Positions 1 through 64,000 of a stretch of DNA of 64,000 nucleotides are shown here, piece after piece. Every line of letters starts with the position of its first letter. The stretch's first letter is position 1. Made by a program: the position numbers and the translations under genes. This DNA is from Terriglobia bacterium (GTDB lineage: Bacteria; Acidobacteriota; Terriglobia; JAJPHL01; JAPKYU01): the NCBI GenBank assembly GCA_965223005.1, contig CBDCVK010000010.1, positions 1,184,001 through 1,248,000 of the forward strand, written 5' to 3'. The notes below the pieces were generated by a model. The model saw only the letters and a list, made by a program, of their open reading frames with translations, searched no databases and was not told where the DNA came from.

Positions 1-626
1 AGAACCGAGGAGTACATCCCGCTCCGGTTGAAGTCGTCGGCGACAGCGCTGACGTCGGTCCACAGCTCCGAGTCGTAAGCGCTCCCGCCGGCTTCGATGA
101 GGCCGACCACACGCCATTCACTGGGCCCAAGCCGGATTGTGGAACCCAGCCCCAGCCCGAATCGGCGCGCCATTCGGCGGCTGCACACCAATTCCCGCAG
201 GCCGCTTCGATAGTTGCGGCCTTCCACCAGACGCACCTGCTCGCGCAGCAGGAATCCGGCCGGGGTGGTCCCGCGCAGGATGACGTGGGTTTCGTCGCCC
301 CCGGCCCGCGGGATGAAAATCAACACCAGCACTTCAGGTGAGACCAGCGGTTCACCCGAGCCGTCTTTCTGTATTCCTGGGAGGTACTTTAGAGTTTGCA
401 GGGTGGGCACGGGCAGGCTGCTGTTGGTTTCCACTTGCGAACCCTGCCGGATCACCACCAGGTTCAGTGGGTGCCCGGTTTCGGCAAAGACGCTTTCCAG
501 GCCCTGCACCAGGGCCATCACGGAGATAAAGATAGCCACGGTGGCGGCGACGCTGATGATGGCCATGGCAGTGCCGGTGCGCCGCACTAGCAGGCTGCGA
601 AGGCTGTACTTCAGTGGAATGGCCAT
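1..626 (-). CDS. ABC transporter permease (FtsX/MacB-like), 3' end outside window
   Basis: Read manually from ATG at 626: MAIPLKYSLRSLLVRRTGTAMAIISVAATVAIFISVMALVQGL...; N-terminal TM helix plus periplasmic domain; begins 5 nt after the stop of the paralogous permease; absent from the ORF track because it runs off the edge. Confidence 0.85.
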   Translation of the reverse strand, partial: MAIPLKYSLRSLLVRRTGTAMAIISVAATVAIFISVMALVQGLESVFAETGHPLNLVVIRQGSQVETNSSLPVPTLQTLKYLPGIQKDGSGEPLVSPEVLVLIFIPRAGGDETHVILRGTTPAGFLLREQVRLVEGRNYRSGLRELVCSRRMARRFGLGLGSTIRLGPSEWRVVGLIEAGGSAYDSELWTDVSAVADDFNRSGMYSSV

Positions 627-631
627 ATGGC

Positions 632-1780
632 TCAGCCCACGTGCCGGAGGGCCTGCGCAATAGGTAGTCCGGCAGCGCGCAGGGCGGGCACGGCCGCCGC
701 CACCAGCCCGATGGCCAACGCCAGGCTCATGCCCAGCACCATTGCCTCTGGCTGGACCCGGAGCTGGATCAGAAAACCGCCGGTGGCGCTCTGCATGTCC
801 AGGGTGGAATACAGCAGCTTGGCGCCTCCGCAACCCAGCAGTCCGCTCAGGAAACCAATCAGCAGCGCCTCGCTGAGCAGCAGCCCCAGGATCAGGTTGC
901 GGGTGTACCCCAAGGTTTTCATCACCGCCACTTCCGACGTGCGCTCGCGAATAGACATGGCCATGGTTGCGGCCGTGACCAGCAGAATGGTGAAGACCAC
1001 CACCGCCGAAATGCTGCCGATGAACAACTTCACGTTGCCCAGCATGTTGCTGAAGCTAAGCTGGAACGCCTTTTCGGTTTCGGTCTTAGTGGGAGCGGTG
1101 CTGTTGCGGAACATGTCGTCGACGGCCCGCGCGACTAAGGGAACTGCTTCGGCCGACTCGGCCAGGATGCAAAAGGACCCGGCCACGCCCCGGCCGTCCA
1201 TCATCTCGTCGAAATAGTCGTAGTGAAACAGCAGCGTGGCTTCGTCGGGCGGGTTGGGGGAGGTGAAGCTACCCACCAGTTTCAGTTCCGCGTCAACGGG
1301 ATAAATGGTGCCCCTCAATGTGATGCGATCGCCAATTTTCCAGCCAAACCGTTCGAACAGGCGGATGCCCGCCACTGCCGCCGTACGTTCTTTGATGAAG
1401 TTTTCCCGTTGCTGCGGGTCGATTTCCATCTCCGAATAAATCTTGAATTCCTTTTCGGCGTCCACGGCGAATTGGGCAAAGAAGTTCCTCTCGTCAATGT
1501 AAATGCCCCCGAACCAGTTGGCGACCATGATGTCCTTAACGCCAGGCACTTGAGCGATTTGCTCGCGGTAGGCCAGCGGCAGCGTGTTGGCGATGGAAAC
1601 CGAGTGGCGCGTCCACAGGCGCAGATCGCTTTCCGGCGTGGTGGTGGTGGCTTGAAGCTCGTACAGCACGGTGTGCAGGGTGACCAGCAGGAATAGGGAT
1701 GCCCCCAGGCTGAGCACCGTCAGAAGGGTGCGGCGTTTGTTCCGCACCGCACTTTTCAGCACCAGCGCTGCAAACTTCAT
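632..1780 (-). CDS. ABC transporter permease (FtsX/MacB-like)
   Basis: 382 aa; RNKRRTLLT start, MacB-type periplasmic domain, SIRERTSEVAVMKTLGY motif, 3 C-terminal TM helices. Confidence 0.9.
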   Translation of the reverse strand: MKFAALVLKSAVRNKRRTLLTVLSLGASLFLLVTLHTVLYELQATTTTPESDLRLWTRHSVSIANTLPLAYREQIAQVPGVKDIMVANWFGGIYIDERNFFAQFAVDAEKEFKIYSEMEIDPQQRENFIKERTAAVAGIRLFERFGWKIGDRITLRGTIYPVDAELKLVGSFTSPNPPDEATLLFHYDYFDEMMDGRGVAGSFCILAESAEAVPLVARAVDDMFRNSTAPTKTETEKAFQLSFSNMLGNVKLFIGSISAVVVFTILLVTAATMAMSIRERTSEVAVMKTLGYTRNLILGLLLSEALLIGFLSGLLGCGGAKLLYSTLDMQSATGGFLIQLRVQPEAMVLGMSLALAIGLVAAAVPALRAAGLPIAQALRHVG

Positions 1781-1822
1781 GGGAGTCGAACTTGGAAGGC
1801 CGCGACCCTGGTTAAACCGTGG

Positions 1823-3169
1823 TTAAGACGCCCCGCCCAGGCGGCGCAAGATCTCCCCAACAATGGTGTCCACCAAGCCCGGGACCGCCTTCAAGTTCGG
1901 CATGGCCTTGTCCAGGGCGCCTTCTACTGCGGCTCGCACACCCGCCTCGTCTGGAACAGGCCCTGCCCCTTGCGGAGGTGCAGTGACCAGTGGCTGCGGC
2001 GGCGCAACAGGCTCTGGGGCTGGTGGTGGCGCGGCCTCTTCCGCCGGGGCTGGCGGTGTTGTGGGCTCAGGGGCAGCCAACGGAGCGGCCTCCGGGACGG
2101 AATCCGCAGGCGCTGTTGCTTCCTGGGGGGGCACTGGTGCGGGTTCCTCAACGCGCTCTAATAGGTCCGCCCAATCCACAGCGGGCGCTGGTTCTGGCGT
2201 GGCCGCTGCTACCGGCTCCGGAGGTGCCTTTTCAGCCTCCGCCGGACGTGCCTCTTCAGCTTCCGGAGGTGGAGCAGCGCCAAACACGGCGCGGTCCATG
2301 TCCGTAACGCGTTCAGGTTCGGCCACCCAGTGCTGGGCCGGCTCGGGTGCTACGGCGGCCATGGCCGCTGGCGCGGGCTGCTCTTCGAGTTCCGGCACCG
2401 TCAGCTCGGGGATGACAACATCCTCCGTGGCTACCTGGCTTTCTGCCGCTTCCGCATATTCGCCCACCGGCGCGGCCAGCGGCTCTTCGGCCTGAGCGAT
2501 TTCCTGAGCCACTGCGGGCTCGGCGCCGTGGGCCGCAGCAGCCTGCAATTCCACCTCTGCCGCGGAAACAGCAGGTGCTGGCGCTTCCACTGCGGCTGAG
2601 GCAGGGGCGGCCGGAGCAGTCTCTGCAGATGGAGATTCCTCAAACAAGTCAAATGCAGCCTGCTGCTGCAAGTCTGCCGGCACTTCCACACGCGCCGTGG
2701 AGGTCGTGGGGATTTCTTCCAGCAGCTGACTTTCCTCAGCCTTCTGTGCCTGGAGCTCTTCTGGGGATGGGGGAGGTGGGGGAGGCGCCGGCTTCCGCTC
2801 CTGCGACAGTTGCAGCATCTCGCGCACCGTCGTCACCACGTCACTAGCTTCGAAAGGTTTTTTCAGGACCGCATCCGCCTGCACCTTTCTGCCTTGTTCC
2901 TGGTTGTAGGGCTCCAGTTGGCCCACGACCAGCACCACCGGAATGTGGGCAAGTTTCGGGGAGCTTCTGACGAAGCTGCAGACTTCGTAGCCGGTGCGGC
3001 CGGGCATGAACACGTCCGCCAGAACCACGTCAAATCCGCCTTCGGGAAGCTTCTTCACGGCTGCTTCGCCATTACTGACCGTCACTACTTGGATGTCCTC
3101 GCCGGCAAGGATCTTGGTGGCCATGCGCTGGGCGTGCGTACTATCGTCTGCTAACAAAACCTTAGGCAC
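1823..3169 (-). CDS. Response regulator, RomR-like (receiver + Pro/Ala/Glu-rich linker + C-terminal helix)
   Basis: Receiver motifs LLADDS, ADVFMP (phospho-Asp), KKPF; ~280 aa low-complexity acidic linker; GGGAG RBS before GTG. Confidence 0.85.
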   Translation of the reverse strand: MPKVLLADDSTHAQRMATKILAGEDIQVVTVSNGEAAVKKLPEGGFDVVLADVFMPGRTGYEVCSFVRSSPKLAHIPVVLVVGQLEPYNQEQGRKVQADAVLKKPFEASDVVTTVREMLQLSQERKPAPPPPPPSPEELQAQKAEESQLLEEIPTTSTARVEVPADLQQQAAFDLFEESPSAETAPAAPASAAVEAPAPAVSAAEVELQAAAAHGAEPAVAQEIAQAEEPLAAPVGEYAEAAESQVATEDVVIPELTVPELEEQPAPAAMAAVAPEPAQHWVAEPERVTDMDRAVFGAAPPPEAEEARPAEAEKAPPEPVAAATPEPAPAVDWADLLERVEEPAPVPPQEATAPADSVPEAAPLAAPEPTTPPAPAEEAAPPPAPEPVAPPQPLVTAPPQGAGPVPDEAGVRAAVEGALDKAMPNLKAVPGLVDTIVGEILRRLGGAS

Positions 3170-3408
3170 AGAACTTCTCCCTACCTTTGCAGGTGACCTT
3201 TAGGAATTCTAACCACGAGGGTAGCGGCCTGACAAGCGCGAAACGGTTTCCGCCGGAAGATAGGGAAACGGCTTCGATGGTTCCATTTAGGCATGGAAAG
3301 CGTGCAGCTGCCGTGGCTGTCGACTCTTGCGTTCCCGTGCGGGTAAGAGTTGGCTTTATTTTTCCTGCTCTTACTTTCCCGAGTGTGCGAGCTGCCCTCA
3401 GGCGGAGG

Positions 3409-4533
3409 CTACGGTGTCGAGGACTCCGGCGCGTTGCCTGAGGTTGGCGGCGGAGTCGGGTCCGAAGTGGTAACCGGTTCGGACGCCGGCCGGACCGCTT
3501 CCAGACGGATACCTGAGGTACCTGTACGGCCGGGTTCGGCGGCCGTGATGCTGACTGATTCGGTTTCTGGCTTCTTGGGAAACAGCACCGGTTTACCCGC
3601 CTTGCTGGCCATGCTGACGTCGGGCCGCGTGCGGAACACGCCCATCGTCTTCCCCATGATTCCCTTCGTCTCGCGATGTTCCAGATCGTATTTCATCCGC
3701 GCATAGGCTTCCGGGTTGGGGTCTGGGATGGGCAGCTCCCAGTCCACCAGCTTGTCCTTAGCGTCGCTTACCAGGTCACTGAGGGGGTAGTCGGAGATGA
3801 TCTTGGAGTAAGCCGCGGCCGCCTGAGGCCGATAGTTCTCCCCCCCCATCTCCCAAGATTCGCCCATCATCCACAACGCCCGGTCGCCCCGGCTGTAGTT
3901 GGGGTAATTGTCGGTGAGTTCCTTCAGCCGGGAGATGGTCGCGCGGGGATTCCCCTTGATGAAGTAGTGGCGACTCACGCGAAAATCGCTCTCAGCAATT
4001 ACCTCCTGGACTTCGCGCAGGCGCTGCTCGGCTTCCTCGCGGAAGGGGCTGTTTGGGAACTGCAGCAGCACTTGACGGAACTCCTCCTCGGCGCGGAGCG
4101 AGTGAGTCCGATCGCGGTCCGGCTTTTCCATCTGCTGGTAATGGATCATGGCCACTTTCAACTGGGCCTCGGAGGCTTCCGGCATCGTGGGGAAGAAGGT
4201 GATGAAATCCTTGTACTCCGCCTCCGCTTGAGCCAGACCGCTGGTGCCTCCGTGGCGGTACCAGGAGTCGGCGATAGCAAGCTTGGCCTTGGCCAAATAT
4301 TCGCTGTCGGGATAGGTGTTCAAGAGGGTTTGTAACGTGAGCCGGGCTATCTCGTAGCGACCCCTTTCAAGGTCGCGCACCGACTGGTCAAACAGCGTCT
4401 TGTCCGGCTGCTGCGAATCGCCGACGATCGGCGTCTCGTATTTGTCACGGCGCAAGCTACAGCCGGTCCACAGAGCCGCCGAGAGCAACAGCACCAGTGC
4501 GCGAGCTACCATCGGAGCAGGTTTATTCATCAC
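3409..4533 (-). CDS. bamD: Outer membrane protein assembly factor BamD
   Basis: Lipobox LWTGC, TPR-like repeats (LLNTYPDSEY, YKDFITFFP, PDRDRT). Confidence 0.9.
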   Translation of the reverse strand: MMNKPAPMVARALVLLLSAALWTGCSLRRDKYETPIVGDSQQPDKTLFDQSVRDLERGRYEIARLTLQTLLNTYPDSEYLAKAKLAIADSWYRHGGTSGLAQAEAEYKDFITFFPTMPEASEAQLKVAMIHYQQMEKPDRDRTHSLRAEEEFRQVLLQFPNSPFREEAEQRLREVQEVIAESDFRVSRHYFIKGNPRATISRLKELTDNYPNYSRGDRALWMMGESWEMGGENYRPQAAAAYSKIISDYPLSDLVSDAKDKLVDWELPIPDPNPEAYARMKYDLEHRETKGIMGKTMGVFRTRPDVSMASKAGKPVLFPKKPETESVSITAAEPGRTGTSGIRLEAVRPASEPVTTSDPTPPPTSGNAPESSTP

Positions 4534-4549
4534 ATCACCCTTGGCGTGT

Positions 4550-5272
4550 TCAAATTTTCGACAGCATGGCCGTCTCGGCCCGTTTCAAGAGCAACTCGAC
4601 CGCAGCCGCCGGATCGGCGCTGTGAAACACACTGGAGCCGGCCACAATAATGTCAGCTCCCGCCTGCACCGCCTCCAGGACGTTGTCGGAGCTGATACCT
4701 CCGTCAATCTCGATGAGAAATTCTAGACCGCGCTCTTCCCGCATCCGGGCCAGTCGGCCAATCTTGTCCAGAGAGCGGGGGATAAACTGCTGGCCGCCAA
4801 ATCCTGGGTTGACGCTCATTACCAGGACGTAGTCTACGCACTCCAGCACCTCGCCAAGCGTCTCCACCGGCGTGGCCGGATTGATCACCGCCCCGGCCGC
4901 TGCCCCACAATTGCGGATGTAGCTGAGAGTGCGGTCTAGATGGAGGCAGGCTTCCTGGTGCACGGAGATCATTTCCGCTCCCGCCTCGCAGAAGGCGGAA
5001 ACGTAGCGGTCCGGGTCGGAGATCATCAGATGACAATCCAGAGGCAACACAGTGACCTTGCGCACCGCGGCCACCACCGGCGGGCCGATGGTGATATTCG
5101 GGACGAAGTGGCCGTCCATCACGTCCAGGTGCAGCAGGCTGGCTCCGCCGCGCTCCACTGCCTGGATTTGCTCGGCCAGATGGGCAAAGTCAGCCGAGAG
5201 AATGGACGGCGCAATCTGCACACGGTTAGGCACCAGGCGTTCCAGCCCCTTCATGCGCTTCAACAGTGTCAT
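4550..5272 (-). CDS. rpe: Ribulose-phosphate 3-epimerase (start uncertain, 5233-5272)
   Basis: IAPSILSADF, HLDVMDGHFVPN, MSVNPGFGGQ and IEIDGG motifs; the track's extension to 5383 is probably not translated. Confidence 0.95.
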   Translation of the reverse strand: MTLLKRMKGLERLVPNRVQIAPSILSADFAHLAEQIQAVERGGASLLHLDVMDGHFVPNITIGPPVVAAVRKVTVLPLDCHLMISDPDRYVSAFCEAGAEMISVHQEACLHLDRTLSYIRNCGAAAGAVINPATPVETLGEVLECVDYVLVMSVNPGFGGQQFIPRSLDKIGRLARMREERGLEFLIEIDGGISSDNVLEAVQAGADIIVAGSSVFHSADPAAAVELLLKRAETAMLSKI

Positions 5273-5551
5273 TCTAGCATGGCCCGCCCGCCTTGACCAA
5301 CTGGGTGACTGCCCTCGAACTCGCTCGCTGCTCGGCAGCCGATGCGCTGCGCAAACTGGGCGGGACGACAAGACCGGGTTCACCTTGAAGCTGTGGACAA
5401 TGTCGGATTCATGTCATATGTTCGCCTGTGGTCTACGCGGCGGCCAGGCGGTGAAGGCGGGGTAGTGAATTGTTGCTCCGAGCCAGGGAACAGGCCTTCC
5501 AGTCAGTGCTCGGAGGTCTGTTGAAGTTCTGCGAAATAGGGAGGAGCGGGG

Positions 5552-6427
5552 ATGGCGACCGGGGTGCATGACAACGAGCTGGCCGAGCGTCTCCAAGTGG
5601 CCCGTCAGGCAGCGAAACGCGCCGGCAGAATCACGCTGAAGCATTTTCAAACCGATTTCGAGCGGCAGACGAAGGCCGATGGTTCGGTGGTCACCATTGC
5701 CGACCGTCAGAGCGAGCAGCAGCTGCGCAGGACCATCGAAAGAGCGTTTCCCTACGACGCCGTCCTGGGCGAGGAGTTCCACGAAAAGCCGGGCCAGACG
5801 CGCTATCGCTGGATCCTGGATCCCATTGACGGCACGATCAGCTTCGTCCAGGGCGTGCCGCTGTACGGGGTGCTGGTTGCGCTGGAGGACCTGGAAGTTC
5901 GGCGAAGCGTCCTGGGAGTGATCCACCTGCCGTCGCTCGGGGAAACGGTGTATGCCCAGCGTGGCCACGGTTGCCATTGGGAACGCTGGGTTGGAGGGAA
6001 GCGGCTGGCCATCCCGGCGCGGGTGTCGCGCGTGGACAACCTGGACAACGCCGTGCTGCTGGCCTCCGACTTTTGGAACGTACCGCTCGAAGGACGGCGC
6101 CAGGAGCTGGCCCGGCTGGCGGGCAGAACTCGCCTCCAGCGAACCTGGGCCGATTGCTACGGCTACGTCCTAGTGGCCACCGGGCGCGCCGAACTGATGC
6201 TGGATAGCACGTTCAACCTTTGGGACGCTGCCCCGATGCAGCCAATTTTGGAGGAGGCGGGGGGGACGTTCACCGATTGGACCGGTAAGCCAACCATCCA
6301 CGGCGACTGTGGCCTGGCCACGAATGGTCTGCTGTTGAAAGAAGCGCTGGCCGTGATGCGCGAGGGACCGGGGTTGGGGTCTAGGGGTCCCGCCGCTGGA
6401 AGCCCCTACCGGGGGCAGCGCTTCTGA
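5552..6427 (+). CDS. hisN: Histidinol-phosphatase / inositol monophosphatase family
   Basis: KADGSVVTIADR, LGEE, WILDPIDGT and WDAA motifs; GGAGGAG RBS; HisN versus generic IMPase cannot be settled from sequence. Confidence 0.7.
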   Translation: MATGVHDNELAERLQVARQAAKRAGRITLKHFQTDFERQTKADGSVVTIADRQSEQQLRRTIERAFPYDAVLGEEFHEKPGQTRYRWILDPIDGTISFVQGVPLYGVLVALEDLEVRRSVLGVIHLPSLGETVYAQRGHGCHWERWVGGKRLAIPARVSRVDNLDNAVLLASDFWNVPLEGRRQELARLAGRTRLQRTWADCYGYVLVATGRAELMLDSTFNLWDAAPMQPILEEAGGTFTDWTGKPTIHGDCGLATNGLLLKEALAVMREGPGLGSRGPAAGSPYRGQRF

Positions 6428-6479
6428 GATGGGCAGTCTGGATCCGATACCTCACCCTGCTGGCAGCTGCCGGCGTTCC

Positions 6480-6509
6480 TTGACAGGGGCTGGCGCGGGC
6501 ACCGACAAT
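6480..6509 (+). promoter_or_regulatory. Putative sigma70 promoter of the wzm/wzt glycan operon
   Basis: TTGACA (6480-6485), 18 nt spacer, GACAAT (6504-6509), upstream of the ATG at 6533. Confidence 0.4.
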
Positions 6510-6532
6510 AAGCCGACGGGCCGGAAGCCGCG

Positions 6533-7354
6533 ATGAATGTGGGGTTTTTCTGGACAGTCGGGCGCGCGTTTGTGTCCAACCTGGTGCAGCGGCGTGCACT
6601 GGTCGGCAACCTAGTCGTCCGCGATTTCAAGCAGCGCTACGTGGGTTCCTCGATCGGCTGGCTGTGGGGAGCGGTGCACCCGGCGGTTCTGCTGCTCAGC
6701 TACTGGTTCGTCTTCTCGAAGGTGTTCAAGGTCCCTCTGCGCCCCGAGTCGGGCACCGACAGCTTTGCTCTCTACCTGTTCGTGGGCATTCTGCCCTGGC
6801 TGTTGTTCCAGGACACCGTGCAGCGCTCGGCTACTGCCGTGATGGACTACTCGAACCTGATAACCAAGACCATGTTCCCCTCCGAGGTGCTCCCCATCTC
6901 GCTGTTGCTTTCCGGCATGCTGAATCACCTGCTGGGTCTGCTGGTGCTCTTGGGAATTCTGGGCCTGCTGGTCAAAAAGCTGACGGTGTTTGCGCTGCTG
7001 GTGCCGGTCTACACCCTTTTGCTGGCAGTGTTCACCATCGGCGTGAGCTGGCTGGTGGCCAGTCTGAACGTGTTTCTGCGGGATACGGCGCAGGCACTCT
7101 CGGTCGGGCTGATCTTCTGGTTCTGGTTCACGCCGATTTTCTACGCCGCCGACCGCCTGCCGGAAAACGCGCGGTTTATCGCCTGGATCAATCCGTTGGC
7201 CTACGTGGTGGACGCCTACCGGAAGTGCCTGCTGGCCGGCCAGGCGCCGGCGCTTGGCGACCTGGCGATTACCGCCGTCTTTGCTGTCACCGCTTTCGTG
7301 GCCGGCGGCCTGTTCTTCCGCTACACAAAGCGCGCCTTCGGAGATGTGCTCTGA
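6533..7354 (+). CDS. wzm: Polysaccharide ABC exporter permease Wzm
   Basis: RDFKQRYVGSSIGWLW, LNVFLRD, FTPIFY and INPL motifs; 6 TM segments. Confidence 0.93.
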   Translation: MNVGFFWTVGRAFVSNLVQRRALVGNLVVRDFKQRYVGSSIGWLWGAVHPAVLLLSYWFVFSKVFKVPLRPESGTDSFALYLFVGILPWLLFQDTVQRSATAVMDYSNLITKTMFPSEVLPISLLLSGMLNHLLGLLVLLGILGLLVKKLTVFALLVPVYTLLLAVFTIGVSWLVASLNVFLRDTAQALSVGLIFWFWFTPIFYAADRLPENARFIAWINPLAYVVDAYRKCLLAGQAPALGDLAITAVFAVTAFVAGGLFFRYTKRAFGDVL

Positions 7355-8670
7355 TGGGCGCGGCCGTGGCGTTGGAGAACGTCAGCAAGAGCTACCCGGT
7401 CTATTCGGCGCCCGCCCACCGGTTGAAGGAGCTGTTGACCCTGGGGCGCCGCAGCTACCATCAAGACTTCTGGGCACTGCGGGACGTCAGTTTCGAGATC
7501 GAGCGCGGCACCACCTTCAGTATCCTGGGCGAGAACGGCGCCGGGAAGAGCACTCTGCTGCAACTGGTCGCTGGCATCCTGCGGCCGACCGCCGGCCGGA
7601 TTGAAGTCAACGGGCGCGTTTCGGCGCTGCTGGAACTGGGCTCCGGGTTCAACCCCGAATTCACCGGGCGCGAGAACGTATTTCTGAACGGCGCGATCCT
7701 AGGCCTGAGCAACAAGGAGATCGAGCGGCGCTACCCGGCGATCGTGGATTTTGCTGAAATCGGCGACTTCGTCCGCCAGCCGGTCAAGACCTATTCCAGC
7801 GGCATGGTGGTGCGGCTGGCGTTCGCTGTGGCTATCAACGTGGACCCGGAGATTCTGCTGGTGGACGAGGCCCTGGCGGTGGGCGACATCTACTTCCGGC
7901 AGCGGTGCATGCGTAAGATCCACCAACTGCAACGCTCCGGCGTCACGGTCATCTTCGTCACCCACAGCGTGGCCGACGTCAAGAGCCTGGCCACCCGAGC
8001 GCTGTGGATCGCCGGGGGGCGCGTCGTCGAGATCGGCGATCCGGACCGTGTCGTCAGCCACTACCAGGCGGCGATGGTCAACAAGGACGCCGAATACCTG
8101 CGGCATCGCGCGGTGGCAGAGGCCAAAGCCACCGGGCAGACCTACGCGCTGCGTGCCCCTGAGGTCGTCGAGAAAATTCCCAATGTGGATTTTCGCTACG
8201 GAACCGGCCGCGCTCACGTGTTGGGCATTGCACTCCTGAACCAGAGAGGCGAGGAACTGGGCCTGTTGCCGCCGGCGGAAACCGTCGTGGTGCGCGTCAG
8301 CGTGCAGGCTGCGCAGGAGGTGCCGCTGCCCATCGTCGGCTTCATGCTGCGGAACCACCTGGGCGTGGATTTTTCCGGCACCAACACGGCCCTCGAAGAC
8401 ACCGAGTTGCCCCCACTCAATCCAGGCGACACGCTGACCGTGGATTTCCACCTGAGCCTGCCGGAACTGTATCCGGGGCATTTCTCCTTCTCGCCGGCGA
8501 TTGCCAACGGCGCACTGGAAGGCTACGAGATGTGCGACTGGATTGACAATGCCGTCACGCTCCAGATGGAGAAGCGGCGGGAGATGTACGGCTACTTCCG
8601 CCCGGCCTGCCGGGTCGAAGTCCACGGCGTTCGGCTGGTGGCTGGAGTGGGAGTCCAGGGGAGAGGGTAG
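7354..8670 (+). CDS. wzt: Polysaccharide ABC exporter ATPase Wzt with C-terminal carbohydrate-binding domain
   Basis: ATG at 7354 overlaps the wzm TGA; Walker A GENGAGKS, YSSGM signature, LLVDEALAVGD; ~170 aa Wzt_C beta domain. Confidence 0.93.
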   Translation: MGAAVALENVSKSYPVYSAPAHRLKELLTLGRRSYHQDFWALRDVSFEIERGTTFSILGENGAGKSTLLQLVAGILRPTAGRIEVNGRVSALLELGSGFNPEFTGRENVFLNGAILGLSNKEIERRYPAIVDFAEIGDFVRQPVKTYSSGMVVRLAFAVAINVDPEILLVDEALAVGDIYFRQRCMRKIHQLQRSGVTVIFVTHSVADVKSLATRALWIAGGRVVEIGDPDRVVSHYQAAMVNKDAEYLRHRAVAEAKATGQTYALRAPEVVEKIPNVDFRYGTGRAHVLGIALLNQRGEELGLLPPAETVVVRVSVQAAQEVPLPIVGFMLRNHLGVDFSGTNTALEDTELPPLNPGDTLTVDFHLSLPELYPGHFSFSPAIANGALEGYEMCDWIDNAVTLQMEKRREMYGYFRPACRVEVHGVRLVAGVGVQGRG

Positions 8671-8676
8671 CAATAA

Positions 8677-9978
8677 GTGGAGTTCACTGGCGAGCGCGTA
8701 ATCCCGGGAGAGGTAGATCCCGATCTGTGGAACGAGCATCAGTCGCGCTACGCCTTCGCGGCCCTTTTTGCTCAACGGCTGCTGAGCGGCCGGGGGGTGG
8801 TGCCCGACGGCAGATTGCAGTCCACGGCGGTTTCCGGTGCTGCGGCTGCGGGCGCTGATCCGGCCACCGCCGTCTTTCGGGTGCTGGACGCCGGTTGCGG
8901 CTCCGGCTACGGTGCAGCCCAGCTGGCGAGCCTGGATCCTGCGCTGCAGGTGGTCGGCATAGATCTCAGCGAGGAGGCCCTGGCATACGCCCGCCCGCGC
9001 TATGGTGGGCCCAACCTGCATTTTGCCCACGGCGACTGTCTGGCCCTGGAGTTTGCCGACGGAGAATTCGACCTGGTGGTGGCCTTCGAAGTCCTCGAGC
9101 ATTTGACCGAGCCGGCGGCGTTCTTGCAGCAAGCACGCCGCGTGCTCCGTCCTTCCGGCCACCTGGTGGTTTCCACGCCGAACCGCCGCTACTATTCTGA
9201 GGAGCGCCGCTACGTCAACCCCTTCCACACCCGGGAGTACGATGCGTCGGAATTTGACTCGCTGCTAGAAGAGTTTTTCTCTGAGCGCGTGATTTTTACG
9301 CAAAATCACGCCCCCGCCATTGCTTTCTTTCCCAGCGATGGAACGCTGCCATGCTCGACCGAGGGAGACAGCGGAGCAGTTGCCCGATTCGCTGCTCCGC
9401 CTGAGGCCGCCGACCAAGCCCATTTCCTGGTGGCTGTCTGCGCCCGGAAACCAGGACCCGTCCCCGAGCCGTTTGTCTTTGTGCCTTCGGCCGGTAACGT
9501 GTTGCGCGAGCGAGAACTGCACCTGCACAGGCTGGCGCAGGAACTGGAGGGACGCGCCGCCTGGGCTCGAGATCTGGACCAGGAGCGAGAACGCCTGGCA
9601 GGGATCGTGCGGGAATTGCAGGCCGACCTAGAGAACAAGGTTTCCTGGGCGCGTTCGCTGGAGGCAGACTTGGAACGGGCTCGCGAGGCGCTGGGCGAGC
9701 TGCAGCGAGAATTTGAAGAACGTACGGCCTGGGCCTTGAAAAAGGTTTCCTGGGCGCGTTCGCTGGAGGCAGACTTGGAACGGGCTCGCGAGGCGCTGGG
9801 CGAGCTGCAGCGAGAATTTGAAGAACGTACGGCCTGGGCCTTGAAACTCGACGCTGAACTGAAAGCTGCAGGCGCCGACCTGCGCCTTCTCTTCGGCTCC
9901 CGCTGGTACCGTACGGGGAAGAAGCTCCGGCTGAGTCCCGTGCCGCCCTCGGATCAAGGGCGAGGGGGCGGCCCATGA
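8677..9978 (+). CDS. Class I SAM methyltransferase with C-terminal coiled coil (WbdD-like chain terminator)
   Basis: EFTGERVIP start, VLDAGCGSGYG, FEVLEH; heptad-rich tail ending in a basic amphipathic LLFGSRWYRTGKKLR segment. Confidence 0.8.
   Translation: MEFTGERVIPGEVDPDLWNEHQSRYAFAALFAQRLLSGRGVVPDGRLQSTAVSGAAAAGADPATAVFRVLDAGCGSGYGAAQLASLDPALQVVGIDLSEEALAYARPRYGGPNLHFAHGDCLALEFADGEFDLVVAFEVLEHLTEPAAFLQQARRVLRPSGHLVVSTPNRRYYSEERRYVNPFHTREYDASEFDSLLEEFFSERVIFTQNHAPAIAFFPSDGTLPCSTEGDSGAVARFAAPPEAADQAHFLVAVCARKPGPVPEPFVFVPSAGNVLRERELHLHRLAQELEGRAAWARDLDQERERLAGIVRELQADLENKVSWARSLEADLERAREALGELQREFEERTAWALKKVSWARSLEADLERAREALGELQREFEERTAWALKLDAELKAAGADLRLLFGSRWYRTGKKLRLSPVPPSDQGRGGGP
9637..9846 (+). 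repeat. Exact tandem duplication 2 x 105 bp (35 aa, five heptads)
   Basis: 9637-9741 is identical to 9742-9846; encodes KVSWARSLEADLERAREALGELQREFEERTAWALK twice. Confidence 0.95.
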
Positions 9979-10115
9979 TGCTGCCCCACCCGATGCTCGA
10001 AGCGGCTGCGATGCGGAAACTGCCTGCCGCGTTGGCCCGTCAAGCGTGGGAACTATATGCCGACGAGCTGTTCGCGGGGTGCCGCCTGCGGCCCGCGCCC
10101 CTGTGCTAAACATCG

Positions 10116-11510
10116 GTGGAGTCGCCTCTGAGCAACAAAGAACATTTCGAACGGCTGCTCGAAAGAATGCGTCGCGACTGGGACGAGCGCGCCGCGCAAG
10201 ACGGGGAGCATTACGTCTACACGCGCGACTCAAACAGCGACGAGAGCGACTTCGAAGCCTCAGGTCGGGTTAACTACGACCAGTTGGTGCGCCCGTATCT
10301 TCCCGTGCTGCTCAACGGCCGTTCCCCCAGCTGCTCCCGGGTCGCGGAAATCGGCTGCGGCCTGGGGCGCATAACCCGTAGTTTTGCCGAGGAGTTCCTG
10401 GAGGTGCATGGCATTGACGTTTCCGCCAGGATGATCGAGCAAGCCCGGTCCCGCTTGCGGGATTACCCCAATGTCATACTCCATGTAGGCTCGGGGCAGG
10501 ACCTGGCCAGCCTGCCCGACAACTACTTCGACCTGGCGTTTTCCTACCTGGTGTTCCAGCACATTCCCTCTCGCGAGGTCGTCGAAAGCTACATCCGGGA
10601 GGCGGCGCGCGTCTTGAAGCCGGAGGGAGCATTTCGGTTCCAGCTACAGGGACACCTGTCGCCTGAGTACCGGCGGCAGGAGAAGGACACCTGGCTGGGG
10701 GAAAGTTTTTCTCTGGCCGAGGCCACCCAGATGCTGGCCGCTGCCGGGTTTTCGCCGCTAGACGCCACTGGCGCGGGCACGCAGTACTTTATGCTCAACG
10801 CTCGTAAAATTCCGGAAGAGGACAGGCCTCTTGTGCCCCACATCTTTGCGGGCCAGGGTTGGGCGCGCGGACAGTTGCTCGAAGGATGGAACGAAATGGA
10901 CGCGGGTGGCGGCTGGCCCATCGAGCCCTTTTCCCGGGCCATTTTGGCGGTCCCTGCAGCGCCGCAGTTGCGTGTGTTCCTGTCTCTCTATCTACCGCCG
11001 GTCGAGCCCTTCGCAACCCTGACCCTGAAGGCGAGCTTGGACGAGGTTCCACTGGGGTCGGCGTCTCTCGGACGTGCCGGAGACCCCTATCTTGAGTGGA
11101 CTGTTCCAGCCGGTGCGGTCACCGACTCTCGGGCCGTGCTTACGCTGGAATTCCACCCGCCGGAGAGAAGCGTTCTCCCGCGTGTTCGCGCCCTGGGGAT
11201 TTATGCCCCGAGTGAAGCGGAGCAGCGAGGGGAGGACCCGGCTGCGGTTACCTTTCGACGCCTGCAAAGGCAACACCAGGAAGCGGTCGCCTGGGCCCGC
11301 GGGTTGGAAGCGAACGCCCGCGAGGCACTCGCCAAGCCGCAGGGCGAGTTTGAGGAACGCACGGCCTGGGTCCTGCGCTCGCAAGCAGAACTGGAAGTGG
11401 CGCGCGCCGATTTGAGCCTCCTGTTCGGCTCCCGGTGGTACCGCCTGGGGAAGAAGCTCCGGCTGAGTCCCGTACCGCCCTCGGATCAAGGACAAGGGGG
11501 CGGCGCTTGA
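10116..11510 (+). CDS. Class I SAM methyltransferase + beta domain + short coiled-coil tail
   Basis: MRRDWDERA, EIGCGLGR, FSYLVFQHIP; C-terminal tail closely homologous to that of 8677-9978. Confidence 0.8.
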   Translation: MESPLSNKEHFERLLERMRRDWDERAAQDGEHYVYTRDSNSDESDFEASGRVNYDQLVRPYLPVLLNGRSPSCSRVAEIGCGLGRITRSFAEEFLEVHGIDVSARMIEQARSRLRDYPNVILHVGSGQDLASLPDNYFDLAFSYLVFQHIPSREVVESYIREAARVLKPEGAFRFQLQGHLSPEYRRQEKDTWLGESFSLAEATQMLAAAGFSPLDATGAGTQYFMLNARKIPEEDRPLVPHIFAGQGWARGQLLEGWNEMDAGGGWPIEPFSRAILAVPAAPQLRVFLSLYLPPVEPFATLTLKASLDEVPLGSASLGRAGDPYLEWTVPAGAVTDSRAVLTLEFHPPERSVLPRVRALGIYAPSEAEQRGEDPAAVTFRRLQRQHQEAVAWARGLEANAREALAKPQGEFEERTAWVLRSQAELEVARADLSLLFGSRWYRLGKKLRLSPVPPSDQGQGGGA

Positions 11511-13930
11511 TTCTGCTTCGTCTGCTGCTGATGCTGGTAACGGCAGTGCTGCTCCCGCCACTACTGCTGCTGAACGGTATCAGCCTAGCTCTAGTGGACC
11601 TGGCCTGGATTCTCGGCGGCCAGCGCCGCAGAGCCACCTCAGAAGGAGCCTCTGAACCGAACGAGCGACCCACCTCTGTAAGCGTGGTAATTCCCAGTTG
11701 GAATGGCCGGGAGTTGCTGGAAAAATTCCTGCCTTCGGTCGTCCGCGCCGCCTCCTTTCATCCCGACAACGAAGTCATCGTGGTCGATAACGGCAGCGAT
11801 GACGGGACCGCGGAATGGGTTCGCAGGCAGTTTCCCGGGACAGACTCGGATGGAAGAGAACCAAAGTTGGTCCGCCTGCTTCGGTTGGAGCGCAACCTGG
11901 GCTTCGGGGCCGGCAACAACCTAGGGGTGCGAGCGGCGTGCAACCCCATCGTGGTGGTCCTGAACAATGACATGCGGGTGGAGCCGGATTGCTTCCAGCG
12001 ACTGGTGGAGGGCTTCACGGACCCGGGCGTGTTCGCCATCAGCGCGCAAGTCTTTTTCCTGGATCAGGGCCGGCGGCGCGAAGAAACCGGCCTGACCGAA
12101 GGACGCTTCGAGCGGGGATTCTTCCGTCTGGGCCATCTGGCTGAGGACATTTCCACCTTGTACCCCACGTTCTACGCCGGGGGCGGCTCGACCGCCTATG
12201 ACCGCGCAAAGTTCCTTGAACTCGGCGGCTTTGACTCGCTGTTCCATCCCTTCTACGTGGAAGACGCCGACCTTTCTTACAATGCCTGGAAACGAGGCTG
12301 GAAGGTGCTCTACCAGCCCGCAGCGGTGGTCTATCACGAACACCGCAGCACCATCGGAAGGCATTTCTCAGCTAAACGCATAGACGCCATCCTCAAAAAG
12401 AACCACATCCTGATGGTGTGGAAGAACGTGCAGGGCTGGAGCCGGCTGGCGGAGCATTTCTGTTGCCTCTACGCGGGCCTAGTGTTCTCCACATTTGTCG
12501 GGTCCGGTCCTACGCGCCCTACGATGGCGGGTTACGCCGGCGTGCTGCGCTTCTGGGGCAAGGTGCTCCAGCGGCGCTGGCAAGCCCGGAGCCTGAGCAC
12601 GATTGGTGACGACGAAGCGCTGCTGCGCCCGCTGCCCGCCTATTACCGGGACCGTTTTGTTCCGCCGCGGCCGCTGGAGGAAGGGCGGCCGTTGCGCATT
12701 CTGTTTCTTTCCCCCTACTCGTTGCATCCGCCTACGCACGGCGGCGCTGTCTTCATGCAACAAGCAGTGCGGGCGCTGGCCCGCCGCCACGAGGTTCACC
12801 TTCTGGCCTTTGTGGATCGTCCGGAGGAGGTGGAAACGAACCGAGCGCTGGAACGCTGCCTGAGCTCGGTCCAATGCCTGGTACGCGATTTCCCGCCCCA
12901 CCGTGATTCGCTCGGCCTTTTACCCTACGCCGTACGCTGCTTCCTGAGTCCGGAATTCCGCCGTCGGGTCCACCGCCTGATCTGGGAACACCAGGTTGAC
13001 CTGGTCCAGGTGGAGTACACGCAGATGGGACACTTTGCAGGCGGCTGGCGCCACACTCCCACGGCCTTGTTCGAGCACGACGTGTATTTCCAATCTGTAC
13101 GGCGCGCGTTGAGACAGGCGCGGTCGGTGGCAGAGTGGCTGCAAACCTGTCTGGAATGGCTGCGGGCCCTGCGCTACGAACTCCACCTGCTGCGCCGCGT
13201 TGACCTGGTCCAGACCTGCAGCGAGGCGGAGCGCCGCTTGCTGGAATCCTTCCTGGGGAGGGAGGCGCCACCTGTCAATGGCACCCTACGGGCGGCGCTG
13301 GACACCGGCGACTACGTTCCGGTCTTCACGGGACGCCAGCCGGAGACGCTGTTGTTCGTTGGCAACTTCCGCCATGCACCTAACATAGACGGCTTGCGAT
13401 TCCTGGTGCAGCAGGTCGTGCCAGTGTTGCGCGCAGACCGTCCGAACGCCGAATTGTTGGTCGTGGGCGCCTATCCTTCGATGGAGGTAGAAACAATGTG
13501 CCACCAGCCGGGGGTGAACCTTCTGGGGATGGTGCCGGAAATCCGCGAGGTGATGGCCCGCTACTCGCTGTTTCTGTGCCCCATTTTTAGCGGTTCGGGG
13601 GTGCGAGTAAAAATTCTGGAGGCGTTCGCCGCCGGCATGCCGGTGATCTCCACGCCACTGGGCGTGGAGGGACTGGACGTCGTCGACGGACAGGAATTGC
13701 GGCTGGTCAGCAATGCTCGCCAGTTCGTCTCTGCTATTATAGAACTGCTGGAACATCCCGCACGTGCTGAAGCCCTGGCGCGCCGCGCCCGCCGCAGGGT
13801 CGAACAGCAGTGGGATGCCGGCGTCGTCCTGGAGAGACTGGAATACGCCTATTGGGAAATCTTGCGCGAACGACGATCGGTGACACCCGCCGGGGCTTCG
13901 CTGGTCACAACTTCTTCGAGGTCCTCATGA
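11507..13930 (+). CDS. Bifunctional glycosyltransferase (GT2 + GT4)
   Basis: TTG at 11507 overlaps the upstream TGA; N-terminal hydrophobic segment; GT2 motifs VVIPSWN, VVDNGSDD, LNND, EDAD; GT4 motifs FVGNFRHAPN, GSGVRVKILEA. Confidence 0.88.
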   Translation: MILLRLLLMLVTAVLLPPLLLLNGISLALVDLAWILGGQRRRATSEGASEPNERPTSVSVVIPSWNGRELLEKFLPSVVRAASFHPDNEVIVVDNGSDDGTAEWVRRQFPGTDSDGREPKLVRLLRLERNLGFGAGNNLGVRAACNPIVVVLNNDMRVEPDCFQRLVEGFTDPGVFAISAQVFFLDQGRRREETGLTEGRFERGFFRLGHLAEDISTLYPTFYAGGGSTAYDRAKFLELGGFDSLFHPFYVEDADLSYNAWKRGWKVLYQPAAVVYHEHRSTIGRHFSAKRIDAILKKNHILMVWKNVQGWSRLAEHFCCLYAGLVFSTFVGSGPTRPTMAGYAGVLRFWGKVLQRRWQARSLSTIGDDEALLRPLPAYYRDRFVPPRPLEEGRPLRILFLSPYSLHPPTHGGAVFMQQAVRALARRHEVHLLAFVDRPEEVETNRALERCLSSVQCLVRDFPPHRDSLGLLPYAVRCFLSPEFRRRVHRLIWEHQVDLVQVEYTQMGHFAGGWRHTPTALFEHDVYFQSVRRALRQARSVAEWLQTCLEWLRALRYELHLLRRVDLVQTCSEAERRLLESFLGREAPPVNGTLRAALDTGDYVPVFTGRQPETLLFVGNFRHAPNIDGLRFLVQQVVPVLRADRPNAELLVVGAYPSMEVETMCHQPGVNLLGMVPEIREVMARYSLFLCPIFSGSGVRVKILEAFAAGMPVISTPLGVEGLDVVDGQELRLVSNARQFVSAIIELLEHPARAEALARRARRRVEQQWDAGVVLERLEYAYWEILRERRSVTPAGASLVTTSSRSS

Positions 13931-14526
13931 GGAGCAGGCTTTTTTTGTTTCTGGCTGGGATTCTGGTCGTCTGCTTGGCAGCCGCGGCCGGCTGGGCGCG
14001 CAAGGCTCCGGATTTCTCCCTGCCGGACCCCAACGGCAAAAAGATTCGGCTTTCCGAGCAGCGCGGCAAACTCGTGGTGCTGGAATTCCTCCAGACCGGG
14101 TGCCCCGCCTGTCAACGTGCTGGCCGCACTTTGCAGAAGCTGTTCTCCGAGAACCAGAAGGACCTGCTGATCATCGGCATTTCCCATGATGCGCGGGGGA
14201 TGACGGCCATTCGCGAGTACATCCAGCAGCACGGCCTGACCTACCCGGTCGTGCTCGGCGATCTCACGGTGGCGGTGAATTACCTGGGCATCACGCCGCG
14301 CAGGCCGAGTTTCGATGTTCCCGTCTTCTTCTTCGTGGGTCCCGACGGACAACTTCTAGGGGAGCGCAAGTCAGGACGGGCAGCTGACCGCGACTGGTTT
14401 GCCGAAATGGACCAGAACCTGGAAGCAACGGTGCGCCGCCTGCTCGCCGCGCATCAGACACCCGTGAGACAGGCGCGCGTCCGGGAGCGGAAAGCGGCCG
14501 GGCGAAAGCCGCTTGAGCCGAAGTAG
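13927..14526 (+). CDS. TlpA/ResA-like thiol-disulfide oxidoreductase, exported
   Basis: ATGA overlap with the upstream gene; signal peptide; APDFSL...GKLVVLEF..TGCPAC (CxxC). Confidence 0.8.
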   Translation: MRSRLFLFLAGILVVCLAAAAGWARKAPDFSLPDPNGKKIRLSEQRGKLVVLEFLQTGCPACQRAGRTLQKLFSENQKDLLIIGISHDARGMTAIREYIQQHGLTYPVVLGDLTVAVNYLGITPRRPSFDVPVFFFVGPDGQLLGERKSGRAADRDWFAEMDQNLEATVRRLLAAHQTPVRQARVRERKAAGRKPLEPK

Positions 14527-14551
14527 AGAAGAGGGCCCGACCCGCGATGGC

Positions 14552-15226
14552 ATGTACAAAGGCAAGCGCATTACGATCATCATCCCCTGCCTGGACGAGG
14601 AAAAAGGCATTGCCCAGGTGATGGAAGCGATCCCGCCGCTGGTGGACGAGATGATCGTGGTGGACAACGGTTCCAGCGACCGAACCGCGGAAGTTGCCCG
14701 ATCGCTGGGCGCCACGGTGCTCCGGGAAGACATCCGCGGTTATGGGCGGGCCTACAAGCACGGCTTTCAGCACGCCACCGGGGACATCATCATCACCCTG
14801 GATGGCGACCATTCCTATCCGGTGGATGCCCTCTCCTACTTGCTGGAGGCCTTTCATCATCTGAACGCCGATTTTCTGAACGCTTCTCGTTTCCCCGTTC
14901 AGGACCCGAAGGTCATGAGCTTCAAGCACCGGCTGGGCAACCTGGTGCTTTCGGCAGTCACCTCGCTGCTGTTTTTTCGCTTGGTGCGCGACTCGCAGTC
15001 CGGAATGTGGGTCTTCTCCCGCCACATCCTTCCTCTGATAAGGCTGGAAAGCGACGGGATGGCGTTCAGTGAAGAGATTAAGATCGAGGCTATCCGCAAC
15101 CCGAGGATCCGATTCCGGGAAATCATCATCAACTATTCGTCCCGGGTGGGCGAGAAGAAGCTGCGGCCGTGGCGGGACGGGATGAGCAACCTGCTGTGGT
15201 TGTTCAAGAAGAGGTTCCTCCGGTGA
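14552..15226 (+). CDS. GT2 glycosyltransferase (polyprenol-phosphate glycosyltransferase/DPM-synthase-like)
   Basis: IIIPCLDEE, VVDNGSSD, RGYG, LDGDHSY, DSQSG, SRVGEKKL motifs. Confidence 0.88.
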   Translation: MYKGKRITIIIPCLDEEKGIAQVMEAIPPLVDEMIVVDNGSSDRTAEVARSLGATVLREDIRGYGRAYKHGFQHATGDIIITLDGDHSYPVDALSYLLEAFHHLNADFLNASRFPVQDPKVMSFKHRLGNLVLSAVTSLLFFRLVRDSQSGMWVFSRHILPLIRLESDGMAFSEEIKIEAIRNPRIRFREIIINYSSRVGEKKLRPWRDGMSNLLWLFKKRFLR

Positions 15227-16365
15227 GCGGCGAGCGCACGGTGGCGATCATTCCCAACCGGGACGGAGCCGGTCGCCTGGAGCGCTGCCTGGCTACGCTG
15301 TTGGCACAGCGAGGCGCTGCCCTGGAAGTGGTCGTGCCGGAAGTGGTCGTGATAGACAACGCTTCTAGCGATGGCTCAGCCGAAGTGGCCGCCCGTGCCG
15401 GCGCTCGGGTAATTCGCTTTCCGGAAAACCGCGGGTTTGCGGCCGCAGTCAATCGCGGCGTGGCCGAGAGCGACTCGGAATTTGTGGCGCTGGTCAATAA
15501 CGATGTTGAACTCGAGCCGGAATGGCTCCACCGGCTCCTGGGTGTCCTGAAACGTCACCCGGAGTGCGGCATGGTCACCGGTCGGACGCTGCAACGCGAT
15601 AGCGACAGCACGCTGGACGGGGCCGGCGACGCGCTCGCGCTGGGTCTGGCCGCCGCGCGTTTGGGGTTCGGCTTCCCCGATGGCCCTGCGTACCGGCAAG
15701 AGCGCTCGGTGCTGGCCGTTTCTGGCGCCGCTTCGCTGATTCGTCGCGAGGTCTTCCGGAGCATCGGCGGGTTCGACGAAGCCTTTTTTGCTTACCTGGA
15801 GGACGTGGACTTTTGTCTGCGGGCGCAGTTGGCCGGTTTCCGGGCGCGGTATGTCCCGGAAGCTGTTGCCTGGCACGAAGGCAGTGCTACCACGGCGGGC
15901 CAGGCAGGCCTGCCTCTCCGCGTTGCCCCGGACCTGCACCCGCAGGTGGCTACCTGGCTAACTGGACACCAGCTCTTGTTGGCTACGCGATACTGCCGAT
16001 GGGGGACGCTGCGTGTCCTGCTGCCGCGGGTCCTTTTGGTACAGGTGCTGTGGGCGGCTCGCCTAGTGCGGGTCGGACGGCTTGGCGCTTGGCTCCGCGG
16101 CTTGGCGTTGGCTGCTACCCGCTGGCGGCGCCTCCGGCGTTGGACCTTCCCTCCGGGAGCCGGGCCGCAGCGGCTACTGGAACTGCTGCGCGCCTCGGAA
16201 ACCCAGATCTACGCCGACCGCGCCCGCCGAGACACTTTCTGGCGCCTGTACTTCCGACTGTTCCCACCCGCCGTCCAGGCCAGCTTCTTGGCTGCCGGAG
16301 AAAGCAGCACCTCGAGTAGCAAGGCCGAGCCAGGCGACGCGAGTCGCCGCTATGCCGAGCCTTGA
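15223..16365 (+). CDS. GT2 glycosyltransferase
   Basis: GTGA overlap; IDNASSDG, NRGFAAAVN, VNND, FFAYLEDVD. Confidence 0.88.
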   Translation: MSGERTVAIIPNRDGAGRLERCLATLLAQRGAALEVVVPEVVVIDNASSDGSAEVAARAGARVIRFPENRGFAAAVNRGVAESDSEFVALVNNDVELEPEWLHRLLGVLKRHPECGMVTGRTLQRDSDSTLDGAGDALALGLAAARLGFGFPDGPAYRQERSVLAVSGAASLIRREVFRSIGGFDEAFFAYLEDVDFCLRAQLAGFRARYVPEAVAWHEGSATTAGQAGLPLRVAPDLHPQVATWLTGHQLLLATRYCRWGTLRVLLPRVLLVQVLWAARLVRVGRLGAWLRGLALAATRWRRLRRWTFPPGAGPQRLLELLRASETQIYADRARRDTFWRLYFRLFPPAVQASFLAAGESSTSSSKAEPGDASRRYAEP

Positions 16366-17309
16366 GCACTGGAACGCCCTTGGCGGTCTCTGTCGTCGTC
16401 GTCGTTGTCAGCTACAATTCTTCCAAATACCTCCCGCTGTGCCTGGATTCACTGCGCGGGGTGGGCGTCGAAATCATCGTCGTGGATAACGCGTCGACCG
16501 ACGATTCGGCTGCCGTGGCCCGCCGGCACGGGGCCAGAGTGATCGCCAACTCCGAGAACCGAGGTCTGGCTGCAGCGGCTAACCAGGGTGCGGGTGCCTC
16601 CGCTGCGGAGTTTCTGCTGTTCCTCAATCCGGACACAGTGTTGTTGGATGGATTCGCGGACTTGCTGCGTGCTGTGATTGAAGAGCCGCAGGCCGGAGCG
16701 GTTGCCGGCCTGTTGCTGGATGAGGCCGGGCGGCCGCAGGTCGGTTTCAATGTCCGTAGCCTTCCTAGTTTTGTGATGCTCGCCTGCGAGGCGCTTCTGA
16801 TGAACCGGCTTTGGCCGCGCAATCCTGTCAACCGGCGGTACCGCTGCCTGGACGTGCCGCTGGACCGGCCGGGCGAAATTGAGCAACCGGCCGGGGCTTG
16901 CCTGTTGGTTCGCCGGCGCGCCCTGGAGCAGGTGGGCTACTGGGACGAGCATTTTTACCCGCTTTGGTTCGAAGACGTTGACCTGTGCCTGAGGTTGCGC
17001 CGGGACGGATACCGTATCCTGTTTTGCCCGACCTGTCGCTGGCGCCACCACGGAGGGCACTCGCTGGACAGTATCTCATTTGCCCGAAAGCAACTTTCTT
17101 GGTACCGTAATCTACTCTATTACGTGCACAAGCACATGGGTTCCGCCGCCGCGCTGGCCATGAGACTGCTGGTATGTGCTGGCGCTGCCGCTCGTTGGAT
17201 GGCTACCTTGGTTGTTCCGAGCGGGCAGCACCGGTTGAACGCCTATTGGGCGGTGATGAAGTTGGCGCTTAGCAGACCGGCAAAACAGCCGCCGCCCCAC
17301 GTGGTTTGA
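16362..17309 (+). CDS. GT2 glycosyltransferase (WbbL/rhamnosyltransferase-like)
   Basis: VVSYNS, VVDNASTD, FLNPD, GACLL, WFEDVD. Confidence 0.88.
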   Translation: MSTGTPLAVSVVVVVVSYNSSKYLPLCLDSLRGVGVEIIVVDNASTDDSAAVARRHGARVIANSENRGLAAAANQGAGASAAEFLLFLNPDTVLLDGFADLLRAVIEEPQAGAVAGLLLDEAGRPQVGFNVRSLPSFVMLACEALLMNRLWPRNPVNRRYRCLDVPLDRPGEIEQPAGACLLVRRRALEQVGYWDEHFYPLWFEDVDLCLRLRRDGYRILFCPTCRWRHHGGHSLDSISFARKQLSWYRNLLYYVHKHMGSAAALAMRLLVCAGAAARWMATLVVPSGQHRLNAYWAVMKLALSRPAKQPPPHVV

Positions 17310-18368
17310 ATGTCTTCACTGGTTAGCGTTACCCTCGTTACTTATAACAGCGGGCGCTACATCGGCCCCTGTCTGGAATCCATCTTCACCCAGCAGCACT
17401 GCCACCTGGAAGTGCTCGTGGTGGACAACGCTTCGCAAGACACCACCCGCGAGGTGCTGGCGCGTTACGCCAATCGTATTCAGATCATCTGGAACCCGCA
17501 AAACATTGGCTTTGCTGCCGCCCAGAACCAGGCGATTGCCGCCAGTACGGGCAGGTGGGTGCTGGTGCTCAACCCCGACGTGGTGTTGATCCCAAGCTTT
17601 GTGGCTATGCTGGTCAAAGCTGCCGAAGGACACGCCGACCCCCGTCTGGGCGTTCTGTGCGGCAAGCTGCTGGCCATGGAGCCGGGCCTGAGCCTTCCCA
17701 CCAATCCGCGGGTGGACTCGGCAGGCATCTTCTTCACTCCAACGCTGCGCCACTTTGACCGGGGCTCTGGCAAGCCGGACAATGGCAACTACGAGAGAGC
17801 CGAGTACGTTTTCGGGGCCTCGGCGGCGGCTGCCCTCTACCGGCGCGAAATGATCGAAGACGTCAGCCAGGAGGGGGAATTCTTCGATCCGGACTTTTTC
17901 TCCTACCGCGAGGACGCCGATGTGGCCTGGCGCGCCCAGCTCCTGGATTGGAAGTGCCTCTACGTGCCGGACGCCCTGGGCTACCATGCGCGAAGGGTGC
18001 AGCACTGGAACCGGGCCCAGGTGCCGCCGCAAATCAACATGCACTCGGTGAAGAACCGGTTCTTGATGCGCCTGAAGAACGTAGGTGCCTCCCTCTACCT
18101 GCGCAACCTGCTTCCCGTCACCGTGCGGGATTTGGGAGTGCTGGGCTACTGCCTGCTGGTGGAACGCTCCTCGTTGCCGGCCTTCTGGCTGCTCGGGCGC
18201 GCCTGGTCTCGCGCCTGGCGCAAGCGGCGCTGGATCCAGCAACGCCGGCGCGTGGCCGACCGCGAGCTGGCCCGCTGGTTCCGCTTTCGTCCGGTGTCCT
18301 TTCCCATGCGGGAACAGGTCGTTTCGGTCCCCGCCAGTTCCAGCTCACGACTAGGCGTCTCATCCTGA
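17310..18368 (+). CDS. GT2 glycosyltransferase
   Basis: VTYNS, VVDNASQD, VLNPD, FFSYREDAD. Confidence 0.88.
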   Translation: MSSLVSVTLVTYNSGRYIGPCLESIFTQQHCHLEVLVVDNASQDTTREVLARYANRIQIIWNPQNIGFAAAQNQAIAASTGRWVLVLNPDVVLIPSFVAMLVKAAEGHADPRLGVLCGKLLAMEPGLSLPTNPRVDSAGIFFTPTLRHFDRGSGKPDNGNYERAEYVFGASAAAALYRREMIEDVSQEGEFFDPDFFSYREDADVAWRAQLLDWKCLYVPDALGYHARRVQHWNRAQVPPQINMHSVKNRFLMRLKNVGASLYLRNLLPVTVRDLGVLGYCLLVERSSLPAFWLLGRAWSRAWRKRRWIQQRRRVADRELARWFRFRPVSFPMREQVVSVPASSSSRLGVSS

Positions 18369-18425
18369 TTAGCTCCTGTCGGGGCTGACCGGCTCCTGTC
18401 GGGGGTGATTAGCCCCTGTCGGGGT
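18366..18425 (+). repeat. Intergenic tandem repeat 3 x 20 bp
   Basis: TGATTAGCTCCTGTCGGGGC / TGACCGGCTCCTGTCGGGGG / TGATTAGCCCCTGTCGGGGT. Confidence 0.9.
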
Positions 18426-18444
18426 GCATGGCCGACATGGCTTG

Positions 18445-19554
18445 ATGAACATTGCCATTTTGGGAACCCGGGGCATCCCGGCCGCCTACGGCGGATTTGA
18501 GACGTTCGCGGAAGAGCTGGCTGCTCGCTTGGCGGCGCGAGGCCACCGGGTCTGGGTCTATGGGCGGCCGCATCGGGTTGGCTTCCGACTGCCGGGGGCG
18601 ACCCAATATCGCGGCGCCCACCTGGTCCTGCTGCCTTCCATCCCTCACAAGTACCTGGAGACGGTTAGCCATACCTTTCTCTCCGTGCTGCACCTGTTGT
18701 GGCGCTTGCGTGCAGTGGATGTGGCACTGGTTTGCAACGCCGCAAACAGCGTCTTTTCGTGGCAACCCCGCCTGGTCGGCGTCAAAACGGTGCTCAACGT
18801 GGATGGCCTGGAGCGGCTGCGCCGGAAGTGGAACGTGGCGGGCCGCGCCTACTACCAGGTCTCCGAATGGCTGGCCACCTGGTTGCCCACCGCCGTGGTC
18901 ACCGATGCCCACAGCATCCAACGCTATTACCTGGACCGCTATGGAAAGACCTCGCGGTACATCCCCTATGGAGCAACCTCGCCGGGGGAAGCCGGGACCG
19001 ATCAGTTAACCCGGTTAGGACTTGAGCCGGGCAACTATCTGCTCTACGTCAGCCGGCTGGAGCCGGAAAATAACGCCTTGCTGGTGGTGCAGGCCTTCGA
19101 AAAAGTCGCGACCTCCGCGCGGCTGGCTGTGGTCGGCGACGCCCCGTATGCTGCTGACTACATCCGCCAGGTCCGCCAGACGCGCGATCCGCGCATCGTG
19201 TTCCCGGGTGCCATCTACGGCGAAGGTTACCGGCAGTTGCGCGCCCACGCCCTGTTGTACGTCCACGCCACCGAGGTCGGTGGCACGCACCCCGCGCTGC
19301 TGGAGGCGATGGCGGCCGCCCGGCCTGTGCTCTACCTCGACACGCCGGAAAACCGCGAGGTTGCGGGCGAAGCAGGCCTCCCGTTCACCCATTCACCTGA
19401 AGACCTGGTCGAGAAGATAGGCTTTCTGCTGGCGCGCCAGGACGAGCGGCAACGCCTGGGCGCGCTGGCGTGTGAGCGCGCCCGGCGCCTGTATGATTGG
19501 GAGGATGTGACGACCGCCTACGAGCAGTTGTTCCAGGAATTGCTCAATAGCTAG
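18445..19554 (+). CDS. GT4 glycosyltransferase (DUF1972-type N-terminus)
   Basis: MNIAILGTRGIPAAYGGFETF, NVDGLE, SRLEPENN, GGTHPALLEAM. Confidence 0.9.
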   Translation: MNIAILGTRGIPAAYGGFETFAEELAARLAARGHRVWVYGRPHRVGFRLPGATQYRGAHLVLLPSIPHKYLETVSHTFLSVLHLLWRLRAVDVALVCNAANSVFSWQPRLVGVKTVLNVDGLERLRRKWNVAGRAYYQVSEWLATWLPTAVVTDAHSIQRYYLDRYGKTSRYIPYGATSPGEAGTDQLTRLGLEPGNYLLYVSRLEPENNALLVVQAFEKVATSARLAVVGDAPYAADYIRQVRQTRDPRIVFPGAIYGEGYRQLRAHALLYVHATEVGGTHPALLEAMAAARPVLYLDTPENREVAGEAGLPFTHSPEDLVEKIGFLLARQDERQRLGALACERARRLYDWEDVTTAYEQLFQELLNS

Positions 19555-19724
19555 GGCAGGACCGACAAGACGAGCAAGATAAGCATTGGCCCCCAGGTCC
19601 GGCTATCTGAGGCCAATCCTGCAAGTTTCAGAAACTTGCTTTGGCTGCGATTCCGATCCCGGACTCCCTGATAGGTGAGTTCAAAGGTGGTTCCCATTAC
19701 TCCGCAGCTCGGGTACATCCCTTG

Positions 19725-20240
19725 TCAGGCATTCGTCCTATTTAAGCCTTCGACAAACCCGAAGAGCTGGGATTCGGCGTCGCGAAGCGCGCCTTCATTC
19801 CCGTGCTTCCAGTCTCGGAAGGCGTAATAGAAACCGATGTGGCGCGTGCGCGGGAAGCGCCCGAACAGAATGGCCATGGGGTTGAAGTTCACATCCGGAG
19901 CCCAGTGGCGAAACACCCGCGCTGCAAACGGTTGCGTGCGCCTCCATGTGGCGCGGTCGGACCAGTCCAAGACCACCGCGTGGTCTGTTAGCAGCGGCAG
20001 CCAGTTCGTCTCAATGTACGCCTGCCATACCGGACTGCGAGAGTAAACCAGAAGGATACGCCGGCCGCGACCGACCCAGAGTAACTCGACAACGAGCCGT
20101 AGAAGTAGCCGATATGCCAAGTAAAACGGAAGGACGACCACCACGAAAAGTAGGACGTAAAGCATAAGAGGAACTGCAAGGGCGATGAACAGAATTTTGC
20201 GGATCCTTCCCGGCTTCTTTCCCGTTGTCTGATTGCTCAC
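19725..20240 (-). CDS. Hypothetical membrane-anchored protein, antisense to the glycan locus
   Basis: 171 aa ORF filling the gap; long hydrophobic N-terminal stretch and Trp-rich globular part. Confidence 0.6.
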   Translation of the reverse strand: MSNQTTGKKPGRIRKILFIALAVPLMLYVLLFVVVVLPFYLAYRLLLRLVVELLWVGRGRRILLVYSRSPVWQAYIETNWLPLLTDHAVVLDWSDRATWRRTQPFAARVFRHWAPDVNFNPMAILFGRFPRTRHIGFYYAFRDWKHGNEGALRDAESQLFGFVEGLNRTNA

Positions 20241-20421
20241 TCGAACTACCTAGCTCCAGGTTTCTGCTGGACTGGATAAGACCGGTCGCGGTCGGCCTAC
20301 CACAAAACCACCAGACAGCGGACTGGCGCGGCAACCGCATTGTTTCTCGCAGGCTGGCTAGCCATTCTCACTTGGCCACATCCAACCCTCACACTGTACA
20401 ATCACGGAATTAGCCAATTCA

Positions 20422-21483
20422 ATGATCACAGGATCAGCCCCAGAAGTTTCCGTAGTGGTGGCGAACTGGAACCGGCGCGACCTGCTGCGTGCATGCCTGC
20501 TCTCGCTACGTGCGCAGACCTTCGGCAGCTTCGAGCTGATCGTCGTGGACAACGGCTCCGAGGACGGCTCGCCGGCCATGGTGCTGGAGGAATTCCCCGA
20601 GGTCGTGCTCATCCGCAACGCCGAGAACCGCGGCTTCTGCGCCGCCAACAACCAGGGCATCCGCCAGGCGCGCGGGCGTTACGTCGCGCTGCTGAACAAC
20701 GATGCTGAGGCCGAGCCCCGCTGGCTGGAAGAGCTGCTTAGCGGCTTGCGCGCCGGGCCGGACGTAGGTATGTGCGCCTCCAAAATTTTGTTCTACGAAG
20801 CCCGCGGTGTCATTGACAAGGTCGGCCACCTGATCTACCCGGACGGGCAGAATCGGGGGCGGGGTTGTGGGGAGCCGGATCGCGGCCAGTACGAGCGCCC
20901 CGAAGAGGTGCTGCTGCCCGATGGCTGCGCCGCCCTCTACGACCGGCGAGTGTTCGAGAGCGCCGGCCTGTTCGACGAAGACTTTTTTGCCTACGGTGAC
21001 GACGCCGAGTTGGGTTTGCGCGCGCGGCTGGCCGGCTGGCGCTGTATGTACGTGCCTACGGCGGTGGTCTACCACCATCACTCGTCCACGCTGGGCCGTT
21101 TCTCGGAGCGGCGGCTGGTGCTGGTGGAACGGAATCGGGTGTGGCTGGCGGCAAAGCTGTTTCCCTGGCGCTTGCTCCTGCTGAACCTTTTTTACACTGT
21201 CGCCCGACTGGCGGCCAACGCCATGGCCGCCGCGCGAGGCCGCGGGGAAGCGGGCCAGTTCGCTGGTGAGCGCGGCTGGTGGCTGCTGGTGCGTTGCCTG
21301 TTGCGGGCCTATTGGCAGGCGCTGGCCGGGCTGCCCGGCGTGTGGCGCAAGCGCCGCCAGGTCCGCCGCGCCCGCAAGCTCTCGGACCGCGAGTTCCTGC
21401 GGCTGCTTCGGCGCTTCCGCATAAGCGCGCGCGAACTCGCCTTCCAGGCGAGACACTTTCCCGGATCGGCGGAGGCGGCATGA
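20422..21483 (+). CDS. GT2 glycosyltransferase
   Basis: VVANWN, VVDNGSEDG, LLNND, FFAYGDDAE; TACAAT box about 20 nt upstream. Confidence 0.88.
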   Translation: MITGSAPEVSVVVANWNRRDLLRACLLSLRAQTFGSFELIVVDNGSEDGSPAMVLEEFPEVVLIRNAENRGFCAANNQGIRQARGRYVALLNNDAEAEPRWLEELLSGLRAGPDVGMCASKILFYEARGVIDKVGHLIYPDGQNRGRGCGEPDRGQYERPEEVLLPDGCAALYDRRVFESAGLFDEDFFAYGDDAELGLRARLAGWRCMYVPTAVVYHHHSSTLGRFSERRLVLVERNRVWLAAKLFPWRLLLLNLFYTVARLAANAMAAARGRGEAGQFAGERGWWLLVRCLLRAYWQALAGLPGVWRKRRQVRRARKLSDREFLRLLRRFRISARELAFQARHFPGSAEAA

Positions 21484-22427
21484 ACAAGGCCGCCTCCTGC
21501 CCCTTGTGTGGGGCCGAGCAGCCGCGCCTGCGCTACCGGTGTTCGGACCGCTTGTTTCGTACCACCAGCGAGCAATTCCATGTGGTCGAGTGCGGTGCCT
21601 GCCGTGTTCTTTACCTTTCGCCGCAGCCATCCAGCGAGGAACTGGCGCGGTACTACCCTGAGGGCTACTGGTGGGGCGCGAGCCGGCAAGGAGGCATCGC
21701 CCGGCGGCTCGAGGGCCTCTACCGCCGCACGGTGCTGCGCGACCATGTGGCCTTTGTCACCCGCGCCGTCGGGCCGCCCCCGGCGCGCATCCTCGATGTC
21801 GGCTGCGGTACCGGAGATCTGATGGCCGCGCTGCGGCAGCACGGGTATTCTTGCATGGGGATGGATCATTCTCTGGCAGCGCTGGCGGCAGCGCAGACCC
21901 AGGGCGTGCCTGCGCTGCTCGGCGACTACCATGCCGCCCCGCTGGCGCCGGAAAGCTTTGACGCGGTGACCATGTTCCACTTCCTGGAGCACGTGCCCGA
22001 CCCGGGCTGCGCGTTTCGGTTTGCTCATCGACTCCTGCGATCGTCCGGACGGCTCATTGTGCAGGTGCCCAACGCGGCAAGTTGGCAAGCCGCCGCGCTG
22101 GGAGCACGCTGGAGCGGGCTGGACGTGCCGCGACACCTGGTGGACTTCCGCCGCTGCGACCTGGAACGGTTAGTGGAGCAAACTGGATTCCGAATCGGTC
22201 GGGTAAAACACTTCTCCCTGCGGGACAATCCTGCCGCGCTGGCCACCAGCCTGGCGCCGGGCCTGGATCCGATGGGGCGGTTGGTGCGGTGCAGGGAAGG
22301 GGTAGGACAGCGGCTGGCGCTGGATCTGGCCTACTTCGCGTTGGTGCTGGCGGCCCTTCCCTGGGCCATTGCCGAGGCCGTGGTCGGGCGCGGCGCTACC
22401 ATTATGTTGGAGGCCCAGAAGTGCTAG
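21480..22427 (+). CDS. Class I SAM methyltransferase with N-terminal Zn-ribbon
   Basis: ATGA overlap; CPLC...CGAC, ILDVGCGTG, FHFLEH, VQVPN. Confidence 0.85.
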   Translation: MNKAASCPLCGAEQPRLRYRCSDRLFRTTSEQFHVVECGACRVLYLSPQPSSEELARYYPEGYWWGASRQGGIARRLEGLYRRTVLRDHVAFVTRAVGPPPARILDVGCGTGDLMAALRQHGYSCMGMDHSLAALAAAQTQGVPALLGDYHAAPLAPESFDAVTMFHFLEHVPDPGCAFRFAHRLLRSSGRLIVQVPNAASWQAAALGARWSGLDVPRHLVDFRRCDLERLVEQTGFRIGRVKHFSLRDNPAALATSLAPGLDPMGRLVRCREGVGQRLALDLAYFALVLAALPWAIAEAVVGRGATIMLEAQKC

Positions 22428-23149
22428 ACCCGCGCGTCCGTCGAGCCGCTGAGCGCCTCCTACCCCGCTTCTTGCTGCGCGCCCTGGATCCCTTTGAGAG
22501 CCGCGCCGAGGAGGCGCTGGCCGCCTTCGCGGCGTCGCTTCCGGAAAATTCCCGGGTGCTGGATGCAGGCGCCGGCCAGTGCCGCTACGCCCCTCTGTTT
22601 ACCCGCCACCGTTACCTGGCAATGGACAATGCCGTTGGAGACCCTTCCTGGGACTATTCGTGCCTCCACCTGCTTGGAGATCTGGAGCAGTTGCCGCTTG
22701 CGACGGCAGCCTTCGATGCCGCCATCAGCGTGGTCGTGCTCGAACACACACGGGAGCCGCAGCGCGTGCTGCGCGAAACAGGGCGCGTATTGCGCTCGGG
22801 CGGGCGGCTTCTGTTGGTGGTCCCCCAGGAATGGGAAGTGCACCAGGCTCCCCACGACTACTTCCGCTTCACACGCTACGGGGTGGAGTACCTGCTGGAG
22901 TGCGCGGGCTTGCGGGTGCGAAAATTGGAAGCGGTGGGCGGTTTCTTCTGGCTGATGGCCCGTCGCTCGGTGAACCTGCTCAGTTTCTTTCAGGGCGGGC
23001 TAAAGTGGCCGCTGTTCGTGCTGCTGGCACCGCTCTTCGGCTTCTTGATTCCCCTGCTGCTCTATTTCTGTGACCCGCTGGACCGCCAGCGCGACTTCAC
23101 CCTCGGCTACATCTGCGAAGCCGAGAAGGCCCCTGCCCCACCTCAGTAG
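22421..23149 (+). CDS. Class I SAM methyltransferase
   Basis: GTG at 22421 with GGAGG RBS; VLDAGAG, VVLEH, PHDYFRFT. Confidence 0.85.
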   Translation: MLDPRVRRAAERLLPRFLLRALDPFESRAEEALAAFAASLPENSRVLDAGAGQCRYAPLFTRHRYLAMDNAVGDPSWDYSCLHLLGDLEQLPLATAAFDAAISVVVLEHTREPQRVLRETGRVLRSGGRLLLVVPQEWEVHQAPHDYFRFTRYGVEYLLECAGLRVRKLEAVGGFFWLMARRSVNLLSFFQGGLKWPLFVLLAPLFGFLIPLLLYFCDPLDRQRDFTLGYICEAEKAPAPPQ

Positions 23150-23211
23150 GTCAGTGGAAGAGTCACATAGACGCGCAGTCGTGTGGGGCTGAGGTAGGGC
23201 CAGCTGTGAGT

Positions 23212-24474
23212 TCAGCGGGGCGCACCGAGAGCGGAAATCTTGAGTTGCAACTGCTGGCGCGTGCGCGGATCAGTGGTGCGAGCCAGCGCCCGCCGGTAGT
23301 GGTCCAGAGCTTCGGTGAAGTTGCGCCGGCCGGCGTAAAGGTCGCCCAGCGCCTCCAAGGCTCCCGGTAGCGCGGGGTCGGTGGAGACGGCGGCCAGCAG
23401 TTCACTCTCCGCTTCGGCCTCTCGCCCCTCCTCCAGCAACAGCGTGCCCAACTCTTCGCGGACGGCCGAATTGCGCGGATCAACCGCCAGGGCGGCGTGC
23501 AATTCCTTTTTGGCCTTCGACTTCCGGCCGCTGCGCCGGTAGAGTCGGGCCAGGTTCAGGCGCGGGGCCACCTGGCGCGGGTCGGCGCGGACTGCTTTGC
23601 GGTAGTGCTTCTCGGCTTCCTTCGGGCGCCGTCCCATTTCGTAAAGGACCGCCAGGTTGTGGTTGGTGACCGGCCCGTCGGGATCCAGCTCCTGCGCGTG
23701 CTGCAATTCCCGCTGGGCCTCGAGGGCCCGGCCGACTTGCAGGTAAAGCACTCCCAGGTTCACGTGCAGGAAAGCCAGGCTCGGCGCATACACGGTGGCG
23801 ACCACCCACTCCCGTTCGGCGGATTCATACTCGCGGAGGGCGAAGTACGCCAGGGCCAGGTTGTGGCGGACGTAGACCCACTGGGGTGTGCGCTGGATGG
23901 CCATCTGAAAATAGGGCACAGCGTCCCCAGGCCGGTGTTCCATCAAGTAGGTGATGCCCAGGCCGTTGTAGCCGTAAGCGACATCGGGATCCAGCGCAAT
24001 GGATTGCCGCAGAAGCGGCCGGGCTTCCCGCCACAGCCCCTTCGCCAGCAAGGCCCGGCCACGGCAAAACTGATAGCTCGCGCGCCATACTCCCTGCTGC
24101 GGCTCCGATTCCGCAGCCCGTTCAAAGAAGAGTGCAGCGCGGTCAAACTCCTCGGCTGTGAGATTTCCTTCCAGCAAATCGGTGGGCCCGGAGGGACGCG
24201 GGTCCCGCGTCTGCAAGTACGCGCGCAGGGTTTCCTCCCCGGCTTCGCTCAGCGCCGCCACCAACGCCTGGCGGGCGGCGTTCTTCTCCGCTTCCGGCAG
24301 GTTTGACCGTTGCAGCCGCGCGTGGATTTCCCAGGCGCTCGATCCAGCCGGCTCCAGCAGCCGTTTTTGTTCCAGGGCTCGTTCCAGCGCGGAAACCAGC
24401 CCCGACGCAGTTTGCGCAAGGGAAAAGTGCGGGAACCCTACCAACACCAGAAGCAGGGGAAGTAACCGAGCCAA
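23212..24474 (-). CDS. Exported tetratricopeptide repeat protein
   Basis: Signal peptide; multiple TPR units (YNGLGITY, HNLALAY, VNLGVLY, HNLAVLY, LNLARLY). Confidence 0.85.
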   Translation of the reverse strand: MARLLPLLLVLVGFPHFSLAQTASGLVSALERALEQKRLLEPAGSSAWEIHARLQRSNLPEAEKNAARQALVAALSEAGEETLRAYLQTRDPRPSGPTDLLEGNLTAEEFDRAALFFERAAESEPQQGVWRASYQFCRGRALLAKGLWREARPLLRQSIALDPDVAYGYNGLGITYLMEHRPGDAVPYFQMAIQRTPQWVYVRHNLALAYFALREYESAEREWVVATVYAPSLAFLHVNLGVLYLQVGRALEAQRELQHAQELDPDGPVTNHNLAVLYEMGRRPKEAEKHYRKAVRADPRQVAPRLNLARLYRRSGRKSKAKKELHAALAVDPRNSAVREELGTLLLEEGREAEAESELLAAVSTDPALPGALEALGDLYAGRRNFTEALDHYRRALARTTDPRTRQQLQLKISALGAPR

Positions 24475-24627
24475 AGCTCAGCTAGTCTAGGTCAGCACTC
24501 CGGTTGGGGCAAGCACAATGATAGAAGCGACGGCCTTGTCTTCCCTGAGGAAGGAAACGATTCGGAGCCGTCGCTAGTGAGCAGGGTGGCTGGCCACGCT
24601 ACCTAAGGTTGCGTGAAGCGGATCAAA

Positions 24628-25206
24628 TCATGGGGCGGTGGGCTGCCGCATTCCCTCCCAGCGCTTCACGATCCCTACGTCGAGACCAAACAGATCGAGC
24701 ACGCGCCCCACGGTGTGGTTGACGATGTCGTCCACCGACTGCGGGTGGTTGTAGAAGGCGGGTACCGGAGGAGCGACGATAGCGCCCATCTGGGTCACCA
24801 TCTCAAGGTTGCGGATGTGCGCCAAAGTCAACGGCGCCTCGCGCACCAGCAAGACCAGGCGTCGCCGTTCTTTCAGTGTCACATCGGCCGCCCGCGCCAG
24901 CAGGTTGTCGCAGACGCCGGTGGCCACCGAAGCCAGGGTCTTCACCGAGCAGGGCGCGATGACCATGCCCTCGGTTTGGAACGAGCCACTGGACAGCTCG
25001 GCGGCGATGTCCTGCACCGGGTAGGAGCGGTCGGCCAAGGCCCGGACGCGCTCCACCGTGTAGGAAGTCTCCCAGGCGATGGTGCGTTCGGAGGCCCGTG
25101 AAATCAGCAGGTGGGTTTCCACACTGCGCTCGCCGCGCAGCACCTCCAGCAGGCGCACCCCGTAGATGGCGCCGCTAGCCCCCGAGATTCCGACGATCAG
25201 GCGCAC
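24628..25206 (-). CDS. ubiX: Flavin prenyltransferase UbiX
   Basis: Probable GTG at 25206: RLIVGISGASGAIYG, SSGS, APCSVKTL, RAADVTLKERR, PAFY. Confidence 0.93.
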   Translation of the reverse strand: MRLIVGISGASGAIYGVRLLEVLRGERSVETHLLISRASERTIAWETSYTVERVRALADRSYPVQDIAAELSSGSFQTEGMVIAPCSVKTLASVATGVCDNLLARAADVTLKERRRLVLLVREAPLTLAHIRNLEMVTQMGAIVAPPVPAFYNHPQSVDDIVNHTVGRVLDLFGLDVGIVKRWEGMRQPTAP

Positions 25207-25410
25207 GGGCGAATTATACCGCCCCCCATATCGGATTTCGGTGTCGGATTTTGGCGTCGAGTTTCGGCATGCGTTTCGACAGGCGATGAAACGGTCTGCG
25301 GGCGCTGGACTGCCGCCCCTGTTCAAGCCTTTGTGCAGGCCTTGTTCAGGCCTCGTCCAGGATTGCGGCTCCCGGCCAGGGATGCAGCGTGCCGGTGGTA
25401 GAATCGCGGG

Positions 25411-25725
25411 GTGGCGTCGCCTGTCTTTTCCTGCTTCAAGTGCGGGGAGGTTGTGCCTCTAGGATCGGGCAGCAAGGTGGGGCGCCGGGAAGCCTGCCCT
25501 AGGTGCTCGGCCGACCTGCATTGTTGCCTGAACTGCACCTTCTACGATCCTCATGCGCACAACCAGTGCCGCGAAACGCAGGCGGAATGGGTGCGCTACA
25601 AGGAAGAGGCCAACTACTGCGACTACTTCCGGCCGCTGCTGGCGGAGGGTCGCGGGGCAGCGGGCAAAGCCAGCTCCTCCGCTGAGGAAGTCCGCAAGAA
25701 ACTCGACAACCTGTTCAAGATCTGA
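25411..25725 (+). CDS. Small Cys-rich (Zn-binding) hypothetical protein
   Basis: CFKC, CPRC, CxNC, QCRE, NYCDYF; 104 aa. Confidence 0.8.
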   Translation: MASPVFSCFKCGEVVPLGSGSKVGRREACPRCSADLHCCLNCTFYDPHAHNQCRETQAEWVRYKEEANYCDYFRPLLAEGRGAAGKASSSAEEVRKKLDNLFKI

Positions 25726-25743
25726 GTTCGTAGGCCGTGTAAG

Positions 25744-26472
25744 ATGTCCTTTATGGATACGCAGCCGCGTCTTGTCCGTCGCTTCCTCAGCCTGGGGGTG
25801 GCGGTTGTGCTGTTGGGCGCGGCGGGCTGGGCGCAGTCGTTAGGTGAGGTAGCACGTCGCAACCGCGCCGAGAAAAGAACCCGGCCCAAAGCCACTCGCG
25901 TCTATACCAACGAGGATCTGCCCGGCGGCGGCGGCCTGAGTACCACCGGCACGGAAGCGAAAAGTCAGGTTCAGCAGGCCGAGACGGTCGAGGCGAAGCC
26001 AGGCGAGTCGTTGGCGCCCTTCGTCCCTTCGCCACAAATGTTGGTCGATCGGATGCTTCAGCTAGCCGAAGTCGGGCCCAGGGATACCGTCTATGACATG
26101 GGTTCCGGCGACGGCCGCATTCCCATCACGGCCGCGCGGAAATTCGGCGCCAATGCAGTCGGCGTGGAGCTGGACGAAAGCTTGTCCAAGCAGAGCCAGG
26201 CCCGCGTTAACCAGCTGAACCTTCAGGACAAGGTGACGATCATTCAGGGCGACATGCTGCAGGTGGATTTGAGCCCGGCCACCGTGGTTACCCTCTACCT
26301 GCTGACCAGCGCCAACGATAAACTGCGGCCGAGAATGGAGAAGTACTTGAGGAAAGGCGCTCGGGTCGTTTGCCACGACTTTGAAGTGCCTGGCTGGGAG
26401 CCGGACCAAGTCCAAAACGTGATTGAGGACGAGAACAGCCGCCGGCATGTGCTCTACCTCTACCGGCGGTAG
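25744..26472 (+). CDS. Exported SAM-dependent methyltransferase (start 25744 or 25753)
   Basis: Signal peptide + QSLGEVAR..VYTNEDL linker; APFVPSP, YDMGSGDGR, VVTLYLL, RVVCHDF. Confidence 0.85.
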   Translation: MSFMDTQPRLVRRFLSLGVAVVLLGAAGWAQSLGEVARRNRAEKRTRPKATRVYTNEDLPGGGGLSTTGTEAKSQVQQAETVEAKPGESLAPFVPSPQMLVDRMLQLAEVGPRDTVYDMGSGDGRIPITAARKFGANAVGVELDESLSKQSQARVNQLNLQDKVTIIQGDMLQVDLSPATVVTLYLLTSANDKLRPRMEKYLRKGARVVCHDFEVPGWEPDQVQNVIEDENSRRHVLYLYRR

Positions 26473-26616
26473 CAGGTTTCGGACGATCACTTACCGAGCG
26501 TCTCTGTCGGATCAATCCGCAGCCAGAACAGCGCGCCCACCAAGTACGTCGCTGTGGCCACCCTAATCTGCCACAGGAGGGGACGGACTGCCCAACTTTC
26601 GTGCTACGGTGAGGCG

Positions 26617-26928
26617 ATGCAGGCAACCATTCCGGTGCTGGGATGTCCTAGCTGTGGCTCTCAGGCCGTGATCTATAGCTGCGAGCCTAAGTGTTGCTTC
26701 AATCACATTTGCAGTGATTGTCACACGAGCTTCGAACTGGAGACGTCTGACACAGGGCGAGAGCTGGCCGGACTGGAGCCGCCGGAACGCGCCCTGGAGG
26801 CTTGCGATCCCACCACCGAATGCGCCCGTTGCCACAGCCTCACCGTCTACCAGGTGGGCGACGGCTGCGTGTGCCTGACCTGCTCAGCGTTGCTGGAATT
26901 ACGTTATACGGAAATCTCCCCCGCCTAG
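26617..26928 (+). CDS. Cys-rich double Zn-ribbon-like hypothetical protein
   Basis: 13 Cys in 103 aa including CPSC, CSDC, CARC, CLTC. Confidence 0.7.
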   Translation: MQATIPVLGCPSCGSQAVIYSCEPKCCFNHICSDCHTSFELETSDTGRELAGLEPPERALEACDPTTECARCHSLTVYQVGDGCVCLTCSALLELRYTEISPA

Positions 26929-27017
26929 TCCAAAACCGGACGTGGAGTTTGACTTCTTGCGCAGGGCAGGGTTATTTTGCTGCCACCCCGGATGAGCAGT
27001 ACCACGGGAGCAGCCTA

Positions 27018-27365
27018 TTGCAAACGGAACTGGAGCGTCACGCAGGGACTTTTCTTTTGCGATTGAAAGGCGACTTGCGCCTGTGGGGTAAACCGGACCG
27101 AGGAGAGAACATCGTGAAGGCGTTCCGCTCCGTTTTGGAGGACCCGCCGGGCCGACTCGTGCTGAGCCTAACCGGTGTGGACCACCTGGATACCCTCGGC
27201 ATCTCTTCTCTGGTCAAAATTCTGATCGACTGCTCCAAGCACCAGATTGAACTGCGGTTGGTCATGCCAACGGGATTGGCGGGGGAAGCGGTGCGGCGAG
27301 TGCATATCTTCGAGCCCTCGCTCGTGTTCCCCGACGAACAGTCGGCCTTGCAGGAGGGAGATTAA
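27018..27365 (+). CDS. STAS-domain anti-sigma-factor antagonist
   Basis: LRLKGDL...LVLSLTGVDHLDTLGISSLV motif; GGGAG RBS before TTG at 27018. Confidence 0.75.
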   Translation: MQTELERHAGTFLLRLKGDLRLWGKPDRGENIVKAFRSVLEDPPGRLVLSLTGVDHLDTLGISSLVKILIDCSKHQIELRLVMPTGLAGEAVRRVHIFEPSLVFPDEQSALQEGD

Positions 27366-27442
27366 CAAACAGGTATAAGCAGGATATAGGCAGGGTATAG
27401 GCCAGAGGAGAGGGAAGCGACGACGGGTAGATATCTTACGTC

Positions 27443-28219
27443 CTACCGCAAAACACCCTCCAGAGGACTGCTGGCGGAGGCATAGAGACGCCGCGGCATG
27501 CGCCCTGCCGAGTAAGCCAGCCGGCCCGCCTCGACGGCCAGCTTCATTGCATGAGCCATCACTTCTGGCTCCTGGGCCAGGGCCACACCGCTGTTCATCA
27601 GAACGGCGTCGGCTCCCAGTTCCATGGCCACGGCAGCGTCGGAGGCCGTGCCCACGCCGGCGTCCACGATCAGCGGCACTTCGGTAATCATCTCGCGCAG
27701 AATGCGGAGGTTGGAAACGTTCTGGATCCCCATGCCGGAGCCGATGGGTGCTCCCAAGGGCATTACAGCAGCGGCTCCGGCGTCAATCAACCGCCGTGCT
27801 GCCACCAGGTCGTCGTTGGTATAGGGCAGCGCGACGAAGCCTTCCTTCACCAACACGCGGGTGGCTTCCAGTAGACCAAAATTGTCGGGGAACAGGGTCT
27901 TTTCATCGCCAATCACTTCCAGCTTGATCCAGTGCGAGAGGCCCACTTCCCGTGCCAGGCGGGCGGTCCGGATGGCCTCGTCGGCGGTGTAGCAGCCTGC
28001 CGTGTTCGGCAAGATGAAGTACTTCTTGGGATCGATGTAGTCCAGCAAGGACTCGCGAGAGCGGTCGGTCAGGTTCACCCGGCGAATCGCTACAGTGACC
28101 ATTTCGGCGCCGGTGGCTTCCAGGCAGCGAGCCATCTGGTGGAAGCTGGCGTACTTGCCCGAGCCGATGATGAGCCGCGAACGGAACTGGCGGTCGGCGA
28201 TCTTCAGTGCCATATCCAT
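27443..28219 (-). CDS. thiG: Thiazole synthase ThiG
   Basis: [50 protein letters not shown]. Confidence 0.97.
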
Positions 28220-28393
28220 AGGCCTATTGTATGCCTGCGGCCCCTAGTGAGGCAAACTACCCAGCCAAGCCCGGAGGCCAACGAAGCCCGGAAGCCGGTG
28301 GCAGCCGGGTACGCCAGATCTAGCAGACTGGCACGCCTGTGCCAGCCCGGTCCAATGCGCCAAGGTCCTGGGACACTTTTTGCCTCAAGGCCG

Positions 28394-28436
28394 TTGACCT
28401 GGAACGGGGAATTCTGCTATAAGTTCGTGGTATAAT
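28394..28436 (+). promoter_or_regulatory. Putative sigma70 promoter(s) for the Fe-S carrier gene
   Basis: TTGACC-N18-TATAAG, plus an extended -10 TGgTATAAT at 28428-28436. Confidence 0.5.
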
Positions 28437-28470
28437 TAATTTGTTTGCCGTTACGAGAGGGGAAGAACCA

Positions 28471-28794
28471 ATGATTCAACTGAGTGATATGGCGGTCTCC
28501 AAAGTAAGGGAAATCCTGGACCAACAGTCGCCTCGTCCGGCGGGACTGCGCATCGCCGTAGTGGGCGGTGGCTGCTCGGGGTTCTCTTACCATATGGCCT
28601 TCGACAACCAGTCCAACGGGACCGACAAGGTGCTGGATTATGAGGGACTGAAGATCTTCGTGGACCAGGCCAGCCTGCTTTACGTGGACGGGACCGAAGT
28701 CGATTACGTGGAAAGCTTGGAAGGCGCCGGGTTCAAGTTCAACAACCCGAACGTCAAGAGCACTTGCGGCTGCGGTAGCTCGTTCAGCGTTTAG
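28471..28794 (+). CDS. A-type Fe-S cluster carrier (IscA/ErpA/HesB family)
   Basis: GGGCSGFSY, GFKFNNPN, CGCGSSF. Confidence 0.95.
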   Translation: MIQLSDMAVSKVREILDQQSPRPAGLRIAVVGGGCSGFSYHMAFDNQSNGTDKVLDYEGLKIFVDQASLLYVDGTEVDYVESLEGAGFKFNNPNVKSTCGCGSSFSV

Positions 28795-28833
28795 CCAGTC
28801 CGGCAAACGCTTCGCGGTCACAACTTCTTCGTG

Positions 28834-28892
28834 GCCCTAGGCTTGCGGTAAGCGAGAAGGTTTACCATGGGCCTGGGGCTTCTGTTTTTTTC
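28834..28892 (+). terminator. Intrinsic terminator after the Fe-S carrier gene
   Basis: GCCCTAGGC...GCCTGGGGC stem with inner GGTAA/TTACC, followed by TTCTGTTTTTTT. Confidence 0.7.
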
Positions 28893-28978
28893 CTTTCCTC
28901 CTTTTTGGGCACTACCCTAACTCCCTTTCGCTTGCAGACAGAAAGCGACGGCGATAGAATCAATCTCCCCGATTCTGC

Positions 28979-31900
28979 ATGCGGCCAATGACCCGGCATT
29001 CTCATCGGATTCTGTTCGTCGCGCTGTGGGCGGCAGCGTTCGCCACCGCCGCCGGTGCGCAGGTGATCTCGACTGTTGTCGGCAACATTTCCGCAGCCGA
29101 CGGCCTCCAGGCGCGCGAGACTCCTCTGGTCATTCCCCGCGCCGTGACTGTGGACCAGGACGGCTTTATTTACATTGCTGATGACGGCAGCGGCACGGTA
29201 CGCCGCATTGACCCGATCACCGGCATTGCCACCGTCATTGCTGGCGGCGGGACTGTGGTGGATGACCTGATCCCGGTCCCCGGCAAGTCAGCCTTTCTGA
29301 ACAGCCCTGTGGGGGTGGGTATTGGCGCAGGTCGGAACCTCTACATTGCCGATGACGGCAACAATCGCGTCCGGCTATTGACCCCCGATGGGTTTCTGAC
29401 GACCGTAGTCGGCAACGGCAGTTCTGGCTTTTCCGGGGACGGAGGGCCTGCCACGCGCGCGCAGTTGTTCCTGCCCACAGGAGTCGCAACGGATTCGGCT
29501 GGGAACCTCTACATCACCGACCGCGGGAATGAGGCCATCCGCAAGGTGGACGCCGCCAGCGCCGTGATCACCACGATTGCTGGCGGCCCCTTCGCCAACA
29601 GTTTTAGCGACGGCATCCCGGCCACCGCGGCCAGGCTTTTCAGCCCATACGGGATCGCCGTGGACGGGGCCGGCAATGTTTTCTTTGCCGACGAAGACGA
29701 CCACTTGGTGCGCAAGATTGAGGCGGCCACCGGCCTGATCCGCACCGTGGCGGGTACCGGTTTTTCGGGGACCAGCGGCGACGGCGGGCCGGCGACTGCA
29801 GCCAACCTGCGGAATCCCGCCGGGGTGGCGGTGGCGCCCAACGGCGACCTCTACATTGGTCACAGCGGTCAGGTGCGCAAAGTGGATGCAGCCACCGGAG
29901 TGATCACAACCGTCCTGGGCGGCGGTAATTTCATCCTGAGCGAGGGACGTCCGGGAACGGACGTCTTCATACCGAGTTCGATCCGGCACATGTTCCTGAC
30001 TCCGGCAAATGTCCTTCTCATTGCGCTCACCGGGGACAACCTGATCGGGCAGCTCAACCTGACGACCGGCATCTTCAGTATTCTGGCCGGAGACCCCCTG
30101 CGAGTGGGTGACAGCGGGCTGGCGGAGACGGCGGCTGTCTCCCAGCCACACCTACTGGCCCTGGATGCCACGGGCAACCTCTACATTGCCGACAAGTTCC
30201 ATCACCGGGTACGCCGCATCTTGCCGGGCACCGGTGGGGCGGGAACCGGAACCATCACCACCGTGGTGGGAGACGGGTTTCCCGCGTTTGGTGAAACCAG
30301 CGGTCCGGCGGCCAGCACCTCCATCACCTTCCCGGAGGGAACCTTTGTTGATGCGAGCAACCGAGTGTATTTCACCGACAATTTCCGGCGCGTCCGGATG
30401 GTTGATGGCGACGGGATGCTCCAGACGGTGGCTGGCCTCAGCACCATCGGCTTTTCTGGAGACGGTGGCCCAGCGACCGAGGCTGAACTGAACACTCCCC
30501 GCGGCATAACGATGGACGGCGCCAGCAATCTGTACATTGCCGACACGTTCAACGATAGGGTGCGAAAGATTGATCTCAACGGGATCATCCAGACGATTGC
30601 CGGAACTGGCGAATTCGGCTTTTCCGGCGATGGCGGGCAGGCCACGCGGGCCCAGCTCAATGGGCCGTACGATCTGCTGCTAGACGGCGACGGAAGCCTG
30701 CTGATCGCCGACCACTTCAACAATCGCGTGTGGCGCATGGATTTGTCCACAGGGATCATCACCACCTTTGCCGGCAATGGATTTTTCGCCTATAGCGGCG
30801 ACGGCGGCCCAGCGACTGACGCCGGTATCTCTAGACCCCGAGGCCTAGCCATGGACGGGCAGGGTAATGTGCTGATCACGAGCGTCAACACCGTGCGCCG
30901 AGTGGATGCGGCCACCGGTATCATCAGCACCGTCGCCGGCGCCGGCGACCCGGGGTTCCGAGGAGATGGCGGGCTGGCGACGCTGGCTCGTCTTAGCGGC
31001 GTGCAGGGCATCGTGGTAGACAGCGCGGGGAATGCGATATTTGCCGACTCAGTGAACAACCGCATCCGGCGCATCTCGTCGGTCGCGGTGATTCCACTGC
31101 TTGCAGTGAGTCCTACTGCACTCTCCTTCGGGGCCCTGGAAGGAGGGCAGTCGCCGGCCGGACAGAGCCTCCAGGTGAGTACCAGCAACCTGGCCAGCAC
31201 CTCCTGGACGGCTTCGGTGCAACTGGCGAGCGGCTCGGGCTGGTTGACTGTCCAACCGATCTCCGGCATGACGCCTGCTGTCGTACAGATCGCGGTGAAC
31301 TCTTCGGGGCTCCCCGCTGGCACGTTTACCGGAAGCATCACAATCACCGCGGCTGGCGCAACCAACTCACCTCAGACGGTCTCGGTCACTCTGACCGTCG
31401 AGCCAGGCGGCAATCCAAAGCTGGCGTTGGACCCGCAATTCCTCACCTTCCGGGCGACGCAGGGTGGGGCCGACCCTCCGCCGCAAACGGTAACGTTAAC
31501 CAATGCCGGCGGCGGCGTGTTGCAGTGGTCCGGCACCGTCCAAGCCAGTGGCGGCAACTGGCTCTCGGTTTCCCCCAGCAGCGGCACCGGCGCGGCCACG
31601 TTAACCCTATCGACCACGCTGGGTTCGTTGCCCGCCGGCGTCTACCAGGGTCTGCTGTTGGTGACCAATCTCAGCGCGGGTGAAAGCGTGGCAGTCTCGG
31701 TGGCGTTCATTGTGAGCGAACCGGTCTCTTCGCTGCTGCTGAGCCAGACCGGGGCCTTGTTCACGGTGAACGAAGGCGGTTCGTTTGTCCCGCCGGGGGA
31801 CGTGCTGGTGGTGAACGCAGGCCAGGGGAGCATGATCTGGCAGGCCGAAGTCCTGCCCCTTTCTGGCGGAAACTGGCTGGGGCTATCCGCGGCTTCCGGA

Positions 31901-33496
31901 ACCAGCGCTCCGGATCTGGCTACGACGCTGCAATTGTCGCCGAGCCCGGCCGGGCTGAGTCCCGGCGTCTACGATGCACTGCTGCAGGTCTCCGCCTCCG
32001 GCGCCACCAACTCCCCGCAGTTGCTGTTGGCCCGGCTCCAGGTGCAGCCCAGCGGGACTGCGCCGGTGGGCAGTATCAATCCCGGTGGCATTGCGCTGGT
32101 CGGTGAGTCCGGCGGGGCGATACAACAGGGTTCGCTCACGGTCAGCACTACCGGCGGGGCAACGCTGAGCTATGCGACTTCGGCCAGCACCTCAGACGGC
32201 GCCCTCTGGCTTTCGGTCTCCCCACCCGGGGGCAGCCTGCAAGGTTCCGCCGACCGCGGCACGGTCAACGTCCAGGCTAACCCAGCCCAACTGTCTCCTG
32301 GCGTCTACCGGGGCAAAGTGGCGGTGGCCTTCAGCACGGGCGTCACTCAGGACGTCAGCGTGTTGCTGGTGGTGACACCGCAGGGTACCGCCGTGGCCAG
32401 CGGGGGGTCGTACACGGGGGCTGGACTGGCACAGTCCGCCTGCACCCCCACACAGCAATTCCCGCTCCAGGTCGCCCTGACCAATGGCAGCAGCGTGCCC
32501 ACGGGATTTGGCACGGTGGTGCAGGTGAGCGTCCTGGATGACTGCGGCATTGCGGTGGATAACTCGGTGGTGGTTATCCAATTCGGCAACGGTGACCCGG
32601 CCTTGGTCCTGGACCCCAAGAAGAGGGTTGGTCCCGGCCTCTATTCGGGAACGTGGAAACCGGGGCAACAAGGCGCCACCGAAGTCACTGTGCAAGCCAC
32701 CGGCAGCGGCTTGGCGCCGGGTCAGACGGATCTGCAGGTTGTGATTTCCGAGCAGGGCGCCGCCCTGTCGAGCCCGGAGATTTTCACCAACGGCGCGGTG
32801 CATGGTGCCCATTTCAATCTCATCGGCGGGGTCAAGCAGGTTGCCCCGCTAGCGAGAGGCCAGATCTTTTCGGTGTTCGGCAACCGGCTGGCCATCGGGC
32901 GCAGCTTCGCCGACCAAGTCCCGTTGCCACGTTCACTGGCGGGGGTTACCGCCAAGCTGGCCGGCACCGACGTGCCTTTGTTCTTCTCCGACACCGGGCA
33001 GTTAAACGCGCAGATCCCCTTTGAACTGCCGTCCGGCGGCACCTTCCCGCTGGTGGTTACCATGGGCGGGCTGGGCAGCTCGCCCGAGCTGATCACCTTG
33101 ACCAACACGCAGCCGGGTATCTTTACGGTTGCCCAAAGCGGGAGCGGTCCTGGAGTCATCACCGACGCGCCGGGCACCCTGATCGCCACCGCGAATCCCG
33201 CCCGGCTCGGCCAGGTCGTGATCGTCTACGCCACCGGCCTGGGGCCCACCAACCCGACGGTGCCCACCGGAGAGGCTACCCCATTCGGCACGCTGGCGCG
33301 GGTCGTGGACGGCCTGACCGTAACCGTCGGGGGTGTTCCGGCAGCTGTGGACTCTGCAGGGCTGACCCCAGGTTTTGTTGGGCTCTACCAGGTGAACGTC
33401 CGTATCCCCGACAACGCGCCGTTGGGCGACGGAGTGGAACTCTTTCTGGAACAAAACCAGATCCGAAGCAACACGGTGACCCTGGTGATCCAGTAG
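28979..33496 (+). CDS. Large secreted protein: NHL/teneurin-like repeats + BACON/Ig-like domains + TIGR03437-like C-terminal domain
   Basis: 1505 aa; signal peptide; repeated GFSGDGGPAT...P.G...D..GNLYIAD units; WL.VSP.SG Ig repeats; terminal QLNAQIP, PGIFT, YATGLG, GLYQVN. Confidence 0.88.
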   Translation: MRPMTRHSHRILFVALWAAAFATAAGAQVISTVVGNISAADGLQARETPLVIPRAVTVDQDGFIYIADDGSGTVRRIDPITGIATVIAGGGTVVDDLIPVPGKSAFLNSPVGVGIGAGRNLYIADDGNNRVRLLTPDGFLTTVVGNGSSGFSGDGGPATRAQLFLPTGVATDSAGNLYITDRGNEAIRKVDAASAVITTIAGGPFANSFSDGIPATAARLFSPYGIAVDGAGNVFFADEDDHLVRKIEAATGLIRTVAGTGFSGTSGDGGPATAANLRNPAGVAVAPNGDLYIGHSGQVRKVDAATGVITTVLGGGNFILSEGRPGTDVFIPSSIRHMFLTPANVLLIALTGDNLIGQLNLTTGIFSILAGDPLRVGDSGLAETAAVSQPHLLALDATGNLYIADKFHHRVRRILPGTGGAGTGTITTVVGDGFPAFGETSGPAASTSITFPEGTFVDASNRVYFTDNFRRVRMVDGDGMLQTVAGLSTIGFSGDGGPATEAELNTPRGITMDGASNLYIADTFNDRVRKIDLNGIIQTIAGTGEFGFSGDGGQATRAQLNGPYDLLLDGDGSLLIADHFNNRVWRMDLSTGIITTFAGNGFFAYSGDGGPATDAGISRPRGLAMDGQGNVLITSVNTVRRVDAATGIISTVAGAGDPGFRGDGGLATLARLSGVQGIVVDSAGNAIFADSVNNRIRRISSVAVIPLLAVSPTALSFGALEGGQSPAGQSLQVSTSNLASTSWTASVQLASGSGWLTVQPISGMTPAVVQIAVNSSGLPAGTFTGSITITAAGATNSPQTVSVTLTVEPGGNPKLALDPQFLTFRATQGGADPPPQTVTLTNAGGGVLQWSGTVQASGGNWLSVSPSSGTGAATLTLSTTLGSLPAGVYQGLLLVTNLSAGESVAVSVAFIVSEPVSSLLLSQTGALFTVNEGGSFVPPGDVLVVNAGQGSMIWQAEVLPLSGGNWLGLSAASGTSAPDLATTLQLSPSPAGLSPGVYDALLQVSASGATNSPQLLLARLQVQPSGTAPVGSINPGGIALVGESGGAIQQGSLTVSTTGGATLSYATSASTSDGALWLSVSPPGGSLQGSADRGTVNVQANPAQLSPGVYRGKVAVAFSTGVTQDVSVLLVVTPQGTAVASGGSYTGAGLAQSACTPTQQFPLQVALTNGSSVPTGFGTVVQVSVLDDCGIAVDNSVVVIQFGNGDPALVLDPKKRVGPGLYSGTWKPGQQGATEVTVQATGSGLAPGQTDLQVVISEQGAALSSPEIFTNGAVHGAHFNLIGGVKQVAPLARGQIFSVFGNRLAIGRSFADQVPLPRSLAGVTAKLAGTDVPLFFSDTGQLNAQIPFELPSGGTFPLVVTMGGLGSSPELITLTNTQPGIFTVAQSGSGPGVITDAPGTLIATANPARLGQVVIVYATGLGPTNPTVPTGEATPFGTLARVVDGLTVTVGGVPAAVDSAGLTPGFVGLYQVNVRIPDNAPLGDGVELFLEQNQIRSNTVTLVIQ

Positions 33497-33727
33497 GTTC
33501 CGGCCCTGCTCCGTCGCCTTCCCAAACCTTGCCCTGTGAATTAGTGGTGGCGGCTAGAGCTTCGCGAGGGAGCAAGCGTACTCGTGGACAACGCCAGGCT
33601 GCTGGAAACAATCGCGTGGGACACAGGCGCAGACGCCCGATGGATTAACCACGAAACCCGGTTGGTTAACCACAAAAAGGGATGTACCTCTTCAAAAATC
33701 TTTTAGTTAAGTGGGCACCAGGCGGAA

Positions 33728-36388
33728 TTAACTTCTGGTAATGAATTCATCCAAATTCAGGAGGAGTCGGCAAACCCCGAGCCAGGCCGCTGCCTCTGCA
33801 GGGTCGATCCCTTCCAGCTCGATCGCGGGGAATAGGCTGTCCACCAATTCGCTCTTTTTCTCCAGAATGTCTTTCTGCTGCTGGTAATAGCTAACCAAGC
33901 GATCTTTTTCCTGCGGTCGGGGTTCTCGTCCCAGGGAGAGTCGGAAGGCGTAATTCAGCCGGTCATTCCAACTGCCGCGTTCCTCCCGCAAGATTCTGAC
34001 GGCCATCACCTGGGCCGCTTCTACAAATACCGGATCGTTGAGAAGGTTCAGTGCCTGCAAGGGCGTGGTAGACCGTTCTCGCCGGGTGCAGGACAACAGA
34101 GCATCTGGCGCATCAAAATTGAGCAATTGCGGGTAGGGAGTGGTGCGCAGGAACATCGTGTAAAGTCCCCGGCGGTAGCGTTCCGCTCCTTTGCTCTCTA
34201 TCCATTTTTCCGGACCGCCACCAAAACCCAACTCGATCACCCCCGAGGGTTGGGGCGGGCGCACGCTCTTACCCCCGATCGCGCGATTCAGCAGCCCGCT
34301 GGCGACCAATGTCGAATCGCGGACCAATTCTGCTGGTAGGCTGAGGCGTACCTGGCGGGCGAGCAGCCTGTTATAAGCGTCGCGCTCCCGCAAATCGTCT
34401 CTCACGTTCGAGGATTGGCGGTAGGTGGCCGACTCCACGATGAGCTTGTGCATCCGCTTCATGTCCCAGCCGCTTGCCATGAATTCCACAGCCAGCCAAT
34501 CCAGCAGTTCCGGGTGTGTGGGCCGATCTCCCCGGGTGCCAAAGTCCCCGGAAGTTCCTACCAGCCCGCGACCAAAGAACTCCTGCCAGGCGCGGTTGAC
34601 CCAGACACGTGCGGTGAGAGGGTTGTCCTTCGAAAGCAGCCACCGGCCGAGGGCGAGTCGGGAAGGACTGGCATCCTGGGGAGGGGAATTCAATACTGCC
34701 GGCGTGGCGGGTTGGACCTCAATCCCGGGATTCCGATGATCACCCCGGATCAAAATGCGAGTCTTGGGAGGATCAGGATTTTCGACGAGAATTTGAGCTT
34801 CACTCAGCCCCGGATACTGATTCTTCAGTGTATCCAATTTGCCCTTGAGTTCCTTGAATTTCAATTCCTTGTACTTCTTGCTGCCAAACGTTTCTCCAAC
34901 AGTCCCAACGAATTGGTCCGTCAGCTTATCCCTTTGCTTCGGCGTTCGTAAGCCGGGGTCGAGCTTCAGTATCTGCCGCCCGCCGTCGAGTTCGGTTCCT
35001 AAAAGGTCCCAGGCAATGTCATAGGAAGGATCCACGCCTGGATCGGCCCCGGCTTCCAACGTTTTCTGTTCCCAGTCGGGTTGTAATTCTGGAACTTTGT
35101 ATTCCTCCAACAATGCCTTTCTTTTCTCGGCATACTCTGTTCTGCTTTGCAAGTACGCACCCAATTCCGACGGGAGGGGAGCCTCGATATTTTGCTCGCT
35201 GGCGCGGTCAAAAAACGCAAACAACTGATAAAATTCTTTCTGGCTAAGAGGATCGTATTTGTGATCGTGACAGCGCGCACAGCCGACCGTCATGGCAAGC
35301 CAGACGGTGCCTAGCGTCGAGGTCCGATCCACCACCTGTTCCACGCGATATTCCTCCAGGTCAATCCCCCCTTCGCGGTTGGTCAGGGTGTTGCGAAGAA
35401 ACCCGGTGGCAATCTTTTGCTGGATCGTGGCATTGGGCAACAAGTCTCCGGCGATTTGCTCGACGGTAAATTCGTCGAACGGCTTATTTCGATTCAGCGC
35501 CTGAATCACCCAATCACGCCATTGCCAGGCATGGGGTCGTACGCGGTCCGTTTCATACCCGTCACTGTCGGCGTAATGCGCTAAGTCGAGCCACTGCCGC
35601 GCCCATTTCTCTCCATAGTGCGGGGAGGCCAACAGGCGCTCGACCAGCCGTTCATACGCATCCGGGCGCTGGTCCGCTAGAAACTGGGCAATTTCCTTCG
35701 GGGTTGGAGGCAAGCCGACGAGATCGAAACTGACACGCCGGATCAAAGTCACCCGGTCTGCTTCCTGGGACGGCGCGATCCCCTCGGCATCGAGCCTGGC
35801 CAGGACAAACGCGTCAATTGGGTTGCGAACCGAGGCCTGGCTACGCACCTTGGGAAGGGGAGGTCGCTGGGTTGGGAGGAACGCCCAGTGCTTGCTCCTC
35901 GCCTCCGGCACTTCCTTCGCAGGTGCGCCCGCCCCCGAGCCCTCCTCTGGGACGGATGCGACCTGTTCGGGCCACTCAGCACCCTGGTCGATCCACGCGC
36001 GTAGCAAACCTACCTGCTCCGGGGTGAGCCGTTTCCCCACCATCGGCATGATCAGATCTTTTTTCAGCCCAGCAACCAGGTGAATCAGCTTGCTTTCGGC
36101 GCTGTTGCCCGGCTTGATCACCGGCCCCGCGTAGCCTCCGGCCATCGCGGCAACCTTTTCATCCAGGCGTAGACCACCCATCTGTTGCTTCGGGCCATGG
36201 CAGGCGTAGCACGTCTCTTTAAACAGGGGCTCGACGTCCCGTGAAAAATCAACCTGGGTCTTTGCTGCAGGAGGCAGGGCCTGGATGTCTATTTCCTGGG
36301 CCAACTGGGGAATGTAAGGGATTCCTAGAAGGAAAAGTACCGCTACGCTTGCTGTGAAGATCTTTCGGGACATGAGAATGAAATCCAA
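33728..36388 (-). CDS. PSCyt/PSD1 protein (planctomycete cytochrome c + DUF1549 + DUF1553); start 36373 or 36388
   Basis: CYACH and CARCHDH motifs; HWAF, NPIDAFV, SPHYGEKW, NPLTARV, PTHPELLDWLA, LLNLDEFIT. Confidence 0.9.
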   Translation of the reverse strand: MDFILMSRKIFTASVAVLFLLGIPYIPQLAQEIDIQALPPAAKTQVDFSRDVEPLFKETCYACHGPKQQMGGLRLDEKVAAMAGGYAGPVIKPGNSAESKLIHLVAGLKKDLIMPMVGKRLTPEQVGLLRAWIDQGAEWPEQVASVPEEGSGAGAPAKEVPEARSKHWAFLPTQRPPLPKVRSQASVRNPIDAFVLARLDAEGIAPSQEADRVTLIRRVSFDLVGLPPTPKEIAQFLADQRPDAYERLVERLLASPHYGEKWARQWLDLAHYADSDGYETDRVRPHAWQWRDWVIQALNRNKPFDEFTVEQIAGDLLPNATIQQKIATGFLRNTLTNREGGIDLEEYRVEQVVDRTSTLGTVWLAMTVGCARCHDHKYDPLSQKEFYQLFAFFDRASEQNIEAPLPSELGAYLQSRTEYAEKRKALLEEYKVPELQPDWEQKTLEAGADPGVDPSYDIAWDLLGTELDGGRQILKLDPGLRTPKQRDKLTDQFVGTVGETFGSKKYKELKFKELKGKLDTLKNQYPGLSEAQILVENPDPPKTRILIRGDHRNPGIEVQPATPAVLNSPPQDASPSRLALGRWLLSKDNPLTARVWVNRAWQEFFGRGLVGTSGDFGTRGDRPTHPELLDWLAVEFMASGWDMKRMHKLIVESATYRQSSNVRDDLRERDAYNRLLARQVRLSLPAELVRDSTLVASGLLNRAIGGKSVRPPQPSGVIELGFGGGPEKWIESKGAERYRRGLYTMFLRTTPYPQLLNFDAPDALLSCTRRERSTTPLQALNLLNDPVFVEAAQVMAVRILREERGSWNDRLNYAFRLSLGREPRPQEKDRLVSYYQQQKDILEKKSELVDSLFPAIELEGIDPAEAAAWLGVCRLLLNLDEFITRS

Positions 36389-36405
36389 AAGAAAACCTGG
36401 GCCTC

Positions 36406-37854
36406 CTATGCCAACAACTTGTGCGCCACTTCGCCGGCCACATCGGTAAGCCGAAAATCGCGGCCCTGGTGGCGATGGGTGAGCTTCTTATGATTGAAAC
36501 CCAGGCAGTGCAGGATGGTGGCATGCAGGTCGTGGACAAAGATCGGATCTTCGACAACGGTGAACCCCAGTTCATCGGTCTTGCCGATTACTTGTCCGCG
36601 CTTGATTCCTCCCCCGGCCATCCACATGCTGAAAGCGTGACGGTGGTGATCCCTACCCCAATAATCTTTATCCGGCTTGCGAGCCTCCACCATCGGCGTC
36701 CGCCCGAACTCGCCTCCCCAGATGACCAGGGTATTCTCCAGTAACCCCCGTTGTTTGAGATCTTTCAACAGGGCAGCAGTGGGCTGGTCGGTAATGGCGC
36801 AGTTTTTCTTCAGCTTCTTGTTCAGCTCTCTATGATCGTCCCAAGTGGCATGAAGCAGTTGTACAAACCGCACGCCCCGTTCGATCATCCGCCGCGCCAA
36901 CAGGCAGTTGGTGGCGAAAGGTCGAGTGGGCTCCTTGTTGATCCCGTACATCTCCAAGGTGCTGCGCGATTCCTTGGAGAAGTCCAGCAGTTCCGGACCG
37001 GCCGCCTGCATGCGAAACGCCAACTCGTAGGAAGCAATCCGGGAGGCGATCTCTAAATCCCCCGTATCTACGTAGTGCTGCTCGTTGAGCTGCCGGATCG
37101 TATCCAGCCGAGCCCGCTGGCTTTCCTGGCTGATGCCCGGAGGATTGGAAAGATACAGCACCGGATCCCCCTTGCTGCGGAAGGGCACCCCTTGATAGAC
37201 GGAGGGCAGAAACCCGCTGCTAAAGTTCTGCGTACCCGCGCTGGCGCCCGCCCCGGAACTGAGCACTACGAAACCCGGCAAGTTCTGCGACTCGCTTCCC
37301 AAACCGTAGGTCACCCAGGCCCCCATCGAGGGACGACCCGGGAGCGGGCTCCCACAGTTGATCATCAACTGACCTGGGTGGTGGTTGATCTGGTTGGTCT
37401 GCATCGAGCGAATCAGGCAGATGTCGTCGGCACGGGTGGCCAAGTGGGGCAGCCAATCGGAAATCTCGATCCCGGATTCTCCGTGGGGCTTAAAAACCCG
37501 CGGGCTGGCCCAGATCTTAGCCGTAGGCTGGATGAAGGCCAGGTTGCCGACTTGCTTCCTCATCGACTCAGGTAAGCTCTGCCCTTCCCACTTCTTCAAT
37601 TCCGGCTTGGGGTCAAGCAGATCGATCTGGCTTGGCGCCCCGGCCATGAACAGGAAAATCACATTCTTGGCCTTGGGGGTGAAATGGGGCAGCTTGGGTT
37701 GCAGCGGATTCACATCGGGCAATCCTTCGCTCAGTGTTCCGGCTGATCCTTCCAGCGCCAACAGATGCCAGAAGGCGATCATCCCTATGCCGCCAGCACA
37801 CTCCTGTAGAAAACTCCGACGGTTTTGTATGCGCTGGAACTCTTGAAAGTCCAT
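36406..37854 (-). CDS. DUF1501 family protein (Tat-exported, alkaline-phosphatase/sulfatase-like)
   Basis: NRRSFL twin-arginine motif; FMAGAPSQID, ERGVRFVQL, WGGEFGRTP, GRDHH, RLTDV. Confidence 0.92.
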   Translation of the reverse strand: MDFQEFQRIQNRRSFLQECAGGIGMIAFWHLLALEGSAGTLSEGLPDVNPLQPKLPHFTPKAKNVIFLFMAGAPSQIDLLDPKPELKKWEGQSLPESMRKQVGNLAFIQPTAKIWASPRVFKPHGESGIEISDWLPHLATRADDICLIRSMQTNQINHHPGQLMINCGSPLPGRPSMGAWVTYGLGSESQNLPGFVVLSSGAGASAGTQNFSSGFLPSVYQGVPFRSKGDPVLYLSNPPGISQESQRARLDTIRQLNEQHYVDTGDLEIASRIASYELAFRMQAAGPELLDFSKESRSTLEMYGINKEPTRPFATNCLLARRMIERGVRFVQLLHATWDDHRELNKKLKKNCAITDQPTAALLKDLKQRGLLENTLVIWGGEFGRTPMVEARKPDKDYWGRDHHRHAFSMWMAGGGIKRGQVIGKTDELGFTVVEDPIFVHDLHATILHCLGFNHKKLTHRHQGRDFRLTDVAGEVAHKLLA

Positions 37855-37857
37855 GGG

Positions 37858-40539
37858 TTATTCCCTGGTAATGAATTCATCCAGATTCAGCAGCACGCTG
37901 CTGAGACCCACCCACGCAGCGGCTTCGGCAGGCTCCACCCCGTCCACCCCCTGAGCGGGGAATACCTTCTCGATGGACTGGGGATCGCGCTCGAGAACTT
38001 CCTTTTGCTGCTGGTAATACCGGATGAGGGGATCTTTCTCCGCCGGACGGGGCTTGCGGGCCAGACACAGGCGGAAGGCATATTCAATCCGGTCACTTAA
38101 GCTCCCGGGCTTCTCTCGCAGCACCCTGGCAGCCAGGCCCTGCGCCGCCTCGAAAAAGACCGGGTCGTTCAGCAAGTTTAAAGCCTGCAAGGGAGTGGTG
38201 GAGCGCTCCCGCCGGCTACAGGAACTCAGCGAATCCGGCGCGTCAAACGTCGTCATTTGCGGATAGGGCACCATCCGTTGGAAGAAGGTATAGAGGCCCC
38301 GGCGATAGCGGTCCGCTCCCTGGCTCTCGTCCCAGAAGATCCACTCATTCATGCCAAAGCCGAGTTCCAGGACACTGGTAGGTAACGGCGGGCGCACGCT
38401 CTTGCCCCCGATGGCCGGGTTCAACAGGCCACTGGCCGCCAGCGTCACGTCCCGGACCAGCTCCGCCGACAAGCGAAGCCGCAGTTGACGCGCCAGCAAC
38501 TGGTTGGAGGGATCGCGCTCTTCCAGCTCCGGGCGGATCTTCGACGACTGCCGGTAGGTGGCCGAGGTCACCAACAGCTTGTGAACCTTCTTCACGTTCC
38601 AGCCGTTGTCCATGAACCCCACCGCCAGCCAGTCCAGCAGCTTCCGATGCGCGGGCGGTTTGCCACGCGTGCCAAAGTCCTCGGAGGTTTCCACCAAGCC
38701 CCGGCCAAACAACTCCTGCCACATCCGGTTCACCGTTACCCGCGCCGTCAGCGGGTTCTCCGTCGATACCAGCCATCGCGCCAGGCTGAGGCGGTCGGCG
38801 TGACCATTGGGGGAACGCAGGGGCGGTAGGAACGCCGGCGTATTGGGTTGAACCTCTATGCCCGGACGATCCCAAACACCCCGAATGAGTAAATGCGTCT
38901 TAGGAGGAGTAGGGTTCTCGTTCAGGGTCAGCGCTTCGCTCAGGGCCGGATATTCCCCCTTTAAATACTCCAGCTTTTTCCGAAGCTCCTTAAACTTTTT
39001 CTTCTCTTTTGGTCCAAATTCAGGTGGGGGCCACTTGACCAAGTGATCTACGAGCAAGTCCTGTACCTTCTGGGAGCGTTGAGAGGGGGGAATCCGGATG
39101 AGGTCTTGCGCGCCGTCGGTCCCGTGGTCGGGGTCAACAGCTAGGTAGTGCCATTCGACTTGCCACGGGAGACTGGCGGACTCGAGATTGTCGCCGGTTT
39201 CCAGCATCTTCTTCTCCCACTCTGGATAGAGTTTCGGCACACCGTAGTCGGCCAATAGCTCCCGTCTCTTCTTGTCATACTCCGGCTTCCGCAGAAGGTA
39301 GGGCCCCAACTCCCCGGGCAAAGGGGCTTCAATGTTGACTTCCTGGCCGGTATCAAAGAAGGCGTACAGTTGGTAATAGTCTTTCTGGGTAACGGGATCG
39401 AACTTATGGTCGTGACACTGCGCACAACCCACCGTCAGGCCCAGCCACACGGTGCCCAGAGTATTGGTGCGATCCAGCACCTGCTCATTGCGCCTCTGTT
39501 CCAAAGGCATGCCGCCTTCCCGGTTGGTCAGGGTATGGCGCAGAAATCCGGTCGCGACCTTCTGTTCCACCGTGGCGTTGGGCAGCAGGTTACCCGCCAG
39601 CTGCTCAATGGTGAACTGATCAAAGGGCATATTGCGGTTCAGCGCGTCGATCACCCAATGACGCCAGCGCCAGGCATGGGATCGGGCCCTATCGTTTTCG
39701 TAACCGTCGCTCTCGCCATAGTGCGCCAGATCGAGCCACTGACGGGCCCATTTCTCCCCGTAGTGGGGCGAGGCGAGCAGCCGGTCCACCAAACGCTCAT
39801 AAGCATCAGGCTGGTTGTCGGCCAGAAATTCATCGACTTCCCGGGGGGTAGGCGGCAGGCCAATCAGATCCAGACTCACCCGCCGGATCAGCGTAGTGCG
39901 GTCAGCTTCCGGCGAAGGTTCAATCCCTTCCGCCTCTAGCTTAGCCAGCACAAACGCATCGATGGGATTTCTTATCCAAGTTCGATTCCGGGCCCGATTC
40001 CTGACCTGGGGCACCGCAACCCGTTGCGGCGGTATGAAGGCCCAATGGGTCGTCTGGGGCCTCTCGCTCTGAGCTGCTTCAGGACTGGGGGCCGTCCGCT
40101 GCTCAGGCCACTCGGCTCCTTGATCAATCCATGCCCGCAGGAGCCCCACTTGTTCGGGGGTGAGCTTTTCGCCCACCAGAGGCATCACCAAAGCTTCATT
40201 GTCTTTGTCTTTCTTTACCCCCGCTACCATCTGGATCAGCTTGCTCTCGGCACTCTTTCCCAGCAGGATAACGGCGCCCGAGTATCCACCCGCGAGGGCA
40301 GCCTCTCGACTGTCCAGCCGCAGACCTCCCATCTGCTTCTCTGGCCCGTGGCAGGACTCACACTTCTCTTTGAAGAGGGGACCGACGTCGCGCCCAAAAT
40401 CCACCCGGCTCTTGGCCGGCGGAGGCAGCGCCCCCTCATCAGTCTCGACGGCCGGCTGCAAGGCTGCCCATGCTGAGACGGCCACTAGGCAGCAACCCAA
40501 ACCCCAGATTCGAAGCCAGATTCGATGATTGTTACGCAT
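37858..40539 (-). CDS. PSCyt/PSD1 protein (second paralog)
   Basis: ATG at 40539 with GAGG RBS and signal peptide; CESCH and CAQCHDH; same DUF1549/DUF1553 motifs. Confidence 0.9.
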   Translation of the reverse strand: MRNNHRIWLRIWGLGCCLVAVSAWAALQPAVETDEGALPPPAKSRVDFGRDVGPLFKEKCESCHGPEKQMGGLRLDSREAALAGGYSGAVILLGKSAESKLIQMVAGVKKDKDNEALVMPLVGEKLTPEQVGLLRAWIDQGAEWPEQRTAPSPEAAQSERPQTTHWAFIPPQRVAVPQVRNRARNRTWIRNPIDAFVLAKLEAEGIEPSPEADRTTLIRRVSLDLIGLPPTPREVDEFLADNQPDAYERLVDRLLASPHYGEKWARQWLDLAHYGESDGYENDRARSHAWRWRHWVIDALNRNMPFDQFTIEQLAGNLLPNATVEQKVATGFLRHTLTNREGGMPLEQRRNEQVLDRTNTLGTVWLGLTVGCAQCHDHKFDPVTQKDYYQLYAFFDTGQEVNIEAPLPGELGPYLLRKPEYDKKRRELLADYGVPKLYPEWEKKMLETGDNLESASLPWQVEWHYLAVDPDHGTDGAQDLIRIPPSQRSQKVQDLLVDHLVKWPPPEFGPKEKKKFKELRKKLEYLKGEYPALSEALTLNENPTPPKTHLLIRGVWDRPGIEVQPNTPAFLPPLRSPNGHADRLSLARWLVSTENPLTARVTVNRMWQELFGRGLVETSEDFGTRGKPPAHRKLLDWLAVGFMDNGWNVKKVHKLLVTSATYRQSSKIRPELEERDPSNQLLARQLRLRLSAELVRDVTLAASGLLNPAIGGKSVRPPLPTSVLELGFGMNEWIFWDESQGADRYRRGLYTFFQRMVPYPQMTTFDAPDSLSSCSRRERSTTPLQALNLLNDPVFFEAAQGLAARVLREKPGSLSDRIEYAFRLCLARKPRPAEKDPLIRYYQQQKEVLERDPQSIEKVFPAQGVDGVEPAEAAAWVGLSSVLLNLDEFITRE

Positions 40540-40887
40540 GGACCTCAACCTGAGAGACTCGCGTACTGCCCGCTGATACACTCCTCCGCTAGTGCTATTG
40601 TACATTCTCGTCCTCGGGGGTTCAAGCAACCCTTGGGATCAACACTGGCGGTCAACGCGGGCATCAGCCCGGCTTGTCCCCTGGACGGCTTCTGAGCAGC
40701 TAGAGCGCGCTGCTGCCAGCCACTGGCCTTGGGTGTGGCTCAGAACGGGTCGAGCCCCCGGTACTCGAGCGGTATCTGGCGTCCCGAGGCAAGCAGCGCG
40801 GAACCGTTGCTTTTTGCGTAGTCTTCAGCTATCTTTGGATGCCGCATCATCTGCGCGGGAATTCCAGATGGAGAAGGAACCTAGTTC

Positions 40888-41583
40888 ATGAACGTGACTG
40901 CCAATACCTACCTTGACGCCATTGACCAGCAGGTTGCCACGCGCAGCCTTTTGCTACATCCCTTCTACCAGAGCTGGACCCAGGGGAAGCTCAGTCGCGA
41001 GGCTCTCGGCGACTATGCTGAGCAGTATTACCATCACGTTGCGGCCTTCCCCACCTACCTATCCGCCCTGCACTCCCACACGGAGGACGCCGTCGTCCGA
41101 CGGCACATCCTGGCCAATCTGATGGACGAAGAAGCAGGCACCCCGAACCACCCGGAGCTGTGGCTTCGCTTTGCCGAAGCGTTAGGCCTGAATCGGGAAC
41201 AGGTGCAGCAGGCGAAACTGTGGGACGAGACCAAAAGCCTGATTCATACCTTTCGCAGAATCTGCCGTGACCGCAGCCCGGCCGATGGCGTGGCGGCTCT
41301 TTATGCATATGAGAGCCAAATTCCCGCTGTGGCAGAATCCAAGATTGACGGACTGAGGAAATTCTACAGTTTCCGGAACGAGCGCGGCCTGGCTTACTTT
41401 CGCGTCCATGTGGAGGCGGATCGCGAGCACGCTGAGGTCGAGCGCGGGTTGCTGGAGTCCTACCTGAACGAAACTACGGCGACCTCGGCCACCGAATCGG
41501 CGGGCGAAGTACTTGACGCGCTGTGGGCGTTGCTGTCAGCAGTCTGCCGGCGCCACGGCATCGCTTGTCCGACTGCGTCCTGA
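40888..41583 (+). CDS. CADD-family heme-oxygenase-like dimetal oxidase (probable pABA synthase)
   Basis: HPFY, NLMDEE..NH..LW, ALYAYESQIP, YF.VH..AD.EH; 231 aa. Confidence 0.88.
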   Translation: MNVTANTYLDAIDQQVATRSLLLHPFYQSWTQGKLSREALGDYAEQYYHHVAAFPTYLSALHSHTEDAVVRRHILANLMDEEAGTPNHPELWLRFAEALGLNREQVQQAKLWDETKSLIHTFRRICRDRSPADGVAALYAYESQIPAVAESKIDGLRKFYSFRNERGLAYFRVHVEADREHAEVERGLLESYLNETTATSATESAGEVLDALWALLSAVCRRHGIACPTAS

Positions 41584-41738
41584 CCCGCAGACCTGAACCC
41601 TCGGTCTGGCCCCTGCCTGTTTTTTCCCGACTAGTGCGTCCGCGCGGCGAGAATGGTAAGCTGGTGTGGGAAGACCTTTGATGGAGAGGGTTGTACCTTT
41701 GAGTTTGGCTTCTTGTTTTCTCCCGGCGAGGTGAAGCC

Positions 41739-42611
41739 ATGGACCGCAAGCCCGAGGCCGCAAGCAAGATTTCTGCCCCGCTGATTCTCGATCGCAAGCT
41801 GCGTGGGGAAAAGATCACCTGCCTGACTGCGTATGACTATCCCACAGCCCGGTTGGTGGACGAGGCGGGGATCGACATGATTCTTGTGGGGGATTCCCTG
41901 GGCCAAGTGGTTCTGGGCTACGAATCGACGATCCCGGTGACGGTGGAGGAAATGCTCCACCATCTGCGGGCGGCGCGGCGAGGGACGCAGCGCGCCCTAT
42001 TGATCGTTGATCTCCCCTATGGCTCCTACCACCCGAGTGAAGAAGAGGGCCTGCGGACCGCCATTCGCTTTTTCAAGGAAGGAGGCGCCGAGGCGGTGAA
42101 AATCGAGGGAGGCAAGAAGCGGATGGGCCTCATTCGCCGCCTGGTCGAGGCCGAAATTCCGGTGATGGGCCACATTGGCTTGACCCCCCAATCGGTTCGC
42201 GCCTTCGGCGGTTATCGCGTGCAAGGCAAGACCACCGAATCGGCCAACGACGCGCTGGCCGACGCCCAGGCTGTGGAGGACGCTGGTGCATTTTCCATCG
42301 TACTGGAAGGTATCCCGAGGGAACTCGCGGCCATAATCACCCGCCGGCTGCGCATCCCCACGATCGGCATCGGCGCCGGGCCCGAGTGCGACGGCCAAGT
42401 CCTAGTGATTCACGACCTTCTGGGCTTGAGTTTTCAGTCACAAGCAAAGTTTGTGCGGGCCTACGCCGACCTCACACAAACAGCGCGGGACGCGTTGGTG
42501 CGATTCCGCGACGACGTCCTGGTGGGCCGCTACCCGAGCGACCGAGAGTCATACCACTGGCCAGCGGGCTTGCGCGAACAGTTCGAGAAAGTGGACGTAA
42601 ACAAAATATAG
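41739..42611 (+). CDS. panB: 3-methyl-2-oxobutanoate hydroxymethyltransferase
   Basis: LTAYDY, LVGDSLG, VKIEGG, GHIGLTPQ, IGIGAG..CDGQVLV. Confidence 0.97.
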   Translation: MDRKPEAASKISAPLILDRKLRGEKITCLTAYDYPTARLVDEAGIDMILVGDSLGQVVLGYESTIPVTVEEMLHHLRAARRGTQRALLIVDLPYGSYHPSEEEGLRTAIRFFKEGGAEAVKIEGGKKRMGLIRRLVEAEIPVMGHIGLTPQSVRAFGGYRVQGKTTESANDALADAQAVEDAGAFSIVLEGIPRELAAIITRRLRIPTIGIGAGPECDGQVLVIHDLLGLSFQSQAKFVRAYADLTQTARDALVRFRDDVLVGRYPSDRESYHWPAGLREQFEKVDVNKI

Positions 42612-42737
42612 GTTCCGCAAGGCGTTCAACCCGGCCTTACCGCAGCTTCCCGCTCCATGCCGCTTGAGTCGGACCTTGGTTATTCCGAGCTTGGTTATCC
42701 GGTCAGCTCCCCACACAGTTGCCTGAGGCGTATGGCG

Positions 42738-43658
42738 ATGCGGCTTTTCACCTCCATCACGGAAATGCAGGAGTTCGTCAGCCAGACTCGGGGTGCTGGC
42801 AAGTCGCTGGCGCTCGTTCCCACTATGGGGGCGCTGCACGAAGGCCACTTCAGCCTGGTGCGCGAGGCCAAGCGGCACTGCGACGCAGTGGTAGTCTCGA
42901 TGTTCGTGAACCCCACACAGTTCGGACCCAGCGAGGATTTCACCCGCTATCCGCACAATCTGGAAGAAGACCTGGAACTCCTCCGTCCCTACAACGTTGA
43001 CGCGACTTTCGCCCCCAGCACGGCGGAAATGTACCCGGAAGGATTCCAGACCTTGGTGGAACCGGGCGCCCTCGCCGCTCCTCTTGAAGGCGCGTCTCGT
43101 CCCGGTCATTTTCGAGGCGTTGTCACCGTGGTCCAGAAACTGTTCCACATCGTGAGTCCGGACGTGGCCTGCTTTGGCCAGAAGGATTTTCAGCAGGCAG
43201 TGGTGATACGCCATATGTTAGAAGATTTAAACCTGGTCGTTCGTTTGATCATCTGCCCCATCGTCCGGGACCCTGACGGGCTGGCGAAAAGCTCGCGGCA
43301 TACTTACCTGAGCCCTGAAGACCGCCAGACGGCGCTCGTGCTCAACCGCAGCCTTCGTCGGGCCAAGGAACTCGTCGAGGCGGGACAAACCGAGGTCCAG
43401 AAGCTGCTGGAAGAAATGCGGAAGGTCTTCTCTGGCCAGCCACGGGCCCGCCTTGATTATCTTGCCATCGTCGATCCGGTCCGGTTGCAGCCTGTCGAGC
43501 GCGTCACGCCCGGCTGCGTGGCGCTAGTAGCAGTATGGGTTGGACCGGCGCGATTGATCGACAACCTGATCTTCGGTCCCCCCGGTGCTAGTGATGAGAT
43601 GCTTCTTGAATTGGCGCTAGGTCGACCTGGAGTGCTGAAGCGCGTCACGGATTCTTAA
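42738..43658 (+). CDS. panC: Pantoate--beta-alanine ligase
   Basis: VPTMGALHEGH, FVNPTQF, RPGHF, FGQKD, RLIDN; start 42732 or 42738. Confidence 0.95.
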   Translation: MRLFTSITEMQEFVSQTRGAGKSLALVPTMGALHEGHFSLVREAKRHCDAVVVSMFVNPTQFGPSEDFTRYPHNLEEDLELLRPYNVDATFAPSTAEMYPEGFQTLVEPGALAAPLEGASRPGHFRGVVTVVQKLFHIVSPDVACFGQKDFQQAVVIRHMLEDLNLVVRLIICPIVRDPDGLAKSSRHTYLSPEDRQTALVLNRSLRRAKELVEAGQTEVQKLLEEMRKVFSGQPRARLDYLAIVDPVRLQPVERVTPGCVALVAVWVGPARLIDNLIFGPPGASDEMLLELALGRPGVLKRVTDS

Positions 43659-43715
43659 CAGGGTAGCAAGTTTCAGAAGAGGGGTAGCCGGCCGTATCTT
43701 TGCGGTCTGCGTGTC

Positions 43716-45560
43716 TTACTTTGCCCTGGAGAATACCACCAGCTCAAGTCCGACGATGACGCCGCGGCCCGGCATGGGAATTCCGGCAATCTCTTGGTAG
43801 GCTGTGTTAGTCAGGTTGCTGAATTGCAAGAACGGACGGAACCGGCCGCCGGCTCGGGCCAGATATAGGTCCCACAGAGCATAGGGGTCGCGGGCGAACC
43901 TTTTTGTGGCACCTACCCGCGTGCGGGCGAGCAGTCCGTGCGGCAGCAACGCCCGCCAGGAAACCACCGCAGCTTGGGATGGGTAGTTGAAGACATAGCG
44001 CGAAGGGAATCCGAGCAAGTCCGACTGGGCACCGTGCAGGGCCGAGTAGCGGAAATCAAGCCAGTGGGAACGAGCCACAACTGTGCTGACGGAGGCTTCC
44101 AGTCCCGTGAAGCGGAGACGCTGAAAATTGGTCGCCCGCCAGATGTCGTCGGGAGAGCGCCGAACCCAGTCAATCCCGTCGCGCTCCCGCCGCTGAAACA
44201 CCACAACCTCCCCACGCAATTTTCTCCCGGCGTTCCAGTCCAGGCCTCCCTCATAACTCCAGGCCTTCTCCGGCCGCAAGTCGGGTGAACCCTGATTGGC
44301 GGGGTCGTGATAGTAGAGGTCAGTATAGGAGGGAAGGCGGAAAGCGCGGCTGACACTTCCCCGAAGCTTGAAGTGCGGCGAGAGCCAGACCCCAGTGCTG
44401 AAAGTGGGGCTGAACTGGCTGGCCAAGGTGCTGTAGACCTCCTCCCTGACTCCCAGCGTGAAGGAGAACCGACGCACCGCCCGGACATCCAGCGCCAGGT
44501 AACCGGCCCCGCGCGAGCGGGCATGTTGGCCCAGGTTGTTGCTATCAATCGAATCGCGATAGCCTTCCACTCCGTAATGAAGCTTGATGTTCTGCCGCAG
44601 GGGTTCTTGCCGACGCAAGCTGGCCTGAAAGCTCCTGGCTGCGTGTCGGTTGGTGAAAACTTCCGGGCGGTCCCGGAACAGGACAAACAGGTCCGTGTGC
44701 CGACGGAACGCGAACGACGCCACTGTGCGCGGCCCAAATTGCTGTCGCACGGCGGCGTACCAGGTCTTGGTGCGTTCCCAGGAGTTGAAATTTCCGTAGA
44801 ACTGGTCGGCCCCGAAGGGGCGGTCATTGTGCGCCAGGGTCAGATCGGTCTCGCCCAGCCGGGATGACAGGTCCGTCGTCGAGCTGATCGAAAGGTTGCG
44901 GTAGTCCCGGTTGGGACTGAACCCGGAGGAAAAATCCCGGGAGAAACTGATTTGTTCGGCAACCCGTCCCCGGACCAGGGCCAGCGTGCCGCGCTGTTGG
45001 TTCACGCCGAAGTTGCCTACCGAGCTGCGGAGGCGGAACTCGGAAAATTCCGGCGTCTTTGTGATGATGTTCAACACCCCACCGACCGCGTCCGACCCAT
45101 AGAGCGTCGAGCCAGACCCGCGCAGGATCTCAAGGCGGCTGACCGCAGACAGCGGCACTGGGATGTCCATGTTGTGGTGCCCCGATTGCGCGTCGTTGAT
45201 CCGCACGCCGTCCAGCAGAACCAGCGTCTGGCCGAACGTTCCTCCCCGGATCGACAAATCCGACTGCACGCCGTCCGGGGCGCGGCTGCGCAGATCCAGC
45301 GACGGATCCAGCCGCAAAAGGTCCGCCAGAGTATTGGTCATCAGCTCCAGTTCGCTGACATCGAACGTGCTCACCGACCGGTCCCGGTCTTCCAGTGGGA
45401 TTGGCTCGTAGCTGCCGGTCACAATGACGGACTCATGCCGCGTGGGCTGCTTCTCCTTGTCTGACGCCAGGTCTGACGCCGGTTGGTCGTCCGACGCCAG
45501 GGCAGAGGAGCAGAAGAGCAACAAGAGCAGAAACAACATCAGCGCAAATATTAAACCCAT
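43716..45560 (-). CDS. TonB-dependent receptor (BtuB-like plug/barrel)
   Basis: Signal peptide from the ATG at 45560; ESVIVTG TonB box, SIRGG..QTLVLLDG, EILRGSGSTLYGSDAVGGVLNIIT. Confidence 0.88.
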   Translation of the reverse strand: MGLIFALMLFLLLLLFCSSALASDDQPASDLASDKEKQPTRHESVIVTGSYEPIPLEDRDRSVSTFDVSELELMTNTLADLLRLDPSLDLRSRAPDGVQSDLSIRGGTFGQTLVLLDGVRINDAQSGHHNMDIPVPLSAVSRLEILRGSGSTLYGSDAVGGVLNIITKTPEFSEFRLRSSVGNFGVNQQRGTLALVRGRVAEQISFSRDFSSGFSPNRDYRNLSISSTTDLSSRLGETDLTLAHNDRPFGADQFYGNFNSWERTKTWYAAVRQQFGPRTVASFAFRRHTDLFVLFRDRPEVFTNRHAARSFQASLRRQEPLRQNIKLHYGVEGYRDSIDSNNLGQHARSRGAGYLALDVRAVRRFSFTLGVREEVYSTLASQFSPTFSTGVWLSPHFKLRGSVSRAFRLPSYTDLYYHDPANQGSPDLRPEKAWSYEGGLDWNAGRKLRGEVVVFQRRERDGIDWVRRSPDDIWRATNFQRLRFTGLEASVSTVVARSHWLDFRYSALHGAQSDLLGFPSRYVFNYPSQAAVVSWRALLPHGLLARTRVGATKRFARDPYALWDLYLARAGGRFRPFLQFSNLTNTAYQEIAGIPMPGRGVIVGLELVVFSRAK

Positions 45561-45722
45561 CTGCGTCCAGCCGGGTGAGGATTCTTCAGCGTGCGGGTTT
45601 CTTGATCGGAATGCCGGGATCAGCGGTGAGCACACAAGCTTCTGTCTTTGTTGGCCATTGGCAAAGGGGTGTCGTAGCTCTAGATAGAAATTGAGCAACG
45701 GTCGAAGAACACCTGCCACCAT

Positions 45723-45980
45723 TTAGCTACCGGTGTGTTGCGCTATGATGGCTTCCAGCCCAGGGACCTCCCGCATCAGCTCGGTTAGCGGCAGTTCGCC
45801 TCCAAGGCAGTCGAGGGCTCTCCGGGCACCTGCATCGCAGACGACGACTGCCATCGGTTCCTTGAAGCCCCAGGTCCAAATCCGGGAGCGCAGCTCATGC
45901 CTGCCGGAGTAGACCTTCTCGATGGGGATAATGGTTACCCCTGAGACGGTTACGGCTCGACCGGCGTGCAGGCCGCTCAT
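45723..45980 (-). CDS. Small GerW/YtfJ-like protein (divergent)
   Basis: ATGA overlap; G.AVTVSGVTIIPI...KEPMAVVV echoes the GerW pattern of 46564-46920. Confidence 0.55.
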   Translation of the reverse strand: MSGLHAGRAVTVSGVTIIPIEKVYSGRHELRSRIWTWGFKEPMAVVVCDAGARRALDCLGGELPLTELMREVPGLEAIIAQHTGS

Positions 45981-46549
45981 TTTCGCCTCGATCGAACCAG
46001 CATCCACGCCGCACCCAAAGTGGCGGGTGAGAGCAGGAAAAGGACACTGAGGTAAGCGAGCTGGATCGGGATTAACCGGATCGTCCCCCGAGCATCGGCT
46101 TCAAAACATTCGTCCGTAAAGGTGGGGTCCAACCTGACGGTCACCCTAGGGCTGATTGTCAGAAGGCCGGTCAACGGTCCCGCAATGGCCCACAGGTATC
46201 CGGTCTCAGCCGGATCATCCATCCCTATTCGGAGTCGCAGGTCGCAAGCGCGGACACGCACCGACTTGAGAAGGTCTCCGCCAAACCGCAACGAGCGATG
46301 TCGGAAGGCAGAGCTGCGAAAGGGAATCATCAGACGGCGAGCAAAGCGAGCCCGGCCTACACGCTTCTTAGGCGGCCGCGGCCGCCGCGGCCGCCGGGAA
46401 GGCATCCGGAACCGGAACAGGCCGTACATCCAACCGACGAACACCTCGGCATGGAATGATTCGCGCCGCTGAACCCGGAAGACAAGATCCACCGGGATGG
46501 CCGACAGCAGAACCACACCCAGCAGGCCTATGAGAGCCCATACGAGCAC
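45977..46549 (-). CDS. DUF2953 (YtfI-like) membrane protein
   Basis: N-terminal TM segment, RIGMDDPAETGYLW motif; GGAGG RBS. Confidence 0.75.
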   Translation of the reverse strand: MLVWALIGLLGVVLLSAIPVDLVFRVQRRESFHAEVFVGWMYGLFRFRMPSRRPRRPRPPKKRVGRARFARRLMIPFRSSAFRHRSLRFGGDLLKSVRVRACDLRLRIGMDDPAETGYLWAIAGPLTGLLTISPRVTVRLDPTFTDECFEADARGTIRLIPIQLAYLSVLFLLSPATLGAAWMLVRSRRK

Positions 46550-46563
46550 GGGAGTCCTCCCTT

Positions 46564-46920
46564 CTATTCGGAGGTCTCTTTGGCTCGCTTCTGGGTGGCC
46601 TTGCCGATGGTCTCGACCAGCTTCTCCAGCACCGGAGAGGCGCGGCGCTTGATCGGCTCCACGCGCACGCCTTCCTTGGTGATTACAATGACGGCCACGG
46701 GCTTGATCCCACCTCCGACGGCCGTCCCGCCGCCGCCGCCCTCTCGCTTTTCGGAGTCTTTTCCTTGGCCGCTTCCCGCGCCCAGGCCGAAGCCAAGACT
46801 GACCAAGGGAATCAGCGTGTTCTCACCGGCGACAATGGGCTCGCCTACCACTTTCTTGGTGTCTAAGAGACGCTCGATCTCTGCGAGCATAGTCTTCGCA
46901 ATCTGTTCCACGTCCGGCAT
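46564..46920 (-). CDS. GerW/YtfJ family protein
   Basis: VVGEPI...LIPLVSLGFGLGAGSG...GGGGG..GGGIKPVAVIVI; AGGAGG RBS. Confidence 0.85.
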   Translation of the reverse strand: MPDVEQIAKTMLAEIERLLDTKKVVGEPIVAGENTLIPLVSLGFGLGAGSGQGKDSEKREGGGGGTAVGGGIKPVAVIVITKEGVRVEPIKRRASPVLEKLVETIGKATQKRAKETSE

Positions 46921-47165
46921 AACCACCTCCTGTTCTGTCGAGCCAACAACCCATCTTCACATGAGTGGAACTCTGGAGGACAACCACGCTGCGATCTGCC
47001 GCCCGGTGCCCGAGGGACGGCAGGACGCCGCGCCAGTTTAACAGCCAGTCTAGCCAGTCTAACAGGAAGAAGGCTGGGATCGCTAGCCAGCGGGAGCAAG
47101 GCCCTGCACAAGTCCTTCTCTGGGATAACCGCCGAATCAAAGAGACAATCCACGCCAGAAAAGCG

Positions 47166-50100
47166 CTAGGAGGGCGGGGAGATGCCTACACGCGTCCCGG
47201 CAGCAGTGGCTCGCGTGGGAGCTAGGCACAAGGTGCCGGAAAAGGCGCAATGAGAACAATGCGCTGCTACCTCCGGCGGGAAATGGGCCTCCCGCTGCGC
47301 GGCAAAAAGCTCCCCCACCAACCGGCGCGCTTCCTCGAGCGCTTCGGGCGTCAGTTCTACGCGATGCGCTACCCCAGGCGCCAGGAAAAACAGGACCGCT
47401 TCGCGAGGCAAGTCGCCGAAGGCGGCTTCCACCAGCAGCGCGTAGAGGAGCATCTGGACCCGGTAGTGGGCCGCCTCGGTCTCCACTTGGTCGGCAGAGA
47501 TGTCGTTCGCCTTGTAGTCCAGGAGCAGGTCGGGGCGCCCGTTGGCGAAGGTGAGCAGGTCCAGCGTGCCCCGCAGAAAACCACCCGACTCCTGAGCCTC
47601 CGGTTCCTGAAGAACGATCCCGGCCCCCATCACCGGCAACTCGCGCCGGACATCACCCGCCGCCATGGTGCGTTGCCCGTATGCGCTTTGCCAGAAACGC
47701 TGAGCCAGGCGCTCAGCTTCGGCCCGCAGCGACGAAGGCAGAGCGGCCAGCGCGCCCGAACCGAGGGCCAGCACCCGATGGACCGCCCGCCCAACTTCCG
47801 TACGCGGAAACTCGTCGTCCATGCGCTCCGTAGCTTCATCGCCTGCCTCCGCGCTTGGCGCTGGGTCGGGAAGACCGCCTTTGGCAGCACTCTCATATCC
47901 GAGGTAGCGGCTCAGGTAGTAGCGCCGCGGGCAGCGGTGGAATTCTACGACGTCGGTGACGGCGGCGAGAAAATCGCTGCGCTCAGCTTGCGGCGGTGCC
48001 GCGAGCGCCTCCTTGGCCAGTCGGCGGGCGTCGGCTTCCGCTTCGTGATCCAGTGGTATGTCCAGCGGGCTACCGGCAGCGAGAGCCATGTGGTAACGCT
48101 CCGCTACGGTCAGGTCTTGTTGAGATGCTGCTCCAAGTTCTTCCTCAGTAGCCAGCAGTGCCACGGAGAACCCCTCGGGCTTGCCGTTCACAGGAAGTGT
48201 GTGCCATTGGCTATCCACTTCAACGCGATCCTTAACAATCCCGTAACTCTCGCAAATCTGTTTCAGGGCATGTCCCAGCTGGAAACCCTTCCGCGTCTTG
48301 TTCAAGCAGCCGCTCAGGACTAGGTGTTCCTGGGCGCGGGTCACGGCAACGTAGAAAACCCGATTTCTTTCCGCCTGCTCGCGGCGTTCCAACTCCCTCT
48401 CGATCCTCTCCAGGCTAGGGGATTTCACAGTCCCGGCCCCCTGGTCAAGCTTCACGCCCAGACCGAATCCTGGCAAGAACTCCAGTGCGCTGCTCCCCGG
48501 GGGCGGCCGTCGGGTCAAATCTGGCAGTACCACCAGGGGGAATTCCAGCCCCTTGGCAGCGTGCATGGTCATCAGGCGAACGGCATCCTCGGCAGCCGAA
48601 TCCAGTTGCGCTTCCCCTTCGCGCACGCCTTCGACATGGAAGCGGTCCACGGCCTCTGAGAATTCTTGGAGCGAACCGAAGCCGGCCTTTTCCAGCGCCT
48701 CCGCCACCGTAGAAAGTTTCTTCAGGTTGGCCACCTTGCGGCGCCCATTGGGTTCGAGCAACAGCGTGGTGTCGTAGCTGGTGGCTTGGACAATGTCGCG
48801 CACCAGTTCGGCCAGGGGGCGCCAGGGACCCTCGCCGCGCAATCGCTGCAGCAGGTTTCGGAACTCGCGCAGGCGCTCGGCATCTTCTGCGGGCAGGTTG
48901 GCGAGGGCGGGCAGGTTGGCGAGCGAATCGGTTTCCTCCAAGATGTCATCAGGAACGATGTCATCAAGAACGATGTCAGCCAGAACCTGCCCCTCCCGCG
49001 CGTGGGCGTGCTCGGCGAGCAAGTAGAGCGCATCGTCACTCAACCCAAACATAGGCGAGCGCAGGGTGGCCGCCAGGGCAATTTCATGGCGAGAATTGTC
49101 GAGCACCCGCAGGAAACTCACAACGTCGCGCACTTCGCGGGCTTCGTAGAAGCCGCGGCCCGTTTCGGAGAAATAGCGGATTCCCGCATCTTCCAGGGCG
49201 CGCTCGTAGGTCTTGATGTCGGTGGCGCTGCGAAACAGCATCGCCACATCACCGTAGCCTAGTGGCCGGCCGTAGTCGTCGCGTTTCCGGTTGGTGATGC
49301 GCAGTGACTCGGACTCGATCAACTGGCGAATGCGCCGCGCCAGGTGCCGGGCCTCGAGGGGCTGGATGTCGGGCTTCTTGCCGCTTTCGACGCCCACCAG
49401 CAGGATTTCCACCGAGGGCTGCTGCTTTGGCGCAAACGGGGAGCCTACCGCGAGCGTCACAAAGGGTGTGCTGGCTCTGCGAAACGTCTCCTCGAAATGG
49501 CGGTTTACGGCATGAATGATCTCGGGACGGCTGCGGAAATCATCTCGCAGGTCCACCTGTCCTTTGAATCTGCCCGCCTCATTCCAGGCTGCTTCGAACC
49601 CAGCCGGATCGGCGTTGCGGAAGCCATAGATGGACTGTGCCGGGTCGCCTACTACGAACAGCCGGCAGTGGAGAGCCACGGACTGGATGATCTGGCTCTG
49701 CACCGGGCTGGTGTCTTGATACTCATCCACCAGAATTTCCTGAAAGCGCCGGCTAATCCGCCCGGCCACATCGGGCCAGGCGCCCAGCATGCGACGCGTC
49801 GACTGTTCCAGATCTTCGAAATCCAGGGCGGAAAGACGCCGCTTGCGCTGGTTGTAGGCGCGGTGCAGTTCGCCTAACAAATCGGCCACCCTCTCGCGCT
49901 GGTGGGAGGTGTGATGCTCCGCCTCAGTGTCCTCCTCGGTCAGCGGGAAATCCGAAGAAAGCAAGCTGGCCTTGTCCTGCGGGTCGCCCCCGAGCTGGCG
50001 GATCGTGTCATAGACGCGCAAGAGCAGCCGGTCGTACTTGTCTTTCTTGAAGTGGCGGACAAATTCCAGAAACTGTTCTGGCCTGCTCCGGCGCCACTCC

Positions 50101-50501
50101 TCCAAAACGCTGTCGAGTGTTGCCTGCTTCAGCACTGCCGAGCGGATCTCGTCCAGCACCTGGAAGCGGGGATCCACGCCAGCCTCAATGGCGTATTCCC
50201 GGAGGAGCCGTGCGCAGAAGCCGTGGATGGTGGAGATGTAGGCCCGCTCCAGGCGCCGGCGCTCCTCCTCCAGGCCCAGCCGCTCTAACAGTTCGGCGAG
50301 GCGGCCCTTCACCTCAGCAGCAGCGTTTTCCGTAAAGGTGATGGCGAGTGTGCGGGCCAAGTCCAACCGGCCGTCGAGCACTCCATGGGCGATTCGTCCC
50401 ACCAGCACGCGCGTCTTGCCTGAGCCCGGCCCAGCCTGCACGCAGAGACGCCAGGCGTCGCTGGTGATGGCAGCGAGTTGCGACCCGGTCAGCGAGTCCA
50501 T
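47166..50501 (-). CDS. addA: AddA-type UvrD helicase-nuclease
   Basis: AGPGSGKT, STIHGF, VDEYQD, VGDPAQSIYGFR, MTMHAAKGLEF, YVAVTRA; C-terminal GTLD..LDYK nuclease. Confidence 0.88.
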   Translation of the reverse strand: MDSLTGSQLAAITSDAWRLCVQAGPGSGKTRVLVGRIAHGVLDGRLDLARTLAITFTENAAAEVKGRLAELLERLGLEEERRRLERAYISTIHGFCARLLREYAIEAGVDPRFQVLDEIRSAVLKQATLDSVLEEWRRSRPEQFLEFVRHFKKDKYDRLLLRVYDTIRQLGGDPQDKASLLSSDFPLTEEDTEAEHHTSHQRERVADLLGELHRAYNQRKRRLSALDFEDLEQSTRRMLGAWPDVAGRISRRFQEILVDEYQDTSPVQSQIIQSVALHCRLFVVGDPAQSIYGFRNADPAGFEAAWNEAGRFKGQVDLRDDFRSRPEIIHAVNRHFEETFRRASTPFVTLAVGSPFAPKQQPSVEILLVGVESGKKPDIQPLEARHLARRIRQLIESESLRITNRKRDDYGRPLGYGDVAMLFRSATDIKTYERALEDAGIRYFSETGRGFYEAREVRDVVSFLRVLDNSRHEIALAATLRSPMFGLSDDALYLLAEHAHAREGQVLADIVLDDIVPDDILEETDSLANLPALANLPAEDAERLREFRNLLQRLRGEGPWRPLAELVRDIVQATSYDTTLLLEPNGRRKVANLKKLSTVAEALEKAGFGSLQEFSEAVDRFHVEGVREGEAQLDSAAEDAVRLMTMHAAKGLEFPLVVLPDLTRRPPPGSSALEFLPGFGLGVKLDQGAGTVKSPSLERIERELERREQAERNRVFYVAVTRAQEHLVLSGCLNKTRKGFQLGHALKQICESYGIVKDRVEVDSQWHTLPVNGKPEGFSVALLATEEELGAASQQDLTVAERYHMALAAGSPLDIPLDHEAEADARRLAKEALAAPPQAERSDFLAAVTDVVEFHRCPRRYYLSRYLGYESAAKGGLPDPAPSAEAGDEATERMDDEFPRTEVGRAVHRVLALGSGALAALPSSLRAEAERLAQRFWQSAYGQRTMAAGDVRRELPVMGAGIVLQEPEAQESGGFLRGTLDLLTFANGRPDLLLDYKANDISADQVETEAAHYRVQMLLYALLVEAAFGDLPREAVLFFLAPGVAHRVELTPEALEEARRLVGELFAAQREAHFPPEVAAHCSHCAFSGTLCLAPTRATAAGTRVGISPPS

Positions 50502-53500
50502 GCCCGCGCGCGTTGTCCTGGAAACTCCCATTGGTTTACCCGGCAGACGTCGAAAAAGGCGCAGCTCTTACAGCGATGGGGAAACTTCGGAAGAACGGCA
50601 ATCTCCCCATCGCGGATTCTCTCCGCGTATTGCTTCATCCATTGGCGGCCGTGCTCCATCATTTCCCGGAACTGTGGTGAGTCCAAGAGAATGGCTCTAG
50701 CCGGTGGGCCTTGCTGGAAGGTCTGGTCCAGCAGGGCGGCATCGTAGACGCCACACCGGGAGAGAGTCTCGGTTTTCAGCGGGTAAAGTTCCGCGCCGGC
50801 GGGCACCAGGCCGAATCGCTCCTGAAGTGCCAGCAGATAAACGGGGAATTGGAGCTCCAACCCTTCCTGGATGTGGTCCCAGCTTTCTTTCTTGAATGCA
50901 TTTGCGTTGTACTTGAAATCCACGACAAGACCCAGCTTCTTATCCCCGGCAGGAACCACCTCCACCCGATCCAACCGCCCGCGGACGCGAATGATGGTGT
51001 GGTCTGCGAGCGTCACTTCCAGTGCCGCCGCGCCGTCTGCGTAGCCGAATTTCAGCTCGATGTACTCCGGGCGTATCGCGGTGCGGTATTTGTCGCCGTG
51101 CTGCTGCTCGAACGCGGCGAAGCGCTCAAGGCACTGGCGCAGCTCTTCGCGCACCTTGGCACCCAGGTGACTGGGGGGAATGTCCCTGGTCTTCTTGCGG
51201 AAACATTCCTCCAACACTTCGCCAATGGGCCGACTGCGGCCACTGCGTTCCCATGCCTCGATGGTGGCATGGGCGATTTGGCCAGCTATCTGCGGGTCAA
51301 TTTCCTTTGGAACGGCGGGACCCTGAAGCTTGAGCGACTCCTGGGCGAAGTACTTGAAGGCGCACTCGGCAAAGGTGCGGAAGCCAGAGGCGCTGAACAG
51401 AGTAGCGCGCTCGCGCAGCCGCGTCCGCACCGCTTCCAGCTGCAACTTGCCGGGCCTGGGGGCTAGGGCGGAGGCGGCGCGACGGGTGGCTCCGAGCGGC
51501 CGCAACTCTTCATACAAAGCAAGAGCGCGGCTCATTGCTTGGGGCCGGGCTTCGGGCCGGGCTTGGGGCCGAGCTTCAGGTCGGGCTTCAGGTCGGGCTT
51601 GGGGCCGGGACGCTCGCGCTCCCAGTTCCAGGTGGGTCAGGGCCAGCAAGTCGTCCGTGCCCGTGGCCATATCGGCCGGGCAGGCGATTGCCGAACGGCG
51701 CCACTGGAGTTTGCGGCACGCCGGAGATTCGAGCAACGGCCCCAACCCACGCAGAAGAGACGAGCGCAGCAGTGGAGTTCCGTTGGCGTCCGACAGCGGG
51801 TAAGTGAAATATAGGCGGTCTCGCGGCCGGGTGGCAGCAACGTAGAACAGCAGTCGCTCTTCCAGACGACGGTGGGCGGTGGTGGGCAGAGCAAGCCCAC
51901 CGGTCTTCTCCAGCGCCTTCCGGTCGTCGTCATCCAGAAAGAGCGGATCACGAATCGGCGCCGGGAACTCGTTTTCCACCAGCCCGACGATGAACACCGT
52001 GCGCAGTTCCCACTGGCGGGCTTCAAAAGGGTTCATCAGGGTCACGGCGTCCTGGCGGCGGTCGCGGACCGAGAACTGGTCCCTTGCCAGCAGTGACAAC
52101 AACAGCTCGCGGAATTCGGGAAAGCTCATCGGACCGGCATGTTCCGCCTTGGCGGCGACCGCGATTTCGCCCAGCAGCGACTCTATCCGCCGAAACGCAA
52201 CGGCCTCGGCCTTCAATTCCAACGCGCGCTCCGGGCGCAGACGGTCGGAAATTTCCCCCTGGAGTGTGAACTCGCGCCAGAGACGCAACGTCCAGGCTAC
52301 CAGCTCGCTGGCATCATCAAGCCTGGCCAGCTCCGATGTAAACGCCGCCAGCCTCTCCAGAATATCGGCCAGCCGGGTTCCCTGGGTGACGCAGCCTTCC
52401 CAACGGCCCTCGCGGACTTCGGCCAGCCGCGCAATGGCGCGGTACTCAAACTTTTCCACTAGCTTTCGGCTGCGTAGCGGGCTGTAAGGCGACTTCAGCC
52501 ATTGAAATACCGATTGCGGGCGGCTGCCGGGCTGAAACAGATCCAGGCAGAGTCGTAGGTGGCGCCCGGCGGCCGTGTCGGCCACAGAGACGGGAACAAA
52601 GGCCCGCAGCGGAATCCCCAGGTGGCGGAACACGCCGCGTAGCAGGGGCAAGTATTCGCCGGGGCGGCGGGCAATAATGCCGATTTCGCGGTAGCGGAAG
52701 CTGCTGCGTCCCAGGCGCAGAATCTCGCGCCCGATGAGCTCGGCCTCATTCCGGCGGTCTGCTGCTGCCCAAAGCGAAAGCGCGCCTTCCTGGGTCCACA
52801 GCGGCGCCGGGGCCTCAGCTTGACTCTCGCGCAGCCCGAGTTCGACCGCGGCCAGCGATTCGGCCCGCGGTCGGTGGTTGCCGTCGATCCACAGCTCGCG
52901 AAAGCCAAGCGATTTCAGCCAGGCGCGGGAACGCTCCGCCTGGTAAAAGAGATCGCGTTTCTGCGGGTCCAGCGTCAGCGTTACGACAGCCACGGGCGCA
53001 TGGGGCAACAAGGCCATCAACAGGGCCCGCTGCTCTGCGGTGAAGTCGGCAAATTCATCTAACAGGAGGAGTCTGAGGCGCAGGCCCCCGCTGGCGAGGG
53101 TTTCGAAAACCTGGGAGAGGTGTTGGACTTCATTGGCGCCCGCCTGGCGCAGGGCGGTAAGGTAGGCCCGAAAAAGTTGCTGAAAGGCATGATGGCGCGC
53201 CGAGGGTGCCCCATTGCGCAATACGGCTTCCAGTGTGTCTGGCTCCACTCCGGCGCGACGCGCCTCTTCCAGCGCATCTCCCAGCGCTGTACGAAAGCCA
53301 GGGAAGTCCCGCACCGCATTCAAGTAAGGCAGCGGCAGCTCCCGAAGCAGACGGCGGAGCAGCAGCTCCCGGCGCGCGGCGCTCAACTCTGCGGGTGGTC
53401 CGCTGTCGCTTTGCCCCGCCAGCAGTGAATCTCCCGGTGTACCACAACGGCTCTCTGAAAACAGACGCTCCAGCAGGTCGCGAAAGGTGCAGACCGCTGC

Positions 53501-53734
53501 GTCCGAAAAGCCTCGAAGGCCTCCTTCGCGCAGCACCAAATTGCGAGTGTGATCGCGGTAGCTGGCGGTGGGCACCAGCAGCAGCGTTTCGGCCGCGCCC
53601 CCGGCCTGCATCGCTTCGACAAATCTTTCGCGAAGCCGGTGGCTTTTTCCGACGCCAGCGGGACCTAGCAGCAGTTGGCGGTCGGTTCCCTCCCATCGGT
53701 CGGCGCCCGACAAACAGTTCCCTCCATTCGTCAC
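50489..53734 (-). CDS. addB: AddB-type inactive-helicase/PD-(D/E)XK nuclease
   Basis: GPAGVGKS, EERLLFYVAATR, CAFKY...GRLDR..VDFK...QFPVY...CKSCAFFDVC; overlaps the addA start. Confidence 0.85.
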   Translation of the reverse strand: MTNGGNCLSGADRWEGTDRQLLLGPAGVGKSHRLRERFVEAMQAGGAAETLLLVPTASYRDHTRNLVLREGGLRGFSDAAVCTFRDLLERLFSESRCGTPGDSLLAGQSDSGPPAELSAARRELLLRRLLRELPLPYLNAVRDFPGFRTALGDALEEARRAGVEPDTLEAVLRNGAPSARHHAFQQLFRAYLTALRQAGANEVQHLSQVFETLASGGLRLRLLLLDEFADFTAEQRALLMALLPHAPVAVVTLTLDPQKRDLFYQAERSRAWLKSLGFRELWIDGNHRPRAESLAAVELGLRESQAEAPAPLWTQEGALSLWAAADRRNEAELIGREILRLGRSSFRYREIGIIARRPGEYLPLLRGVFRHLGIPLRAFVPVSVADTAAGRHLRLCLDLFQPGSRPQSVFQWLKSPYSPLRSRKLVEKFEYRAIARLAEVREGRWEGCVTQGTRLADILERLAAFTSELARLDDASELVAWTLRLWREFTLQGEISDRLRPERALELKAEAVAFRRIESLLGEIAVAAKAEHAGPMSFPEFRELLLSLLARDQFSVRDRRQDAVTLMNPFEARQWELRTVFIVGLVENEFPAPIRDPLFLDDDDRKALEKTGGLALPTTAHRRLEERLLFYVAATRPRDRLYFTYPLSDANGTPLLRSSLLRGLGPLLESPACRKLQWRRSAIACPADMATGTDDLLALTHLELGARASRPQARPEARPEARPQARPEARPQAMSRALALYEELRPLGATRRAASALAPRPGKLQLEAVRTRLRERATLFSASGFRTFAECAFKYFAQESLKLQGPAVPKEIDPQIAGQIAHATIEAWERSGRSRPIGEVLEECFRKKTRDIPPSHLGAKVREELRQCLERFAAFEQQHGDKYRTAIRPEYIELKFGYADGAAALEVTLADHTIIRVRGRLDRVEVVPAGDKKLGLVVDFKYNANAFKKESWDHIQEGLELQFPVYLLALQERFGLVPAGAELYPLKTETLSRCGVYDAALLDQTFQQGPPARAILLDSPQFREMMEHGRQWMKQYAERIRDGEIAVLPKFPHRCKSCAFFDVCRVNQWEFPGQRARAWTR
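51536..51608 (-). repeat. In-frame 12-bp tandem repeat (~6 units) in addB
   Basis: Encodes SRPQ ARPE ARPE ARPQ ARPE ARPQ. Confidence 0.9.
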
Positions 53735-53974
53735 CGTGATTCTACCGCAGCCCGGGTGGATCTGCGCGGATCGCCTGGCGCGCCGCCTGTAGCTTTGTTC
53801 CTACATCTTGATCCTGAACCCTGCCACGCCATCCGCTGCCAAGACCTGACCTCCGTCAAGACCTGACCTCGGTATTGACGAGGCCCGCGGGAACGGGTCG
53901 AACGGCGAAGAAAAAAATTCCCGCTTGGCTGTGCGACGGAGCTGCGCTATATTCTGCCAAGCACAGATTGCGCG

Positions 53975-54304
53975 ATGAATATCGGCCTCGCAATCCGCAA
54001 CCTTCGCCAGAAGCGCAGCCTCTCCCAGGGAGACCTGGAGAAGCGGACGGGGCTGATGCGCTGTTACATCTCGCGCGTAGAAAACGGGCACACGGTTCCC
54101 AGCATCGAAACCCTCTCCCGGATTGCGCGGGCCCTGGAAACGCAACTGGTGGACATGTTCTTGGGGGCCGACGGCCCTTCCGGCAACGCAGAACCCAGCG
54201 AGCAGGACTTCCTGGAGGAGATGCGGCGCCACCTGCCGGTACTCTCGCCTGAGGAGCGAGAGCAGATCCTGGAAATGATTCGCCGTTTGGCGGGACCCGC
54301 CTAG
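53975..54304 (+). CDS. XRE-family HTH transcriptional regulator
   Basis: LRQKRSLSQGDLEKRTGLMRCYISRVENGHTVPSIETL. Confidence 0.92.
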   Translation: MNIGLAIRNLRQKRSLSQGDLEKRTGLMRCYISRVENGHTVPSIETLSRIARALETQLVDMFLGADGPSGNAEPSEQDFLEEMRRHLPVLSPEEREQILEMIRRLAGPA

Positions 54305-54320
54305 CCGTTACTGGGCTTGG

Positions 54321-55205
54321 CTAACGGGGCGTGGCAACCATCCTACGGAGCATCGCCTTGAGGGCCTTTTCTAAGTCGGCCTGTAGCTCCTTGGCCGCCG
54401 TTGTGGTTTCCTCATCAGGCGCGAGCGCCAGCACCTGCTCGGTGGCCTTGATGGCACGCTTCCGCACCACCTCCAGAACGCTCGGCTCGCCCAGCCCTGT
54501 GCGATCGAAGATGGGAGATAGCTTTTCCATCATGGTGGCCATAGCCAGTAGGAAACGCGCCGGAGGCACTTCAGCGCGGCCCGATTGCAGCGCTTTCTGG
54601 GCTCCGGCAGCATCATCGGCCGAGGTCAACACAGTGCTGACCGCTCGCACCACTCCACGATCCAGCGTTTTGACCTCGACTGGCCTGCGTTGCTCCACTC
54701 CCAGGTCCAACCCGTCATAGACGCGATTCAGTTCAGGCACTGGGCCGGCACTGCCTCTGGGGAAGGGAAACTCCACTACCACCGGCTGCCCGGAAGAATC
54801 CTTGAGGAACGCCTCGGCGGATTCCAACATGTAGAAGGCGTGCCTGCCGGCTTCTTTCAAGTGCTCCGCTTTTTGCCGCAGAAAGGCGGTCTTGTTGGCA
54901 CCGGCACGCTTCGAGCCAGCAGAGTAGGCTTCCGCTATTTCCAGGTGGCCGTGGGCGAGTCCGGCCGTCAGGATGGTTCGCCAAACGCGCGCACTTGGCA
55001 CGTAGGGACTGCCCTCGACTCGTTCCAGTTTCTCCAGGTGCTCGACCGTCTTCTCCAGGTCACCGGCAACGAAGGTGTCCCGGGCCGCCTGGTGCAGCCA
55101 CTCCGGTGAGCCGCGAGCAGGACCGCTGGGAGAGCAAGCGCCAGTCACCAAACAGAAAGTCACCAAACAGAAAATGCCAACCGGAAATAGCGTTCGCTGC
55201 ACCAT
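54321..55205 (-). CDS. Hypothetical helical lipoprotein
   Basis: Lipobox VTGAC; AAAGGAG RBS; 294 aa. Confidence 0.7.
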   Translation of the reverse strand: MVQRTLFPVGIFCLVTFCLVTGACSPSGPARGSPEWLHQAARDTFVAGDLEKTVEHLEKLERVEGSPYVPSARVWRTILTAGLAHGHLEIAEAYSAGSKRAGANKTAFLRQKAEHLKEAGRHAFYMLESAEAFLKDSSGQPVVVEFPFPRGSAGPVPELNRVYDGLDLGVEQRRPVEVKTLDRGVVRAVSTVLTSADDAAGAQKALQSGRAEVPPARFLLAMATMMEKLSPIFDRTGLGEPSVLEVVRKRAIKATEQVLALAPDEETTTAAKELQADLEKALKAMLRRMVATPR

Positions 55206-55514
55206 GAGCTATGCTCCTTTCCCCGGTGCGAGCAAGGGTCGGGTTCGAGCACAAAAGCTACCGGTATCGCCGTCGTTTAGACTAGACCAATTCGCCTGGG
55301 CGGGCAACACCTCTTCGCCCCCTCACGGAGTCGAGTTGGCCGCCTTGAACCTTCGGAAGGCGGCGTGGCAATTATCCTGGAACTGGCATCTTGAAACTGG
55401 GCTTGCTGCAGACCGACAGGCAAGGGCGATCAGCAGGTTCGAGCTTGACCGGTCCGTGCTTTCTATTTACAGTCTAGGTGGTTCTGGAAGTCTAGTCTGG
55501 CACTAAGAGGGTTT

Positions 55515-55865
55515 ATGCGTTGCACAATATTACAGATCGTCGGAAGGTGCGCTGCCATTCTGGCAATGGGGTGCCTGATCGCTTCACCGGCCGTTGCGGA
55601 GACCTGGGATGGATGGCTCAGCGATGTGGCGTGCAAAGGCCAGGATGTGAGCGCACATCCAGTCAGTTGCATGGTCGGTTGCGCCAAGACGGGGTTCGGA
55701 CTGGTGCAGCGGAACGGTAACTTCCTGAAGTTTGACGAGTCCGGGAACAAAGAAGCGCTGGAACTGTTGAAGGGCACTAAGAAGGATGAGAAGGAGATTG
55801 AGGTAAAGGTTACCGGAACGCTGAAGGGCGGAACCATCGAGGTTAGCTCAATCGATCCTCGCTGA
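55515..55865 (+). CDS. Small secreted hypothetical protein (beta-rich, C..H..C..C)
   Basis: Signal peptide ending AVA; WDGWLSD..C, H..SC..C, VKVTGTL..TIEV. Confidence 0.75.
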   Translation: MRCTILQIVGRCAAILAMGCLIASPAVAETWDGWLSDVACKGQDVSAHPVSCMVGCAKTGFGLVQRNGNFLKFDESGNKEALELLKGTKKDEKEIEVKVTGTLKGGTIEVSSIDPR

Positions 55866-56015
55866 AGCATCGAGTCACCGGGCGAGTTCTTGCGGTTCTT
55901 ATGCGACGATGAAGACGCCGAGGTGATGGCCATCGGGCGAGACTGCCGCTGCTTGCCACCGCAAGAGGGCACCGAAGTTCCGGACACGAATCCATTAGAA
56001 GGAGAGCCTGCAAGA

Positions 56016-57725
56016 ATGACCCCACGTCCCTTTATTGTCGCGATAATCGCCCTGGCGGTGCTTCTTGTTACGACCGCGCGCACCACGCCTCTACCGCCAG
56101 CAAAAGCCGACCTCGTCGATCTTACGCTTCTGGTGGCGGCAGACCACCCGGGCACTTGGCCTAAGAACGATTGGCCGCTTTTCCAGATGTCTCATTACCT
56201 TCGTATTGGCCCCAAAAGCCCTTATAACAGTGACGTTTTGCTCCTCGAGGGGAATGTCGGCACGCAACTCGACACGCCGCCGCACTCGATTCCCATGCCT
56301 GGTTCCGGCCTCCCGAACGCCGGGCCGGCTGGCCTCCTGTTCGCGGAAAGCGTCCCACCGTGGCAGTTTGTCGGAGAGGCCTGTGTGATCAACGTTACCC
56401 ACCTGCGGGACCGCGCCGCCAAGGGGCACAGCCCCTTGATCCAAACCAGCGACATCCAGGCATGGGAGAAAAAGCACCGTCCGCTGGGACCAGGCGACGT
56501 GGTGATCTTCGCCAGCGGATATAGCGATGCCTACTACCTTCCCCTGCCCGAGGGCAGGCGGTTTATCGCCGATCCGCTGGAAGGGCGTACGCCCGCCTGG
56601 CCTGACCCCACTCCCGAGGCTATGGAATACGTGGCCAAGCGGGGCGTGATGGCGGCGGCCACCGACAGCCCGAGCATGGGTCCGATTCCCGACTATGCCG
56701 ACCCAACGCATACGGCCGGGCTGAAGTATGGAATGATCTGGACCGAAGGGGGAACTGGATTCGGACAACTGCCGCCGACAGGGGCCTTGTATGGCGTGCT
56801 CTCTCCGAAATACGTGGGCGCCATGGCCACCGAGTCGCGCGCCTTGGCGGTCATCGGCTCGCCCCTGGCGGGGCAGTTGATTGAGTCAGCCCGCAAGAAG
56901 AGGGTCGTGGATCTTTCGGTGATGCTTGCCGACAACCTGCCCTTGTGGTGGCCCGGAACCGGATTCGGCAATCATCGCCAGCGCCTCCTGACGGTGCGGC
57001 ATGCCTATGATCCGAAAACGGAGGCCTCCCACATGGTGCACATCATGGACGCCCACACCGGCACTCATCTTGTGCCGCCGGTCTACTCTTTACCGCCCCC
57101 CGGCTTCTCCAACAGCAGTTACTCGCCCAAGGTGCAACGTTGGCTTGCCGAATACGAAAAACAGTTTGGTCCTCGCGGCACCAGTGAGGTGACCGTGGAA
57201 AAGGTGCCCGTCTCGCAGACCAGCGGGTGGCTTCGGGTCATTGATGTGCGAGGGCTGGCCGGCTCCTCGGACCGCAGCAAGTGGCCTGCGTCTCCCGAAA
57301 TCCGGTCCGCACACGTGGCTGAGTATGAGAAAAAGAATGGGGCGCTGCAACCGGGCGAGATCGTGGTCTTTCAGACCGGTCACAGCCAGCGTTGCGTACC
57401 GTCGGAAAAGGACCCGAAGGCCACCGGCTGCCTTGACGATCCCATCAACGGCCGTATCGAGGGCTGGCCAGCGCCTGGGCCGGAAGTCATCGTCTATTTG
57501 GCCGGCAAGGGGATCCGGGCCGTTGGCATTGATGCGCCCACGCTCGGAGGCGTGGAGCCCCGTCGCGCGCTGATGACCTACTGGGCACTAGGCAGCAAGG
57601 ACATGGCTGGCATTGAGTACCTGACCAATCTTGAACAGCTTCCTGGGAAAGCGTATCTGCTATTTGCCGCGATTAAGGTTCGCGACGCCCACGGCTCGCC
57701 CGGCCGGGCCCTCGCCCTCTACTAG
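56016..57725 (+). CDS. Exported tandem cyclase-family (kynurenine formamidase-like) protein
   Basis: GAAGGAG RBS, signal peptide; two repeats of VDL.., GT.., VI.V, PG..V.F..G, WP.P, D.P, G.PxR. Confidence 0.8.
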   Translation: MTPRPFIVAIIALAVLLVTTARTTPLPPAKADLVDLTLLVAADHPGTWPKNDWPLFQMSHYLRIGPKSPYNSDVLLLEGNVGTQLDTPPHSIPMPGSGLPNAGPAGLLFAESVPPWQFVGEACVINVTHLRDRAAKGHSPLIQTSDIQAWEKKHRPLGPGDVVIFASGYSDAYYLPLPEGRRFIADPLEGRTPAWPDPTPEAMEYVAKRGVMAAATDSPSMGPIPDYADPTHTAGLKYGMIWTEGGTGFGQLPPTGALYGVLSPKYVGAMATESRALAVIGSPLAGQLIESARKKRVVDLSVMLADNLPLWWPGTGFGNHRQRLLTVRHAYDPKTEASHMVHIMDAHTGTHLVPPVYSLPPPGFSNSSYSPKVQRWLAEYEKQFGPRGTSEVTVEKVPVSQTSGWLRVIDVRGLAGSSDRSKWPASPEIRSAHVAEYEKKNGALQPGEIVVFQTGHSQRCVPSEKDPKATGCLDDPINGRIEGWPAPGPEVIVYLAGKGIRAVGIDAPTLGGVEPRRALMTYWALGSKDMAGIEYLTNLEQLPGKAYLLFAAIKVRDAHGSPGRALALY

Positions 57726-57875
57726 GTTACGTAGAGCCATGACTTTACGGCAAGGCATGAGTCGCCAAGTCTGCCCCAGGCCCGGGGCTCTGATGAGATT
57801 GCGGTTGCCGTTGCATTAATTCGGTGCTAGGTTGCCAGCGGGGTTTCGATCACTGTTCTCCGTGGGAGGTTTACA

Positions 57876-58238
57876 ATGCCTAAGACTCTGGTCACGGGTA
57901 TCCATGGCGTCGAAGATCCGACCAAAGCGGGATTGGTCTTCGTTGTCGCCAAGGGGGCCAAGGAGGCCGGGCATGAAGTTGCCATTGCTTTGGTGGGCGA
58001 TGGCGTGATTGTCATGAAATCTGCCGTGCGCGATAGCATCGTGCCGGTTGGGCTGCCGCCTCTGAAAGAGCTGTTCGCCTTTGCTGTGGGCAACAAAATT
58101 CCCGTATTTGTTTGAGGCCTTTGCGGGAAGGCCCGTGGGGTCTCCGAAGAAGATTTCCAGGGGATCAATGCCTCTTGGATGGATCCTAAACGTTACGCCC
58201 AGCTGGTTGCGGAACACGACCGCGTTGTGAGTTTTTGA
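57876..58238 (+). CDS. DsrE/DsrF-family protein, probable selenoprotein (Sec encoded by TGA 58113-58115)
   Basis: GGAGG RBS; EDPTKA, GHEV..AL.GDGV; the frame stays open after TGA as U-GLCGKARGVSEEDF...HDRVVSF*, completing a 120-aa DsrE fold. Confidence 0.8.
58126..58145 (+). promoter_or_regulatory. Candidate bacterial SECIS element
   Basis: GGA-A-GGCCC-GTG-GGGTC-TCC hairpin; apical loop starts with GT, 19 nt after the TGA. Confidence 0.55.
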
Positions 58239-58283
58239 TACGGGAGGTTCTCGGTGTGCGGCAGCAGCCGGCCCGAACGTCTA

Positions 58284-59579
58284 TCAGGACTCCTCGGTCA
58301 GCGCTTTACCCTCTCCTAGCTTGACGGCTCCTTTGCCCCGTTGCTGCAGCACTAACAACGTAAAAGCGAGGGCCAGTACCGCAGGCAGGGCCACCAGATG
58401 TCGCAATGTGGCCGAGCCCGCCGCAAGCTGCACCGTCGTCCAGTGGGCCGCCTCGGCCGTGCCCGCAACCGCATCTCGCAGCATTTCCACCGTGGTCCCG
58501 AGCGGCAGGGCGCCGGCGAGTTGTCGGTCATAGATGCGGCCGACCAAGGGGAGGCCTGCGCCGGCGGAGGCCATGCCGGCACCGCCGATGAACGCAAGGC
58601 CCAAAGCGCCCGAGACGGGCAAACGTTCCGAGACAAAGCCCAGCAGCGTCGGCCAGAAATAGCAGACTCCCACAGCGAAAATGGCCGCCGCGGCCAACGA
58701 CGTCAGGCCGCGCGCGTAACTCATCGCATAAAGCCCGATAGCCGCGAACACCGTGGCAAACAGAAGCAGCCCGGGGGTGGTTAGCAGCCGCACCATCGGG
58801 CCGACGACCAGCCGGCCCACCATCATGATGCCACTCACCCACACCAGGACCAAGATGCCGGGAACGCCGGAGTTTTCCAGCAACAGCGCGATCCACTGGT
58901 TGGTGCCAGTTTCCGTAGCGGCGGCCAGAACCATGCACAAGATCATGAACAGGAACAGCGGCCGAACGCACTCGGCAAACATTTTGCGCGTCGAGATCCC
59001 CGAGGCCACGCGCTCGGTCGCGGGGAACGGCTGGCGGAAAAACATGAGCCCGTAGATCACAGTGGGCACGAGCAGGATGGCTGTCTGGATTTGCCAGCCG
59101 GCGCCCAGGCGCTGCAGCAGGTAGGCGACCAAGCCGCCAATGACGATTCCGCCGGGCCACCATGCGTGGTACTGATTCAGCTTCTTGGTCTTCTCCTCCG
59201 GATAGAGGGTTGCCACCAGAGGATTGGTCGCTCCTTCCACCAAGCCGTTGGCGATACCGATCAGAAGCGTAGAGAAAACCAGAGACCAGAATCCGACCGA
59301 GGAGATAGTCAGCACCGTGCCCAGGGCGTGGCCGAGCCAGGCCCCCGCCATCAGCCGGCCCATCCCCAGCACGTCACACAGGGGGCCGGATAAGAACAGC
59401 GACAACATGGTGCCCCAGAAGGCGGCGCCGGCGATCCATCCCAACTGCGTGCCGCTCAGGTGAAATTCCTGGCCCAGCTCGCTCATGATGGCGCCGCGAA
59501 TGCCGAACGCCATGGCGGTGACAATCAGCGCTATGCAGCTTGCGCTATACAAGAGCGCTGCGTTGGGCTTGCTCTTCAA
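58284..59579 (-). CDS. MFS transporter
   Basis: ~12 hydrophobic segments; GPLCDVLGMGR motif A-like; NPLVATLYP, HAWWPGG. Confidence 0.9.
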   Translation of the reverse strand: MKSKPNAALLYSASCIALIVTAMAFGIRGAIMSELGQEFHLSGTQLGWIAGAAFWGTMLSLFLSGPLCDVLGMGRLMAGAWLGHALGTVLTISSVGFWSLVFSTLLIGIANGLVEGATNPLVATLYPEEKTKKLNQYHAWWPGGIVIGGLVAYLLQRLGAGWQIQTAILLVPTVIYGLMFFRQPFPATERVASGISTRKMFAECVRPLFLFMILCMVLAAATETGTNQWIALLLENSGVPGILVLVWVSGIMMVGRLVVGPMVRLLTTPGLLLFATVFAAIGLYAMSYARGLTSLAAAAIFAVGVCYFWPTLLGFVSERLPVSGALGLAFIGGAGMASAGAGLPLVGRIYDRQLAGALPLGTTVEMLRDAVAGTAEAAHWTTVQLAAGSATLRHLVALPAVLALAFTLLVLQQRGKGAVKLGEGKALTEES

Positions 59580-59742
59580 TAGAGTCCCTCTTTCTCCCCC
59601 GCCGTGGATTTCCCTGGGGTCTCTGACGAAATTCGCCTGCTGAATGCAGACCTCTTGCCTGTTGCAAGGGAACCGCCGTGCCCAGGTCTCCCCGCCCTGT
59701 GCGGATGGCGGACTGGCTTGGCTTCGCTCTTACGACTCCACC

Positions 59743-60630
59743 CTACGAATCCACGCCGGCCATTGCCATCGCCATCGTCCCCAGCGTCGAATAGTCTTCC
59801 TTCTCCCGGCCGGCGGCCATCAACGCATTGACCAGTTGCTGCACAATGGCGGAGACAGGTACGGGGACGTCATAGAAAAGCGCGGTCTCCGTAACGATGC
59901 GCATGTCCTTCTGGTACATCCGCGCCTCAAAGCCGGGGACATAGTTGCGCTGAAGAATGCGCTCACCGTGAACTTCCAGCACCCGGCTGGAGGCAAATCC
60001 GCCCAGCAGGGCCTCCCGCACTTTTGCCGCATCCACTCCAGCTTTTCGCGCCAGGGCAAAAGCCTCGCCTACGGCCGCCAGGGTTCCACCGATGACCAGT
60101 TGGTTGCAGGTCTTGCACAATTGCCCCGCCCCGGATGGGCCAATGTGAACAATCCGCTCTGGATTCCCCATGGCAGCAAAGATGGGGCGCACTCGTTCCA
60201 GCACAGCGGGGTCGCCGCCCACCATAGTGACCAGGGTCGCATTGATGGCTCCGATCTCGCCGCCACTGACCGGCGCGTCCAGCATGCTCGCGCCGCGCGC
60301 CGCTGCCTGCTCGGCCAGTTGCCGCGCGACCACGGATGAAATCGTGCTCATGTCCACGATCACCGTACCGGGCCGCAGACCTTCAAACACGCCCTGTGGT
60401 CCGGACAGCACCAGAGTGACGTCGGACGAGTCGGGCAGCATGGTGATGAGCACCTCGCACTGCCGCGCCACCTCGGCCGGGCTGCCGGCCGCCTTGGCTC
60501 CCGCCGCCACAAGGTCCTCTACGGGTGGCCGGCTGCGGCTGTGCACCACCAGAGAGAATCCTTTCTTAAGCAAGTTCTTGGCCATCGGGCGGCCCATGCG
60601 CCCCAGACCGATGAATCCAACCGTCTGCAT
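59743..60630 (-). CDS. garR: 2-hydroxy-3-oxopropionate reductase / beta-hydroxyacid dehydrogenase
   Basis: GFIGLGRMG, DAPVSGG, GAGQLCK.CNQ, GGFASSRVLEVHG, KDM; exact substrate uncertain. Confidence 0.75.
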   Translation of the reverse strand: MQTVGFIGLGRMGRPMAKNLLKKGFSLVVHSRSRPPVEDLVAAGAKAAGSPAEVARQCEVLITMLPDSSDVTLVLSGPQGVFEGLRPGTVIVDMSTISSVVARQLAEQAAARGASMLDAPVSGGEIGAINATLVTMVGGDPAVLERVRPIFAAMGNPERIVHIGPSGAGQLCKTCNQLVIGGTLAAVGEAFALARKAGVDAAKVREALLGGFASSRVLEVHGERILQRNYVPGFEARMYQKDMRIVTETALFYDVPVPVSAIVQQLVNALMAAGREKEDYSTLGTMAMAMAGVDS

Positions 60631-60735
60631 CGGCTCCTCCTCCTAAGACGTTGCTCCGCTCTGCAAACAACCCCCGTCCTCTTGCCAGCAAAATGGGGAT
60701 ACAGTATAGTACGCCGCGGTTCGAAACATACTTTT

Positions 60736-61521
60736 ATGCCAGCGCGAAAGCTGGAAAGCCGCGTAGCGGTAGTCACCGGAGCCAGCCGTGGCATTGGCCA
60801 GGCAATTGCCCTCGGCTTCGCCTGCGAAGGAGCGTCTGTCGCGGTGACGGCGCGCACCGAGAGCGCCTTGAAGTCTCTGGTGGAGCGGATCCGGGGAATG
60901 GGGGGCAAAGCAATTGCGATTTCCGCCGACCTTGCCCAAACGGAAGTGCCCCAGCAGATCGTCGAACAGACTGAGGCGAAGTTTGGAACCATTGACATTC
61001 TGGTGAACAACGCGGGGGTGGGCAGCAGCGCCGATCCCCGGCCCATGGTCGAGTTCAACGACGACTTCTGGCATCGCACCCTGGCGCTCAACCTCACCGC
61101 GCCGTACCTGTTGACGAAGGCGGTGCTACCCATTCTGCTGAAGAAAAAGAGAGGCCGGATCATCAACGTGGCCTCGATAGCCTCGAAGAAGCCCTCTCTC
61201 CACGGAGTGGCGTATACAGCTTCCAAGCATGGACTGTTGGGCATGACGCGAGTGCTCGCCCTGGAGGTGGCCAGCGAGGGCATCACGGTGAACGCCATTT
61301 GTCCCGGGCCCGTGCGCACGGAGATGAACGACCTTCGCATGCAATACGATGCGGACCGCCTCGGCCTGAGCGTGGAAGAGCTGGAATCACGCGTGACCCC
61401 CATCGGCCGCCGCTTGGAACCCGACGAAATGGTTCCCCTGGCCGTGCTCCTCGCCAGCGACGAGTCGGGGGCCATTACTGGACAGGGGTTCAACGTTTGT
61501 GGGGGCATGCTAATGTATTGA
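60736..61521 (+). CDS. SDR-family oxidoreductase
   Basis: TGASRGIG, NNAG, YTASK, ICPG. Confidence 0.92.
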   Translation: MPARKLESRVAVVTGASRGIGQAIALGFACEGASVAVTARTESALKSLVERIRGMGGKAIAISADLAQTEVPQQIVEQTEAKFGTIDILVNNAGVGSSADPRPMVEFNDDFWHRTLALNLTAPYLLTKAVLPILLKKKRGRIINVASIASKKPSLHGVAYTASKHGLLGMTRVLALEVASEGITVNAICPGPVRTEMNDLRMQYDADRLGLSVEELESRVTPIGRRLEPDEMVPLAVLLASDESGAITGQGFNVCGGMLMY

Positions 61522-61610
61522 CTCGCCAACTGTCGCCACCTGTCGCCAGAGTGGCAGGGAGTCAGAGGGAACAGCGCGGAGGCCAGATAAATACGGAGGC
61601 CAGATAAATC

Positions 61611-63032
61611 ATGAAAATGTACATTGCCGGCAAGTGGGTAGACTCGCCCCAGATGTTGTCCGTGAAGGCGCCCTATTCGGGGCAGGTCGTTGACCGCGTT
61701 CCCGATGCGACTTCCAAGCAGATTGAACAGGCCTTGGCGGCGGCGGAAAAAGGGGCAGCCGCGATGGCTCAGTTGACGGCGTACGAGCGCAGCCAGATCA
61801 TGCTCCGTGCCGCCGACTTGCTACAGGCCTCCGTCGAGGACTTCGCGCAAACCATCAGCCTGGAGGAGGGCAAGCCGCTGGTCGAGTCGCGTGGCGAGGT
61901 GGGCCGGATGCCGGACCTCATGCGCCTCTCTGCCTACGAGGCCGCGCAACTCCGGGGCGAGACTCTGCCGCTCGATTCGCAGGCAGGCGTCCGGGGCAAG
62001 TTCGGCTTTACTGTCCGGGTGCCCTGCGGGATAGTCGTTGCCATCAGCCCGTTCAACTTCCCGCTCTTGCTGGTACTTCATAAGATCGCTCCAGCGCTGG
62101 CCTCCGGCAACGCTGTGATCCTGAAGCCGGCTACTTACACTCCCTTGATCGCCCTGAAACTGACTGAGGTGTTCCTGAAGGCCGGGCTGCCGGAGCACGG
62201 ATTGCAGTGCATTACAGGTTCTGGTAGCCGAATCGGTCCGGCTCTGTGCGGTGACCCGCGGGTTCGCAAGATCAGTTTCACCGGCAGCGCCGAGGTGGGA
62301 GAGCAACTGGCAAAAGCGGCCGGAGCGAAGAAGCTGTCGCTTGAGCTCGGAGCCAACTCCCCGGTGGTGGTTCTCAAGGATGCCGACATGGACGCGGTGG
62401 CAGCGGCGACTGCCATTGGAGGCTACATCAATGCCGGCCAGGTCTGCATCTCGGTGCAGCGCGTGCTGGTGCAACGCTCCTCCTATACGGACTTTCTCGA
62501 CGCACTGAAACCAAAGGTGGAAGCGATCAAGGTGGGCGATCCCATGCAAGAGGACACCCGATTGAGCGCCTTGATTTCCGAGGGCGACGCCGAGCGGGTC
62601 GGCGCCTGGGTTGACCAGGCTGTGCAGGCAGGGGCCCGGGTTGTAACCGGAGGCCAGCGGGACGGGGCCAAGTTTGCTCCAACCATTGTCGCCGACGTGG
62701 CCCCCAAAATGCGCGTCTCCAGCGATGAGCTGTTCGGGCCGGCTGTGGCCGTCACTCCCGTCGAGAACATCGACGAGGCAATCGGGCTGGCAAACGACAG
62801 CTCCTTCGGCCTCGGAGCCGGAGTCTTCACCCGCGACATCAACCACGCGTTGCGGTTTGCCCAGGAGGTGCACACCGGTACGGTGATGGTCAATTGGACT
62901 TGCCTGTGGCGCGCTGACCTGATGCCTTACGGTGGATTCAAGCAGAGCGGGTTCGGAAGGGAAGGCCCGCGCTATGCAGTCGACGAGATGACGGAAATCA
63001 AGACCGTCGTCTTGCACGGCCTCGACAGTTAA
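61611..63032 (+). CDS. Aldehyde dehydrogenase
   Basis: SPFNFP, FTGS, LELG, AGQVCIS (catalytic Cys), ELFGP, GGFKQSG. Confidence 0.93.
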   Translation: MKMYIAGKWVDSPQMLSVKAPYSGQVVDRVPDATSKQIEQALAAAEKGAAAMAQLTAYERSQIMLRAADLLQASVEDFAQTISLEEGKPLVESRGEVGRMPDLMRLSAYEAAQLRGETLPLDSQAGVRGKFGFTVRVPCGIVVAISPFNFPLLLVLHKIAPALASGNAVILKPATYTPLIALKLTEVFLKAGLPEHGLQCITGSGSRIGPALCGDPRVRKISFTGSAEVGEQLAKAAGAKKLSLELGANSPVVVLKDADMDAVAAATAIGGYINAGQVCISVQRVLVQRSSYTDFLDALKPKVEAIKVGDPMQEDTRLSALISEGDAERVGAWVDQAVQAGARVVTGGQRDGAKFAPTIVADVAPKMRVSSDELFGPAVAVTPVENIDEAIGLANDSSFGLGAGVFTRDINHALRFAQEVHTGTVMVNWTCLWRADLMPYGGFKQSGFGREGPRYAVDEMTEIKTVVLHGLDS

Positions 63033-63103
63033 CGCGCCAATGGCCGCGCGGCTGACCGAGCGCGGCAGACAACCGCGGGCGGACAACCGCGGAAGGAGAC
63101 ACC

Positions 63104-64000
63104 ATGAGCGGAAGCAAGGGAAGGAAAGCGATTCGTCTGACGATGGGACAGGCGGTGATCAAGTACCTGTCCCTCCAGTACAGCGAGCGTGACGATCGGG
63201 TCCGGCGGTTCATACCGGCCATCTTCGGGATCTTCGGGCACGGGAACGTGGCCGGCCTGGGACAGGCCATGGAAGAGTACGGGCAGGAGCTGCCCTACTA
63301 CCAGCCGAAGAATGAGCAGTCCATGGTGCACACGGCCGCTGGTTTCGCCAAGGCCAACCTTCGGCTGGCCGCGATGGCCTGCACTTCCTCGATTGGGCCG
63401 GGTGCGACCAACATGATCACCGGTGCGGCCACCGCCACCATTAACCGCCTGCCCGTTCTCCTGTTCCCCTCCGACTACTTCGTCACGCGGCATCAGGGGC
63501 CGGTGCTGCAGCAACTGGAGCATCCAATTTCGGCCGACGTCAGTGTCAATGATTGTTTTCGCCCCGTCAGCCGGTTCTTTGACCGGATCAGCCGTCCGGA
63601 GCAGCTACTGACCGCCCTGCCGGAGGCCATGCGGGTCCTGGCGGACCCCGCCGAGACCGGTACGGTCACCCTTGCCTTGCCGCAGGATCTCCAGGCGCAC
63701 GCCTATGACTATCCCGCGCACTTTTTCGAAAAGCGAGTGTGGAGCATCGAGCGACGGCTTCCGAGCCCGCAGCGCGTCCAGGAGGCGGTCGGCCTGCTGA
63801 AGCAGGCTCGCCGCCCACTGATCATCGCCGGAGGCGGCGTCCAATATGCGGAGGCCTGGAAAGAGCTGCAGGAGTTTTCGCAAGCGGTGGGGATTCCCGT
63901 AGTCGAGACCTTCGCTGGCAAGGGCTCAATTCGAGAGGACTCCGATCTGCTGCTGGGCGGATTCGCTGTCACCGGGACCCCAGCGGCACACAAGATCGCA
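63104..64000 (+). CDS. iolD: 3D-(3,5/4)-trihydroxycyclohexane-1,2-dione acylhydrolase IolD (partial, runs off window)
   Basis: Read manually from the ATG at 63104: RLTMGQA..YL..QY, IFGHGNVAGLGQA, NEQSMVH, SIGPGATNM, LQQLE, ALPQD. Confidence 0.9.
   Translation, partial: MSGSKGRKAIRLTMGQAVIKYLSLQYSERDDRVRRFIPAIFGIFGHGNVAGLGQAMEEYGQELPYYQPKNEQSMVHTAAGFAKANLRLAAMACTSSIGPGATNMITGAATATINRLPVLLFPSDYFVTRHQGPVLQQLEHPISADVSVNDCFRPVSRFFDRISRPEQLLTALPEAMRVLADPAETGTVTLALPQDLQAHAYDYPAHFFEKRVWSIERRLPSPQRVQEAVGLLKQARRPLIIAGGGVQYAEAWKELQEFSQAVGIPVVETFAGKGSIREDSDLLLGGFAVTGTPAAHKIA

Follow-up and report, generated by a model that had tools for sequence, protein, structure and literature searches.

A gene on the forward strand of the 64,000 nt stretch of Terriglobia DNA analysed here (the window), at 57876-58238, very probably encodes a DsrE-like selenoprotein in which the UGA at codon 80 is read as selenocysteine (Sec, U); from sequence comparisons, we put the probability at about 0.93. 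The product is probably a cytoplasmic, stand-alone protein of 120 residues with the DsrE fold. An earlier note, made from the letters of the window, had proposed a hidden DsrE-like selenoprotein at this position, and homologues, sel genes in the genome, and independent sequencing runs all support that proposal. It had added that DsrE-like selenoproteins were already known elsewhere, as is the case: a family with a UxxC motif has been in print since 2005 (Zhang, Fomenko and Gladyshev; PMC1088965), and this gene is therefore a further example of a known selenoprotein family. Other published sources are the GOS survey of 2008 (“DsrE 2”; PMC2398784) and reviews (PMC9312934, PMC13188914). Published subgroups are “DsrE 1” and “DsrE 2,” and the reviews name a DsrE-like selenoprotein of Desulfovibrio vulgaris, which serves as reference.

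The ORF called at this position (57876-58115) is 79 aa long and ends at the TGA at 58113-58115. As the earlier note had it, the same frame stays open for 40 more codons, up to the TGA at 58236-58238. Read through, the gene yields 120 aa, in which U-G-L-C are residues 80-83; all of this can be read directly in the sequence. The features of the gene are collected in Table 1. The terminator-like stem listed there is weak evidence, since the consensus scan found two such sites where 1.1 were expected. The copy number of the 9-nt tandem repeat differs among strains (9 nt longer in L026/L032, 9 nt shorter in a contig of run X17).

Table 1. Features in and around the candidate selenoprotein gene (positions of the window).
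Feature	Position	Strand	Basis or remark
Candidate DsrE-like selenoprotein CDS	57876..58238	+	120 codons + terminal TGA; translated with TGA = U
ATG start codon	57876-57878	+	Read from sequence
Shine-Dalgarno-like GGGAGG	57864..57869	+	6 nt 5' of ATG; read from sequence
In-frame TGA, predicted selenocysteine codon 80	58113..58115	+	TGA at column 80 in 112/117 loci; Cys in Cys forms
TGC, Cys83, second residue of UxxC motif	58122..58124	+	Conserved across TGA-bearing loci
Putative SECIS-type hairpin	58125..58145	+	Pair counts, covariation, synonymous constraint, recoding control
Weak terminator-like stem followed by T run, overlapping true stop codon	58215..58229	+	Consensus scan
9-nt in-frame tandem repeat, 2.3 copies, within gene	57948..57968	+	Tandem Repeats Finder

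At the protein level, the Pfam DsrE model (PF02635) matches the 120-aa product with 54.4 bits (cut-off 22.7) over residues 10-120 and profile positions 9-116 of 116; the match spans the TGA and runs from end to end of the read-through product. In a genome-wide scan the gene scored 45.4 bits against the same model, with one TGA inside the match. The ratio pN/pS is 0.45 upstream of the TGA and 0.53 downstream, as against 1.24 and 1.31 in the other two frames: purifying selection acts on the 40 codons that follow the TGA, and only in this frame. A stop at codon 121 is retained as well: of 101 genes with ends that could be placed, 85 are 120 codons long. These observations bear directly on a competing explanation, that the TGA is a true stop, leaving a 79-residue protein or a pseudogene with 40 untranslated codons behind it. 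Gene callers do end the protein there, in 20 of 24 close database proteins and in 51 of the best 150 cluster representatives, as the earlier note had expected of standard pipelines. A domain match and selection that both cross the TGA argue against a true stop, however, as do the retained stop at codon 121, the presence of TGA in 112 of 117 related loci across phyla, unlike a decaying gene, and a confidently predicted fold that needs the C-terminal strands and helices; we consider it extremely unlikely.

The TGA itself is conserved across more than 10 phyla. At column 80 of 117 related loci, collected with a search based on a four-row alignment, there are 112 TGA codons, four cysteines, and one shortened sequence. 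By motif, 108 loci are UxxC and four are UxxU. Codon 83 was read in 110 of the TGA-bearing loci and is TGC or TGT in 106 and TGA in four, while two further TGA loci have cysteine at 83 as seen in translation. The 40 downstream residues are conserved, and distant homologues have cysteine at column 80; both outcomes bear out what the earlier note had looked to homologues for. Cysteine stands at this column in P0024, P0026, and L155-L159, and 54 of the best 150 cluster representatives are CxxC forms with cysteine there. One source names P0024 a “predicted peroxiredoxin,” as a label only. The closest named record is a Terriglobia metagenome-assembled genome (MAG), at 95% identity. Among 201 sampled genomes of the same class the TGA form is found in 12 (including G077), 11 of which have selA; the twelfth is just 62% complete. 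For one locus (L162, in G102) the codon is taken from the “1 TGA” flag of the scan of these genomes. This co-occurrence is a weak signal, because selA is found in 162 of the 201. In two genomes with TGT at the site (G174 and G100), selA was not found. The family tree is a quick one and weak, built on 120 columns with 48 of its 94 inner branches unresolved.

The codon does not appear to be an artifact. Contigs from four runs in four studies cover 58113-58115, and none has any letter other than TGA; cover of the stretch is incomplete in one of the runs used (X12). One run represents a strain about 96% identical, with 20 differences elsewhere in the stretch and the same TGA. The TGC or TGT that would have marked a sequencing error, a check named in the earlier note, was thus not found in these runs, and with TGA in 112 of 117 independent loci the chance of a sequencing or assembly error is practically negligible. 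Contigs from two RNA libraries also bridge the TGA; these do not prove transcription, because DNA can occur in such libraries.

The genome, which is 96% complete under the standard code, has a complete set of Sec machinery, as the earlier note's proposal called for: a tRNA-Sec (selC; 78.5 bits, anticodon TCA), selA (551 bits), selB (341 bits), and selD (357 bits, with an in-frame TGA of its own), all four above their cut-offs. Two further genes with an in-frame TGA, one FdhA-like and one AhpC/TSA-like, are Sec candidates as well. If the general bacterial Sec pathway applies, SelB with GTP and Sec-tRNA(Sec) would bind a hairpin in the mRNA and deliver Sec to a ribosome with the UGA in its A site. 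The UGA could conceivably instead be read as Cys, Trp, Gly, or Arg, by near-cognate decoding or under a changed genetic code. Eight of the best 150 representatives do have one of the last three residues at column 80 (Trp in two, Gly in three, Arg in three), and three of these clusters have two or three members from several sources. The gene's own terminal stop is TGA, however, and the standard code serves a nearly complete genome; the Sec machinery is complete; the hairpin described below is retained by TGA forms alone; and homologues replace the residue with cysteine, as in other selenoprotein families. Decoding as another residue is very unlikely.

At the RNA level, the earlier note had pointed to a hairpin at 58125-58145 with a GUG loop 19 nt after the UGA. 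It is present, and is the conserved one of several structures that can be drawn here. Its sequence is GGG(AA)GGCCC, loop GUG, GGGUC-UCC: a lower stem (58125-58127 with 58143-58145), an AA bulge (58128-58129), an upper stem (58130-58134 with 58138-58142), and a three-nucleotide loop (58135-58137) that starts with G, 19 nt after the UGA. In the general bacterial SECIS model a stem-loop stands just 3' of the UGA and has a G within its small apical loop (PMC1088965); a hairpin directly after the UGA with a G-first 3-nt loop fits this model. The genome's own selD is of the same design, its UGA being followed by a 7-bp stem with the loop GGU.

Across the family, of 84 distinct Sec-form sequences 82 have such a hairpin, as do 24.6 +/- 3.9 of 84 after synonymous recoding and one of nine Cys forms. 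By pair counts it is 76.1% paired, with a covariation score of 0.152 vs. 0.092 in shuffles (none of 500 reached 0.152). Pair 18-30, which joins two third-codon positions, covaries: among 83 sequences it is GC in 44, CG in 16, AU in two, UA and GU in one each, and unpaired in 19 in the gapless register. In the upper stem, there is so little variation in the four innermost pairs that they are uninformative on pairing. Compared with bacterial SECIS elements, the core (GCC CGU GGG GU) has a sequence that hardly changes over many phyla, which follows from its overlap with the conserved codons for Ala-Arg-Gly-Val. The choice of codon is constrained as well: Ala86 is GCC in all 83 sequences, and GGG encodes Gly88 in 94%, with synonymous entropies of 0 and 0.39 (0.89 for Arg87), as against 1.5-2.3 for comparable codons elsewhere. 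Cys forms that retain the residues A-R-G-V encode them with other codons. Of eight segments along the gene, the one at codons 81-95 folds with the lowest energy and has the lowest z-score (mean -1.23). Together these comparisons indicate nucleotide-level selection keeping a hairpin with a G-first 3-nt loop, in Sec forms only.

The ViennaRNA minimum-energy fold for the single sequence is a third structure, with the loop AAGG (z of -1.53 vs. dinucleotide shuffles); across the family this one is 68.3% paired, with covariation not above that of shuffles. The competing hairpin noted earlier as starting right after the UGA is indeed in the sequence, but is not conserved: 55.1% of its cells are paired over 83 sequences, slid controls do better, and a same-genus relative (L026/L032) has AGAC in place of GGCC in its 5' arm. 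RNAalifold gave no consensus structure for 84 ungapped sequences, probably because the register of the lower stem shifts between subfamilies. Rfam gave nothing at its gathering threshold in the whole window, and a permissive scan of 58080-58240 gave sub-threshold, chance-level matches only, with no SECIS family among them.

The predicted model of the protein (pLDDT 97.5) has a DsrE fold, with a strand at 77-80 and a helix at 81-86. In the model the U80-x-x-C83 motif lies at the strand-to-helix junction: U80 ends the strand, and the first turn of the helix that follows contains C83. The best structural matches are DsrE (2hy5_A), 3pnx, YchN (1jx7), 3mc3, and TusD (2d1p_A). A single-sequence search of solved structures returned chance matches only; a profile search gave matches, and its alignments place U80 opposite the Cys of 3mc3, the first Cys of C-K-T-C in YchN, and Cys78 of DsrE. 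On the predicted structure, U80 takes the place of the active-site Cys of DsrE and TusD, and of the CxxC of YchN.

With the published DsrE-like selenoproteins this gene shares the PF02635 domain, a UxxC motif with Sec first and a single Sec, a SECIS-like stem-loop right after the UGA with a G in its apical loop, and the existence of Cys homologues; in the published accounts cited, as here, function is uncharacterised. What sets this member apart is its source, an uncultured acidobacterium; membership is judged from the domain, the in-frame TGA aligned with Cys in homologues, the UxxC motif, the stem-loop after the UGA, and the Sec machinery of the genome. The double-Sec form, UxxU, is not listed for the family in the published accounts consulted. 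The NCBIfam release searched gave no model specific for the family.

Among related proteins, DsrE of DsrEFH (2hy5) and TusD of TusBCD (2d1p) have the same fold (Foldseek E 6.9e-7 and 1.4e-5, TM 0.70-0.75). Cys78 of 2hy5_A aligns with U80, the sequence match being weak (E 0.62) and the fold match at E 6.9e-7, but DsrE lacks a second Cys three residues on, which is present here as Cys83. The nucleophile in both complexes is Cys, where this protein would have Sec, and neither a second PF02635 gene of the DsrF/TusC type nor a TusA donor was found in this genome. YchN of Escherichia coli, which forms a hexamer, and 3mc3, a DsrE/DsrF-like protein of Sulfolobus solfataricus, are single-domain proteins of about 117-134 residues, stand-alone like this one. 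The best sequence match among solved structures is 3mc3 (E 1.4e-9), which also has the best mutual TM (0.82/0.81). In YchN, C-K-T-C...RG aligns with U-G-L-C...RG, and both proteins have a C-terminal ending of the D-K-V-x-T-F type. Both YchN and 3mc3 have Cys instead of Sec, 3mc3 lacks the second Cys, and neither suggests a mechanism, because their own functions are unassigned. The motif “V.VC..C...RG,” which the earlier note had ascribed to DsrE- and TusD-like proteins at large, holds for the CxxC of YchN but is not general, 2hy5_A having the first Cys only. YedF (TIGR03527), a candidate for a role in selenium metabolism, ends in a DsrE-like domain whose CGXC redox motif recalls U-G-x-C (PMC5322559, as described there), but it begins with a SirA/TusA-like domain, whereas the present protein is one 120-residue domain; TIGR03527 has no match to it at E ≤ 1.

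The earlier note had left the choice between a sulfur or selenium carrier and a peroxiredoxin-like enzyme. As to peroxiredoxins of the AhpC/TSA type, with a thioredoxin fold, no AhpC-TSA or Redoxin Pfam model matched at E ≤ 1, and the fold is DsrE-like rather than thioredoxin-like. For the chemistry, the odds are about even that the selenolate of U80 attacks an oxidised sulfur, disulfide, or peroxide substrate and that Cys83 resolves the adduct as an intramolecular selenenyl-sulfide, to be reduced again by cellular thiols. The protein would then be a redox protein of the UxxC type that acts alone or as a homo-oligomer, rather than as part of a DsrEFH/TusBCD relay. A possible but less probable alternative keeps the gene and its Sec decoding and makes the protein a carrier, in which U80 would form a selenenyl-persulfide with sulfane sulfur, or a perselenide with selenium, and pass the sulfur or selenium on. 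The alignment of U80 with DsrE Cys78, which carries sulfur in DsrE/TusD, speaks for this, as does the structural match, with DsrE of DsrEFH at the top and TusD also matching; a connection with selenium metabolism, of the sort suggested for the CGxC-bearing DsrE-like domain in YedF, would also agree with it. The likely partners were not found, however. PF02635 has one match in this 96%-complete genome, the gene itself, and neither TusA (PF01206) nor YedF was found, in a partner search that covered PF02635, PF01206, and YedF; the NCBIfam TusC models score at best 13.8 and 11.8 bits, far under their cut-offs of 94.15 and 79. Over two ORFs on each side of 31 loci (118 ORFs) no neighbor is conserved, sulfur-oxidation or tRNA-thiolation genes included; here the gene lies next to one of the cyclase family and one of the MFS. 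The second Cys, strictly retained three residues after U80, also argues against a carrier, being what one would sooner expect of a resolving Cys.

More speculatively, and with slightly less confidence than the carrier role is given, the clade of Sec forms could represent a widespread selenoprotein of soil and groundwater without a DsrEFH or TusA partner, having a new, self-contained, selenol-based activity on the DsrE fold, for example in detoxifying or reducing a reactive species of sulfur, selenium, or a metalloid. Its near-invariant SECIS core would have travelled with it between phyla, and in some lineages the site would have been upgraded to UxxU.

None of these findings would surprise a specialist. 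If UGA is read as proposed, they add one selenoprotein to an acidobacterium with a Sec-containing SelD and with FdhA-like and peroxiredoxin-like Sec candidates, and the 79-aa gene call is wrong. Bacteria of many phyla in soil and groundwater commonly have this family, in which the shortening at the Sec codon is systematic, and a dedicated profile combined with the conserved hairpin would rescue the genes affected. The short conserved SECIS core, together with variants that naturally have Sec, Cys, or two Sec residues, would make the family convenient for asking what Sec contributes to a DsrE-fold active site.

Read through its in-frame TGA, the DsrE-like gene yields a 120-residue product in which positions 80-83 are U-G-L-C; the coordinates and translation in the earlier note, and the two hairpins it described, all match the sequence. 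A Pfam search matches residues 10-120 to positions 9-116 of the 116 in PF02635 (DsrE), at 54.4 bits (cut-off 22.7), so the segment after the TGA belongs to the DsrE domain; an NCBIfam search of the read-through protein gave TusC matches only, far below threshold. A 9-nt tandem repeat inside the gene has one extra copy in the same-genus relatives L026 and L032, and there are 9 nt fewer in a strain from sequencing run X17.

Coordinates of the features discussed. Plain numbers are window positions; L plus a number designates a related locus or contig, and G000:C10 the window's own contig.
Feature	Location	Strand	Remarks
ATG start of DsrE-like gene	57876	+	GGGAGG 6 nt upstream
In-frame TGA	58113-58115	+	ends 79-codon ORF under table 11
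Second TGA, end of frame	58236-58238	+	40 further codons after first TGA
SECIS-like hairpin	58125-58145		loop GUG
9-nt in-frame tandem repeat	57948-57968	+	2.3 copies, encodes Ala-Lys-Gly/Glu
611-residue protein, two Putative-cyclase (PF04199) domains	55890-57725	+	150 nt upstream of DsrE-like gene
FdhA-like (formate-dehydrogenase-like) molybdopterin enzyme, 652 codons	L149:1486-3444 (G000:C10)	+	one TGA, in S-C-N-R-T-U-H-A-P-S
AhpC/TSA-family ORF	L149:762-1277 (G000:C10)	-	Pfam 63 bits; in-frame TGA in W-U-P-F-C; ~135 kb downstream of window
SAM-dependent methyltransferase loci	L034:472-753, L048:3067-3735, L053:1050-1886, L060:3178-3789		
Double-TGA sites	L144:449-460, L146:277-288, L147:1738-1749, L148:1622-1633		metagenome contigs

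Twenty-four proteins in a collection of 5.8 billion matched the window protein, and 20 of these stop at the TGA, in line with the suggestion that standard pipelines would call such genes truncated. Nineteen, 76-82 residues long, align to the initial 64-66% of the query and no more; the twentieth, P0021, is extended at its N-terminus and ends at the same point. All five of the short proteins that were read in sequence end at the residue preceding column 80. The four full-length matches include two distant ones with Cys at column 80 (C-G-A-C), one with Gly and one with Arg.

Homologues were expected to keep the TGA, or to carry Cys, at column 80 and to be conserved downstream, and this is what is found. 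The gene occurs with one in-frame TGA in five of 41 related genomes, the window's own included, at the identical column in all five. A pattern search, built from motifs in the N-terminal part and therefore unbiased towards TGA, gave 37 loci in species genomes and 80 in metagenomes. Among these 117, 108 are TGA..TGY (UxxC) and four TGA..TGA; a Cys codon stands at the site in four others (C-E-P-S in three, C-T-P-C in one), and the last is truncated. By record title, the TGA loci in genomes come from Acidobacteria/Terriglobia, Deltaproteobacteria, Betaproteobacteria, Eisenbacteria, Udaeobacter, Myxococcota, Streptomycetaceae, Planctomycetota, Rhodospirillaceae, Thermomicrobiales, Gemmatimonadota, and Neomarinimicrobiota. 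Where gene ends could be set, 85 of 101 genes have exactly 120 codons. Comparison of the window gene with 94 distinct homologues puts pN/pS at 0.45 before the TGA (codons 1-79) and at 0.53 after it (codons 81-120), versus 1.24 and 1.31 for the downstream bases in the other two frames; these values are contrasts rather than true dN/dS, since pS is close to saturation.

The TGA is not a sequencing error for TGC or TGT: at 58113-58115 no other letter appears in contigs from four public runs of four studies; one of these runs may be the source sample. One RNA-library contig is identical to the window across 57911-58201, and a second comes from a strain whose 20 differences and 9-nt deletion all fall outside 58113-58145; such contigs are no proof of transcription. 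Runs X2 and X6 hold further contigs that match 58113-58154 only, with unrelated flanks (other community members), and depth in X6 peaks at 58122-58159 (122.6 vs. ~24). These independent data make the segment after the UGA the most conserved DNA in the gene family.

The genome (3.24 Mb in 10 contigs, 96% complete) contains all four genes needed to bear out Sec usage as proposed: selA (551 bits), selB (341 bits), selD (357 bits, with one in-frame TGA of its own), and selC, the tRNA-Sec (78.5 bits; ARAGORN: tRNA-SeC, anticodon tca). After the UGA of selD comes a 7-bp hairpin with loop GGU, a design matching that of the window gene. Across 201 sampled genomes of the class, the TGA form is present in 12, among them the unpublished genome G077; selA was found in 11 of these, the remaining one being 62% complete. 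The association is weak, because selA is above cut-off in 162 of the 201 anyway. One family with selA in just nine of 28 genomes is more telling than class-wide co-occurrence: two of its genomes without a selA match read TGT at the site, and one selA-positive genome has TGA plus the hairpin.

Selection on the RNA is evident just 3' of the TGA. Over most of the gene, four- and six-fold codons show a synonymous-site entropy of 1.5-2.3 bits among 95 distinct genes; it collapses at this point, with Ala86 as GCC in 83 of 83, Arg87 as CGT in 81%, and Gly88 as GGG in 94%. Of the eight windows compared across the gene, the one at codons 81-95 folds most stably on average (-17.45 kcal/mol, vs. -9.3 to -13.5) and has the most negative z-score relative to synonymous recoding (-1.23, vs. 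+0.09 to -0.34).

Three structures were compared on 84 sequences (83 distinct) aligned without gaps. The hairpin that the earlier note took to be SECIS-like is the conserved one: 76.1% of its cells are paired, above all three-column slides in both directions, and its covariation score of 0.152 (vs. 0.092 shuffled) was reached by none of 500 shuffles, the sequences tested being related to one another. Its four inner pairs almost never vary and are therefore uninformative; pair 18-30, joining two third-codon positions, is GC in 44 sequences, CG in 16, AU in two, UA in one, GU in one, and unpaired in 19. The minimum-energy fold of the window alone (loop AAGG) is 68.3% paired across the family, with covariation not above shuffles. 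A competing hairpin directly after the UGA (GGCCUUU-GCGG-GAAGGCC) had also been proposed, and is not conserved: it is 55.1% paired, slid controls beat it, and its 5' arm GGCC is AGAC in a same-genus relative.

A register-free criterion was also applied, specifying an uninterrupted stem of at least five pairs, at least three of them G-C, capped by a 3-8 nt loop that carries G in its first two places and starts 14-26 nt after the UGA. Such a hairpin is present in 82 of the 84 Sec-form sequences; in 61 it has a GUG or GGG loop that begins exactly 19 nt downstream of the UGA. When the sequences were recoded synonymously, drawing on codon usage upstream in the same genes, the number fell to 24.6 ± 3.9 of 84 (maximum 33 in 100 rounds). 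The hairpin is found in one of nine Cys forms and in two of two Sec forms from the same signal-peptide-bearing subfamily; Cys forms retaining the A-R-G-V residues use different codons for them. In subfamilies with C-A-R-G-R-G-I and C-C-R-G-R-G-V, the hairpin is still present with its register shifted. An Rfam search matched no SECIS family. The putative SECIS core is near-invariant across phyla.

Searching 1.84 billion cluster representatives with a profile yielded 1894 proteins at E ≤ 0.001 (599 at E ≤ 1e-10). When the best 150 of these were aligned to the profile, 54 were CxxC, 15 SxxS, and 51 cut at the Sec codon (34 ending at profile positions 77-79, 17 more at most two residues from there); in a few, column 80 is occupied by Arg, Gly, Trp or some other residue. 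Eight of the 150 (P0003, P0008, P0028 and five more) are full-length members with Gly, Arg or Trp for Sec/Cys; a single base change in TGA can give a codon for each of the three, and the three such clusters looked up have 2-3 members each, from several sources. They may be natural mutants or gene calls under another genetic code.

A quick tree was built from the window, 34 Sec forms and 62 full-length representatives (97 rows in all, truncated proteins excluded). In it the window falls within a 10-row clade (nine Sec, one Arg) that is well supported and nested in a 32-row group with 29 Sec. The Sec label must change at least three times on well-supported branches and phyla are mixed within clades; with few columns and many open forks, no direction of change was drawn. 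Fourteen of the SxxS forms make up one well-supported clade (S-G-M-S-S-K-A-R-G), some with signal-peptide-like N-termini; lacking the redox pair, they presumably serve another role. The double-TGA (UxxU; U-G-G/L-U) forms comprise three distinct sequences on four metagenome contigs. Their frame after the TGAs is open to the family-typical end, and the hairpin is retained, with an A-U/G-C swap between variants and a loop ~10 nt after the second UGA.

That DsrE-like selenoproteins are known elsewhere, as the earlier note stated, has been in print since 2005, when a "DsrE-like protein" (Pfam02635, UXXC) was among 15 families introduced from Sargasso Sea data, its predicted SECIS figured (PMC1088965). 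A 2006 paper that gives three selenoprotein families for Acidobacteria records the family in Desulfovibrio vulgaris (PMC1794560), and the GOS survey lists "DsrE 2" (pfam02635, UxxC, 19 sequences) and "DsrE 1" (PMC2398784). Reviews of 2022 and 2026, in their entries for the family, give UxxC alone, with one Sec and an uncharacterised function (PMC9312934, PMC13188914); UxxU is not given for it in the portions of the literature found. The original observation is confirmed and its selenoprotein interpretation supported: on sequence evidence this appears to be a real selenoprotein gene, truncated by standard gene callers, and it is a new member of an already known family. The UxxU forms and the near-invariance of the putative SECIS core are the most novel by-products, outside the window. 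Elsewhere in the genome, the FdhA-like and AhpC/TSA-family genes adjoin on opposite strands; the latter probably encodes a peroxiredoxin-like selenoprotein, which would also be truncated by gene callers.

The AlphaFold2 model (pLDDT 97.5, pTM 0.90; 41-row alignment) predicts a strand at 77-80 and a helix at 81-86, so that U80 closes the strand and C83 sits in the helix's first turn. Every one of the top Foldseek matches among solved structures is of the DsrE fold (DsrE of DsrEFH, Swol_2425, YchN, 3mc3, TusD and others), with TM 0.82/0.81 for the Sulfolobus protein 3mc3. In a profile search of solved-structure sequences, U80 falls on the Cys of 3mc3 (E 1.4e-9) and YchN (E 0.0013), whose C-K-T-C aligns to U-G-L-C; Cys78 of DsrE also aligns to U80, at a weak E-value of 0.62. 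The gene lies between the cyclase-family gene and a convergent MFS transporter, neither kept beyond the genus; the cyclase pairing recurs in L032, a record of the same genus, and is absent from the other 30 loci. Among 118 flanking ORFs at the 31 loci, no partner recurs other than a SAM-dependent methyltransferase (Methyltransf_11/25/31, UbiE-like), adjoining the Sec gene in four loci of different phyla. Since the 96% complete genome yielded no second PF02635 gene, TusA or YedF, and no partner recurs, the protein may act alone or as a homo-oligomer, its putative oligomeric state being taken from relatives. A redox cycle at the UxxC site seems somewhat more likely for it than carriage of sulfane sulfur or selenium.
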